Positions 1 through 64,000 of a stretch of 64,000 bases of DNA are shown here, one piece after another; position 1 is the first letter of the stretch; every line of letters starts with the position of its first letter. This DNA is from Anthoceros angustus. Lineage: Eukaryota > Plantae > Anthocerotophyta. The translations under genes and the position numbers were made by a program. The stretch is taken from positions 62,001 to 126,000 of the forward strand of contig MU008203.1 in NCBI GenBank assembly GCA_010909165.1. Direction: 5' to 3'. Under the pieces are notes generated by a model. That model worked only from the letters and a program-made list of their open reading frames with translations, did not search any database and had not been told where the DNA came from.

Positions 1-460
1 CCTCATCCTCCTTTCGCACCGCCGCATTTGATCTCGCACATCATGCCTCGAAACATGTGGGCATGGTTAATTGGCTGACGGGTTGAATCGGCAGCATGAG
101 CATGTGGATTCCGCGGCTGCTCAAATCGAAATAGGCCACGCCTTCCGTGACCGCTCGCCTTCGACGGCTCACATCCGGGGTTCCTCACGGGACAGATTCA
201 CTATGGCCAGCCAGTTTGTCAGCAGCCAGCTGCTGAGCCGCTGTGCGCGGACCTTCACCGATCTATCCGCAGAGCGGCCACCAATGGCGCATCTCGTGAA
301 AGAGGTTGCCGGAAGATCGGATTGTTGGGAGCCTCTGCTTCGCCGGATGTCTGCTTTTGGAGGGTTGCTTCTGCGAGCACGATAAGGCGCACATAGCAAA
401 TCCGCGTTCCAATTTGTTTTTTTTTTCGGAGAGCGTCTTGCTAGGAAGCCTAACACTAAC

Positions 461-517
461 TAAAATTAAAATTAAAATTAAAATTAAAATTAATTAATTA
501 ATTAATTAATTAATTAA
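461..517. repeat. AT-only simple repeat (TAAAAT)n followed by (TAAT)n
   Basis: Direct reading: taaaat x5 then taat/ttaa run. Confidence 0.9.
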
Positions 518-779
518 GGGCTATTAAATATGTTTTTTTAGGCATTAGACGCATGCATTTTGTGTGTATTAGTTTTGCTACAATACCAATCTAGCTGCCT
601 AGATTGTCGAGACGACTTTTGTCCCGGTTCTAACCATTTTATGGTGTAGTTTTTATGCTTCGACCAACATGATGATGGTAGTCAAGCATCAAATACTTTG
701 TTTGGAAGTTTATTTGATACTCCGGTGCTCATGTAGTAGAGTATTCCATGGGATTTTTCTCAAGTACAATCTAGATTAA

Positions 780-3700
780 ATATAATGGCGGCACCTTCTC
801 ATTCCCTTGTTCCCCTAACTCCTCTTAGGATAGAATTTAAGGATAAGGATAGATTTAATGGGTCCGATTACACCATATGGGCAATGAGAGTCGCATTTTA
901 GAAGAAAACGAATTGATGGGGGTTGTAGATGGTGAACTGCTCCCCTCGTGAGCCGCCTCGATGTCGTTTTGGATTGGCAACGAAAGAATGACGCAAGAAC
1001 TATTATTATTTCCGCTCTAGATCGAACATGATGACACACACTTTGGGTGCCACTTCAAGTGATGTGTGGAATAACTTTAAGATGATTTATGACAGAGCAT
1101 TCCTTGTTCAAGCATTCGTGATTTTTTCAGCCTCCGCATGAAAGATAACGAGCCTGGAGTCTTATATTAACGGTTTCGCACTTGTCGTGCTAACCTTTCA
1201 TATTGTGGAATGAGATGGTTCAAGTGTCACCTACTTGCAACCCTACCAAGCATATCAATCTTTTGTAAGTGCAGTGCCATTATCGAACGGGTCAATCATC
1301 AGCAGTGCAACTCGCTATTACACTGTGAGGTGTTTGGAGCTCTTCTAGCGGAGGAGAGGACTCGTGGCCTTAATAAGATGAAGGCCAGCTCAAGTGGTCA
1401 ATCAAACTAGAATTTTGTTCACTCGAGGGGCTGAGGACGCGCGTGGCTTCCCAATCAATTTTCAGCGCCATATAATCCTAATTATCTGCAGCAAAGACCA
1501 AAGCGAAATATGACTTGCCATTGCAAGATACCCACCATATTGAGAAGAATTGCCAAGAAAAGGGTGAGCCTCGTGAGATGCAAGTCTTCCCAATCAAACC
1601 TCACAACCACAAAGGCTAAGTCTTCCACAATCTTATGTTGTCTTCATCTGCTCATTCTCAAGTAGAAACTTGGTTTTAGATTCGGAGCTACCACCATATT
1701 TGTTTTGACAGACACTCATTTAAAACTTTCTCACCCACATATGATGCCAATCGGTGCTTTTGGTGATGATAAGGGCTTTCCATCAAGGGCTCGCTCTGGT
1801 CATACAACTCCGATGAGTCTTCACTCACATTTCGTGTTTTATTTGTTCCTTCTATGACCAAAATTTGATGTCTTAAGTTGTCACAAGAACACTCTTGCCG
1901 AGTCTGCTTTGATCAAACTGGTAATCAGAACGCATGTTCCATCAAGCCATGACCTTTTCACAGGCACTTTCATGATTTGTATTTATTAGATGTCAAATCC
2001 ATAGTGCAACCTCAACCCACTTATAATGCCATTCAAACAAGCTTCAATGCACCTTTGGCATTGTCGCCTTGCCCACGTAAATTTCAGCGCCTAGCATCTC
2101 TTAAGGGTGATAGCTTTAGAGATCCACTTACCTATGTCCCTTCCGTCACCCTTTGACTCCCGCCTTAGTAAAGCATTTTCTAAGCCATATGGATCTCCAC
2201 TCAACAAGGGCCTCGCCTTTTGGATACTATTCATAGTGATATTTGTGGCTATGTCCCAAACTCATTTGGAGGAGCTGCTTATTTATTACATTCATAGATG
2301 AATGGAGCCGCTATTGTATTGTTTATGTGTTAAGAAATAAAAGCGAGGCTTTTATGTGTTTTCAAACCTATGTGCTTGCATCCCGCAACAGTCAAGGTTA
2401 AAATTTTACTGATGACAATGGCCGAATACATCACAATGCTTTTCGAATTTTGCTTTTGGAAGGATACAACACGCTCACTGCGTGTATACTCGCTTTAACT
2501 CTTTCTGAGAGGAAAATGACACTCAAGAGGCTACTTTGGCCTCTTACTTTTGCCACCTCTCCGTGGATATTTGAGGCATTGATGGTCAAATTATGTTCTC
2601 AACCGAGCCTACTAAGGAGCTTGGATTGACAACTCCTTATGAGAGATGGATGAAAGAAGCCCGCAGATAGGGCATCTACGCATTTTTGGATCACCGCTTA
2701 TGCTTATGTCCCTAGCTATTCGTCATAAGATGGATTTGAAGGCTATCAGAATTTTTGTGGGTTACTCGCGATGTGAAGGGTTACAAGTTGTTTGATCCGA
2801 TTACACGCCAGTGACCATTTCAAGTGTGGTTTTTAACGAAGATATTTTGCTTCGCCAACATGCTCAACTTCCTCGGCGCAACTATGCCTCGATCTATATC
2901 TCGTGTTTGGACCCACCTTCACTTTTGCGTTTGATGATTCTTGTGTTACTATTTTGAGGATGACTCCTCTTTGGCTTCAGAGGGGCTGCCCTATTACCCC
3001 CGCCGCCCAACATTGTAGTTGATGATGTTCACCCGACATCCGAGGTGGCTAATGACACCAGTTTGATCCAAAGAGGATGACGTTAATGAAGCCAATGAAG
3101 AGCCTCCTCAAGTACTACGCGTCCACTAGACACCGTCCTCCAAGGTCGAGTGGAAAGAGCCTCCATATGTCGGGGTATTGCAGAGAGGAATCCTTTTCCA
3201 CCTCCTTATGTTTTAGTGTTGTAGAATCATTAGGTGAACCGCCACCTATAGAGAAGCAATTGAAGGGCCTGAAGCTTCCTTTTGGCAAAAGGCTATTGAG
3301 TCGAATATCAATCTCATTTCTAACAAAACTTGGGTTCGTTGATCTCCTCCGTCGCAAAACCGCTTGCTTGTAAGTGGGTCTTCAAGAAGAAACTTAATAA
3401 GATGGTAGTGTTGGTAGAAGGCCCGCTGCTCACTACAATGTAATCGCCAGACGAAAAACGCTTTTCTTAATGGCACCTTAGATGAGGTCATCTACATGGC
3501 CCAACCGGAAGGTTTTATTATAGACCCTAATAAAGTGTGTGTCACTTTTAAAACACTTTATGGTCTTAAATACCCTCCTGCATGGAATGAAGTGTTTCAT
3601 GCATTGCTCATAGAATTGGGTTTCATGTTTGACGATACCGATATATTTTATGGGATGGCAATGATTTTATCATTTTAACTGCTTATGTGGATGACAATAT

Positions 3701-4600
3701 TTTATTTAGCACGTCACCAACTCTTATGGCAAGAATAAAAGCGCTTTTGGCAAGATTTGATATGACTGATTTGGGCTTATCATTTTCTCTTGGTGTTCAA
3801 TTTCATTTTAACACGTGATAATACTATTGATATTCATCAAGAGCATTTTGTACATCAACTACTTAAGAGATTCAAGATGGAGGATGCACGACAAGACACC
3901 TATGTCTATAGGTGAAAAGCTATCTAAGGAACAATGCCCAACAACAAGAAGAAAAGGTTGAGATGGCACTCAAGCCTTATCGAGTCGTTGGTTGTTTAAT
4001 TTATCTATCGTTGGACTAGATTAGACATTACACGCGCTTAGTAATGTTAGTCAATTTTAGAGAACCTCGGCTTGCCACATTGGGCTGCAGTGAAGAGGAT
4101 TTTAGGTACCTCAAAGGAACAACACGCAAAGGTTTACGTTTTCTAAGCAATCGATGGTTTGCGCTTATGTCCTTTGTGATGCATTGGGCTGAGACCCAGA
4201 CACTAGACGTAGTGTGCAGCCTCATGACGTTTTAGGTGGATCGTTATTTCTTGGTCTAGTAAAAGCTCACCACTATTTGTCTCTCCTCTACAAGCGAATA
4301 TGGTGCTATGACAGTCGCTAGAGAGGTTATTTGGATTGATCTTTCTTATGTGGACTTAAGCACCATGAAGGACCAACTCACTTTGGTGCGACAATCAACA
4401 CCCATTGCTTTATCGAAGAATCCGTTTTCATGCTAGGAGCAAGTATTGAGATTGCTCATCATTTTATAAGACAAGCAGCAGAGTAAAGAGGTAAAAGTGG
4501 ACTATGTTGATACTTGAGAATGTGGCGATCTTTTGACAAAGCTTTGCCAAAGCTAGTACATGAGAAGCATACTTTGGCTACACAAAACTATACTGTGAAC
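780..4600 (+). mobile_element. Decayed Ty1/copia LTR retrotransposon internal region (gag-integrase-RT-RNase H), many stops and frameshifts
   Basis: Copia order of motifs: integrase TDDNG..Y (~2405), GY..GYKLFDP (~2760-2800), RT EP..Y.EA (~3235), CKWVFKKK (~3368), KNAFLNGTLDEVIYMAQPEGF (~3455-3515), LYGLK, YVDD (~3684), FDMTDLG, RNase H WSSK, CDNQ (~4388), DLLTK (~4525). No matching LTR pair recognised. Confidence 0.85.
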
Positions 4601-4989
4601 AAAGCAGAATGACTCATTAGGTTGATTCTCACCTTTATTTGGCTTGGTGATTGGATGAAGCCTTATTGTTTATTTCACACTTGTCAAAACTCTTTTCCGC
4701 TTATAAAGGGAGTACACTTCTAGTGAAGTTCATCTTCAAGATATTTTCAAGCTTTTAATTAACTCCTAATTGCAACTAAGTGGAGTAATGGAATATAGCT
4801 TATTTGAACAAAATGTGTTAAAACATAATAGTGATTTAAGTCACAATTAGAATTAGGTTTAGTTTTATTATTAGTTAATTAAAATCATAATAAATCACAC
4901 AACTGGCAATAACCGATGAAAGACACCTTTTCGTGCATTAGTTGAACATCTTTAATCCTAAGCTCTTGTCTCCTAATACAAACATCATC

Positions 4990-7900
4990 AATGGTAATGG
5001 TAACACCGTCCTAGCCTAGAAATCCTAGAATGCAACCATTGCATGACGCAGAAAATGCTTCAATTCATGAAAACAATGAGGACAACATAGGAGAAATAAT
5101 GAGACAATGCTTCAAAACAGCTAATGAAATGGCGCAAATGTGTCAAACCGTCCCATCAATCATTTCCAAATAAGAGAAAGCTACACCATTAATCTATCTT
5201 TAATGCAATCGGCCTCATTTGACCGCAAAAGCGAAGAGGAGAATTTGGGAAAATGAAAAGTGCTTGGATATAGACGTCAAATACGAAAGAAACAATTTCT
5301 TGCACTAAGAAGTTTACTTAAGCCAAGTCCTTCATGTGACAACAAGTCGGATCAACAACAACATTACGTGAAACAAATATAAAATTTGATAGATAAATCA
5401 ATGTGATTGCACAAGACGATGTCTCACAAAATGTTGCACGGCTTATGATAAAAGGACGAGTAAAAAATCTACATGAAAATTAGGGCCCATATCAAATTTA
5501 GTAATTCCTTCTAGTGCTATGCTATTTGAGAACAATCTTATTTTCATAGTAACCTTTAAATATGATTAGTTAGATGTTATTAATCAATCCTTGGCCTTTG
5601 AAAATCGGACCTTCTATAATGTCTTTGATTGACCCTACCATATGTAATTGAAGATTTAAACCAAAATACAAATCAAAATTTATCCTTGGCCTTTGAAAAG
5701 TAGTCTTCTTTGATTTTGAGTCCTTGGTCTTTGAATCTCTGACTACGGACGACTATAAATGTGCCACCAGCCACACTAATTAGTTATCAAACAAGCTCAA
5801 CCTTTTGACCTTGGTGCATTTCACGAGTAGCTAGTGACTTTTCAAGCGTGAAGTTACAACATTTTGTTTTGGTGACAATGGTGTCTCGTGAAAAGGTTTT
5901 GAAGAATTTGATGAGGAAATCAAGCCCGATTTCCAAAGAGGATTCATCGCAATTGTTTCAAGTATCCGCAGTACGATTTGGATAAAACTTGTGTTTCTAT
6001 AGACGGATAACATTTCCGCCCCTTGCTCATATGTCCCGTAGCTTGTTCACCATGCTTCTTAAAACTTCGAGATATCCTTTATCAATCATAAGATGTCGAT
6101 AAGGAGGTTATGAAAACACTTGACATGGAGCACCGTGAGAAAATGCTTGTGGGGCTTCTATCGCCTCAACTATTATGGTGCATTTTAGAGTGGAAACCAT
6201 AACATGCATCGGTTGCAACCTTAACATGCATCTTGCAACCTAAGAATTCTTCACACGCTTTCAAGAAGATCACGCCGAGGTTACCTTCTTGTAAGATCAT
6301 TTGATAAGCGTAAAGAGGAGCACAAGTTACACAATCATATTCTTGAATTGGTGGAGAAAGGAATTCTTCAATTTTTGAAATGGATGATCACACTTGCAAA
6401 AGGAATGTAAATGCAAGATCATATTCATTAATTTATTTTAGCAGTTGATATATTCATTTTATTCTCTTTCCTACTTCATGTTTTGAAATGTTTGCAAACC
6501 ATCATTATGTTACCGAGATCATTTAACTCCACTGGCGCTGCTGGCCCACCGTAACCGCAATTTACAAGACTGCACGGATCTCCATCGTAACACGGCCCCT
6601 AGAAGATCTAAATCGCCTTTGCTTCAATCGACAAATGTTGCCGATCCGGGAAGGCCGCCATTCAACGCGCCTCCTTAAGATATGGGCTATTGAGCTCCAA
6701 GAAGTCTCGAGGCGCGAGTGGATGCCTCGAGCTGGAATTTTTGGGGCTCGTCTTGAAATACTTGGGAAAGATGGTGCGGATGAGAAACACCAAAAAAGCG
6801 GGAGCAACCTTGATTTTGGTACAAGCGTGAGAGTCTACCATGCCAATTTTTCACAACGCTTGGATCTATTGGGTGTCGTTTCTAGTTGCGTCTTCTAGAA
6901 GCTGAACCGCTCCATAATGAAATGCTGGTAAGTAGCTTCTAGACAAGGTTTTAGTATAGTTAATTAGCAATATTCTAGGAAAGTGATAAAATAGAAATAG
7001 TGATAATATAGAAGAAAATAGAAAGAGTGATAATATAGAAGTTGCCATGGGTGCCCTAGTCTATATATGTCCTATATACTCACACATATATTATGTATCT
7101 TGTGTTGGGTTTTCTATGTTATCTTAGGTTATAATTATTCTAAAGTAGGTATTTGTTTTCATATCTTTGTGTTTGGCCTCTAAAGTTGTTTGTGCACCTT
7201 GTGAACATAAAGCAGGTGGTACAAGAATAACAAGGCGTTAAAGAATTTTAGAGTATTACAAATCGCCACACACCATCCAAGAAAAACACATAGCTTGATT
7301 AGAGAAAGCTCTAAGGAAAAGAAATGGCTGCTCAACGACTTCATCTAGCATAAATACACGTGGTGACAAGAGGAGGTTTAACGGTCCGAAAATACCAATG
7401 ATAATAGGAAAACGCGTTACGAAAAAGATTCAACGACCAAGTTCAAAAGGAAATCGAGATTCACATGGTCAAGCTCCTCAACTACTTCAAAGAAACTCGA
7501 AACCCAACTGCACTGCTCATCCGCTTATACTTTGAGTTCTATCCATATGTCATTCCACAAACCTCCTCTACATCACAAGACGCTGTCCGCCACACAACAA
7601 TTTTGGACATAATATCAACCATACTTCAAAATTTTACGATGGGAACGATATCAAAATTCCAATCTTGTTCAAGGATGCCCTCGGGCATATTTTGAAAATT
7701 ATGGGCAAATGACTAATACGAGGGTCTCATCACCTACTTCTCGTGTTGGATCCAACCATGTTCAAGGATATCCACGTGCACATGTTCAAGGTCATGCGAA
7801 AATGATTAATACTACTAGGGCTGCATTTTATGATGCGAACAATATTCAAACTCCAATCATGTTCAAGGATGCCCTCCATATTATGAAGATGATGTTAAAA

Positions 7901-10900
7901 TGACTAATACTAGGGTCCCATCACCTAGTTCTCGTGTTGGATTTGATCGTGGTCAAGGATATCCTCCGCATATCCAAGGTTATGTGGAAATGACTAATAC
8001 TACGGTCGCCACCGTGTTTTCCCGAGGCGATGATGTAGGGATTACTAGAAGCCATAGGAAAATAAAGACTACAAGAAAAAATAGTATGGTATTTGCGCCA
8101 ACAGCCCGTCCTTATGCGGAAAAAGCGCTAGCATGCAATCATTGTACGTAGGAAATGCTTCAATTCATGAAAACAATGAGGACAACATAGCTGGAAAAAC
8201 GAGATACTACGTGCGAAATAGCCGATGAATTGGCTCAACTGCCAAAGTGTCCCATCAATCATTTCCAAATAAGAGAAAGCTACACCATTAATCTATCTTT
8301 AATGCAATCGGCCTCATTTGATCGCGAAGAGGAGAATTTGGGAAAATGAAAAGTGCTTGCATATGGACTTCAAGTACGAATGGAACAATTTCTTGCAATA
8401 AGCAATTTACCTAAGCCAAGTCCTTCATGTGACAACAACTGGATCAACAACAACATTACGTGAAACAAATATAAAATTTGATAGATAAATCAATGTGATT
8501 GCACAAGACGATGTCTCACAAAATGTTGCCCCACAAGAAACTACAATAAAAGAAGGAGTATAAAATCAAGATTTATGTGAAAACAATGTCGACCACACTC
8601 CAAAATTTTATGATAGGAAGCCTGGATATAAAAACCCCAATCATATTGAAGGATGCCCTACGGCATATGTTGAAAAGTTATGCGAAAATTCCTAATACAA
8701 GGGTCCCATCACCTAGTTCCGTGTTGGATCCAATCATGGTCAAGAGTATCCTCGAAAGGTTATTCAAAAATTCCTAATACAAGGGTCACTAATACAAACA
8801 CGAAAAGCAATATGGTAATGGTAACAACCCGTCCTTCTCTAGAAAATCCTAGTACCATGCAACCATTGCATGTACGACGTAAAATAAAATGCTTCAATTC
8901 ATGAAAACAATGAGGACAACATAGGAGAAATAATGAGACAATGCTTTAAAAAACAGCTAATGAAATGGCGCAAATGTGTCAAACCGTCCCATCAATCATT
9001 TCCAAATAAGAGAAAGCTACACCATTAATCTATCTTTAATGCAATCGATTGCCTCATTTGACCGCAAAACGAAGAGGAGAATTTGGGAAAATGAAAAGTG
9101 CTTGGATATAGACGTAACACGAAAGAAACAATTTCTTGCACTAAGAAGTTTACTTAAGCCAAGTCCTTCATGTGACAACAAGTGGATCAACAACAACATT
9201 ACGTGAAACAAATATAAAATTTGATAGATAAATCAATGTGATTGACGATGTCTCACAAAATGTTATACGGCTTATGATAAAAGGACGAGTAAAAAATCTA
9301 CATGAAAATTAGGGCCCATATCAAATTTAGTAATTCCTTCTAGTGCTATGCTATTTGAGAACAATCTTATTTTCATAGTAACCTTTAAATATGATTAGTT
9401 AGATGTTATTAATCAATCCTTGGCCTTTGAAAATCGGACCTTCTATAATGTCTTTGATTGACCCTACCATATGTCAAGATTTAAACCAAAATACAAATCA
9501 AAATTTATCCTTGGCCTTTGAAAAGTAGTCTTCTTTGATTTTGAGTCCTTGGTCTTTGAATCTCTGACTACTTGACGACTATAAATGTGCCACCAGCCAC
9601 ACTAATTAGTTATCAAACAAGCTCAACCTTTGACGACCCTTGGTGCATTTCACGAGTAGCTAGTGACTTTTCAAGCGTGAAGTTACAACATTTTGTTTTG
9701 GTGACAATGGTGTCTGTGAAAAGGTTTTTGAAGAATTTGATGAGGAAATCAAGCCCGATTTCCAAAGAGGATTCATCGCAATTGTTCACCGTTAGTATCC
9801 GTTGTACGACGGATAAAACTTGTGTTTCTATTGCGAGACGGATAACATTTCCGCCTCGTTGCTCATATGTCCCGTAGCTTGTTCACCATGCTTCTTAAAA
9901 CTTCGTAGATATCCTTTATCAATCATAAGATGTCGATAAGGAGGTTATGAAAACACTTGACATGGAGCACCGTGAGAAAATGCTTGTGGGGCTTCTATCG
10001 CCTCAACTATTATGGTGCATTTTAGAGTGGAAACCATAACATGCATCGGTTGCAACCTTAACATGCATCGGTTGCAACCTAAGAATTCTTCAAGCACGCT
10101 TTCAAGAAGATCACGTCGAGGTTACCTTCTTGTAAGATCATTTGATAAGCGAAGAGGAGCACAAGTTACACAATCATATTCTTGAATTGGTGGAGAAAGG
10201 AATTCTTCAATTTTGAAATGGATGATCACACTTGCAAAAGGAATGTAAATGCAAGATCATATTCATTAATTTATTTTAGCAGTGATATATTCATTTTATT
10301 CTCTTTCCTACTTCATGTTTTGAAATGTTTGCAAACCATCATTATGTTACCGAGATCATTTAACCTGCCACCGGCGCTGCTTTTCTCGTCCACCTTCGTA
10401 ATCGCAATTTACAGACGCACGGATCTCCATCGTAACACGGCCCCTAGAAGATCTAAATCGCCTTTGCTTCAATCGACAAATGTTGCACTTGATCCGGGAA
10501 GGCTCGCCATTCAACGCGCCTCCTTAAGATATGGGCTATTGAGCTCCAAGAAGTCTCGAGGCGCGAGTGGATGCCCGATGAATTTTGGGGCTCGTCTTGA
10601 AATACTTGGGAAAGATGGTGCGGATGAGAAACACCAAGGCAAAAGCGGCGGAGGTAACCTGATTTTGGTACAAGCGCCGAGAGTCTACCATGCCAATTTT
10701 TCACAACGCTTGGATCTATTGGGTGTCGTTTCTAGTTGCGTCTTCTAGAAGCCGATAACCGCTCCATAATGAAATGCTGGTAAGTAGCTTCTAGACAAGG
10801 TTTTAGTATAGTTAATTAGCAATATTCTAGGAAAGTGATAAAATAGAAATAGTGATAATATAGAAGAAAATAGAAAGAGTGATAATATAGAAGTTGCCAT

Positions 10901-13900
10901 GGGTGCCCTAGTCTATATATGTCCTATATATGTCCTATATACTCACACATATATTATGTATCTTGTGTTGGGTTTTCTATGTTATCTTAGGTTATAATTA
11001 TTCTAAAGTAGGTATTTGTTTTCATATCTTTGTGTTTGGCCTCTAAAGTTGTCCGTGCACCTTGTGAACACGAAAGTGTGGTACAAGAATAACCGAGGCG
11101 TTAAAGAATTTTAGAGTATTACAAATCGTCACACACCATCCAAGAAAAACACATAGCTTGATTAGAGAAAGCTCTAAGGAAAAGAAATGGCTGCTCAATG
11201 ACTTCATCTAGCATAAATACACGTGGTGACAAGAGGAGGTTTAACGGTCCGAAAATACCAATGATAATAGGAAAAGCTACTGTAAAAAGATTCAACGACC
11301 AAGTTCAAAAGGAAATCGAGATTCACATGGTCAAGCTCCTCAACTACTTCAAAGAAACTCGAAACCCAACTGCTTACTGCTCATCCGTTTATACTTTGAG
11401 TTCTATCCTCGCATATGTCATTCCACAAACCTCCTCTACATCACAAGACGCGTCCGCCACACAACAATTTTGGACATAATATCAACCATACTTCAAAATT
11501 TTACGATGGGAACGATATCAAAATTCCAATCTTGTTCAAGGATGCCCTCGGGCATATTTTGAAAATTATGGGCAAATGACTAATACGAGGGTCTCATCAC
11601 CTACTTGTTGGATCCAACCATGTTCAAGGATATCCACGTGCACATGTTCAAGGTCATGCGAAATGATTAATACTACTAGGGCTGCATTTTATGATGCGAA
11701 CAATATTCAAACTCCAATCATGTTCAAGGATGCCCTCCGGCATATTATGAAGATGATGTTAAAATGACTAATACTAGGGTCCCATCACCTAGTTCTCGTG
11801 TTGGATTTGATCGTGGTCAAGGATATCCTCCGCACATATCCAAGGTTATGTGGAAATGACTAATACTACCTCGCCACCGTGTTTTCCCGAGGCGATGATG
11901 TAGGGATTACTAGAAGCCATAGGAAAATAAAAGACTACAAGAAAATAGTATGGTATTTGCGCCAACAGCCCGTCCTTATGCGGAAAAAGCTGCTAGCATG
12001 CAATCATTGTACGTCGAGGAAATGCTTCAATTGATGGAAACAATTACGACAACAACATAGCTGGAAAAACGAGATACTACGTGCGAAATAGCCGATGAAT
12101 TGGCTCAATTGGCTCAAAGTGTCCCATCAATTATTTCCAAACTAGGCAATGCTACACCTATAATTTTTAATGAGATCAAGGCCTCATTTGATCGCAAAAG
12201 CGAAGAGGAAAAATTGGAAAAATGGAAAGTGCTTGCATATGGACTTCAAGTACGAATGGAACAATTTCTTGCAATAAGCAATTTACCTAAGCCAAGTCCT
12301 TCATATGACAACAACTGGATCAACATCGACATTATGTGAAAGAAAATACGAAATTGGATGGATAGATCAAATGTTATTGCACAAGACGATGTCCCACAAA
12401 ATGTTGCCCCACAAGAAACTACAATAAAAGAAGGAGTATAAAATCAAGATTTATGTGAAAACAATGTCGACCACACTCCAAAATTTTATGATAGGAAGCC
12501 TGGATATAAAAACCCCAATCATATTGAAGGATGCCCTACGGCATATGTTGAAAGTTATGCGAAAATTCCTAATACAAGGGTCCCATCACCTAGTTCCGTG
12601 TTGGATCCAATCATGGTCAAGAGTATCCTCCGAAAGGTTATTCAAAATTCCTAATACAAGGGTCACTAATACAAACACGAAAAGCAATATGGTAATGGTA
12701 ACAACCCGTCCTTCTCTAGAAAATCCTAGTACCATGCAACCATTGACGCAGAAAATGCTTCAATTCATGAAAACAATGAGGACAACATAGGAGAAATAAT
12801 GAGACAATGCTTGCTGAAACAGCTAATGAAATGGCGCAAATGTGTCAAACTGTCCCATCAATCATTTCCAAATAAGAGAAAGCTACACCATTAATCTATC
12901 TTTAATGCAATCGGCCTCATTTGATCGCAAAACGAAGAGGAGAATTTGGGAAAATGAAAAGTGCTTGGATATAGACGTCAAATACGAAAGAAACAATTTC
13001 TTGCACTAAGAAGTTTACTTAAGCCAAGTCCTTCATGTGACAAATGTCGGATCAACAACAACATTACGTGAAACAAATATAAAATTTGATAGATAAATCA
13101 ATGTGATTGCACAAGACGATGTCTCATAAAATGTTATTACGCTTATGATAAAAGGACGAGTAAAAATCTACATGAAAATTAGGGCCCATATCAAAATTTA
13201 GTAATTCCTTCTAGTGCTATGCTATTTGAGAACAATCTTATTTTCATAGTAACCTTTAAATATGATTAGTTAGATGTTATTAATCAATCCTTGGCCTTTG
13301 AAAATCAGACCTTCTATAATGACTTTGATTGACCCTACCATATGTACTGAAGATTTAAACGAAAATAAAAATCAAAATTTATCCTTGGCCTTTGAAAAGT
13401 AGTCTTCTTTGATTTTGAGTCCTTGGTCTTTGAATCTCTCTGCATGCACTACGGACGACTATAAATGTGCCACCAGCCACACTAATTAGTTATCAAACAA
13501 GCTCAACCTTTTGACGACCCTTGGTGCATTTCCGCTGAGTAGCTAGTGACTTTTCAAGCGTGAAGTTACAACATTTTGTTTTGGTGACAATGGTGTCTGT
13601 GAAAAGGTTTTTGAAGAATTTGATGAGGAAATCAAGCCCGATTTCCAAAGAGGATTCATCGCAATTGTTTTCAGTTAGTATCCGTTGCAGACGGATAAAA
13701 CTTGTGTTTCTATTGCGAGACGGATAACATTTCCGTTCTCTGCTCATATGTCCGTAGCTTGTTCACCATGCTTCTTAAAACTTCGAGATATCCTTTATCA
13801 ATCATAAGATGTCGATAAGGAGGTTATGAAAACACTTGACATGGAGCACCGTGAGAAAATGCTTGTGGGGCTTCTATCGCCTCAACTATTATGGTGCATT

Positions 13901-14203
13901 TTAGAGTGGAAACCATAACATGCATCGGTTGCAACCTTAACATGCATCGTTGCAACCTAAGAATTCTTTAAGCACGCTTTCAAGAAGATCACGCCGAGGT
14001 TACCTTCTTGTAAGATCATTTGATAAGCGAAGAGGAGCACAAGTTACACAATCATATTCTTGAATTGGTGGAGAAAGGAATTCTTCAATTTTTGAAATGG
14101 ATGATCACACTTGCAAAAGGAATGTAAATGCAAGATCATAGTTCATTAATTTATTTTAGCAGTGATATATTCATTTTTATTCTCTTTCCTACTTCATGTT
14201 TTG
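4990..14203. repeat. Tandem array, ~2.4 copies of a ~3.85-kb unit, probably a decayed retroelement or repeated gene
   Basis: Marker aaaatgcttcaattcatgaaaacaatgaggacaacatagg at 5052, 8886, 12752 (periods 3834 and 3866). Marker ctacttcatgttttg at 6471, 10308, 14189. Copies are near-identical apart from small indels. Confidence 0.92.
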
Positions 14204-14209
14204 CCCATC

Positions 14210-14424
14210 CTCGAGCCGTGGCCTCGGCCCTTTGGCAGGGTGCTGGGGCTGCGCACCTGGGTTTATGGCTATGGTCCCTCCCGGGAAGGTGCTGGTGCCT
14301 GGGCTTCTAGGCGAGGAATGACCTCACGGTGGCAGTCGAAAGGAAATTTCGCAGCCTTGCACCCGCGGCCCCGAGCACAGAAAAGAGGACAGGGGAACCT
14401 GCCCCCTGTCCTCTTTTTTGTGCA
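14210..14424. repeat. GC-rich small fold-back element ending in hairpin GCACAGAAAAGAGGACAGGGG-loop-CCCCTGTCCTCTTTTTTGTGC
   Basis: Inverted repeat at ~14378-14424 read directly; shares motifs with 53650-53850. Confidence 0.5.
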
Positions 14425-14910
14425 GATGGAAGAGACAGAATTCTTGACGGTTGAATTGATATGCTGTAAAATAGTACCAATTTAGGCTTGCAACTTTGCG
14501 AACCTGGAGATTGTCTGGATACTACTCGACTTGAGGCAGAGCATCAGGAAGATCTGGCTGCTTGGACAATCAGCAGCGAACCAAACCAATCGGGACTGAA
14601 GGGACTTTCTCTAGATTTCCTATGAGCAGGAAGAGATGGTCTGCAGGTGAACTTTTTGGGACCAGCCCCGTGGGAAGTGCTTGCTGATTGTGCAAGTGGT
14701 GGTTCAGATTTCGGAACAACTGCTTCTTCGAAGATTGCATTGCCGCTAGATGCAGGTGCAATCGTTTCCTGTTGCTGAAGAACACTCGGCCCCCACCCGA
14801 GTTTCCCCCATCATAAGCTTGCCACAAGAGCAAGTCAGACAAGCAGCAGCAATGAGTCTCAGAACAGTACACCCACAAGCACGTTCCTTGAGATGGCCAA
14901 GTCGTCATTT
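14422..14910 (-). pseudogene. DGAT1: DGAT1 duplicate fragment (5' region and exon 1 plus patches of downstream introns/exons), frameshifted and internally deleted
   Basis: 14590-14910 aligns with 19545-19855 (PKSEPPLAQ...[20 protein letters not shown]). 14422-14585 matches patches at ~17762, ~17872, ~18236 and ~18303-18375. Confidence 0.8.
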
Positions 14911-14983
14911 TGGAGACCAGACATTGTTCCGAATGGTACAGGGTCGCTTTACGGCCAAATCGAAACGGTAGTCCTGCCTTGCT

Positions 14984-15909
14984 CTAACGCAAGCTCTGGT
15001 GCCACAGGTGATCCCACCTCTCCAGAAGCAGGTAGACGAATCCAACCACGGAAATTTCCACCACGAACAGGATGAAAAATATCTGCAAACAAGCACACCG
15101 AAAAATTTAGGCGAGTCTCAGGGAAGGATGTACGACTTCAGGGGCCATCTGAAATTCGCGGAGCGGGCTCTCACGTGTAGGCTGTCACCACTATCCCGCT
15201 CGTAGATCTTCAAGCCTTTGAAGATGGTATACCAGCCCAGGATGACCGACCCCGTACCCAGAAGCCAGTGTGTAAAATACCAACCTGCTCGCACAGGGGA
15301 GTATCTGCCATCGCCAAGTCCACACGCAGTCCAGACACGGTTAGACATTGCCGCCAATTCCCACAAGAGCGTACCACATTATTCATCTGCAGTACTCTTG
15401 CAGGAACCCACATTCGAGGTCGAGCTATGCCGATGATGAACTGCGCCCAGATGATGACAGCCAGCACGAATCCCACCTTAGAGTGGAGTGATTTCCAGAA
15501 CACCTCGAACTTAGCTATGGCAATCACAACCCCGGCGGTCGTCGCTGCCACTCCTACCACCTGGTAGAGTCACATTCAAAATGCTGATGTTTCAGATTCT
15601 AATTCTTCTCCTCTCACGCAGCAGAATTCCGAGAATTACCTGGAGGCCCGTGTGGATGCTGAGCCAGTGCTGCCTGAGACGCTGCTTGAAATACTTGGCG
15701 AAGATGATGCCGACGGGAAACACCAGCCCGAAAGCGAACCAGAGCAGGACCCCGTGGATCTGATACAACTTCCTGTCCGCACGTAACCCATAGCCGTCCG
15801 TGAAGAAAATTTTGCCATCTGCAGCAAGCGTGGGCTGAATGTGCGACAAAGCCGCTACCAGAAGCAGCGGTAATGCGAATGCGACACCGGTCTGTGAAAC
15901 TCGCTTCAT
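14984..15909 (-). CDS. Cytochrome b561 domain protein with N-terminal signal-like segment, 4 exons
   Basis: Spliced translation MKRVSQTG...LYQIHGVLLWFAFGLVFPVGIIFAKY...HTGLQ|VVGV...SLHSKVGFVL...RPR|..RAGWYFTHWLLGTG...|IFFILFVVEISVVGFVYLLLERWDHLWHQSLR*. Four heme-ligand His in TM helices; GT-AG introns. Confidence 0.85.
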
Positions 15910-16475
15910 CTCGATTCTCGAAATCTTCTCGATTCCTCGACTCCGGCGAGTGAATTCGGTAATGCCCTGTGAGATCCGGACATCGCCGTTGCTTAAATCG
16001 TGTGGCACAGCCGAGGCGGCCGAGAAGCTGCCCTGCAGATTCGCGAGGGCCTCGATCCACAGGGCGCCGTCTCCGCGTTCGGCCTGTCGTGATTATCGAT
16101 GAACAGCCAGGCCCCCAGGCTTGCTCATCAACGCGTTTTCACGTCTCAAAGTTCAAGCTCTGGAGAGAGACGAGCTCGCTGCCTGAAAAGGGCGCGGGTC
16201 CCACAATGTCTTGGCGGGAGCTGCGGCTTCTGTTGTTTTTGTAGTTGCTTCGGTTTCGGCTGCCGGCTTCCGGCAGGGTGGAGAGCGCGGGACTTGAGTG
16301 CGGTCGTAGCAGAAAAGAGAACATTCCTTACCCACGCTCTGGCTCGAGCCTCCTGTCCTTTGTGCCGTCCGAGGTTACGAGGCTATAAGGCGAGGTCCGG
16401 GGCTCCAGGCTAGGCTCTCCATATTTTCATTTTGGTTTAGAACAAATACAGTTCTGTTCAACCTAACATTCCCGT

Positions 16476-19400
16476 CTACAGTCTTCTCAAAGCTGCCGTC
16501 GAGCTCTGAGCGTGCTGCTGGTTGACGAAATCGTGGTAGTACAATAGGAGGCACATAGGCTGCCCGACTATGCAGAACAAGAACCAGAACACCATGTTCC
16601 CGAGCTGCAATCAAACATGTGGTCGGTGACCCGCAGAAGCCAGGGTTTCAGATCACGAAATGATGCACGAAAAGGCTTGTGCTTCCTTACCATTGCATTT
16701 GCAAATCTCTTTTGCAAGTACTTGGTGAGCACAATCAAAGGCACCTGCATCACGAGAAAAGTTGTAAGGTGACGTTGAATCGGAAGCTAAGGCCAGGCGA
16801 GGCAGACAGCGTGACTGAATGAAACATGAAACATACCTGCAACAAGATTCCAAGAAAAGCCCATCCTCGCACCATGTGGCAAGGGACTCCAACGCAGAGC
16901 TGCAACGATACAGAGTGTGTCCCAGTCAGGTGCAGAGATTGGCTAAGCTGGAATAAAGTCAGCGATTTTGTTGGCTGCGAAGAAGGAAGAGACCTACCTC
17001 ATGGAATACGCCTGAGACAGCAAATACGATGACTACTGCGAGTCCCTGCATTAAGAGAGCCTCCACTTTGTTGGTCACAAAAAGAGCAATGCGCTGGCTG
17101 CATGTTTGGCGGCAGGCATACTATGTAGGAATTTCAGGAACCGTGCATGCACAGTCTTGTTTTCCGCTACGAAAATGAAATCAGGTGCATTTGGAATGGT
17201 GAACAGATACCTGAGGAATCCCCAATCGAAGGCAAGGGAAGTAAATGTGGCGAACCAACCACCTATGTACTGGCTGCACCCAGCAGATTGTAGGTGGACT
17301 ATGTTAGTGATGTGAAGACCAAGTTCTGCTAGCTACTGCAGCTAATGGTTTGCACTGCAGCAAGGTGATTCACGTCTTCAGGTGGACAGAGTCTCACCAT
17401 ATTCCACATCCGCCAGTACTGTGAATTGTTGGCGCCACGAGACCACAGAGGCAACACACATCAGCGCACAACTGACAAGAAAAGGTGTAGGCAAAGTGCT
17501 AGTCTTAAGCAATGAAGATTTAGTATCAAAATATCCTCAATGTCTGGTTCTGGTGATAATATTAAGAAGCACTTACCTCTTCCACAGACTTTGCATTCCA
17601 CCAATCCTGGTAAAATTCTCGATCTCCAAACCTCGTGATCTCTGCTAGTATGTTCAGCCTGGAAACAGCTAAGGTGGAGTCTCATCTTAACAAGGAAGGA
17701 AACGTCGTATGAAAGGTTTGACAGAGAGCTATTTTGCATGGGACTGTGGCTAACGTTACCAGAGATGGAAGAGACAGTAGAACATGCAGAGCCAAACATA
17801 GAGGGTAGGGATGGATAGTTTCAGTATCCTCTCTATCGCATTGAGATAGTTGCCCTTCAAAGGGTGCTGTGAATTCTTGACAGTTGGGTTAACATACTGT
17901 AAAATGGCACCAATTTAGCTCCTCCTCACAAATGTAAGTGTCCTACCAGCCACTGAACGAGCTGCTGCACGGAAGAGCAAGAAAGAAAAACGAGATTGGA
18001 GTCGGACTTGGAAAGACTGTGAAGAAGCCTACCTGCTCTACAATGAACCCAGTTAGACCCAAGAAAATTAACAGCTTCACAGTTTGGCGGAGTATCCAGC
18101 CTGGACGGATCTCATCCGATTTTGGATAGCTGAGCTGAAACACATCTCAGCCTTGTTAGAACATCCCACAAAAAGAAAGCAGGATTAACCAAGCACATTG
18201 GGCACAGCGGTATCTTCAAGCTACTAGAAAGGCTGCCAGCTTTGCGAACCTGGTATGACAATGTTGGTGCAACCATGAAGTAGCCTATGTTCTCCAGTGT
18301 AAGATTGTCTGGATACTCAACTTGAGGCAGATCAGCAGGAAGATCTGGCTGCTTGCACAGTCAGCAACGAACCGAAGCACACATTAACACACTGATATGT
18401 ACCAGAACAATAGCACCTTATGCAAATCCTGCTTTCCAAAGCATGCCTGTGCAATCATCACTTATTTTTATTCCAGACGTAGAGGTGAACCAACAATGTC
18501 AACATAACAAAATTAAGAGAGAGATAAGGTGACTTCCACAAAGAGACTAAGATAAACCAAGGTAACGAACTACCTTCAGCCCTTCGGACTTCAGAGCTCG
18601 AACATCAAAGTTTGTATGTGCATAGGAGACCAGCTTCATCCAAGTGGTTACTGCAAGGAGGATGAGCATGAAACAAAACAGAAGAGCCGATTGAACCCTG
18701 CAATCAAAGCAGCACCATTTGTTGGAGCTGATCCAATATCCGACACATAAACATTGGGATACTCTCTACAGATAAGTCCTTTTGGCACGGTCATGAACAG
18801 TTAACTACCAAACATACCTGAAAATCACATATGATGGGTACAAAATGGAGGTAGAGGTTATGGCTGCGTGGGCGAGGGCTATGATCTGCAGTACGGTGAT
18901 CAGAAGCAAGTCACTTAGTGAATTGATCACGAAGCTAAAGCTCATGGTTGACATACCTGCTCTGGAATAATTGGATACCGAGCTTTCAGCTTTTCCACCA
19001 CCAGGGCACACAACGGAAAGATTGCGAGGCTTACACTGTACAAGATCACGCCTGGCTTGTTAAAACAGATCTACCAACTGATAATGCCCATGAGTCACTT
19101 GAGATCAGAAGTTTTGAGTTGGTGTTGTACCCACACATGAAAAGGGGCCAATCCCTCAGGGACTTGGAGCTGAACCAGAAACCAGACTGGATGAGGATCC
19201 CATACTGCAAAAAGGAGCACATTCAAACATCTCAACCCACCACGATGACAAGAATGTTGCAACTGACATTAAAGTTTAGCATCGACAGTTCCACTTTACA
19301 GCTGAGGCACAAATTACAATGCCTAAGGAGACGAGGACATACCTTCATCACGTTTTCAATGATCAGCCTGGAATTTACAGCCACAAGGATGACTACACAT

Positions 19401-19766
19401 AAGTTGAACAGACCTGCATGGCTCTGCAGCCTTGCAATGAGTCAGCATTAAAACAAAACTGATTTTAGTAGCGCAGGGTGCGCAATTGCAGAAAAAGGTC
19501 AGTTGCAGCAACCAAAGAAAAGCTGGCACCTGTTTAAAAATTGCATCGGAACTGAGGGGACTCTCCCTAGATTTCCTATGAGCAGGAAGAGACGGTCTAA
19601 AGGTGAACTTCTTGGGACCATCCCCATGGGAACTGCTTGCCGGTTGTGCAAGTGGTGGTTCAGATTTCGGGATAACTTCTTCGACGGTGGCCTTGTCACT
19701 GGATGCAGATGCAGTCTTTTCCTGTTGCTGAAGACCACTCTCCCCCTCCCGAGTTTCCTCCATCAT
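16476..19766 (-). CDS. DGAT1: Diacylglycerol O-acyltransferase 1 (MBOAT family), multi-exon
   Basis: Exons read: [24 protein letters not shown]|[27 protein letters not shown]|[24 protein letters not shown]; [22 protein letters not shown]; [12 protein letters not shown]; [15 protein letters not shown]; [25 protein letters not shown]...RRL*. Start taken at MMEETRE (19766). Confidence 0.95.
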
Positions 19767-20989
19767 AAGCTCCCAACAGCAATTCACACAAGTCTCCCAA
19801 GCAGCAGCAATGAGTACACCCACAAGCACCGTCAATGAGATGGCCACGTCGTGAATGCCGACATATCGTAGAACAGACAAGAGCTTCCCTTCACCCCCAG
19901 GAAACTTCGGGGTTCCACCTTGCAGAGGTCCCCACCCAACCAGCGCCAGACACCGTCGCCAGACCTGGGGACAGCTCCACGGAAGCTTAGTCAACCTACA
20001 GAAGCCTATCTGCCCTGCCAATCTGTATGTGAGACAATCCCTGGATGCTGGAGCTGCATACCACTCCAGGAGACCACCTAAACGTAAGACTACTGGTGAA
20101 CCCCGAACGAAGAGAGGGTGAACAGCTGCTCTTTAGCCCTGCAGCAACATACGATAAAAGACGTCAGAATAGGACAGCAAATTTCATCACCTAGCAGAGG
20201 AAACGCATCCTCAGTCTCTCGTCTCTCACACATCTTTGATGGGTCGGGTGCTGCATAATTAGACATGGTTTACACATGATTCACCTTTGCGGAAAGACAA
20301 ACTACCACAGCATTTTGCTACAAATTGCAACAAATTGTTCCCACATGAGCAGCATACGCTATGGTCACTGTCTAACTCTATACAGTGAACTCGTTACCTG
20401 AAGTGCTGCAAGAGCCTTGCTCAGATTACAGGTAGCGGGAACCACGTGTGCCAATTCTAGTTGATGGGGGAAACCTAGACACGTAGATCTGAAGGACCGA
20501 GTTTTCTTACTAAAATTCCCAGCAATTGCTAAAGTAGACGCGACACGAAAGCATTGGCCCAGAATTCGTGCTTGGAAAGCTGTGAAATTTCCTCGTCGTT
20601 TTGGCCTTGGTTGGTCACAGAATGCTGATGAGCGTGGCACACCGGCAAAGGCTGTGTCCGACCGCATGACGTGCTTAGATTGCTTGGGAACGTGATTGGA
20701 TTCGAGTCTGGAAAAACCCGGCATTGATGTATTCTGCAATTCCTGTCATCGCTAAATTTATATCGAAGCGTAGGTGCAGGATGCGGCGAAGAAAAGTATG
20801 TAGTGTTGAATCGTAAGCAAGACTGTGGCAGCATCTCTTCGGCAAGCAGCTTAATCATGATAGAGTATGAAGTTGATAGAGAAAAGGGGGGTGGTTAGAC
20901 TGCCAGGAGCTTTCAGATCACTTGTCCTGGTAAAAAAGGGCAATTTCTCGACGAGACTATCTCCTGTAACAACCACCCTGCAATGCTGG

Positions 20990-23900
20990 TCACAGACGTT
21001 TTGAGACTTTCAACAAGAAGGCCTCATCTTCTTGGAAGTTCTGAATGTTCTTGAGGCGCAACCAGTAGTCTACAGCATCCTGGTGGAACCGGCCACTGTG
21101 GTACAAGATGAGGAGAAATTCTTGTAATTCCTGTGCCACATGAGGACATTCCCCAGCTACACCATAAGCCAATGCCTTCACAAGTTGGCTTGCGAATAGG
21201 AGCTGATCTGGCATGCCTAGGTTCTCCACCTTCTTGTGCCCCAGGTACAAAAGTTGAACTGGTCTTGCTGAACCCTCCCAGTGAACCATCTGGTCTTGGG
21301 AAACCATATAGCGCTTCCCTATCCCACCCTGCAGTAAATGCTTGAGATGATAGGGAGAGTTCATCTCGTACTCGGTTACTTCAACCAAAGACTGCATCAT
21401 CTGATGTCTCCTGGAAATATCGAGTTTATGCTCTGGCTGAGACAAGAACGCCAGAACTGCTGAAAGGAGACTCTTAGTCACCAGGCCCTGCTCTATGGTA
21501 ACCCTGCTTGGCACTGGACCAGGTGTTGGCCGGGAAGAGATCTCTGAGACAACGCTGTCGCGGAGGCTCCGTACACCCATCCCGGAGTAGAGGAGGTACA
21601 GGTTGTCTCGGTTCAGAGTTGCGGAAGATCTGGGAATCCACACTACCTTGGGGCGTTCATTTTCGCCCCGGGAGAAAGCATGGACAAGTTCCAGGCTGTC
21701 GGGTAAGAAGGTTTCACTTGCAGGTGCAAGTTCCAAGTCAGCCCCTGCAATCTCTCCAGCGTATACGAAGGGAACTCGAGCATTTTGCAGGAAAGTTTCG
21801 CGGACCCCAGACTCGCATTTATACCAATCGTCGGTGATTGCTCGCCACACTATCTCAACAAAATGGCGTGTTACCTTCCCACAGGTTTCAGAATTCCCAA
21901 GCCAGAGGTCGCAGTGATGCTTCACCGTCGGCACTTTGGGAACATGTAGAACCGTTTGAAAGAAGGTAAGGAGCTCTGTATCTGTGTACACCTTATCAAG
22001 AACCGGCATATGCTCACCAAAGAAGGCACTGGGGTCAGAGATGGTGCAGCTCTCCACCGTCATCCAACTTCCCGGAGGCACCCATACTGTTTTCAAGGCA
22101 TCATCCTTTGACCACGGTTTCCATCCCCACTTTTGCAGACATGTGTAAAACCTAATAGCAACATCTAGATTGAGTTCACCTCCAGATGACTGGGAAAGTT
22201 CCACAAGATGTTTTGCCACCACCCTGGCTTTGTCTGCATTTTCCAGTGCTACCCCTATGGCTTGAAGTGGTTTTCGGAAGCCTAAGAGCTCATTCCCGTA
22301 TCCAGCACAGCTCACCATTGGAACATCAGAGGCCAGAAGTAACTCGTCTTGCTCGCTGTAAAAAACGCAAGAAGTTGGTAGTGTACGTCCATGATTATCT
22401 GTCTTCATCCAAGGCCAGGATTGGATACTTGAAAGAAACGCCTTGGGCAATTCTCCGTGTGATTGAGTATTTATCCATTCAAACAAGAGCAAGGCACATC
22501 TCCTCTCCACCAACGTTTTGGATACATCTGGCAGTGGTAAATTACCTATCGGTAATATCGGAAGATCTTTAGCGTGGAGCATGCTTTCCAGGAACTGCTT
22601 CATGGAAGAGGAAGAAACATTTGTCTTGTCAGGATTCAAGTAGTCATCCGACAACACCATCATGTGAGAGCTCCACGAATCATCCACGATAAGATCACTC
22701 CACTTGCTACCTTGATGAGGCTGAGCAACGACACTTCGGCTACTCACAAGTCTGACAAGGCCATGCCTGTCAACAGCGGGAAGCTCAGCCTCTGAACATG
22801 CAGTCACATCTAGGGCTGTGAGCTGGCCAGCTTCCAGACAGTGACATAGGAAACCGGTCAAGAGAAGCACCAAATGTGGGCTGCGATTACCTTTCGCTGA
22901 CGCTATCAGCTGCTTAGCAAACTGAGAAACAGTAAGCTCTGTCAGGTGTGCTGTGTTGTAGAACCAGCGTTCTATATTCGCGTATCTGCGGTCGCGTAGA
23001 GCATGAACCACATCTGCTGGCAAGAAGTATAGCTTTGTCCACAAAGCGAAACAACCGGTCCAGTTGCTCAACCATCTTTCAACCTCTGGAGCAGATCTGA
23101 ATATTTTCCTATGCGTCATTTTCTGTTCCTCCAAGGATATCAATTGAAATGTGTCTCCTGCATTCTGCAGACAACGGAGCAGGGGAATCCTGTACAACGC
23201 TCCAGCTGATGATGTACAGGAACCCATGTAATCAGCAACGTAACCCAAAACGTCGAGGTAGAGGCTGGTGCTGAGCTTCTCCAGCCATCCAGGAGAGGAA
23301 ATGCACGAAGCATACTCTTGTTGCGACATGTGCCCCACATTCATGTCGTCCATAGCACTTGCATACCTGTCCTGCACATTCTTATTCACAATGAACAAGG
23401 CACCCGAATGTGACAATAAACTCGGAGGCGGAACACTCTCTTCATTAGAGCGCCCCAAAATGCTACGGAAATTCGCATTGATCATACGTGCAGCAGAAGG
23501 TCTGCAGAACAGTTTCCTGCCACTGGAACCAACATCCTGCGAGCATAAGACGAATTCCCCATTGCGAAGTTCGTTTATGATGGACAATCTGACAGTTTCC
23601 AGTACAGGAACAGGGGACGCTTGAACAGGAACGAAACTATATGCATCCTCCACTTCCAAGGGAGCAATTGCGGCTCGATCAAGCGTCCTTTTCTGCAACA
23701 GGACATCAAAGGCCCTGAGAAAGGCTTTTGGAATGCAGCCTAAAATTCCCTGATTCCATGGGCTGTCAAAGAGCATGGTCTCCCGGGAAGCCACAAGCAG
23801 AAAATCAGAGTTGATTAGGAAGGGCAATTTCGACCTCAACTCTGTGGGTAGGAAAGCAAACACATCTCCAGATTGAGCGAATCCTTCCACCACAATGCGT

Positions 23901-25062
23901 TGCACGCAAGGGAAGGCCAGAGTCACCACCCATGAATCAACCTCTCTTCTGCTTTCGACGACATGCTGATTGTCGACAGGAAATGATTCCTGGTAGAGAA
24001 AATACTTACCAGACTGGACGACTTTACCGCCTTTCTGCACAGACAATGTCGCGGTGACTGTCAGCATCGGCAGACCTTGGAATACCCAAGTCCGCCCGTC
24101 CTCCCGGACGATGCTGAATTCACCTTGACCTCGAGTTGCATCGAACTCATTCCTGATGCTTATTTTCCTGAGGTGCTTGATGAAGAGGATCGTCTCCGGG
24201 GATATCTGCTGTAGCTGTGTCTGGACGGCCTGGACTTTGGTGTCCTTCAAAGGCAGCACCAAAACTGTGGTGGGTAGGCTAACACCACCGTGGTACACAT
24301 TGTCGAGAACCGCGTTCGTCGGATGTCGGGTCCATTCTGGCACCACATAGCCCACACCGGCTTCTGGATGTGGACGCTCGTCGAAGCGGATGCGGTATCC
24401 ATTGCTGATTATGTGAGGGCTTTGAGTCACAAGAAAGACACTCTTGAATCCTATACCTGCAGGGAGCACAGCCGGGTTGGGACTGAATCAGCATACAGGG
24501 ATGTAGGCGCCGTAAGGATCAGGATACAGCGAGAGCGCTCAAGAAGTAGTCTTATACTGTAATGTCACAAGCTGTTAAAGTACAGCGCTCTCACCCTTTT
24601 CTCCAATGTAACCACTTTTCCTCTTTCCTTTCTTCGTGGACGCTCCAACGCCACAAATGGCCTTGATGTTGGATTCCACAAAACCCACTTCATTGTTGAA
24701 CAGGCACAACGTAGCAGAAGCACCAAGCCCAGTGACATCGGTCTTGGTTAGAACCAGCTCCAATGTCGGCCGTGATCCATCAGGATAAGCATTGTCTTCA
24801 GCATTCTGCACACCTCATCGGAAGTCCCCCGTCAGCTACTCTGAGAGGAACTCGACATGGCATTGTGGTGCCAAGTGGCCAATCATACCTGGATGAGCTC
24901 CGAGATGAAGTGGATATCCTTCTGATACAAAGCCACAGAGAGCTGTTTGATGGCCTCGTTATAGTCTTCTGCCAGGGGATTTCGTTGCAAAGCTCCGATG
25001 CTGAATTTAACTCGTCGCAGCTCCTTCACGAACTCCTCACGGGCGGTGGCCGTGGTAGCCAT
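20990..25062 (-). CDS. Sacsin/NO VEIN-like GHKL (Bergerat-fold) ATPase protein, ~1283 aa, 3 exons (25062-24889, 24805-24595, 24456-20990)
   Basis: LYQKDIHFISELIQ|NAEDN (motif I), NNEVGF, STKKG...YIGEKG|IGFKSVF (G-box), later LPFLINSDFLL and WNQGIL, typical of the sacsin/NOV N-terminal region. Frame is preserved across both introns. Confidence 0.88.
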
Positions 25063-26244
25063 ACCTTGGACCCAAGATTGAAGAAACTTCCAGTAGCAAC
25101 TCCTTGCCAAGCTTCCGGAATCGATCACCCAAAACAACAAAGTGGGCACACAAACGGGCAGGCTAAATGCTACTCCAAGCTGAGCTACATCATGCATCAC
25201 AGACAGCTGTAACAAACCAGCGAATGTTGTTGGAGCCGTTGCCTGTCCGAGTACAAAGGAGTAAGTGCGAAGCGTATGGGATTCCTCCTGACTCTCCTCC
25301 CGAGGCAGAAGGCCGGAGGCAGGAGGCAGGAGATCACCGGTCTCGGTCTCGGCACCATGCCGTCAGCGACCGAACTCCATACCATGCTTCCATGTCTCCA
25401 TGGCCAACTGTCCAGGCAAACATGTCGCCCCATCCCTCGTCAGAGCCAAGGTGCGCCCACGGATGGCAAAATTTCTATCTCCCGAGTCCCGAGTCCGAGG
25501 ATGCTTACGCGGCCGCACCTTGGCATGGATGCCTCATGATGGGTGTACATATTTGCGTACAAGGGAGACCGGAAGATGGGGGTTATTAATCGGTAGAGGC
25601 TTCGCATTTACTTCGCATTTGTTTGTGAGAGGTGACTTCATCATGGTCATGCAACGGTTTTGCTGAGTTGCTGCACCTGCCAGCACGGAATCACATTAAT
25701 AAGCAAATTAGCCGCGGCCCGCAACAGTCTCACATGCCAACACGGAATCACATTAGTTGGCCGAATCAGCCGCCGCCGGCATTAGCCTCCACACTAAGGT
25801 TTTATGCACGGACCGGACAGTTGGAGATGCATCCTCGAATAGTAATATCTAAGTCTTTTAATATGAAGAGTAGATGTTATTAATAGGCGAGATGGGAAAT
25901 TCCATTATCCCTCAAGTCCGAGGAGGAACAACCCAAAAAGGGCTAATAGTAAAAGGGGAAGTCCTAGTCTCCTCGGCCGTCGCCTATTCTTCACAAACGA
26001 TTGATGGCAAAGGACGACAGACCTCGACCATTGAGCCCCGTCCGTGCGGCTCTCTCTCTCTTACACACATCAAACCGGACCGAGGGCCTGCACAGACCGA
26101 GCAGCACGGCCCGCGGCAGTTATCTCCCCGCCTCACTACCGCGCCGCTGCCCTACCGTGCCAATTTTGATCGCCTCCACAGCAATGCTCAATGTCCTTAG
26201 CAAATATTTTCGCGGTTGAGGAGGTTCGTTCATTCGATTAAGGC

Positions 26245-26761
26245 ATGTCTTCACACAAGACTGCCACTGTAGCTGATTTAATTGCAGCAAGGAATGCTGG
26301 GGATGAGCTACAATTTGTCAGAGCGACGGTTGTGGTGGTATCATAGGACAGTGATGACTTTGTGCTATACGAGGGTTGTGCAAGTTGCCACGAGCTGCGT
26401 ATGGCGGATCACCGTGGTTTGCAATCTGCAACAAGGAAGCTGCTATTTCGTTTTCGGTTGATAGTGGGGGATGGCACGGCAAAGACACTGGTGGTTGCTT
26501 TTGATTCTACACAAGACTTTCTTCACCGGTCTGCTACTGAATATATATAGTCTGTTGGAGGTGAGCGGTCAAGCTACTATACTCCTTGATCAATTGGTGG
26601 GACGGAGATTTTGCTGCAAGTTCAGCATTGTCCATCCCAAAAACGGGAGGCAATTGTTTATAAGGGTGGACACGGCAGATGCCATTGGTCGTCGACAATT
26701 ATTCCATGACATGCCTGTTGTGAATCCAACCACACCACTACACCAACGCATTCGGATGTGA
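26245..26761 (+). pseudogene. RPA1 C-terminal (DBD-C)-like OB-fold ORF inside the MULE, one stop and one frameshift
   Basis: MSSHKTATVADLIAARNAGDELQFVRATVVVVS*DSDDFVLYEGCASCHELR...LFRFRLIVGDGTAKTLVVAFDSTQDFLHRSATEY / LLDQLVGRRFCCKF resembles the pattern Y.aC..C...rY.l...v.D.tg......Fd...e.llg.sa.el....l..l.G..f.f. Confidence 0.6.
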
Positions 26762-26984
26762 TAGAATTGCATACAAGTCCAGTAGCTACACCAATGCAGG
26801 TTGATGCAGGCAACAGTAGAGAATTTATTTCGGTAGCTACACAGGTGATAAATTCGAACATGTTTGCACTTGGATTCACATTGGGATTTATGTTGGGTGC
26901 AGTAAAGCAGCTGCCCCACTAGTTCTAGACAGATATATCAAGCTAGTGAACTGAGATGCACCCCACTTGTGTACAAGTTTACAC

Positions 26985-29900
26985 CTACTGTAATTTGTCT
27001 CTACCTAAGGCCTGGTCATTGAAGGTCTTTTTCTTCTTCCGTTCAGGTCGTGTCCACTGCATGTTGGAGGTACATTCTCCTAAGACAACCCGACCTGCCG
27101 GCTTCTTTTTTCTTGATTCTGTCTCGAAGAATGGACGTTTTCTCCTCAATGATGTATCAGCCCCCTCCTGCATGACAAGGTGAGGTGTAGAGGACAAGCC
27201 AAGGCTTGCTCCATTAGCCTCCTTTCCCTCCAAGTTCCGAACTAGCAATCCCATGACCCCACATGCGTGCTCACACAAGAGTGGTTCTAGTTTCACAATT
27301 GCAGTGAGTTTAAGCCACAACATCTGCAGAGTGTCTTCTGAACTCCTTTGTGAGCCCACCATGGTTCGTGGCCCTGACTCCACCGCAAGTGCATCCTGTT
27401 CAGGCTCTTCACCTCCTACATGATCAGCCCCCTCCTCAAATTGTGGCCCGTTGCCAATGTCTTCAGGAAATATGTGATTTCCAATATCCAAAGGAAGAAA
27501 AGGTGTAGTCTTCCTTTGGATCAAGGCAGCCACAAGAGCATGTGACCAATTGCCGGCACAGCATCAAGACTTTAACTTGATGCTTACATATGTTCAGGAG
27601 ACGCGTACATACAGCCGGTCTGGCATTGGTGACAATGGGCATGGGCATGTGGCTTCAATGGAAATACATAAGCAACGTTATGCGAACTGCGGGAATGATG
27701 ACTTGTGAACTGGGATCTTCGTAGCTTTAGCAAGGTGTTCTATCATTCATTCTAACTTTCTATTTCTCACAAAGCCCGCCTTCTTGCATTCGATGATACG
27801 AAGTGTACTTGACTTCATCCACTAAATGCGTGTAAAAGCCATCCACTCTGCGACCCCAAAATGCGCTGAGTACAGGATGCTCTTACTTTCAAGTGCAAAT
27901 GGTATGCCTCAATTGAACTATTGCAGTCTTGACCTGCATGAGGAACTGCTCTCACTGCTTCTAACCACATATGAATAATTCTTCCCCACTGCTGCTTGAA
28001 GTAGGTGATGAATATAGGGTACACTCTCAACCGAGTATACAAGGATTCGAGCTTCTCTCTTGCTGCTGCCTCGAAATGAGTGGACACCCTTCCATGTACA
28101 TTATCTCTCCCGACTGTTGCATGATGTCTAATATTGCTGCTGCATTTTTTACCTTCTGTAAGAGATTTCTCAACCACGCTCTCCGCACATGCCAAAGGCA
28201 CAAGAAGACTAACATGTATACGGACCAAAAGTCTGCTTGATTGCATTTATTTCTGCTTGGCAGTCGTCCACCAAAAATGCATTTGGTTGCCACATGGGAG
28301 CAACCTCACGTGCCTTATCTTGCAGCACTTGTAGCCATCTTGCTATACTTGCCATCGGCATCTGCATATCACCCAAGCAACGGGCAAGCCATTCATGTGG
28401 TTATCAAACACCAAGAGACTAATCGGTGAAGCGCCATTTATTGAGACCAATGTTGCATCCATAGCCACAATAGAGTTATGACCCCACTTTACCAACATTT
28501 CTAGCATAAACGGTGTCTGTACACCAAGAATGAAAGTGTCTGCAGCATAAAGAAGAGGCTGTACTGTCTGTACAGGGTAGAAAACTAAGTTAGTGTGAAG
28601 GTCTATCCATATACACACAGTGTCTGCATCTTGCACATGAAGTTCATAGGTTCGAGACTTCACTTTTGTCTCCATATTCTGAACATCCTTGGGACTCAGG
28701 TAATCATCCCTTGTAAACTTGTAGGTTGGATCTGCTCGTCGTTTGGCATGAACTTCCTCTTCGTGATCAACCATGATTTGCATCTTCGTCAACTTGCACA
28801 ACAATTTATGAATGACCCAGCATCGTTTGGCATCAGATAAAAAGCGTGAGCTGGCGGGATGAGGTTGATTAGGTATTAGATCAACGTGATACTCACCCGT
28901 TGCATCGATGTGGCAGGCAATTCTCAGCTCGTGACCTCACCATCCGAGCAATATGGTGGCATAAACCGAATTGGCACCTCTCTTGATGCTTACATATGTG
29001 CCCTTACGCAGCCCAAGGGCACGTACATGCAGCCCAGCAGGTGCTGGCATTGGTGACAATGTAAGGCTGGGCATATGGCTTATTCAATGGAAATACATAA
29101 GCAACGTTGTCTGAACCTGCAGGAATGATGACTTGTGAATCTGGGATCTTCGTAGCTTTAGCAACTGAGTGTTCTATCATTCATTCTAACTTTCTATTTC
29201 TCACAAAGCCTGCCTTCTTGCATTCCTGATGATACCAGAAGTGTACTTCGACTTCGTCCACTAGTACGTATAAAAGCCAGTCCACTCTGCGACCCCGAAG
29301 TAACTGCTTGGTACAGGATGCTCTTACTTTCAAGTGCAAATGGTATGCCTCAATTGAACTATTGCAGTCTTGACCTGCATGAGGAACTGCTCTCACTGCT
29401 TCTAACCACATATGAATAATTCTTCCCCACTGCTGCTTGAAGTAGGTGATGAATATAGGGTACACACTCTCAAACTGAGTATACAAGGATTCGAGCTTCT
29501 CTCTTGCTGCTGCCTCGGAAATGAGTGGACACCCTTCCATGTACATTATCTCTCCCGACTGTTGCATGATGTCTAATATTGCTGCTGCATTTTTTACCTT
29601 CTGTAAGAGATTTCTCAACCACACTCTCCGCACATGCCAAAGGCACAAGAAGACTAACATGTCTGGATCAAAAGTCTGCTTGATTGCATTTATTTCTGCT
29701 TGGCAGTCGTCCACCAAAAATGCATTTGGTTGCCACATGGGAGCAACCTCACGTGCCTTATCTTGCAGCAACTGTAGCCATCTTGCTATACTTGCTGCAT
29801 TAGCATCTCTGCATATCACCCAAGCAACGGGCAAGCCATTCATGTGGTTATCAAACACCAAGAGACTAATCAGCTGAAACTGCCATTTATTGAGACCAAT

Positions 29901-30855
29901 CGTCGCATCCATAGCCACAATAGAGTTATGACCCCACTTTACCAACATTTCTAGCATAAACGGTGTCTGCACACCAAGAATGAAAGTGTCTGCAGCATAA
30001 AGAAGAGGCTGTACAAGGTAGAAAACTAAGTTAGTGTGAAGGTCTATCCATATACACACAGTGTCTGCATCTTGCACATGAAGTTCATAGGTTCGAGACT
30101 TCACTTTTGTCTCCATATTCTGAACATCCTTGGGACTCAGGTAATCATCCCTTGTAAACTTGTAGGTTGGATCCGTCGTTTGGCATGAACTTCCTCTTCG
30201 TGATCAACCATGATTTGCATCTTCGTCAACTTGCACAACAATTTATGAATGACCCAGCGTCGTTTGGCATCGGATAAAAAGCAACAGCTGGCGGGATGAG
30301 GTTGAGATTAGGTATTAGATCAACGTGATTACTCACCCGTTGCATCAGGAAACCGTTCTCAGCTCGTGACCTCAGCCATCTGAGCAATATGGTGGCATAA
30401 AACTGGAATTGGCACCCTCTCTTGATGCTGGCTTTCGCCCTTCTTGAGCCAGGACCTGTCTTTGGCCTCAGTGATGGATCCACAAAGTTGGAGAGTTCAG
30501 CACATTGACCTCGACGGTCAGTTGGTCCATATTGACAATGATACACCACACATTCAGATACTTGTGTGGGCCTTCTAACGTTCTTGGGAGCTTCCTTCGA
30601 AATCCAATGGTACAGCTTGCTGAACTATGTTGAGAATCTAGCGCTTTGTGCTTCCCCTTCCACGAAATCCACCACTCGACAAGTTGGAATGTAGGCCCTA
30701 AGCACTTGTTCCTTAACTTTCTTCTGCCCACATTCATGAGTGCCCAGCGCCCACGACAAGGCTTCTTTGGCAAATGCACCATCTGGTGGCGTTTGCACCA
30801 CCAAGTCTCGGAGCTTCTCATCCGGACAGGCAAGCGATACAGTCATGGTTTCCAA
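26985..30855 (-). pseudogene. MULE transposase with SWIM zinc finger, disrupted, with ~1.4-kb internal tandem duplication
   Basis: Catalytic motifs AMDAT, FLVDDC, CLWH, SSIEAYH in the 29181-30116 ORF; N-terminal KRGCQFQF; C-terminal NICKH (SWIM) near 27590. 27588-28984 repeats 28985-30420. Confidence 0.85.
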
Positions 30856-31692
30856 TGTGTTTCGGCGGAAAATCCCATAATAAAGCTCAAGTTCCTTTTA
30901 AGCACACTTAATATTCAGTCACGGAGATTGAGCGATCACGGTAGGGCAGCCGCGGGCGTGAGGCGGTGGCGGGAGATAATCGGGGCGTGTGCTTGCCTAG
31001 CGCGCGTTGATGTCGGCCTCGGGCCGGTTTGATGTGTGTAAGAGAGAGAGAGCCGCACGGACGGGGCTCAACGGTCGAGGTCTGTCGTGCTTTGCCATCA
31101 ATCGTTTGTGAAGAATAGGCGACGGCGTCTCCTCGAATGTCTTTCCCATAACTACCTACTGCACCAATGATATCAGGGATGATAAAGGGCCTACCTAGCC
31201 GGTGCCGAAGAAGCCGCTAGTTCTGCACATGTAGCCGTCCTATAAACAGCGTTAGCCAACGCTTTCTGCAGAGCTATGGAGTCTTTTAATTATGACATTG
31301 CAGATGCATCCTCGACTAGAAGTAGTAATATGTAGGTCTTTTAATCTTCCTTTGTTATGACGTTGTAGGCGCTGTAAATGACTTTAGACGCGAGCTTAAT
31401 TGCCCCTTCCTTACTGTGACCCTTGGGGGTCTCCCTTTGGTGTGGGGGTTCACCCATCGGCTCTTGAATAAAATTCTTCTTCTCCTTCTTCTTTCCTCAA
31501 TAAAACCTTCAGAGTAAAGTAGGGGTCTGGCCTTGGGGGGGTCAGATGCTCCCGGGGCTTCCCTCAGATGAAGTGTGTGCACTGCCCTTGCCTTCGAAGG
31601 GCGGTGTGATGATGCACAGTATGTCCCTAGGCCTGTTGCCACGGCCTGCATAGTTCTCTGTGCGTCTCATCTTTCAAGAACGGTGCCTGAAG

Positions 31693-34600
31693 ATGGCAAC
31701 CGTGTGTCAACCGGATCCCTTGTGGACCCAACAGATTGGTGGCTGTACAGGAATTCGACGAGGAGGTTCCCCTCACCTCACCTTAGGGAAGCAACTGCCT
31801 GCAAAGAGCCAAGCCAGGTGCAGCAATGTAAGGAACCCAGCACTTCCGAGCAGATTTATGGCTGGGGAGGCATTTTCCAACGATGGTGGTTGGCAGCAGG
31901 AGCAGGAGCAGGAACTCTTGTGGCGACAATTGTTTCTGGACCCTGCCATGTGGTGGGATAACAGGCGAGGTAAGAAAAGCTCTCGAACGCCTGACTTCCG
32001 GCGGAAGGGGTCCGGCGAGGTCCTCTGGTTAAACAGCATGTCCAAACCAGCTTGGGTGGATGAGCAGCTCGTTTCTTTGGATATGCAGATGGGTCATGTC
32101 AAGTCGAGCTCTCCGGATAAGCCTGAGCCTGGCAGTGCAGGGTGGGAAATGGGCGCCGTAACGGCTGCCACCGTAAGCACGTTATGTGAGCAGGGAAAGC
32201 TTACTGAGGCCGTTGGAGCTCTGGAATCTCTGGCGCAGACGGGCTGTCCTATTTCTCTGTCTCTGCTTTATGCTGTGCTGAAGCTGTGTGCAGCTAAGAA
32301 GGATATGGTTGTGGGTCGACGAGTTCATGATCTCGCTGTCAAACTTGGGTACGAGGCAGATACGTTCTTGGGGAACCATATTTTACGCGTGTATGCAGGT
32401 GGGGGTAGGCTAGAGGAGGCCATGGATGTGCTCACCAGGGTGGGCAAACCAGATGTCTTCATGTGGGTTTCGATAATCTCCGCCCATGCTAAACATGGGA
32501 AGCCTACGGAGGCCATACAACTGTACCGTGAGATGAGTAGCTCTGGTGTGAAAGCAGATGCTCACGTCTTTGTAGCAGCCCTTCAAGCTTGTGCACTTGC
32601 TGCGGACGTGGAATCTGGCAGAAAGGTTCACGGTGATGTGTTGCGCAGTGGGATTCCTCCTAGTTTGTTTGTAGCCAACTCCCTGGTGGACATGTACGCA
32701 AAATGTGGAGACCTGGAAGCTGCACGCAGGGTTTTTGACAGCTTGCCCACAAAGGATGTGGTGACATGGAATGCCCTCATAGCTGGGTATGCAAATCATG
32801 GGCTCGCCAAAGAGGCTCTAGGTCTGTATGGACAAATTGAGCAGGAGGGCCTGATTGTGGGTAACCATGTTACATTTGCTTGCCTCCTGAAGGCCTGTGC
32901 AAGCGCCGGTGCCTTACAGGAAGGCAGGCAGCTGCATTCTCAGATTTGGAAAAGAGGACAGCTAGGTAACATACTTGTGGGCAACGGCCTGGTGGACATG
33001 TATGCAAAGTGTGGCAAATTGCAAGATGCACGTCATGTTTTTGACAGCTTGGCTACAAAGGATGTGGTGACATGGAATATTCTGATTGCTGGGTATGCTC
33101 AGCAAGGGTTCAGCCAAGAGGCGCTTGATCTGTATGGACAAATGGAGCAGGAACGCCTGGTTGTGGCTGACCATGTTACATTTGCTTCCCTTCTGAATGC
33201 CTGTGCAACAGCTAGTGACTTACAGAAGGGTAGGCAGCTGCACTCTCAGATTGTGGAAAGAGGACTACTAGATAACATACTGGTGGGCAACTGCCTGGTG
33301 GACATGTATGCAAAATGTGGTGAACTGGAAGATGCACGCCAGGTTTTGACAGCTTGGCACAAAGGATGTGGTGACATGGACGGCCCTGATAGCTGGGTAT
33401 GCAAATCATGGGCTCGGCCACAAGGCGCTTGTTCTGTATGGACAAATGGAGCAGGAACGCCTGGTTGTGGCTGACCATGTTACATTTGCTTCCCTTCTGA
33501 ATGCCTGTGCAACAGCTAGTGACTTACAGAAGGGTAGGCAGCTGCACTCTCAGATTGTGGAAAGAGGACTACTAGATAACATACTGGTGGGCAACTGCCT
33601 CGTAGACATGTATGCAAAATGTGGCGAACTGGAAGATGCACGCAGGGTTTTTGATAGCTTGGGCACAAAGGATGTGGTGACATGGACGGCTCTGATAGCT
33701 GGGTATGCAAATCATGGGCTCGGCCACAAGGCGCTTGTTCTGCATGAACAAATGGAGCAGGAAGGCCTGGTTTTGGGTAACCATGTTACTCTTGCTTGCC
33801 TTCTGAAGGCCTGTGGAAGTGCTGGCGCCTTACAGAAGGGTAGGCAGCTGCACTCACAGATTGTGGAAAGAGGACAACTAGATAACGTTGTTGTGGGCAC
33901 TTGCCTGGTGGACATGTATGCAAAGTGTGGTGAACTGGGCGAGGCATGCTGTGTTTTTGACAGCTTGGCCACAAAAAATGTGGTAACATGGAATGCCCTG
34001 ATAGCTGGGTGTGGTTCTTGTAATGAAGGGCAGAAGGCACTAGCACGCTTTGAGGAGATGTTAGCTGCCGGCATCCAGCCTGACGATGCTACTTTCTCTT
34101 GCCTTTTAGTGGCATGCAGTCATGAGGGACTGGTTAACGAGGGTCGCAAGCACTTTGATTCCATGGTTGAACAGCATCACATCAAACCCACTATCGAACA
34201 TTACAATTGCATGGTTGATCTTCTCGGGCGTGCTGGCCATTTAGACGAGGCAGAGAAGATGCTACTATCATGTGAGACTCAAAGCAATGTTGTCGGTTTG
34301 ACATCTTTGCTGAACGCCTGCAAAAGTCACGGGAACATCGAGATGGCAACGCGGTGTTTCAAGAGTCTTGTTAGATTGGAGCCTCAAGGTGCATCCGCAT
34401 ATGTCCTCATGGCCAATGCCTACGCCAATGCAGGAATGTGGACCGATGTAGATAGGATTGAAGCACAGAGAATGGCAGCAGGAGCTAACAAGAAACCTGC
34501 AGTGGCGGGCATTGAAGTGAAGCAGCAGGTACACACATTTGTAGTGGGAGAAAACAGAGATGATCTTGCGGTCAAGGTGGAGAGCGTGAATGCACGTCTG

Positions 34601-34894
34601 AAGCAGGAAGGGGGCCACGTACCACACACGCAGTTGGTGCTAAAGCCACTATCTGAGAAGGAAAAGGAAGATGAGCTTTGCGGGCATGCTGAGAAGCTAG
34701 CTTTGGCGTTTGGTCTTCTGAACACTCCAAGTGGCACACCTCTGGTGGTAACGAAGAACCTCCGCATGTGCAGTGACTGCCACAGTTCCACGGAGATCAT
34801 GTCCAGGCTTGAAAAGAGAGACATTGTTGTAAGGGATGGATACCGTGTGCATCGATTCGCAGCTGGCTGTTGCACTTGTAATGGTCGACCGTGA
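31693..34894 (+). CDS. PLS-class PPR protein with N-terminal PDF motif and C-terminal E-DYW:KP (GRP-type) deaminase domain; apparent -2 frameshift at ~33344-33357
   Basis: About 6 P-L-S triplets, P2-L2-S2, E1/E2, KKPAVAGIEV in place of the PG box, HAEKLALAFG...CSDC zinc motif, C-terminus ...CTCNGRP*. Two ORFs (31660-33474, 33368-34894) join by restoring 2 nt. The start codon is uncertain. Confidence 0.92.
33130..33745 (+). repeat. Near-identical tandem duplication of one PLS triplet (306-nt unit; first copy 304 nt)
   Basis: ctgtatggacaaatggagc at 33130 and 33434; ctgcatgaacaaatggagc at 33740. Confidence 0.9.
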
Positions 34895-35546
34895 GAACGA
34901 ACAACTAGTCAGTGGTAAGCTGGTGAAATGTTCGAGGGGAAGAATCAACAGCTGGGCAGGGGACTGTGCTGAGGATTCGTTTACACTGGTGTCGTGAGCA
35001 AGTCATCTACGGGTATCCACAGAAGCACAGCGTCTCACGTATGGCCGTCTGGGTCCCGTGTCGTGGCGGTTTGCTTCCATTTTCCCCCAATTTCTCTACG
35101 TGCGAAGCAACTAGGCCAGGTTGCTTATTTTCAACAGGCTCCTCTACGTCATCTTCAGTACGCAGTATGCACAGCACTGTTACACAAACCGTACCTATTT
35201 TAGAAAGGAACATGTCTGGCTCTATCCTGACATATAGAGATGCCCGGGCTTCGTCCGTTCCGGGTGTGTGGAACTTTTTTTTTCTCGAGTTTTACTCGGC
35301 CGAATTTAGAGCCGGCTCCTAAAATTTGTCTCCTTAGTGATGAGCGTGCAGAGGTGGGATCCACCACTCTCACCCCGGTTACCGGTCTATCTATTTTCCC
35401 CTTCCCATCCATATCCCAGTCTCCATGGGTTCCAATCTCACCCTGATGCGCGTCCGAGACCGTTTTTATCGAGGAAAGAAATAGAGGAAAATGCTTCCAC
35501 GGCCACATGAGCTCCCGCGTGGCCACTGGGAAATCTTAGTCCCTTA

Positions 35547-35619
35547 CGCCGCCCGGGGGGCTCGAACCCCCGACCACAAGGTTAAGAGCCTTGCGCTCTA
35601 CCGACTGAGCTAGGGCGGC
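35547..35619 (-). tRNA. tRNA-Lys (anticodon CTT)
   Basis: GCCGCCCTAGCTCAGTCGGTAGAGCGCAAGGCTCTTAACCTTGTGGTCGGGGGTTCGAGCCCCCCGGGCGGCG: 73 nt, paired acceptor, D, anticodon and T stems, A and B boxes. Confidence 0.96.
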
Positions 35620-35778
35620 TTTGCTAGCTGGTGATAAGAAAAATATATAACTACTTACGGATCCACGCCCATATACATTCCGACCACTTTGCAGGCTCTT
35701 CACAAATGCTTTGTGTGTCCAAATGGCTTAGGCCAAATGGACACACATTTATAGGAACGCCGTGATTAAGCATCCTGA

Positions 35779-35853
35779 GCTTAGATCGGTACTTAGATGG
35801 GGTGCCTAAAGGGAGGGCTTAGATCGGTACTTAGATGGGTGCCTAAAGGGAGT
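35779..35853. repeat. Two-copy 38-bp tandem repeat
   Basis: gcttagatcggtacttagatggg(g)tgcctaaagggag at 35779 and 35817. A second 33-bp duplication (ggctcagagaaaatctatggg) lies at ~35978-36031. Confidence 0.85.
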
Positions 35854-38800
35854 GGATGCCCTTGGTGCAAGTAGCTTAGGCACACCATGGTACAAGTTGT
35901 CAAGTACCAAGTCCCATGACGGAAATCCGTCCTTAGTGGACTCAAATAAAATTTTCTTCTTCTTCTTCTTCACTCTTGGCTCAGAGAAAATCTATGGGCC
36001 TATCGGACCAGGCTCAGAGAAAATCTATGGGGCTATCCAACATGGTCATGTTGTCTTTGAGCTGGAAATAAAAAGGGAACATTTGTGTATCGACTGTGTG
36101 GACTAGATACATGTTTATTTACGTCTCTGTTGTTGTAGTAGTGGCCCCACGTGGAGCTTGCCAAAGTTGTTCGACACGAAGCCATTAGCAGTGGTTCTGG
36201 CAACGACTGCAGTGCTGCACCTTCATCTTCGACCTGGCAGGGCAGCAGCTTGGAGAAGCGTGCACCACCAGAGCAGAAGTTTGTTGTTGCAAAAAGTGAC
36301 TAGACTCAATACATAGTTGGACACTTGCGTCGGTTATTAGTAAATCTCGTTATGGTAGGACAGGGAACTTGGTTCCCTGTCCTCCACATTTCAAAGTGGC
36401 TAACGACCAAGTTGTTAGTGCCTCGGCTGCAGCCTGCTGACCAGCTCACAGCGCATCTGCTATGCTTTGCTTCCAAAACTGTGCGTAACGCAATTTCACA
36501 CCCGACCTCCTCCTCTGCCAGCTCGAGACTTAGGGGCCCCAGGCAAGTGCCATTGCTTGTAGGCTCTTAGCCCAAGGGACGGCTACTGCTAGTAGCTAGT
36601 TATAGTCTGTCTGTCTGCCCTACTGCAGCAGGAGCTGCCAAAGAATTTACAAAGTCCAAATCCGGCCACGGGTTGCCAGCTCTGGACACCCTTCCTTCCG
36701 CTCGCACGGAATGCGAGTCTCGACTTCATCCATCTGATTTGTCGTCGATGCACAGCTTCTGGCTGAATTTTGTCTCCAACTGCGCCTGGGAGCCTGTTGA
36801 TGAGGAGGACCTGCACAGCAAGCAGCCCACATGACCCATGTAACGAAATTCAGCCTCTGCTCATGGCCCCCAGGCTCGAGGTGTGACACGGGTGAAACGC
36901 ACCTCTGAGAGATGTCTGCATACATGGTGCGGACTTCGTCTGGATCCATATTGCAAGTCACGACCGGACGGGGACGGGTTGCGAGGAGAGGCCCGCAGGA
37001 GGCCATGTCCAGGCCGCAAGTGGGTTGCTGGATGGACGACGATACGCTGGATTGGGTTGTCATCTTCCTGACCCTAGCCTTGAGAGACCCACTCTATATC
37101 TGCAACGTGAATTGATTGTCAGTTTGCAACAGAAGGCACGGAGGGGAGGGAGTCCACACAAGAAAGAGCCTTCGACACACTCGAGGAATTGAAGGAATCT
37201 CTCATAACAGTTCGAATCACATGCAGTGCACGACGACCTGGTGACAGGCCCCAGGGAAGCAGGCGAGGAGGCAAAGAATTGTGTGGACAAGCAACAGTCT
37301 AGCGGAGCAGGCAACCAGTGATAATCCAGACCTTGAGACGAGTCCTTTGCACTAGAGATGGTCTATTGGCAAGCCCCCAGCAAGCTTAGAGAGCAATTCT
37401 TCGTGCTACCAAGAAGCAGACGAGCTAGTCGAAGAAGAAGCTTGCGCTGGGATGTGATGTGATGGGCTCTGAGCTTGGGAGCCTGTGTATATCAGAGGGG
37501 TTGCCAGCAACAGGATGGATCCCCCAATCCTCAGATGATGTGCAGGAAGAGCAAGGGGAATCGTGCAGCAGTAACGAGGAGCAGATGCTGCAGATACAAG
37601 GGCAAAGGAAGGCAAGGAAGTCCGCTGGAAGGGGATTGCTGTCTTTAAAGGCTAGAAGGGCCGGATCAAATGGTCGAAAATACAAGAAGCTAGCTGCTGA
37701 GGGGAGAGAGAGAGGTTCTATGTATCCCAGATTCCCAAGATGGATTGGAAGGGATGAGAAGGGGAGCAGAGCAGAGGATGTAGATACAAGATTTCCAGCG
37801 AGAGAAGCAAAGCGACAAGAAGTAAAAAGTCCAAAAGAGAGGAAAGAACATGAGAGGCAGAAGCAGAGGCTAGGAGAGGAGAAGGGCATGAAATGCCGAG
37901 AACACAAGAGAACGTTGGCAAGCGAGAGGGGGTTACATACAAGCTGAGAAGCGGTCCGGGGAGCAGGTCCGGGTCCGGGCCTGGAAGCAGCTGGCAAAAC
38001 CAAAATTCCTTGTCCTTAAGATCCCGGCCATTGTCAAAACGCCAGCAGCTTCCCGCTCTTCCACGCGTTCGCTTCCCTCATCAATCAGGGAGCGCCTTTG
38101 TCCGCCTCCGCGGTGTCATTGTCTATGCGACTAACCGACAGTGCGCAACTTGCCTTATTGCGTCTCCCCGCCATGTCCGAACCCACAACCCCGCCCAGCA
38201 GGCTCTGCAAGAGGCAGCGCACATGAGGGGAAAAAACAAGCGCATGCCAATGATAGCAAAGCTGGCGCAAATCCGGATTTGCATCCATCCCGCCCCGCCC
38301 CGGCTTAGAGCGCGGCAGCCAGGCCCGCGGAAGAGGACAAGGGGGCCCCCGGGTTGCGCCAAGATAAAGGCCATCCATCCCCTTGGCTCTAGCCTGCACC
38401 AGCGTCCTGGGTCCTGGCCTCCTGGCACCTGCCTGTGCTCATCCGATCATGCAGCTGCTTGTCTGTAGCGCTGCTCGGGATTCCGGGGCCCCGGCTGAGG
38501 TGTCTGCTATCAACAATTCCAACAACTTCAACTAACCACGTCTGCCGACTCCCGACTCCCAACTCCCGAGCCCAGGCACCTTCGTCAAGGCTTCCATGCA
38601 AGGCAGCCCACCTCGGGTCCGACTCCCTGCTCCCTACTCCTCTCCAGCATCAGCCCATCAGCCAAGGACGCCACACGCCGCACGCGCAGCCGCAGCCCAG
38701 ATGCCATGACCCATCATCACCATGCCCCTTATTGGCCCATGCCTATCACGGGCCCATGCTCAACAACAACACATGCTGGCTGCTGGCATCTGCTGATCTG

Positions 38801-39273
38801 CTGCTGCGGCTGCCCGCCTCGACGGCGACGGCGACGGCGACGGCGCTGTCAGGACGACATTCTCCAGGCCCACGGGCATCTACCATCTACAGGTATGCAT
38901 ACACGTCCTGCTCCTGGAAGTCATCGCCCACGAGCACGCGGCCGACACTCTACGCTGGGACGAACAAGGCACACCGATCGAGAAATTCGCAGGGACCTGC
39001 TTGGCTTGGCTGGGGGTAGGCAATATAGATATCATTCTCTGTTCCTTCTTCCTCTTTGTCTTCTTCCCCAGTACGCCATATCCCCGTTCCAGGCATTGGA
39101 TACATCAAACTCAGATTGCAGCTTTCCACCAATGTCATATGTCAATGGGTGCCGGGATCGCATTCAATATTCAGGAAATGGCGTGTACAGTGCGAGGCAT
39201 GTACCTGCTTTTGTCTCTCGCTGCGAAACCCAGCTGCACCAACTGATACCTAGAAGACTACAGAATATGGCTA

Positions 39274-41908
39274 TCATCGACGACCCTTCTTCTTGCTGCT
39301 TCTCTGCGAGGGAGGTCGGGAAGCTTCCGCTGCTGCTGCCGAAGTGGACGGGGCTGATGGCTTGCCGGGGCCTGCACCTGCCTGCTTGCCGGCACCGACG
39401 TTCAGCTCCGAGGCCTTGCTGTCCTTGCTCACAGCCCCCTGGGCGCCTCTAATCTGGGCGTTCCTCTTGTCTTTCTTCTTGGGCTTGTAGGTCGACCTCT
39501 CTCTCCTAGGCAGCCATCTCTCCGGGTCAGGGGGTGGGCCTGGATTCTCAGGATCGAATCCCTTGGGGTACAGAGGCTTTCTCTTGCGCTTCTTCTTAGG
39601 CCGGGTTTTGTCGGCCTTGTCCTCAACTTTGAGTGTTGAACCGTCCTCGCCAGCCCGAGCGCGCTTGCTTGCCATGGGAGTGGCACTCGCCGTCTGCTCC
39701 AAGGCTGCTACATCCAGCGACGACAAGCCAGGCAGTGGTGGAAGCTGAGCTGCATAGCCTTCGGCCTCTGCTGGATTCAGGTGAGCTGTGCTGCAGATCA
39801 GCCCATGTAAAGCTTTTGACCGAACCACTGGGGATGGGCTCTTGGCCAGTTGCTGGAAGAGAGTGGCAGCACCCTTCAAGTTGTTGTGCTTTAGCTTGAA
39901 ATCTGCTGCTGCTTCCAGAAGGACTACCTCGTATGCGCTGGATTCGTCCAGCATGCTATTCTGCCAGTGCTGCACAGCTGCGTCCAGAACAGCTTCTGCA
40001 CCCTTCACATCCCCAGCTCGCTCTTTGAGAGAGACCAGAGTGGCAACTACACCTGGCTTGTGTTTTAACTCCCCTATCTTTTCCAGAGATTCAGCAGCAC
40101 GTTGATACTGGCCTGCAGCAGCCGCTGCTTGAGCTCGCACAAGAAGTGCTTCGGTTGAACCACTAGGATGTGCGTCAGCATATTGCCCTATAATTTCTTC
40201 TGCCTTTCCAGGTTTCCCCTCCTTCAGATACAGTGAACCTGCGAGCAGAGTTGGCATTACACTGCTTGGAAAGGTCTCCTGAAGCAGCGGCACAAGTTCA
40301 CGTGCCTGCAAGACACAAGCTACACTCATCAGCTTCATCCGCTTCTTTTACTCCTTACATCAGTAGAAGCTATGACTCAGAGAATAACGTCACCTGATCA
40401 AATTTGCTTGAATACAGGAGCAGAAGAAACCGGTTGAAGCTCATGGCTTCCTTTTGTCGAGCCGAAAGCTTATGGTCCAAATTCTCCACAAACTGTCCCC
40501 CTTTCTTTGCAATTATCTTGTCAAACTTCTTTAAAGAATCGAAGAGCTCCTTTGCTCCCCTCAGTGCTATTAGGTTATTAGAGGCTACAGCCAAAGACGG
40601 TGCATCATCTGGTTTCTGCTTCAACAAAGCACTATAGCTTGCCATTGCTTCTGCTGCCCGCCCTTGCATCTGTCCGAACAGAAAGTTCAAGGGTTGATTT
40701 TCATCGATGATTCACGACTGGAAAAGGCAGACAAAACATGGATAGTATTCAGCCCCAGCTCGTACCTGTTGCACATAGGCAAGCTGCACAGCAATGGGAG
40801 CTAGCTCTTCAACTATCTGTTGCTCCGTGTAATCATCCTCAATCAGCATTTCCTGCCCAATCCTGCAGACAGCACTTGTTCACAATCAGTAAACTGGTAA
40901 CTTTCTCCTCAAACTATTAAGACAGAGGGTAGCAAATGCAACCGCCCCTACCTTCGCGCCAGAAGAAGCAGCTCTTCTGCTTTCACAAACTCCCTCAATT
41001 CTATCAACGCACATGCCGCATTGTATGCCAAGTCAAAGCTAGTCTTGGGAGTCACTTTCAAACTGTCCATGAGTGCAGGGACCTCGCTTGACCTTCCACC
41101 AGACACATAAGCCGCCACAAGATTGGTCTTCACTTCATCTGCGTCGACTTTGTGCTTGTGGAACAGCTTCTCATAGCTGCTGATGCAAGCACCAAAATCA
41201 CCCATTTTGTGCTGAATCTGAGCTTCCAACTGAATGGCAGCTGCATTCTGGTCTCCGGTCTTCAAAGTATTCAGTGCCTGCTGCATCCTGTTCTCTTTGT
41301 ATAGACAATATGCCTGACAAAAGCAGCATCCCAAGTATATTGACAACAAAGCCAGAGCTCTTTGGGTCCCGCAAAATCCACAAGACCTAACATTATCAGA
41401 CAAACGAGCAAATCTACCAACCTTTTCGAAAAAAAACAAACTTTCTCGTGTTTGGTTGAGTCCAATGGTTAACAACGCGTCTTTGAACTTCTCCAGCTGC
41501 ACAAGAGCTACCACTTTGCATCTGATCGCCTCAGGATCCTTCGGATCCAATGCCAGGACTGAGATTAGGTCAAGGAAATCCACAAGAGACAAATCACGTA
41601 AGCCCTTAAGCCCGACCACAATCCAAGGTCTCCCACTGCATCAAAGAGATTCAGTCTGCAACATCGTGATGCAACAAAAAGAGGACGACCTGGCCCAACG
41701 AATTACTCAATGCATGGAGGATACTCTGCTCTGACACCTGCAGGGCCTGCTTCAGGGCCTGCTTGTCGTCTCTGGCTTTTACATGCCTATCCAGGACAGC
41801 TATGAGATCATCCACAGATGGTCCCTGCGGCGCTGCAGGTGTTGTATTGAGATTCGGAGCTGCCCCTGTTGCCGGGGCCAGAGCTTTGTGCTTTGCCTTG
41901 GGCGCCAT
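39274..41908 (-). CDS. SRP72: Signal recognition particle subunit SRP72, multi-exon
   Basis: TPR region (DPEAIRCKVVALVQLEKF, AYCLYKENR, LEAQIQHKMGDF, LAYNAACALIE), LAVASNNLIAL, and the RNA-binding motif KKKRKRKPLYPKGFDPENPGPPPDPERWLPRRERS. Confidence 0.95.
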
Positions 41909-42547
41909 TTGCCTTCAACACAGCGACGTTACTTCCTCCTGCCGCCCTGGTCTTCCAGAGTGACCTCGCAATTTCCCCTCCCGTGGAATCCTTGGTGCCC
42001 AGCTACCTTCCTTATGCCTTGTGCTCGGAATGATTGTGAAAGCAGGCGAACCGAAGACCTATACTAGTAATGCGTACATGGTATGCTGAGTCTCTCATAC
42101 CCAAGCAAATTTTGTCACGGTCCGTAATGTATGCTATTTAGATGGCTTCCATTAGGGTTTAGGGCTTAGCTTCTCCATCCTGCATAACCACAACGAGCAA
42201 AAGCCTAACGCAAAACAGCGACAACAATCACGTCACCATAGTGGTCTCAAGCACCCTTTCCCGTGTTGAAAGAAAACGCCGAGCTCAGCATTGGAACAGG
42301 TTGGGTTGGAACTGCTCAAAGCAGTCTTTACGTCCTCAGCGAGAATGGACAATCCACCAACACTGTACATACTAGGCAGTCTTGCCTACAAGTGCTGCCG
42401 CAGCCATACTTCCTACATTGTCCCTGCGATCTTCCCAGATTCAGATTTCGCACCGTGTGCTGACGTCCCGGCCAGCGGCCTTCAATCGTCTGGCCTCGAA
42501 TGGGCCGAGGGTTTGGACGACACACATGCGGAGCGAGGAGGCCTCCA

Positions 42548-44640
42548 CTATTTTTCGTCTGCGACACGCAGGTACGGGCTAATGTCCCCACAGATTTGCC
42601 AGATTCTCACAGTTCCGTCGTCACTCGACGAGGCCAGGAGTCTTGGATCCTGTACCAGATTTAGCGTGGTGAGAAAGGGATAGCCAAGAGACACAACAGA
42701 AAATAGAAAAACACAGTGAGCTCTTACGGTTGGATGCCATCTGACGCAATTGATGTCACTGAGGTGAGCCTTATCATGCTTCAGAACTAGAGAGTAGGAA
42801 GGGCGTTCACTCTGTGGCGAAAACAAGACACGATCAGGCATCAGGCTGAGTAGTTGGGCGATTCTGTACATGCAAACATGTGCTCATGAGGGAAGAGAAC
42901 TGATGAAGGAAACCCGAAGTATCACTGACCGGTGATGAGGTATCCTCAGCAAAGCCTTGCATGGAATCGTCACCTGAACCAGTTGCTATAATGGAGTGCA
43001 AGCTGCACAAACAAAGGCAGAACAAGCGAATCGATCGGGCACAATGTGGAGGCAAAGCTGTGTCGGATCTGGATCTGAGTCATGGAGGCAACAGGCTGAC
43101 CTTGAACAATGAACAGAAAAGATGGTGCGGTTGTGGTAACCAGTGATTGTAGTGAGATGCTTCCTGTCCGATGGATGTTCAAAACGCTGAAAGTTAACTA
43201 CACACTCCCATCGGATTTTGTTAAAGGGCTAAGGCATGTAACGATAGTCTCATTCGGGAGTCCTGGAGTTCTTACCATGGCCCAAAACCGACCCCGGTAG
43301 ATTGCGATGGGTCTGTGCTCGAGTCCCAGACCATTATTGACAAATCGTCACTGCAGGCACAGGAACGAGCTTGCGAGTCAGAAAACAGAGACAGTGATGT
43401 ACCGAAATTCCAACTAACAGAACGATGGGATGAAATGGCAAACAGCGCACCTACATGACACCATCCGATCACCAGAACCGCTGAATGACACGGCCCAAAC
43501 AGTTGAGCTGTGACCACTGCAGGTTTGAAACAGTCATAGTTCATGTCGGACCTGATAACATTGTACAAGGAAACACATCACTTCTCGAGTATGTGCCAAA
43601 GAGATGTACATTCCAGGCTCGCCAATCGTTTGTACGCATCCCCAGTCGTCGTCTCCCCCATCTTCTGCCCAAATCTGCACACCAGCCCGACCCAGAAATA
43701 TATTACAGCGAGCCAGAAGGACCATCTCGCGGAAGGTTGATAATGAAGCTGGAAGAGAGAAACCACACACCTTGATTGTATTATCATAGCTGGCAGACAC
43801 TAAGAGATCACGTGCAGGATGCCACAGCACCATCTTCACATCTTGTGTATGGCCAGTGAGCACGGAGACGCATTCGAAGTCGTTGCCTGGCTGCACTTCC
43901 CATATCCATACAGACTTGTCTCGGCTGCAGGTAGCCAAAAGTGTGCCTTGAGCATTCCAGGAAACGCTCTTCACCTCATGTTCATGTCCCTGCCACGTTA
44001 CAGACAAACAATCTTGAGACACAAGGAACTACCCTCATTCCTCACCGAACTGCGACGAAGGAAGGTACATACTTCTAGAGACGCCACACACTCAAATTCA
44101 GCCCCCACGTTCTCCCAGATGGCGGTTGTTGCATCAAAACTTGCTGTGGCAAGTAGCTTCCCACCCGGTGACCAGTCACAGGACCTCACCGTCCGGGTCT
44201 GAGTTCCCTGGAGCACTGCCTAAACAGGACAGCACGGGTATCAATTCAAGTACCATCCCTCCAAGGAATTGTACCTTCCTTCCAGAAAGACGAGCAAAGG
44301 CAAGAGCAAGGGCAAGAGAAGAACCCGAATCGCAGAACCAGCTGCCTGCCACGGAAGGAGAGGCAGCAGAGTGCTGCCACACCCGGACAGTCTTGTCCCC
44401 GCTGCAGGAAGCCAGCAACGACTTGCTCCCCTCCGAACCCGCCGGGCTCCATGCCAATCCCCACACCCGGTCCGTGTGTCCCTCCAGCTCCTGCACCAGT
44501 TTGAGATGCAGCCCTAGCGGGAGTCGGCCATCTTCGCGCTTCCCACAAGTCGAGTGCTCCTCGCTCTCCTGCTTCTTCCGCTTCGTCTCCACAATGCCTG
44601 GCTTGTCGGCACACTCTCCTGCTCCTCCTCCTTCAGCCAT
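42548..44640 (-). CDS. CIA1: Cytosolic Fe-S cluster assembly WD40 protein, multi-exon
   Basis: [15 protein letters not shown]...[13 protein letters not shown]; [28 protein letters not shown]; FECVASLE|[12 protein letters not shown]...[11 protein letters not shown]; [13 protein letters not shown]; [12 protein letters not shown]; [14 protein letters not shown]. Confidence 0.93.
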
Positions 44641-44894
44641 GGTGGAGGTGCAGCAAGCCTGGCTCACCGGGTCAGCGGCATCCAGACTGCAGCCATCGCA
44701 GTGCAGCGTGCTCGTCAAAGACGGCACTACCGCGGCCGCCATAACAGCCCACAATCACTCCCGGGGGCAGCAGCGACCGCCAGCTGCCCAGTGCGTAAAT
44801 TCTCGATATCTCTCGGAGCTAGAGCAAGCCGCACTTTACTGAACGATGCGATCCCGCGTGGAGCTTTGTGGGTTGTGAAAGTGAAGGACTGCAG

Positions 44895-47297
44895 ATGTGG
44901 GAGCAGCGGTGTGTAAGCGCGAGGGCCGGCGGGTTGTCTGCGTGGGGCGCTGCTTTCTCATGGAGGTCGGGATTGCACCCAGCATCAGCTGGCAGAGGGC
45001 AAAAGCCACGGAGCCCCTGGCACCCCGTGCTTGTGGTTGGTGCAGGTGCAGGAGAAGGAGAAGGAGTGTTGGATTACCACAGCCGGACAGAGGTAGATCC
45101 CGTCTTATTGGGTCCCCGGATGCCCTTGTCCAACAATGCCACCACCTACTATACTGGGCACCAGGCGGATGCCCCCAGCAAGGAGGTCTGGAGAAGGAAG
45201 AGGATAGGGTGGCTGTGCAAGGAGCTGCCCGTGCGGAGAGGGCGTGAGATTGCTGGCCTGCTCAAGGACCAGAGAAAATGGATCAAGTGGGTGGATGCGC
45301 AGAAGGTGATGGAGCAGCTTTTGTTCCTCCGGGAGTTCGTTTGCTGCTACCATGTATGTATCGGCTTGGCCTTGGTCTTGTTTCTCCTGCCTGGTCATTG
45401 ATGCTTGGGTTCCAGGGAGTTGGAGTTGACAGTGATCTGCTTTGGGTCACAGGTGTACAAGTGGGCACATGCTCAGCCTTGGTATGAGTTTGAGTACGGC
45501 TTGACAACACGGATAGCCAATTCGCTGGCTCTGGACAGGAAGGCAAGCAAAGCGCACGACCTTCTGGATGTTATCATGCGCAGTGGGAGTCCACCTGATG
45601 CAGCTACCTTCTCATCCGTGATTGTGGCTTACATTAAGGAAGGGCAGGAGGCATCTGTGAGGGAGGCCTGGAGTGTGTACAACCAGATGAATCTTGTGGG
45701 TGGCTATGATCCGCCGTTGACAGTTCAGAACAAGCTCTTCTCTGCCCTGGTGTGCATGGCTGATGATGTGGCTGAGTTTGGTGACCATGCTGATGTTGTG
45801 TTCCACCACATTGTGAACGCGGGTCACCCCTTCAGCACAGAGATGTGTGAATCCCTGATGCGGGTCCACGGCAGGATGGGAAACAGGAGGCAGTTGTGGT
45901 CTGTGGTTGGGAAAATGGAGAGGACTCAACTCAGACTGGGTTTAGCAGGGTTTACGTCTATCTTGCAGCTCTGCGCCAAGGAAGGAGATGTAGAAGGTGC
46001 TGATAGAGCGTGGCTTGACATGGTTAAAGCTGGCATTCAGCCCGACGGGCCCGTTTATCTGCAGGCTATGAAGACATACGGAAGGGCTGGATTCCCCTGG
46101 AAAGTTCACCAGACATTTCAAGACATGGTGAGCAAGGATATGGAACCTAGCTACAAGGCATACTTGGTTGTTCTTCAGAGTATGGCAGACGCAGGTGAAG
46201 AAACTTGTGCCCTTAAGTTTCTAGACTGTCTACGCTCCAGTGGTATGGCACCTTTGTTACCTGCATACAACGCCATCATGGGTATGTACCTGAGGATGGG
46301 GGCTTTCGACAAGGTCAAGGTGACATTTGATCAGATGCAGGGACAGCAGTGCCGTCCCAACCGTGAGTCCTACAACACGCTTATCGAAGCCTACACCAGA
46401 GCTGGTCTCCTGGAACAAGCAGAGGAGGTGTTCGAGTTCATGCTGAACAACTATCACCCCAATCAACGGACGTACAACCTCATGCTGCAAGGCTATGGCA
46501 CAGAAGGTAACTTGAGCAAGGTGAAGGAGGTGGTGTCTGTCATGAACAGGCATTGTCAGGTCGAACCTCAGAACAGAGAGGTGGTCACAGCTGCATTCTC
46601 GTCTCCAACCACCTCAGCCGAAGCATTGCCTGCAGCAGCACATGACCTGACTCTTGACACTTGCCAGAGAGAAACACTGGTGGGTTTGTTGCTGGGTGGG
46701 GCTCACATTGGTACTGACGATGACGGCCTAACCTTCCGTGTCAGATTAGATCTTGATCCTACCAGCTTTGTCGCCGTAAGCCTCTTGCAAAACCTGAAAA
46801 CTATCTTCGCTGAATGGACTCAGTCACCACCTCCAGATGGTACCTATCCCAGCCTGCTTCAGTTTCAAACCATTAACCACCCTTCCCTTCGATTCTTCGC
46901 ATCCCAGTACAGACCCGGTGGGAGAGCAGCTATTCCAAGGCTCATTCATCGCTGGCTAACTCCTCGAGCATTAGCCTACTGGTACATGCTCAGTGATCTC
47001 ATGAATGGAGACATCCTGTTCCACAACCCCGGGTATAGCTCAGAGGACATCCTGCTCCTCTCCAAGGCCTTCAAGGCCAAGGGGCTCGACTGCACAGGAA
47101 ACAAGGATGGTTGGATGCATCTCAGTGAACAAGGGGCCCAGCTCGCATGGGAGCTCATGGAAACACACCTACTGGTCGAAGTAAGGCAAACATGCAGGCC
47201 AAGGCGCTCCGTTGCACCACAACCGTTTCAGGATCATCCTGTCTCCCAAAGTCCATGCTTTGCACATCAGATATCATACAGAAGGTGCGTGTCATGA
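44895..47297 (+). CDS. OTP51: P-class PPR protein with C-terminal LAGLIDADG-like domain (plastid splicing factor), 2 exons
   Basis: WRRKRIGWLCKELP; PPR tract; then QRETLVGLLLGG and IPRLIHRWLTPRALAYWYM, matching OTP51 architecture. Intron at ~45353-45432. Confidence 0.88.
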
Positions 47298-48693
47298 ACC
47301 CAAATGGGCATCGCTCAATTCTTGAATCCCTACACAAGAAAGTACCCAGCCACCATCTCCCTGATGTACAATCTATATTCATATGTACATGTATACGAAT
47401 CCTACGATTCTAATGTGTACGATTGACCAGTCACGAGACCAGCACGACCAGGCGGCAAGAACGCATGCGGCATGTGCATGCTAGCACAAGCAGGCCGCTC
47501 CCTTTGCTCTGGGATGTTGACCGGCTGAACGGCTATGGCGGACGCGTGGGCTGCAACGGCTATGCCCATTGCCGATGCCGGATAGCATCGGCCGCGACCG
47601 GTCGGCGCGCCGAGGCTTTAGACGCTAAGCTGCATTGAATCAGGCGACGTTACCGTTAGTGGTGGTGGCAACGGCATCTTTCCATTTTCGCCCGGCAGTA
47701 ACTGCTACCGGATGGAGGTAACCGTTGGGATGTCGCCGCGACCGGTCGCAGGAGAGCGGTCGGCAGCGGGGCCTGTCGTGCTGTTCATCCTGGACGGATA
47801 GAAGAAGCGGAGCTGCGCAGGCTCGCTCCAGCTTCCGCCAATCTCCGGCGTTTTGCGGAGATAATATCGCCAGAGAAGAAGCTTGGAGTGCGGGCCGGGC
47901 CTCTTCTGGAAGCGATCGTGGGCGTGGATTGTGCGGATTCCGAGAGGTTGGGTGGTCGTGACCGGGTTTCTGGAGCTGAATTGGCCCAGCCGGAGAAGCA
48001 GCTGGTGGAAGGAAGGAAGATCTTCTCCTGGAACGCCAGGTGAGGACCTGCTGCTTGCTGCTTGCTGCCCCTGCTTGTCTGCGGGCTGCGATTCTGGGAT
48101 GGAGCTGGAATTGCCGTCTCCGTTTCTGGGCATATCGATCACACTGGTCGGCTTGCATGTCCTGGGAATTCGAGTGTCCGGGAAGATCAGTGTGCGGGGA
48201 TCGGGGGGTTGCATTCTTGTCTTTGTCTTGCTCAGGTGATCCTTGTCTGAAGTGTGCATTGTAGTGTGTCTTGGTAGCTCTGGTCTTGTTTTCCTCACTC
48301 GGTTCCTTCGTCTCCAGTCTGGCTGGTGTTTTGGTCGATAGAGGTGTGCCTTATCTGAGGACGATTCACGAAAATGGCAGGGAATTACTGATTGCAGGGG
48401 CACAATTCCGTGACGAGCAGGAGGGGAGATCACTTGATTCAGCAGCAGCGTTTGGTTTGGTGGAGTTCTTAGCTATGAATTTGTCTTCGCTGCTGAACGT
48501 GTCAAAGAGCAGGGTCTGGATTCGGTTACCTGTGAATGGGATTAGGTGGTCACAGGAGACCTGAGGATACCACGGTCAACGTGACATGAACTTCTTCGGC
48601 TTTGCTGTTCTGTGGAGCCTAAAAGTACAATTGCTGTCGAGTGATAGCTGCCCTGCGTGGGAATTTTGACAATTCTTCACTGAAATTTCTAAC

Positions 48694-50368
48694 GATGACC
48701 ACCACGACTAGGAATAGGTCTACAGGTGCTTGGAAGCCCGAAAGATTGATAACCCACAGTGATGGAACATTAGAAGCACCGAGATCGCCTTTGCTGGATC
48801 CAGGGCATAAAATAGGGTTTTTGGTACGCTTCCTGCAGTCATGGGCTTGCGGCAGTCAGTCATGGTCCTTGACTATCAAACACAAGCCAAAGCAAGCGAT
48901 TATGGGACAACCAGAGTACTCCACCCTGGTAGTCAGACCGGGGGATTGCCTTTCAGAAATATCTAGGACAGTTGGGACTCCCATTGATATCCTGCAAAGA
49001 GTTAACAACATCGCCAACATAGAATCTCTCAAGGTGTGTCCAGATTTACCCTTACCTGGCCGACGTGATTAGCTGCTTTTGCTTGTCCTGCTTTGAGAAG
49101 ATTGGTCAATGCTAGTTCCTATCCTGCGTGTGGTGTGATGTTTTTTGTGTCTGCCGTTCGTGACAGGCAGGACAGACACTTTTGATACCACGGAAAAGTC
49201 AGCAATCCAAACGGAGCAATGTGTGTAAGTGCTCATATGCACTTGTTTTGTTGATGTTGATCTGTTCTCTGGAGGACGACGATGCCACACATGATCAAAG
49301 TTGAGTGTTAGCCCAGTCTTCTGGTCGCCCCTCGCATCTCACAACCTCGAATCTATGCAGGGGAACGGAAGCAGAAAACAGAGAAGCGAGTCATTGCAAA
49401 CTGGGGTGATTCTCTATGGAGCCTTGCTGAAGATCACAATGTCACAATCGATGACATCCGGAGATGCAACAACTTGCCTCAGGTATATCCTCAACGTTGA
49501 CTGAAGGACTTTTCCTCCAGGACGCTGTTGGTTGCTGAGTGTTTGGCTGTGGTGGTCTTGAGCATGGCTAACGACTTTCATTGCTTGCAGGGATCCAGCC
49601 ACTTATATCTCGGACAAGAGCTTATAATCCCTGCTCCTCGAAAACGGACAACACCATTGCTATACCGCATACCGCCTCTTCCTTATCTTTTGCGGCCGGA
49701 GAATTTGCAAACAGTACCTGTTCTACGAAACATATGTAAACACAAGCTGGTGCTTGCAATATTGCCGAAGTGGCGGCCTGAGCCATTCGGTCTCCCCGTG
49801 GAAGGTGGCTGGTTGAGCTCGTTGTATGGGTGGAAAGGTGGAGACTCTCGACTTTGGCATCTCTTACTGTGAATCATGTCCAATGAGATGGATCTTTTCG
49901 AAGGTGACAAGCATTACTGAGCAGTGTTTCACTATCGGTAATCTGCAGATGGACGATGGTACTTCCATAATGGCATAGACATTGCTGTAGAACGAGGAAC
50001 CGCAGTTTGTGCAGCTTCAAGTGGCAAGGTCAGCTTCTTTATTGGTGTTAAGCAGGAGCTCCTGGCCCAAGGGCTCTCTCTTCCTCGCAGAGAATCCTGA
50101 CTGGCCCTGTTGTGCCTTCGTGCAGGTTACATGGTCTGGCTGGAGAGGGGGTTACGGCAAGACAGTATGCGTTGATCATGGGGACGGATATGCAACTCTG
50201 TATGCTCACTGTGACGACTTGCATGTCAGGCTTGGCCAGTTTGTACGAAAGGGGCAAGTCATTGCTCTTTCTGGAAATACTGGTCACTCCACAGGTCCTC
50301 ACCTTCACTTTGAGATTCACAAGGACGGCCGCACAGTTGATCCACTCCATCATCTTCCCCCTCTTTGA
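48694..50368 (+). CDS. LysM-LysM-peptidase M23 protein (NlpD/MepM-like peptidoglycan endopeptidase), about 6 exons
   Basis: LysM1 VVRPGDCLSEISRTVGTPIDILQRVNNIANIESLK|AGQTLLIP; LysM2 VIANWGDSLWSLAEDHNVTIDDIRRCNNLPQ|GSSHLYLGQELIIP; M23 FGLPVEGGWLSSLYGWK|DGRWYFHNGIDIA...|GYGKTVCVDHGDGYATLYAH...GNTGHSTGPHLHFEI. GT-AG introns keep frame. The start codon is uncertain. Confidence 0.9.
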
Positions 50369-53300
50369 TGAAGTTGATTGGCAACTTCGAGTTTAAAGCC
50401 CTTGCTGAGTGCAAGGTCCACAACGAGAGGTGCCTTTTTTGTTTTGACAAGTGCTTCCTTCGGCTTCTAGAAAACTACGACTGGGATTGGCTTGAAGAAG
50501 CTCCTACATTTTTGGCGATGAAGTTATTCTGCTACCCATATTCTGATACCCATTTTGTACAGCAAAACCATACCTGACATGCCTTGGGCTTTCACTCCCT
50601 TGGCAGCACTCATTCTTTGTAGGAAGCAAGCGAAGGATACTTTGCGTTGCTGACATGCCTCTTCAGCTCGAAGAAAGATAACATGGTATTGTTTTTAGCA
50701 GGGCAGATGCTATCTCTGGCTGCAGAGCTCTCTCGGCCCCATGTGTAATAAGGAGTCCAACCTCTCGAATCGTCCATTCTTGGATTAAACCACAGTCTAC
50801 TATGATCTGTCATGTTTCCGGTAGCCATGTATCAGGCTCCCAGGCTCCCTTATGTGCAAGTGAGTGGCAAGGGTACGCAAAAGGCACGCTATTTGCAGCC
50901 TCTTTCTATCTGCAGAGGTGTAATGCCATCCGCAAGTCGTGGTAAACCACTCCGTGATTGTTCCTGTTAGGCTAGCTAGCGTCATGCATTTCTTCCTGTG
51001 CTTAGTTCGCAACAGGAGCAACAGCAACGTGGACCAGGATTCTGTATGTTATGCGACGAGTAGGCTTCCCGTCTGATGGACGCATCCAAGCTTAGCAATC
51101 TCCAGGTTGTAAGCTGGGCACAATCATTGGTCACTATCTACGCACAACACGTCTCGTACAGCCCTTCTCTTTCAGCATCAGGCCCGGGAGAATGTCGTGG
51201 CACCAGGAAGCTTCTCTGGTTCTTCCTTCCTTTCTTCACCTAACTGTAGGGATCATGGCACAGGCAATCTGGCTGTCGGTCGGTGCAACCAAACAGGAAG
51301 AAGAGCAAGGCCTCCACTCCAAGACCCAAGCTGCTGCCGCTGCTGCTGCCGCTGTTGCTGATTGAGAAGGAAGCGTGATCCCGGACGAGTGCATGATTTC
51401 AACCTATTCCCAGTGATGATTCCAATTGCAGCAGGCCATCTCCTCATGTTTATCTATCACTCTCCTTCCATTCCATAGGACACACCCGAGCCACGTCCCG
51501 CGTCCATGATGACATGACTATCACGCGATCTCCGTGGTTACCATCAAAAGAGGCCTGCTTGGACTTTTCTTGGTTCTTTCTGCCTTTCCCGTGCTTTCTG
51601 TTCCTCTCCCTTTACTCCAACACTCCATTCTCGTCACTGCCTTGAGTGAGGCAGGCTGAAGCTGCCCAGGAAATGGGCCATTCCTTGGCTCGACGCGGGC
51701 TGGACCGACAGTACAAATGTACCACTGTAATGCATCCAGTTCAGACACGCGGTCAGGTGTGGAGCCGGGTGTCATGGAATCCCGACAACGCTGTACTGCC
51801 CAGTAAAAGTACTGTACTGAGCAGGAATAAGAATTTTTCACTTATCCCACATCCACGTCGAGACATGTTGCAACCGGCCTCCCATTGGACTGGGATGCAT
51901 GCAATGCAAGTCCATGGTCGCCTGCTCCTTGGCCTCTTCCTTCTAGAAGGAGATGTCAAAGGCGCCCACTCAATGTCCGCTAGCCCCTGGGCATGGAGCC
52001 GGGGTGGAGTCTGGAGAAACATCCCATGCCGTAGCCGTCGCCATCCCATCCCGCATGAATCTCCGGCTCCACAAAGCAGCCCAACCCCCCTCAAACCGCA
52101 TCTGCCGCTTCCCGATGCGGAATCATCCGCCTCCCCCCCCCGCCCCCTCATGAATCTGCTGCACCACAAAGCTCCCAGCGTGCCTGAAGCGATCCACATG
52201 GAACGATGCAAGATCCACGATAGTACTTCTAGTCCCCGGCCTGCGCTAGTGTATCTGGTCTAATCTGTATCAGTCCTCCCCATCCCACCAGCTGAGAGCT
52301 CTAGGCAAGCAGCGAGTCTAGAGGAGCTGAACTTGTGTGCAACAATGCGATGCTGATATGGATCCATCACCCACACACCGCCTCATCATCGCCAGACTCC
52401 CTCCTGTGACTTCAAATTCATGTCATTGCGACACCAGGCCTGGTGGGGTGGGGTGGTGCACCGGCCATATCTCCAGCTCCCGCAGAAAAACATTAAAATA
52501 CTGACTCAGAGGGAGTTGCAGGCCTGAGTCTGTGAGAGCGGCCACCAGGGGAACGATGTTCGAAGAGGATGAGGTCAGAGAGAGAGACCGGATGACGCGC
52601 GGCCGAGGTCTAATTTTGGACAGGAAAACGCCAAAGCTTGATGTGCTTTGGTCCTGGGCCCATTTGTCTGAACGCTCCTGACGCCGCGGTCGCCCGACTG
52701 GCCAGCTCCGTTCGCGGACAGGCTACAGCTCGGCGAGCAATGGATGCAATGGCTACCGCTTTCTGTAAAGGATATCCATCGATCTCCATGTGTTTATAAT
52801 ACACGTACACGAGATCGCTCGGTCTTCAGGCCCGGCTAGGCCAACTCCACTAAATCAGAGTCCCGCGGACTTTAATATACTTCTTCTTCTTCTTTCATGA
52901 ATCTAGCTCTGGCTGGAGGAAACCATTCGAAATGTGTCGCGCTGAAGAACTCACTGGAGGGAGTCCGGATCGAAGCCCAGAAACAGGGCACGTTGCACAG
53001 CAGAGCGAGATGTGGTTGTGGTGAGATCCGATCGCATCAGTGGGTCATTAAATTGATCCCCGAGTCCCGAGAGAGATGGACCTGAGAGACTCTGCGAGCA
53101 TCGCCCATGTGCCCTCTGCCAGGCCTCCTACTCCACATGTGTGAGCTCGCGTGGGTGCGGCATTCCGAGGACGCCTACGCTTTACAATTGCGGCTTTCTC
53201 CTCATCCAGCGAGCGAGCCATCATCAGTTTGGCAAGTCCCCACCTTCACTCCATCTCCATGCCAAGAATAGCCCCGGCCGAGCTGGACTGCAACAATCGG

Positions 53301-53649
53301 GTTGGGTTTCGCGATATTCCACCTCCTAAATGGTTAATCCGTACGATTGCTTGCCTACCTATCCTGACCACCAAGTCCCCTTCCTTAGTGGACTCGAATA
53401 AAATTCTCCTCCTTGTCCTTCCCAGTTTGCCACACAGGGAGATGCTTCCCTTCATGCACCCATCGATTAGAAGGGCGGGTGCGGGGAGGGAGAAGATCTT
53501 TTTGGGTCACACCTAATGTCTCACACATTTGTGGGTGTCACGTTGTGGGGTCAGTTACACACAAGTCCACGAAGAATGGCCACGCAAGAGACGGATCCAT
53601 GTGGCCTTGCCCAAGTTTGCCCTCAGGCTGGCATCTCTCTCTTAGAGAT

Positions 53650-53850
53650 AAGCCTGGCCGTGGCCCTGGCCGTGGCCCTGGCCAGCCCTGGCCTTGTGCT
53701 TGGCACAGAAAAAGGCCTGGCTGCCGCCTGCTCAATGCGGACGATCGCACAGGCCCTGCTGTACGAAGAAGAAGGAGGGGGCTGGTGCCCGGTGCCCGGT
53801 GCCAAAAAAAGGGGACCCCGATATGGGTTTTTTATTTTGTGCACCAGAAA
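53650..53850. repeat. GC-rich small element with internal short repeats (GGCCGTGGCCCT, GGTGCCC) and GCACAGAAAA...TTTTGTGCA inverted motif
   Basis: Direct reading; motifs shared with 14210-14424. Confidence 0.45.
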
Positions 53851-54824
53851 TAGGGCCTATTACACCTCCGCTGCCACGTACAGCAGAGGAATCTGACCGG
53901 TTACAGGACGACGGAGTATTGGAAATTCCAGGTGGGAAATAGGGACAAAACGGCACATGCTCCACGTTGCGCGCGAGACTGCCTTTTCCATTAAATGGGA
54001 TATCCCGCATTTAGGCACTGCTGTCTTGCTGCTCTGGCTCTGCGTAATGTGTACAAACGGCCTGTTTATTCTAAGGTACGGCACGCTCGTCTCGCCAGTG
54101 GCCACACTCTCGCCACTCCCCGCCTCGGGCTCGGGTCCGGGCGTCCGGGCCAGGGGCCTTGCTCATCGCCTTGCTCATAAATAGCTAGGTACCCACAAAC
54201 TTGGTCTAATATATTTTAAGCTTATTCGCTCCCTGCTTTCCTTCCATCTTATTGGCCACTCATTTTAATACCTATGGGCTAACTACCTGTGCAAAATGTC
54301 AAGTCCATGATTAAAAATGTTATGTTTTCTTTCAGCCCCGTAATGAGAACGCTGAGCTAGTCACACAATGATTATGATTCCCTCCAATACCGATGATGCT
54401 ACTGTCATGGTAGGTTAAGAACTTACTAGCACTTGATCGTGTGCAAGCTCTTCATCCGATGTTCAAAATCAGCACACAAGAGTCCACAACATGTGTAGGC
54501 CAAACCATGGGCAGGATTTGAGTATCGGCTAAGTGTCGGAATATCCTGCGACATACTCACGTTTTGACTCAAACTCTCTCTTCAACAAATCATGACGATG
54601 CCGAGTTGTGTATGCATCCATCCCAGCATCGCCTTGCATTCCCCCTCCCTACATCACGATATTAGGATACCTCTTGATACATGTTAGACACACACTTAGT
54701 GTTTTTTTTTTTGAGTCATAATTCAAAGAAGTGTCAGTCTCGTATGCACTATGCTGCATTAGATCACCTCATACAGCAACTTAGCCAACTAATCCTTAAA
54801 AGTTACCTCATTCCTACTAAACTC

Positions 54825-57730
54825 ATGGCCACTGGAACTTCGTCTAGTCCGGCAGGTCCAACATTCAATTCTGAGCTCAAAGAGAAAGACTGTTTCAATG
54901 GATCTAAATACCAAGTCTGGAGGGTCCGAATGAAGACTACTCTTGTTGCCCATGGAGTTTGGCCAGTTGTTGATGGAACCTTCAAGAAAGCCCAACCCCG
55001 CAAGCACTCCCCCTCCTACACCAACAGACATTCAAAAATGGGATCAGCTGAATTCCATTGCTATTGCTCTGCTGATTGGTGGGTTGGACGCAGATCTCCT
55101 ACTTGATGTCATGTATCTGGCTAGCGCAGAAGAAATATGGGAACAACTTGCTTCCACATATGGTGACAAGAATGTGCTTCGCAGGATAATGGCACCAAGT
55201 TTGTGAACAATGCCTTTGACTCATACCTGCATGAGAATAGCATGCAGAGGCAGTTAATAGTGCTTTACACTCAACAACAGAATGGGGTGGCCGAGCGCAA
55301 GAATCAGACCTTGCTTGGCATGACCAGAAGCATACTATTATGGGCTGGCTTACTACAAGAGTACCGGCGGAGGCTGTGGTCACAGCCACCTACATCAGAA
55401 TGCGGAGCACCAGAATGTGCTTCGCATTCTAATCTATTGTGATAGATCAGAATGCGCTGTCCGCGTGTTGACCAGTTCCGTCCCAAGCCAAACCCCCTTT
55501 GAAGTTTACTGACATAGAAAACCTAGCGTGCTTCACCTTCGAGTGTTTGGATCCAAAGCATTTGCCTATGTCCTTGTAAAAAAAAGAAAGAAGTTAGACA
55601 ACTGTTCTCAGAGTGTGATTTTTTTGGGACATAGAGAAACCGTGAAGGCTTTCAAACTCTACGACCCGGATACATATGTTGTTGTCCTAGCCCGTACTGT
55701 CACCTTCTTGGAGTCCCCTGAGCCTGCTTCACAGTCCTCATCCTATGTCCCACATGGCACACATTCATAGGGAGATCCAAGGGATACTGAACTTGATACA
55801 GTTACCTTCCCCATAGATGACGCTGACGCTCCGGATGGTGCTGCTCTTTTAGGTCCAGATGACCCATGCCAGATCCTCAAGTAGCCCGAACTCATGACCC
55901 ACAGTTTGCGGACCTCCTCCCAGTAGGTATTCCCCTCGACCATGTTGATGAACCAGTGGATGGCCTAGTAGTTGATCAATTGGATGGCCTAGCAGCTGAT
56001 CTAGGGAGGTTCCTTAGCCTGATCCACCGCCAGAGCTTGAGCATGACCCAACTCCCGGACGATCTTCATGATATCGGCCTCCTCCTGACTAGTGGAGGGA
56101 GCCTCGTCATCAGTTTGTGGACTTCAGGACTTTTGTAGCTGTCTATGGCACCGCTGTTGACATTCTCCCTACCGAGGAACCCCGTTCCTACAAGGCTGCT
56201 CTAGCTAGCCCTGATGCATCTAAGTGGCAATCAGCAGTGGAGGATGAATATCAATCCTTGCTGAAGAACAAGACTTAGAAACTTGTTGACTTACCCCCTG
56301 GACGCAAAGCAATCTCTTGTAAGCGGATTTTTAAACTCAAGTTGAATGTACAAGGAGAAATTGCGAGATACAAAGCCAAATTGGTGGCTAGGGGATTAAC
56401 CTAAGTCAAAGACTCGACTTGATACCTTCTCCCCATTGGTAGATGCACAGTCTATTTGCATTCTGCTATCTCTTGCTACCAAGTTGGACGTGGATCTCCA
56501 ACAAATGGATGTATGCACTACTTTCCTTTATGGGAGGTGGGGGGGGAGACTTGGACGAAGACCTATACATGCAGCACCTGAGGGTTATGAGGATCATCAG
56601 TATCCAAACAGAGTACTAAAGCTAGTAAAATGCATCTATGGTTTGAAGCAGAGCGAGAGGGTGTGGTATATTACCATACACATATATCTCCTAAGCATAT
56701 CTTTTGTCCAGAGCACTACCAACTCCAATGTGTTCAGGCTCAGCAAGGGGTCCGACTTCGTAGTGCTTGCCTTGTATAACGACAACGTCATCCTCGCAAC
56801 ACATGGTCAACCCGTGTTAGCTGAAGTATTGCCTATGTATATAGATACTTAGGGTCCACTGAGAAGAACTTCTAATTATCCATCTGATGCATAAATACAT
56901 AAATTATTTTGCACAAGTGCAAGCTGGACGAAGCCAGACCAGCCACTACTCCTTATGTCATAGGAACGAAGCTTACTAACTTGCAGTGCCCTCATACTGT
57001 AGAAGAAGTGAGCGACATGAAGGATGTTCCCTACATGCACGATGTTGGCAGTTTGATATTGACAAAATTGTGAGTAATTGGACAAGGCCCGACATCCAAT
57101 ATTCTATCAGCGCATTCTCACAATTTCAAGATAATCTGGAAGGCCACATTGGATCGCCCTTGAATGCATCTTCAAATACTTAAAGGGCACATACAACAAT
57201 GGATTATTTTACAGGAGGAGCGGACAGCGGAAACTCACCTTATTTAGGTTCACTGATGCCAACTGGGCATCCCACAATGACTCCAAGAAAAGTCTGTCAA
57301 TATATTGCTTTTTGCTCTCCTCCGCTGCCATGAACTGGTCATGCAAGAAACAGTCCTCCATTGCTCTCTCATCTACAAAGGCAGTATACAAGTCATTAAC
57401 AGATGCAACAAAGGAGGCACAGTGGGGAAAAAAATTCCTGCTTTACTTAGACCAGACACAACAGCCACCTACCTCCGTCTTGTGCGACAATATGTCATCC
57501 TTGGCTCTTATAGCAAACCCTCAATTCCACACAGGCATACACACATAAAAATACATTATCATTATATTAAGGATGTGGTGGAAAGAGGGGTAGTCAAGGT
57601 ACTTGGCTACGTGCACACAGATGAAAATGTTGCTGATGTACTCACAAAAGGCCTTAACAAGCACAAGCATTCTAAGCACATGCCAGGCTTGGAGCTACAT
57701 GACTACACAACATACTTCAATGGCAAGTAA
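54825..57730 (+). mobile_element. Decayed, internally deleted Ty1/copia retrotransposon
   Basis: gag FNGSKYQVWRVRMKTTLVAHGVWPVVDG and AEEIWEQL; integrase DNGTKFVN...QQNGVAERKNQTL; HLRVFGSKAF; RT EPRSY, YKAKLVARG, QMDV, IYGLKQ; RNase H NWSCKKQSSIALSST, CDN, NVADVLTKGL. A possible PPT+TGTTAG LTR start lies at ~58340-58355. Confidence 0.9.
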
Positions 57731-58499
57731 TTTATCTGGTGGTGGGTGGGGGCGAGAACCTAAAGGTTTCCTACGTTTTGTGGACGTGTCCTCAGTTTTT
57801 TGGAGACACAGATAACTGGACAAGCCCACCACAGCATAAAAAGTATCCATCTCCGTGATTCTGGCCATGGCAGCTTTAAGCTTGGCAGCCAGGATTGGAG
57901 CTGCCTCTCTAGAGTAGTAGACTTCTGGCCTCTGCTCCTGCTCCTATTCAGCCCTGGCCACTCCAGGCAGAGGGCTATGATTCGCCATCGCAAAGGCATT
58001 GACGCGTGCCACCAGCTCCTCCAAGGTCCCTAGGGCAGGTGTGCCTGACGGTGATGGCGCGCTATGAGTTGTTTTTCTGGCCTCTTTCCCTTCTCATAAA
58101 CCAAGGGGCAATCATAGCTTCCTCCTATGTTGGTTTCATGATATTGATTCTCCTGGATATGAGGATCTGGAGGATTTGGACGCAACACAAGCTGAGCGCA
58201 ATTTCAGCGAAGAGCAAAATGGCGAGAGTGTCCATGTCGGCAAGACTTTACGTTGGGAGGGAGCGTACAGGTGGTTTGATGGAGCGTACGTGAGTTCATT
58301 AATGGTGTGAAAGGCGATAAGGCTAACTGTGCTTACCGTAAGAGGGAGTGTTAGATATATAGCTGTTATGCTAGATATAAGACTAAGCAAGTTAGGCTTA
58401 TTGAAACGTTATGCATACTTAGGATTACGTATTTATAGTGGACACATGACACAATTTTGTATTCCTTAATCATTATTGCAAGTTCTTTTGGTAGCACGC

Positions 58500-58960
58500 T
58501 CCTCACTAAATGAACAACACGGAGTTGAAAGAAGTGTCCCAGGTCAGACACTAGTTTGGAATGATCTGATTCCGAGACACCCACACACAATGTGGCGAAC
58601 TCCTCCAACAAAGGTTCCAAGTGCACATTCTTATTTTTCATCTGATTTAGTTCGAGGATAATGAGAAGCATAATAATCCTTTGCTTTTTTGTGGTTAGCC
58701 ATGGGGGGAGGTTATGAATGAAAAGGAGAACATGCCAAATGGAGTAAGAGGAGGATCGATGCCCGCTTAGATTGAAGCCGTCTGTTGAGATGCCTAGCCA
58801 AATATTTCTATCCTCGAGACCAAAATCATTCACAGCTTCCAATGGCCGCCAAGTGAGTGTGTCTACCATAATTTTCATCTTACGATCTGTGCTCCTATGG
58901 TCTTTACACTAGGTGAGTTGATGTCCTGTGGAAGGGCAAGCAAACATTATGCGAAGGCGC
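58500..58960 (-). mobile_element. CACTA/En-Spm transposase (Tnp2 family) fragment
   Basis: RNIWLGISTDGFNLSG...YSIWHVLLFIHNLPPWLTTK...HLEPLLEEF matches the RNxxLGxxTDGFNP...NLPPW...YLxPLxxEL signature. Confidence 0.85.
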
Positions 58961-61486
58961 TCCATCACCGGAAAATAGAACATAGTTTTCCGCGGAACAG
59001 CCTACCCGGTGGTACGAGTCCGGAATCTAGGCTCGTCACAAAATTGGCAGGATGTTTCCAGTGCCCCTAGGGCCCCAATTTGTACAAGCCCCCATGCGTG
59101 GGCGACTACAGTAGTAGTCGCCCATGCATGCATCAATGCGCACACTTTCCTACCTAGCGTGTACGAGCATCTTTCGAACATCCCCCCTTAACATCGACAT
59201 TGTGTTCGTTCTAGCCAGAATTGAGGAGGAAAAGAGGTTGAGAATGGCAGTCATGCGAGAGTCTGATATCTTGAACTGGTCTTGAATGTTGAGAAATGCC
59301 AATGCCCAAATAATCTCTTGTGCTTGGATTTTTCATCACCAGTGACAGAGCTCAGTGGTTTCGAGGCCTATGCTTCCAAACTAAACTGGCCCTCCTTAGA
59401 AATGTCGGCAATGAAGGTGCACATGGCTTGGCACTAGCGCACCGCATTCGAATCGGCAACTGGGCCTGCGTCTTCAGGGACATGAGATGCTACGGGGGGC
59501 ACGAAATCCATCGCCTATTGTTACCCACCTCTCTTCGTAGGAAAGGGTTGTGGGACTGGACCAGGCTGACCTCCATCCTTAGCATCGTCTAGTCCATGCC
59601 AGGGGCAGGCGTCATCCTCATCTTGGTCGTCCTTCACCCGTGCCTGCCAAGACTCACAATATTTTCATAGGTTTCTACCAAAGTAATTGATTATTATTAA
59701 TTAGAAAAATAGATATGTACAATAAATATGAATATTCATCTATATTTTTATATTAATGTGATGAATTTCAGGTGTGTGACTGCACTACTTTGTAATCGTT
59801 GGAAGCTGGCGTACGTATGTGTGTATGATGGTGTGCGTTAAAAAGGTTGGTGGAATGGAGAGGATGGACATGTGCAGTGGTGCATGGGGTGCTATCTTAG
59901 GACAGCGGCAGATCGCAGACCTGACGTGTGATGATTTAGCGGATTTGGTGGATTTGCATTGTGGCCTAGCGGCGAGGCGACACCAGCTAAAAAAGGCAGG
60001 TAGGAGAGGCGCCGGGATTTATTTAGCCTGCTCGTACGCTGCATTCTATTTTTGCAGTAAACCCCCCAACTGCCCACTCAAATTGCCGAGCGGGGTCGGC
60101 GCCCAGGCCCAGGCCCGAGCCCGAGCCTGGGCCCCCGCTGCACCCACACTGTACGATTCTACCTTCCCCCCTTGCCCGGCTCCCACCATGGTGACTTCTA
60201 GAACTTCCTATGCTCTTTCTTTCCCATTACCTTCTTTCAACTCATCTTCAATACTTCTGCCAGGTAAAACCCTTTTGTGAGAGCAGCAGCTCTTCGTTTT
60301 GAATTAGAAAGGAGGATGGCTAAGAAACCGATCAATCCTTCCGTCTTACAATGAAGCAGCTTTATTAGCCTACTCACATCGTCGAGGTCCTAGATTCCGT
60401 TCCATCCGCGCAATAGAGCATGGAGTCAAAACTCAAAATGCGTGCACTGCAAGTAGTTTACAAAGATGCCATTGGGCTCATGGGGCTGTAGGATATAGCA
60501 ACGTTGCGTGGCTTGGCTTTACGGCACACCCACCCACAAAATTGTCAAAGCGAAGGAGCTCGAGGTGTTGGGAATGCCGATGCACATCATGCACATGGCA
60601 GAGCCCATTAGACTGTGGCAGGCTAGCAGTCCTCATAGGCGAGAATAGTCTCCTCTCCCCCAGATCAATACTCACCGCTATCCAGCCAAGCAGCAAGGCA
60701 ACCCAGCATGCCAGCGAGCGAGCCAGCCAAGGTACTTTAGGGCAGGATCTGGCCAGGTGTTGGGAGTGCCATCCACAACATCCCACTGCCTTCCCATTGG
60801 CTGCGGCCTCCACCTCAAGGCTCCACTCTCTTCCCGCCTCAAACGACGTGCATGTTCCTGGGCTCCTCCCCTATTACTATGTCCGAGAGACAGCCCAAGA
60901 TTCTCCTTCTCCCTTAACCGAACTGCTGCTCACACAGAGCAGTAGCCCGCCCTGACGCCGCTGCAGTTACGCACCACATTACGCGTCCGGCAACACAACC
61001 CACAAAACGGTTTTGCATGCCTCGTCGCCGGGGACACAGATCCGTCCATCCATCCATGCCCTGGCGGTTGGGCCTGCCTCTTTAGTTTTGGGCCAATCCC
61101 CGGCGGGCGGCGTCCCCATTGGGCCCCCCCTTCATGGCGGCCGGTCCTAACTCGGGTCCCACCGGGGTTACCCCTCTTAACCCTGACCCCGGGTTCACTT
61201 AACCGCTGGAACCTTCCCCTTGACTTGACTCCCAGTTATGTGTGTACTCGCAGCGCCTTCAACTTGACTCCCAAGAGTCCCAGTCCCCGTCCCAGTCCAG
61301 CCTTGTTTGTTGGTACTCGGTTGGTGGGTTGGCGTTGTCCTATTTCGGGCTTCGTATGGATGCATTTGGTAGGTGCTGCGAAAGGTGATCCCGTACCCAC
61401 CACGCTCGATGGCAACAAAAGGCTGTTTCCTAATACAACAAGCCATCTCTATGCAAAAGGGGAGATTAATAGAATAGGAGGGAGAG

Positions 61487-61525
61487 GGAGAGGAGAGGGA
61501 GGAGAGGGAGAGGAGAGGGAGAGCA
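61487..61525. repeat. Purine-rich (GA/GGA) low-complexity tract
   Basis: ggagggagagggagaggagagggaggagagggagaggagaggga. Confidence 0.8.
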
Positions 61526-62829
61526 CATGAACCACCAAACAATACCTTCTATTTGCAAACAAATGCCTGTCTCCAAGAGGAATACCAACAACAACAGCGG
61601 CAAGAACAGAGAAAGAGAAGCAGGCAGCGAGAGCTATGAGGTGAGCACATGAGCAGTCTGTGCATGAAATGAAGGAACTCGGTGTTTACTAATAAACACA
61701 AGGATGGCAAGCAGAGGGGAGATGAATAGAATAGAGAGGAGAAGACACCTTCTATTCTGCTCGTCTTTGAGGACTTCCAGTTCCACTAGGTGCCTTTGAA
61801 TGTCCCTGTGGCGATTCCCGAGTTGCTAAAACCGGGCGTCACTCACATCACTTCACAATAAAATAGGCAGCCCCACCGGCCCCCAAATATAGCCAGAACG
61901 GCCGACGATGACCCCGAAATTGTGCCCATCCGAAATAGTAATTACTGTGACAATGCTGCAAAATCCCAAAAATATTCTCCCCTTGGCGTCATGGAATTTA
62001 TTAAAGGCGCTTCAACACGGAAATAGGTACATAGCACGGGGATTAAAAAATGCAGCGGTGGGCGACCGGTCGCCGGTCCGCCACGCCCACCGCCCGGTCC
62101 CTGATGAGGCCTCGTGACGAGGTGAAAAACGAACCTGCCTGCTACGTTTACGTTTGCTTTCCGACCAGCGCTGCCGCGCCCACGCCTGCTCCTGCCCGAT
62201 TGCTCATCACTCTCACGCTGCGCTGCCCCCTTTCTTTTCGGCGGGAGCCTTGCTGCGCCCTTGCCTGCTCTGCCATCGGCGCTCTTGTCGCATGTCGCCT
62301 GCCGCTGCCCGCCGGCCTTGAGCGCCTGCGCCGCGAGCTTGCTGCGGATCGCGCACTTGCCTTGCTTCTTCTCGAAGACGACAGTCTTGGATTTCTTGCT
62401 GTAACGGCTGCTTGTGCGGAGGAGGAGGAGGCTGGATTGAGTGAGGTCTTTGAGTGTGCGGGAGGAAGGAATTCGGCCGGTTGGCTGGCTGGCTGTGACG
62501 GGAGGTGAGGGACGTGCGGGAGGCCAATTCGTTCCGGGGCTGCGCGATTGATTGGCCTGCCTACTCAAATTTGGCGCCAGATCAGGTGGCGGGTGCATGT
62601 CTTTGCGCGTTTTTATGCGAGAGGCGGGGCGGCGGTGTGGGAGTACGGAAGGAGCTGCTGGAGTACCAGGTGCCGGGAGGTGCCGATTTTTGTTTGCCGT
62701 ACCTGAGACTGGCAATGTCCTTGCGAAGATGTGAGGATTGATACCTGGTTTTCAATTGGCTACTCTGCGGCACGGTCTCGTGCGAGGTTCCCAAGCAGGC
62801 TCAGCTCTTGCTTTTGGTGGAAGGCCGCC

Positions 62830-64000
62830 ATGGTACTGAAAACCGCCAGATCGGTTTCCCTCCCGCGGGCCGATGCATTGTTTCGGAAAAGGTGTCATCC
62901 CAGCAAGAAGCTGTGCACGGGCTTGAGGCGGGACAGCTACCCGGCCAGCCTTGCGGGAGTTTCCTCCACTCCGTGCCTGGCTGAGCGGCCGCTCTCGAAT
63001 TTCTCCGTGGACATTGGGAGCCTTGAGTCCCTTGATGTCGACATTTTGAAGACTGTGTCTTCCCGTCTGTCGGTTCCGGACCTCTGCGTGCTTGCGCAGG
63101 TGAGGCTTGATCCAGGCTCGTGGTTGGAAGGTTTCGGCCTGTGTTTTGTTTGTGCGTGAGAGTGTCGTCGAGCGTGCTCTCCGGCGTTGAGATTGCGCTC
63201 CTCATCTTTTCCAGCTCCCGCTGTCTGGGCAGGGCTGCTGTGGGATAGCCAGGCAGCTGCACAGTTGTGTTGCAGGTCCTCGCTTTCTGTGTGGCTGAGA
63301 GCGGTTTTGACTGCGCTGAGCTTTAAATGCTGAGGCCCTCCTTGTTTGTGCTGCCAGGTAAACAAGAACTACCACGAGGTCTTCTCCTCTGATGAGATTT
63401 GGCAGCACCACTCATCTATCAATGGAATCTGCAAGACTGAAGACGAGAAAAGCTGGAAGTGGAACTATATGGCCGCCACGACTGGTATCCTCAGTTGCAG
63501 ACCTCGCGTTGGCAATCTAAACTTCTATGGAGACATCGTGATCCTTGACCCGTAAGTGATCTGCAAAATTTTGTTCCTTGGTTTTGAAATTGAAGTCATT
63601 TCATCATGCATTCAAGAACCAACGCCCTGGCGTTCTGGCGTCTGATTGCAGCCTGCGGATCTTCTTTACGAATAACGCGAGCCGCCAAGCAGAGTTTCAG
63701 GAAACTCTCAACAGACATGGGCTGACAGATCTGGTTGTGACCTATCGTGGAGTCAGCTGTGCTATTTTCCCCACCACCTATGGCCTCGACGAAACGGCGT
63801 TTGAGGTATTCAGAGGGACTCGTGAAGGAAATGCGAGTGCCGACATCACGAATTCAGGCAGAGTTGCCGTGATGCCATCTGAGCTGTTTACTATGCTCAA
63901 GGAGGAAAACTCCGATCCGTTTCTGGATCATGGAGTTCGAGTGAGTGGGGTGAACGGCCAGATCTTCAGCAGCCATGATGGAGACTTCTATATCCGCCAC
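62830..64000 (+). CDS. F-box protein with unrecognised C-terminal domain, 3' incomplete (exons 62830-63099, 63358-63551, 63652->end)
   Basis: F-box-like LESLDVDILKTVSSRLSVPDLCVLAQ|VNKNYHEVFSSDEIW spans an intron. GT-AG junctions keep frame, and the third exon is open to the window end. Confidence 0.7.

Follow-up and report, generated by a model that had tools for sequence, protein, structure and literature searches.

The stretch of DNA analysed here (the window) comprises 64,000 nucleotides of the hornwort Anthoceros angustus (assembly GCA_010909165.1, contig MU008203.1, positions 62,001 to 126,000 of the forward strand), and all positions below are counted from its first letter. Two overlapping open reading frames (ORFs) lie on its + strand in different frames, at 31660-33474 (604 aa) and 33368-34894 (508 aa). 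The first holds at least six PPR matches in Pfam, and the second carries further PPR repeats followed by an E motif and a DYW deaminase-like domain, with the family PF01535 reaching E values of 9e-50 and 7.5e-53 in the gene. We read 31693-34894 as one intronless hornwort-type PLS-PPR editing-factor gene, in which an N-terminal PDF motif probably serves as a general accessory module of seedless plants and not as a device for U-to-C editing. We place the probability of this reading at about 0.6. From the N-terminus, the domains are a presequence, one PDF motif, a linker of about 30 aa, approximately 21 PPR motifs, an E motif and a DYW:KP domain of the GRP subgroup (Table 1).

Table 1. Features of the PDF-PPR gene in the window. 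X1 is an RNA-labelled run and P0120 a related protein, both described in the text.
Feature	Position	Strand	Basis
Probable 5' UTR	31521..31692	+	Exact 435-nt X1 contig 31521-31955; five short upstream ATG frames
Presequence, putative organelle targeting peptide	31693..31917	+	From first in-frame ATG; not conserved with relatives
OSB-type PDF motif	31918..32070	+	HMM match 31900-32091
Linker, ~30 aa, Ser/Pro/Gly-rich	32071..32160	+	Translation; gapped and poorly conserved against P0120
PLS-class PPR tract, ~21 motifs	32161..34327	+	Pfam PPR, PPR_2, PPR_1
306-nt tandem array	32676-34010	+	TRF: period 306, 4.4 copies, 87% matches
Frame break	33344..33358	+	Alignment of five repeat units
E motif	34328..34516	+	PF20431, E 1.2e-13, residues 321-383 of second ORF
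DYW deaminase-like domain, DYW:KP type, GRP subgroup, then stop	34613..34894	+	PF14432, E 1.1e-31
3' UTR	34895..35100 and beyond	+	Exact 443-nt X1 contig from 34845 past 35100

Descriptions of PPR editing factors usually name three parts: a targeting peptide, a series of RNA-reading repeats and a C-terminal enzyme. The gene in the window has the full set of PLS-class PPR-E-DYW features, namely a P-L-S array, in which each 306-nt repeat unit encodes one P-L-S triplet, an E motif and a C-terminal DYW domain with HxE...CxxC. What sets it apart is the peptide LWRQLF...WVDEQL, encoded on the + strand ahead of the repeats and in the same frame as the first ORF, which runs on into the PPR tract as the initial annotation had proposed. 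Both candidate in-frame start codons, at 31693 and 31858, precede this peptide. The context of the ATG at 31693, CTGAAGATGG, is good, and the 72-aa stretch that follows is basic at its start, with four R+K against one D+E in its first 40 aa.

Read evidence comes from two runs of the same sample, X1, which is labelled RNA (RNA being only a guess), and X2, which is labelled DNA. Besides the two terminal contigs given in Table 1, exact X1 contigs cover 32106-32303, 32571-32772, 32890-33006, 33049-33261, 33980-34127 and 34243-34465. X1 depth is zero at 31300-31426, where X2 depth is 17.5. The first X1 contig begins at 31521, downstream of this silent interval, and the data fit a transcript that starts near 31521 and retains the presequence and the beginning of the PDF motif unspliced. 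The X1 contigs leave 31956-32105 and the frame break in the repeats unbridged. Contigs of paralogues pile up on conserved parts of the PPR tract to depths of up to 4e5, and some of them carry a T insertion behind 33343; because this paralogue depth swamps the site, contigs at the break are not assignable to this locus.

The break lies in the third unit of the tandem array. At 33344-33347, this unit has four T residues where the others have five, and a second one-nucleotide deletion relative to all other units lies at 33357/33358. Frame 1 then ends at the stop codon 33472-33474, and the remaining part of the gene is read in the second ORF's frame, so that, as assembled, it is not a single uninterrupted reading frame. 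Unit 3 is also a mosaic, its first half resembling unit 4 and its second half being identical to unit 2 over approximately 160 nt, an identity that indicates a recent duplication or conversion. The initial annotation had overlooked this break, which lies about 1.3 kb downstream of the PDF motif.

As the frame is broken in the assembly, this copy is either an expressed pseudogene or a gene with two local assembly errors. Somewhat short of even odds is the view that the locus makes no working protein at all: duplication of PLS triplets in tandem, followed by decay, would have left a transcribed pseudogene in which the PDF motif is a relic. The two deletions with their premature stop, the mosaic structure of unit 3 and a MULE fragment 1.5 kb upstream all speak for such decay. 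On the other hand, both deletions fall in homopolymer runs, 14 nt apart and within a repeat, which is the weakest place for assembly polishing; every conserved residue of the PDF and DYW domains is intact; and exact contigs are present in the RNA-labelled run. Look-ups of the exact products of both ORFs returned no record and no second assembly of the gene. The pseudogene view concerns this copy and is compatible with any reading of the PDF-PPR family at large.

At the catalytic end, the translation can be read directly. It has KKPAVAGIEV in the place of the PG box, then HAEKLA and KNLRMCSDCH, and terminates in CNGRP before the stop codon. DYW:KP domains are distinguished from DYW:PG domains by KP in place of the PG box, HAE in place of HSE and a different last triplet, and hornwort KP proteins form two subgroups that end in DRH or GRP (PMC9478123). 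By these published criteria, the C-terminal domain is of the DYW:KP type and belongs to the GRP subgroup, in agreement with the type assigned initially. Such a GRP ending would be expected of a hornwort-type genome. Hornwort PPR-DYW:KP proteins of the GRP subgroup, which are candidate or engineered U-to-C editors (PMC9478123, PMC11845758), have PLS repeats and an E motif in common with the gene in the window, along with KP, HAE, a conserved Lys before CxDCH and the terminal GRP; U-to-C conversion has been demonstrated only for designer KP proteins (PMC9478123, PMC11845758). In the publications cited here, hornwort KP and designer proteins are described as a PLS array with C-terminal domains and with no mention of an N-terminal PDF motif, whereas the copy in the window has the motif and is broken in frame.

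The identity of the N-terminal motif is supported by independent searches of sequence and predicted structure. When its 66-aa stretch was compared by phmmer with 1.84 billion representative proteins, 621 matches reached E<=1e-3 and 154 reached E<=1e-10, far more than chance would give; up to 13 tandem copies of the motif occur in the top matches. Among the matches is a Populus protein named 'protein OSB1, mitochondrial-like' (P0038; E 8.2e-24), in which two PDF motifs follow a weak SSB domain. When an HMM built from 108 PDF motifs was run against the six-frame translation of the window, it returned a single match, at 31900-32091, with E 2.7e-27. The alignment of these 108 motifs has five invariant and eight near-invariant columns, and the window copy keeps 13 of the 13; the conserved pattern, over about 50 aa, is W..F..P..WWDNR..K..PDF.HK...LWL....P.WV.

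An AlphaFold2 model of the motif, computed on this 108-motif alignment, has a mean pLDDT of 93.2 and is composed of a helix, two short strands and a second helix. In a Foldseek comparison of this model with 550,129 Swiss-Prot models of AFDB, only the PDF motifs of Arabidopsis OSB1-4 were significant (E 1e-5 to 9e-4, TM 0.73-0.87, both sides being predicted structures). Several significant matches among the AFDB clusters are likewise named OSB, and the rest are unnamed proteins with 35-48% identity when aligned. No solved structure resembles the model: Foldseek against the PDB gave nothing at E<=0.001, a wide VIA-align search reached a best Z of only 4.2, and a profile search of PDB sequences gave nothing relevant. 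A reading of the model as an alpha-beta-beta-beta-alpha fold of the dsRBD kind was dropped, there being no dsRBD among the matches.

By sequence and predicted fold, then, the motif is a true OSB-type PDF, as the initial annotation had recognized from its pattern of conserved residues. OSB proteins have the same motif of about 50 aa with the same conserved positions, at 41-48% identity; in them, one or several PDF motifs lie C-terminal to an SSB-like OB domain. The gene in the window differs in that a single PDF motif stands N-terminal to a PPR tract, and Pfam detects no SSB or OB domain in either ORF, finding only PPR, E and DYW families. The protein thus has an OSB motif without belonging to the OSB family. 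In reviews, the PDF motif is reported to be the ssDNA-binding part of AtOSB1 (PMC6963530, PMC6451138, PMC4166229).

The combination of PDF and PPR is not peculiar to this locus. Among the best 150 of the 621 matches, 12 proteins contain both. These include gene models of Ceratopteris, Adiantum and Selaginella as well as ORFs from a Pteridium transcriptome, which show that a single fern mRNA encodes PDF and PPR together. Another 80 proteins came from searches that used P0007 and the Sphagnum protein P0173 as queries; they belong to Sphagnum species, Adiantum, the lycophyte Diphasiastrum and the liverwort Calypogeia fissa. Database members such as Selaginella XP_024517303, Ceratopteris KAH7415344, Adiantum KAI5076972 and Sphagnum fallax KAH8944416 have the same order of presequence, PDF motif and PLS-PPR tract as the window, and their PDF motifs group on the tree. 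Their annotation goes no further than PPR or hypothetical protein, and their C-termini are of the E type or of the DYW type ending in DYW, in contrast to the KP/GRP end in the window. In full-length models, the PDF motif is always near the N-terminus (residues ~1-170), and some proteins (P0007, P0168, P0189 and P0059) have two or three copies. Within the best 150 of the 621 matches and the seeded searches, a sampling that is not exhaustive, no seed-plant PDF-PPR protein was seen.

The closest intact relative of the gene is P0120, encoded on a Logan contig by an uninterrupted ORF of 753 aa that ends in GRP and has the same KP and HAE features. P0120 and the window gene align collinearly, at 51-61% identity, between the PDF motif and the GRP terminus. 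In BLASTP the first residues to align are those of the PDF motif, and the two presequences show no relationship. A locus from the same sample as P0120, L002, shows a different arrangement, with an ORF bearing the PDF motif (P0110) followed 44 nt later, in another frame, by a PPR-E-DYW ORF of 657 aa. The two are brought into one frame by an 88-nt GT..AG interval (6486-6573), and the PDF motif of L002 therefore seems to occupy an exon of its own. The DYW domain of this gene is KP-like, a variant with KTPAKA, HVE and an RRN ending, and the neighbouring PPR gene on L002 has no PDF motif. Origin of the fusion by local MULE capture was considered for the window locus and rejected, since the same architecture occurs intact elsewhere and in other plant lineages.

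Judged from these sequences, the pairing of PDF and PPR is old and is common in mosses, liverworts, lycophytes and ferns, and the PDF motif of the window belongs to a sub-family that precedes PLS-PPR tracts in these plants and in hornwort-type sequences. The generalization that PLS-DYW proteins carry only a targeting peptide ahead of their repeats consequently fails in seedless plants, since Sphagnum, Calypogeia and Diphasiastrum have many PDF-PPR proteins.

The initial annotation also raised the idea that the PDF motif accompanies DYW:KP domains, for example as a cofactor for reverse U-to-C editing. Three genes pair a PDF motif with a KP-like DYW domain, namely those of the window, P0120 and L002, which speaks for a dedicated partnership with the KP aminase. 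A census of the C-termini of 82 PDF-PPR proteins from Sphagnum, Calypogeia, Diphasiastrum, Selaginella and ferns contradicts it. Only one of the 82 (P0120) is of the KP type, while 37 have an HSE...CxxC DYW domain, whose last residues are in nearly all cases DYW or a close variant of it (22 of these 37 with a clear PG box by pattern match), and 44 have no DYW domain, being of the E type or bare PLS. The HSE-type proteins come from Sphagnum, Calypogeia and Diphasiastrum, and mosses and liverworts are known only for C-to-U editing. We consider a dedicated role beside the KP domain highly improbable. As the PDF motif occurs whatever the catalytic type of the C-terminus, it would be a general accessory module and not a device for U-to-C editing.

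A tree of 155 PDF motifs, 63 of them PPR-linked, was built from 66 columns. The label 'attached to PPR' changes seven times on this tree, compared with 49 times for shuffled labels, and the number falls to four when three short fragments, including the PDF exon of L002, are set aside. A tree that holds all 63 PPR-linked motifs together has a likelihood 40.9 units above that of a free quick search (AU p 0.85). On as few as 66 columns, a single ancient fusion of PDF and PPR is not rejected.

How the motif would act can be approached from its position. In RNA-bound PPR tracts, the N-terminus points to the 5' end of the RNA. A PDF motif ahead of the tract would for this reason be placed immediately 5' of the footprint of the repeats, which spans about 21 nt. 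There it may add a sequence-independent grip on single-stranded nucleic acid or keep the strand unfolded, and in either way act as a built-in helper. By analogy with the review reports on AtOSB1, the PDF motif of the window may bind nucleic acid and might in turn affect editing. Comparable arrangements, in which a general nucleic-acid module aids a sequence-specific PPR tract, are found in the RRM-PPR proteins (maize PPR4 / PpPPR_3), which have an additional RNA-binding domain at the N-terminus, and in the MORF/RIP and ORRM proteins, which act in trans in seed plants. These modules are unrelated to the PDF motif in sequence, and the helper role of the latter would be a parallel in function.

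A broader proposal combines this position with the tree. The PDF motif could be a built-in helper of ancestral land-plant editing, acquired in a single fusion before the split of bryophytes and vascular plants and acting as a single-strand clamp on the RNA, or at the nucleoid on a transcript still being made, on the 5' side of the PPR footprint. In seed plants the motif would later have been lost, its place being taken by the separate MORF/RIP and ORRM proteins. We regard this full scenario as speculative and, taken as a whole, improbable.

Contact with DNA instead of RNA is a somewhat better-placed proposal, although still an unlikely one. The PDF motif would then tether the editing factor to ssDNA of the nucleoid, in transcription bubbles, R-loops or replication intermediates, and so couple editing to transcription. 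Besides the reported ssDNA-binding part played by the motif in AtOSB1, this agrees with the preference of OSB proteins for ssDNA over dsDNA or RNA, as described for AtOSB1 and AtOSB2 with respect to RNA (review PMC4166229), and with the conserved PDF columns being the same in PPR-linked and OSB copies. The location of the motif directly before an RNA-reading tract suits contact with RNA equally. The ssDNA preference of AtOSB1 and AtOSB2 over RNA (PMC4166229) is as compatible with tethering to DNA as with clamping of RNA.

A function in protein contact alone is less probable again than either of these two proposals. Here the PDF motif would mediate protein contact or oligomerization, for instance by docking OSB proteins or other PDF-bearing factors, and would have no role in binding nucleic acid. 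AtOSB2 is reported to be a tetramer, and the occurrence of two or three PDF motifs on P0007, P0168, P0189 and P0059 would be in keeping with contacts of this kind. Nothing ties oligomerization to the PDF motif itself, and the conserved aromatic and basic residues W, W, R, K, F, W and W look typical of nucleic-acid contact.

A Pfam search with the 100-aa N-terminal stretch found no family at E<=1, so a model of the motif is absent from Pfam. In the searchable literature, queries combining 'PDF motif' with DYW and OSB1 with DYW found no description of the motif on PPR proteins, and 'PDF motif' and 'pentatricopeptide' were mentioned together only in unrelated sections of a single paper. The PDF motif of PPR editors is thus an overlooked part, absent from Pfam and from the searchable literature. 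The additional domains listed for PPR proteins in a Physcomitrium review are RRM, LAGLIDADG, SMR, NYN, CBS and SAP; the PDF motif is not among them.

The locus in the window is itself of smaller value, the copy being broken as assembled and the idea of a U-to-C-specific function having failed. Its relatives are of wider interest. A conserved N-terminal PDF motif with a confidently predicted fold is present on dozens of natural editing factors, in every seedless land-plant lineage sampled, at a time when PPR editors are being engineered as programmable tools for C-to-U and U-to-C conversion. The PDF-PPR proteins link the OSB family to RNA metabolism, and their PDF motif may bear on how seedless plants edit their transcripts without the helper proteins of seed plants.

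Across the region of the PDF-PPR-E-DYW:KP gene (window 31300-35100), contigs of X1, the run guessed to be RNA, match the window sequence exactly. Contigs of X2, the DNA-labelled run of the same sample, carry many single-base gaps when aligned to this region, for example at 31403, 31425, 31444, 31535 and 31769, and X2 looks like a data set prone to indels.

The neighbourhood of the gene includes a MULE-related ORF on the opposite strand, 1.5 kb upstream, and a tandem repeat immediately past the gene's 3' region (see table). Farther along the window, the TPR/SRP72 ORF is probably one exon of an SRP72 gene. The PPR-LAGLIDADG ORF has an architecture of the known, OTP51-like type; the PDF motif is absent from this ORF.

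Features of the window and of locus L002
Feature	Location	Strand	Details
Long ORF	window 20990-24469	-	1159 aa; zero families in Pfam search at E<=1e-5
MULE-related ORF	window 29181-30116	-	311 aa; MULE transposase domain and ZSWIM-type RNaseH-like domain
Tandem repeat	window 35779-35852		38-nt unit x2; 97% matches
TPR/SRP72 ORF	window 39274-40338	-	TPR repeats and SRP72 RNA-binding domain (PF08492, E 3.8e-14)
PPR-LAGLIDADG ORF	window 45405-47297	+	630 aa; PPR repeats, then LAGLIDADG_2 (PF03161, E 1.7e-23)
PDF ORF and PPR-E-DYW ORF	L002 6001-8506	+	Logan contig, sample SRR33208241

Beyond PPR proteins, the PDF motif occurs in a 1526-aa gene model with a kinesin domain (P0047), in a 1063-aa protein without Pfam domains (P0039) and, in 13 stretches, in a protein from Kingdonia (P0001). 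Some of these proteins may be merged gene models. At the Logan-assembly locus L002, the PDF motif lies on its own ORF, apart from the PPR-E-DYW ORF, and a putative GT..AG intron of 88 nt (L002 6486-6573) links the two. The DYW domain encoded there is an unusual KP-like variant, with KTPAKA, HVE and a terminal RRN.

Follow-up and report, generated by a model that had tools for sequence, protein, structure and literature searches.

The window analysed here, a 64,000-nucleotide stretch of the hornwort Anthoceros angustus (contig MU008203.1, positions 62,001 to 126,000), carries a nuclear gene for a protein with two LysM modules followed by an M23 (LytM) peptidase domain, and we consider it probable that the reading which best explains the evidence holds as a whole: that this is an expressed, six-exon, streptophyte-wide relative of DipM that acts on plastid peptidoglycan. 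It is established that the plastids of bryophytes and streptophyte algae contain peptidoglycan; very little, by contrast, is known of the enzymes which cleave it, with DipM1 and DipM2 being the only ones that have been tested. A second set of moss LysM-M23 genes, to which the gene described here corresponds, now emerges as a conserved, expressed and constrained family that reaches back to Mesostigma and is not a recent acquisition from soil bacteria.

The joined reading frame occupies positions 48695-50368 of the forward strand and consists of six exons, which together provide 1089 nt encoding 362 amino acids and a stop (Table 1). The start codon (48695-48697) lies one base later than the position at which the initial annotation let the gene begin (48694), and an in-frame stop (48638-48640) is found shortly 5' of it. 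The introns measure 133, 136, 108, 111 and 97 nt and all five are bounded by GT and AG; the GC content of exons and introns (0.44-0.56) is in line with that of the window (0.48). A spliced plant gene with five GT-AG introns had been called from the DNA, and exactly these introns are precisely absent from contigs of four sequencing runs: one of the four contigs is identical to the window and 2133 nt in length, whilst the other three are approximately 93-95% alike and derive from other organisms. In the run that provided the identical contig, 67% of the words sampled from 48500-50600 were present, approximately the value for an intron-free copy. Because GT..AG introns have been precisely removed in four organisms, the contigs are in any reasonable reading transcripts, the RNA nature of the runs being a guess. 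In run X2, from a related organism, a contig of low depth (2.9 versus 73.7) contains intron 3 and continues into exon 4: this is unspliced RNA or DNA carry-over. The identical contig continues beyond position 48500 by about 320 nt in the 5' direction and beyond position 50600 by about 297 nt in the 3' direction; provided that the mRNA leader is unspliced, it measures about 515 nt or more. Five upstream ATGs are present in the leader (48157-48669, forward strand) and open short reading frames of 5-35 codons; comparison with one relative (L059, leader of 542 nt and likewise with upstream ATGs) revealed no conservation of the leader sequence or of the upstream reading frames, and as the upstream ATGs are not kept in this relative, no role is claimed for them.

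Table 1. Features of the LysM-M23 gene, with positions given in the window and residues (aa) in the predicted protein.
Feature	Position	Strand	Description
mRNA region under contigs	48500..50600	+	2133-nt identical contig extends past both ends
Exon 1	48695..49033	+	aa 1-113; N-terminal region, larger part of LysM module 1; contig of run X1 unbroken over 48500-49031
Exon 2	49167..49224	+	58 nt; moss orthologue exon equal in size and phase; contig-supported
Exon 3	49361..49482	+	122 nt; contig-supported; matched in moss orthologue
Exon 4	49591..49837	+	247 nt; end of LysM module 2, conserved helical linker, start of M23 fold; contig-supported
Exon 5	49949..50028	+	80 nt; HNGID; H262 at 49966-49968, D266 at 49978-49980
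Exon 6	50126..50368	+	243 nt; stop at 50366-50368; H310 at 50207-50209, H341 at 50300-50302, H343 at 50306-50308
Introns 1, 3, 4, 5	49034-49166, 49483-49590, 49838-49948, 50029-50125	+	GT..AG
N-terminal motif (aa 40-56)	48812..48862	+	IGFLVRFLQSWACGSQS; ahead of LysM module 1; common to window protein, mosses and Sphagnum
LysM module 1	48926..49190	+	aa 78-121; intron 1 within; Pfam; beta-alpha-alpha-beta unit, pLDDT > 90 in P0156 model
LysM module 2	49390..49632	+	aa 143-187; intron 3 within; Pfam E 7.6e-07; P0156 model
M23/LytM domain	49789..50365	+	aa about 240-362; introns 4 and 5 within; Pfam, orthologue model

For the database comparisons, the queries were individual exons or P0156, an orthologue of 82% identity, and not the whole spliced protein. 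In searches with single exons, the Pfam LysM profile was matched by exon 1 with an E-value of 1e-05 and by exon 3 with one of 7.6e-07, whilst Peptidase_M23 was matched over its profile positions 2-23 by exon 5 and over positions 24-96 by exon 6 (E 1e-27); P0156 itself exhibits two LysM stretches and Pfam PF01551 with an E-value of 8.6e-37. The LysM-LysM-M23 order proposed in the initial annotation is thereby borne out, as is its placement of two introns inside the LysM modules: intron 1 cuts the first and intron 3 the second, with introns 4 and 5 cutting the M23 domain. Likewise, the HNGID and HLH motifs are intact as claimed, and no catalytic residue is missing: H262 and D266 (HNGID), H310 (YAH), and H341 and H343 (HLH) are present, with these histidines and the aspartate invariant in alignments of 13 and 45 sequences. 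The PDB matches of the exon 6 sequence include active M23 enzymes. An AlphaFold2 model was obtained for P0156 rather than for the window protein (mean pLDDT 80.5), in which both LysM units and the M23 domain exceed a pLDDT of 90, an ordered helical linker that is both conserved in and specific to the family spans approximately residues 190-235 (pLDDT at least 90), and the N-terminus is disordered apart from a lone weak helix over the WACGSQ motif (pLDDT approximately 59). The M23 part of this model superposes best on StM23 (9gy1), with an rmsd of 1.4 Å over 123 columns, and the model can also be superposed on two further LytM domains, from EnvC and from Caulobacter DipM. When P0156 and the P. 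patens protein P0153 were scored against the NCBIfam equivalogs celldiv_DipM, MepM, NlpD, EnvC, ActS and ShyA, both fell far below every curated cut-off: the top model, celldiv_DipM, gave 121 bits, with the cut-off at 740, and MepM 102, with the cut-off at 341. The family instead possesses its own signature, GGWLSSxYGWKDGRWYFHNGIDIA, together with the conserved helical linker. From these residues and profiles we predict, with high confidence, that the protein is an M23 peptidase that is LysM-anchored and catalytically competent.

Constraint on the gene was estimated by comparison with the 78%-identical coding sequence of P0156, for which dS is near saturation and the values are hence rough: dN/dS was 0.054 overall, 0.013 for the M23 domain, 0.009 and 0.021 for the two LysM modules and 0.105 for the N-terminal 73 residues. 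The whole frame from Met1 is under constraint. A pseudogene or retrocopy is ruled out by the introns, the intact frame, the overall dN/dS and the plant nuclear genes that flank the LysM-M23 gene. With regard to the neighbourhood, a 630-residue intronless reading frame at 45405-47297 (forward strand) displays PPR repeats followed by LAGLIDADG_2 and resembles OTP51-type organellar intron-splicing factors. Several WD40-repeat reading-frame pieces at 42548-44754 (reverse strand), transcribed away from the LysM-M23 gene, are probably exons of one WD40-propeller gene, and pieces of a Ty1/copia retroelement (a DUF4219 gag-associated motif and an RVT_2 reverse transcriptase) are found at 54681-56852 (forward strand).

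The family was recovered by searching 1.84 billion representatives with exon 6 and then searching with the best full-length match, from which the best 120 matches were taken. Its eukaryotic members comprise three Sphagnum sequences, two P. patens loci, two sequences each from Spirogloea and Mesostigma, one from Mesotaenium, four from Closterium and three transcript-derived proteins, amongst which P0156 shares 82% identity with the window protein. Identity to the P. patens proteins is 66% over residues 16-362, and the P. patens gene consists of exons of 459, 58, 122, 247, 80 and 243 nt; exons 2-6 are equal to those in the window in both size and phase, and hence all five introns predate the split from mosses. 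Judged by sequence and exon structure, moss LOC112272999 (XP_024357048.1) and LOC112277931 (XP_024366610.1) are orthologues of the window gene; we found no later paper that tests these two genes experimentally. In the four Closterium members (P0108, P0110, P0161 and P0162) the M23 domain and the family signature are kept and both LysM modules are lost. JGI metagenome proteins labelled 'murein DD-endopeptidase MepM / NlpD' (P0155 and P0268-P0280) are 89% identical to a Sphagnum member; most likely, genes of mosses have here been assigned to bacteria in metagenomes of peat or moss. A search with a Mesostigma query returned the family first, followed by sequences from Deinococcota, Chloroflexota and Synergistota, with no further eukaryotes after the family among the best 120 matches. 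No named member from a seed plant, fern, lycophyte, liverwort, Klebsormidium or Chara appeared among the best 120 matches in the length band searched, and the range of the family is patchier than that of peptidoglycan synthesis.

Proteins of this general kind have been described previously. Miyagishima et al. 2014 (PMC4015805) reported nuclear genes for 'DipM' proteins combining LysM with LytM/M23 in Cyanophora, Physcomitrella, charophytes and Selaginella, and a survey of lectin domains (PMC6362431) listed LysM-M23 combinations in glaucophytes, charophytes and bryophytes. In the former study, recombinant Cyanophora DipM and moss DipM1 cleared cyanobacterial sacculi in zymograms; DipM1-HA was found over the chloroplast surface and was processed, though no transit peptide was predicted; and the dipM1 dipM2 double knockout contained few chloroplasts, which were enlarged and had a single FtsZ ring. 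Of the moss genes, these experiments covered DipM1 and DipM2 and not the two 'additional DipM homologs' (GI:168061355 and GI:168053993), which were set apart and ascribed to transfer from non-cyanobacterial bacteria. By elimination, as there are four genes in two pairs, and not by an accession match, these two homologues are LOC112272999 and LOC112277931. The window gene fits the broad Archaeplastida LysM-M23 kind, being nuclear, interrupted by introns, spliced and encoding two LysM modules N-terminal to the M23 domain. In the initial annotation, identity with an already characterised orthologue was named as an outcome that would count against its interpretation, and this applies in half: the kind of gene has been described in both of these papers, but DipM1 and DipM2 are a different paralogue pair.

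The age of the family was assessed using maximum likelihood trees built from about 140 columns of the M23 region, with 79, 87 and 97 rows. In all three trees, the 18 eukaryotic sequences form one clade, with support of 96/95, 99/97 and 99/97. Within the second tree Mesostigma branches first, followed by Closterium, Spirogloea and Mesotaenium and next by two transcript-derived sequences, with the window protein and P0156 placed last, beside the mosses. This branching matches the accepted order of streptophyte species and thus argues for vertical descent since the early streptophytes rather than for a transfer at the level of mosses: judged by these trees, the family is ancient in streptophytes and reaches Mesostigma. 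The trees do not single out a bacterial source, with no supported bacterial sister in any of the three trees of about 140 columns. The nearest bacterial rows are of the Halanaerobium, Clostridium and Bipolaricaulota type, with support of at most 84/71, whilst a sampled clade of cyanobacteria is placed in another part of the tree and deep nodes exhibit support below 85. A member of the latter clade (P0394) ends in NPIAFLPSR, and the primer for Synechococcus elongatus DipM encodes an IAYLPSR end; the clade is probably the DipM-type clade, as far as these ends can tell. A sister position of eukaryotic and cyanobacterial sequences was not rejected by the AU test (p 0.317, approximately 140 columns). 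Language-model features (query P0153) point to cyanobacterial LysM-M23 clusters, which we treat as a lead only since the trees neither support nor reject a cyanobacterial affinity. A scan of bacterial and archaeal genomes returned Riflebacteria, proteobacteria, Moorella and Chloroflexota, a list biased by the two family-specific peptide patterns that were used.

With respect to targeting, the window protein exhibits neither a signal peptide nor a membrane segment (the highest 19-residue Kyte-Doolittle mean is 0.96), and no conserved N-terminus resembling a transit peptide was found across the family members compared. The N-terminus had been described as Thr/Ser/Arg-rich, which applies to the first dozen or so residues; however, four acidic residues occur within the first 40, and the composition is not kept in the orthologues. 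Moss N-termini contain 7-10 acidic residues among the first 40, unlike classical transit peptides, and since the N-termini vary by lineage, being acidic in mosses and Ala/Arg-rich in some algae, targeting is not readable from sequence. The ...LQSWACGSQS motif, absent from the algal members, could be a targeting or processing signal.

Turning to function, peptidoglycan of the plastid is the substrate for which the evidence speaks best, with the balance at most slightly in its favour, and a plastid peptidoglycan hydrolase, as proposed in the initial annotation, is the most plausible candidate function. This substrate is suggested by the DipM precedent, by the retention of the full peptidoglycan synthesis set in all surveyed hornworts, by the loss in seed plants and by the low-copy, conserved nature of the family. 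The LysM modules would hold the protein on peptidoglycan strands, enabling the M23 domain to cut peptide stems or cross-links within the layer between the two plastid envelope membranes, and the enzyme would help to remodel this wall during plastid growth and division, perhaps with partial overlap with DipM. Redundancy can be partial at most, since the dipM1 dipM2 knockout is defective though the two orthologues of the window gene are present. A more specific form of this reading, which we put forward tentatively as a possibility, is that streptophytes have two LysM-M23 lineages: DipM, derived from a cyanobacterium, and the present family, which predates Mesostigma and may perform a non-redundant task in the plastid wall, with unconventional targeting via the N-terminal helix. 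Such a task could, for example, be turnover across the envelope and not septal splitting.

Several other readings of the gene were weighed against action on plastid peptidoglycan. One is that the protein is a lytic enzyme employed in defence or symbiosis, directed against pathogens or towards the cyanobacterial partners of hornworts instead of the plastid: the M23 enzymes lysostaphin and zoocin A are bacteriolytic, LysM modules also serve plants in microbe sensing, and no plastid-type leader is evident. We regard this as unlikely, as the protein carries no signal peptide for secretion, the family has been kept from Mesostigma and the zygnematophytes to mosses and is not known to be linked with cyanobacterial symbiosis, and its strong purifying selection and low copy number are unlike those of typical fast-evolving defence genes. 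The role with symbionts that the initial annotation offered as an alternative finds no support, the family being present also in algae and mosses that have no recorded cyanobacterial partnership. A further reading retains the enzymatic activity and changes the substrate, for example to a host protein rich in glycine, the LysM modules then binding another GlcNAc-containing polymer. The specificity of M23 enzymes is not readable from sequence, LysM binds chitin-type glycans as well as peptidoglycan, and the range of the family matches that of peptidoglycan synthesis imperfectly; nonetheless, all characterised LysM-M23 proteins that were retrieved act on or bind peptidoglycan, and the matches listed for the family include no seed plants, most of which have lost the full peptidoglycan pathway, such that another substrate appears quite improbable.

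A plain orthology to DipM (moss DipM1/DipM2 or Cyanophora DipM), which would render the gene fully known, is very improbable, even though the same kinds of domain occur in the same plant groups and celldiv_DipM is the top NCBIfam model, as its score stays far short of the cut-off. The DipM1 cloning primers encode a start of MVFKWPTLR... and an end of ...PLKWVRL, whilst the P. patens proteins P0153 and P0264 start with MSSWLRDLL and MTSWLRDLL and end with ...LPPL, differing from DipM1 at both ends; the DipM1 end motifs (MVFKW and KWVRL) are absent from these moss orthologues and occur in none of the 399 proteins scanned. Moreover, DipM1 and DipM2 were not among the best 120 matches in searches from any of the three queries (Sphagnum, cyanobacterial and Mesostigma), and the 2014 paper separates the two additional homologues and reports their affinity as non-cyanobacterial. 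The window gene is not an orthologue of DipM1/DipM2, being set apart by the ends encoded by the primers and by the grouping in that paper. Hardly more credible is a role as a non-catalytic regulator that activates other hydrolases, in the manner of NlpD/EnvC or Caulobacter DipM: whilst close structural matches do include LytM domains of EnvC and of Caulobacter DipM, the zinc ligands and catalytic histidines that dead regulators lack are present and invariant in the family, and P. patens has no entry for AmiA in the table of division proteins from 2014, so that no amidase partner is listed. The initial annotation had made the same distinction from the dead NlpD/EnvC proteins on the basis of retained ligands, and it holds across the 45 aligned sequences. 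Finally, bacterial contamination or a very recent transfer, to which the bacterial domain architecture and the 'MepM/NlpD' label given to relatives by metagenome pipelines might point, can be dismissed for practical purposes, given the five spliceosomal introns removed in transcripts, the GC content matching the window, the plant genes and copia element on the flanks and the intron positions shared with moss, in agreement with the nuclear origin claimed for the gene from the start.

As the kind of gene was already known, what is added here is modest: the 'additional DipM homologs' are an ancient streptophyte family, present in this hornwort with conserved introns, and no new kind of biology is opened. 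The suggestion made in 2014 of a transfer at the level of mosses is corrected, and the family becomes a sensible candidate for the wall-splitting activity that remains in dipM mutants.

Comparison with known systems places the window protein closest to moss LOC112272999 and LOC112277931, which are alike in the LysM-LysM-M23 order, the linker, the WACGSQ motif and the positions and phases of all five introns, and which differ in a longer, acidic N-terminus (402 residues compared to the 362 of the window protein). DipM1/DipM2 and the DipM proteins of Cyanophora and Synechococcus elongatus likewise combine LysM with LytM/M23, the eukaryotic ones being likewise nuclear-encoded. DipM1 cuts sacculi in vitro, localises to the surface of the chloroplast and, jointly with DipM2, is required for normal division; it provides a model for how the window protein may work, although DipM1/DipM2 constitute the other paralogue lineage, with other protein ends and a reported cyanobacterial affinity. 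With active bacterial M23 enzymes (the Csd1/TagE-type 5j1l, StM23 (9gy1), ShyA/MepM, LytM and lysostaphin) the plant family shares the fold and the H-x3-D, H and H-x-H residues, whilst it differs from them through its own signature, helical linker, introns and NCBIfam scores below the cut-offs. In case of E. coli NlpD and Caulobacter DipM the LysM-LytM architecture is alike, as is the LytM fold of EnvC; however, NlpD/EnvC and Caulobacter DipM are devoid of the catalytic residues and activate amidases or other autolysins, whereas the plant protein keeps all of these residues.
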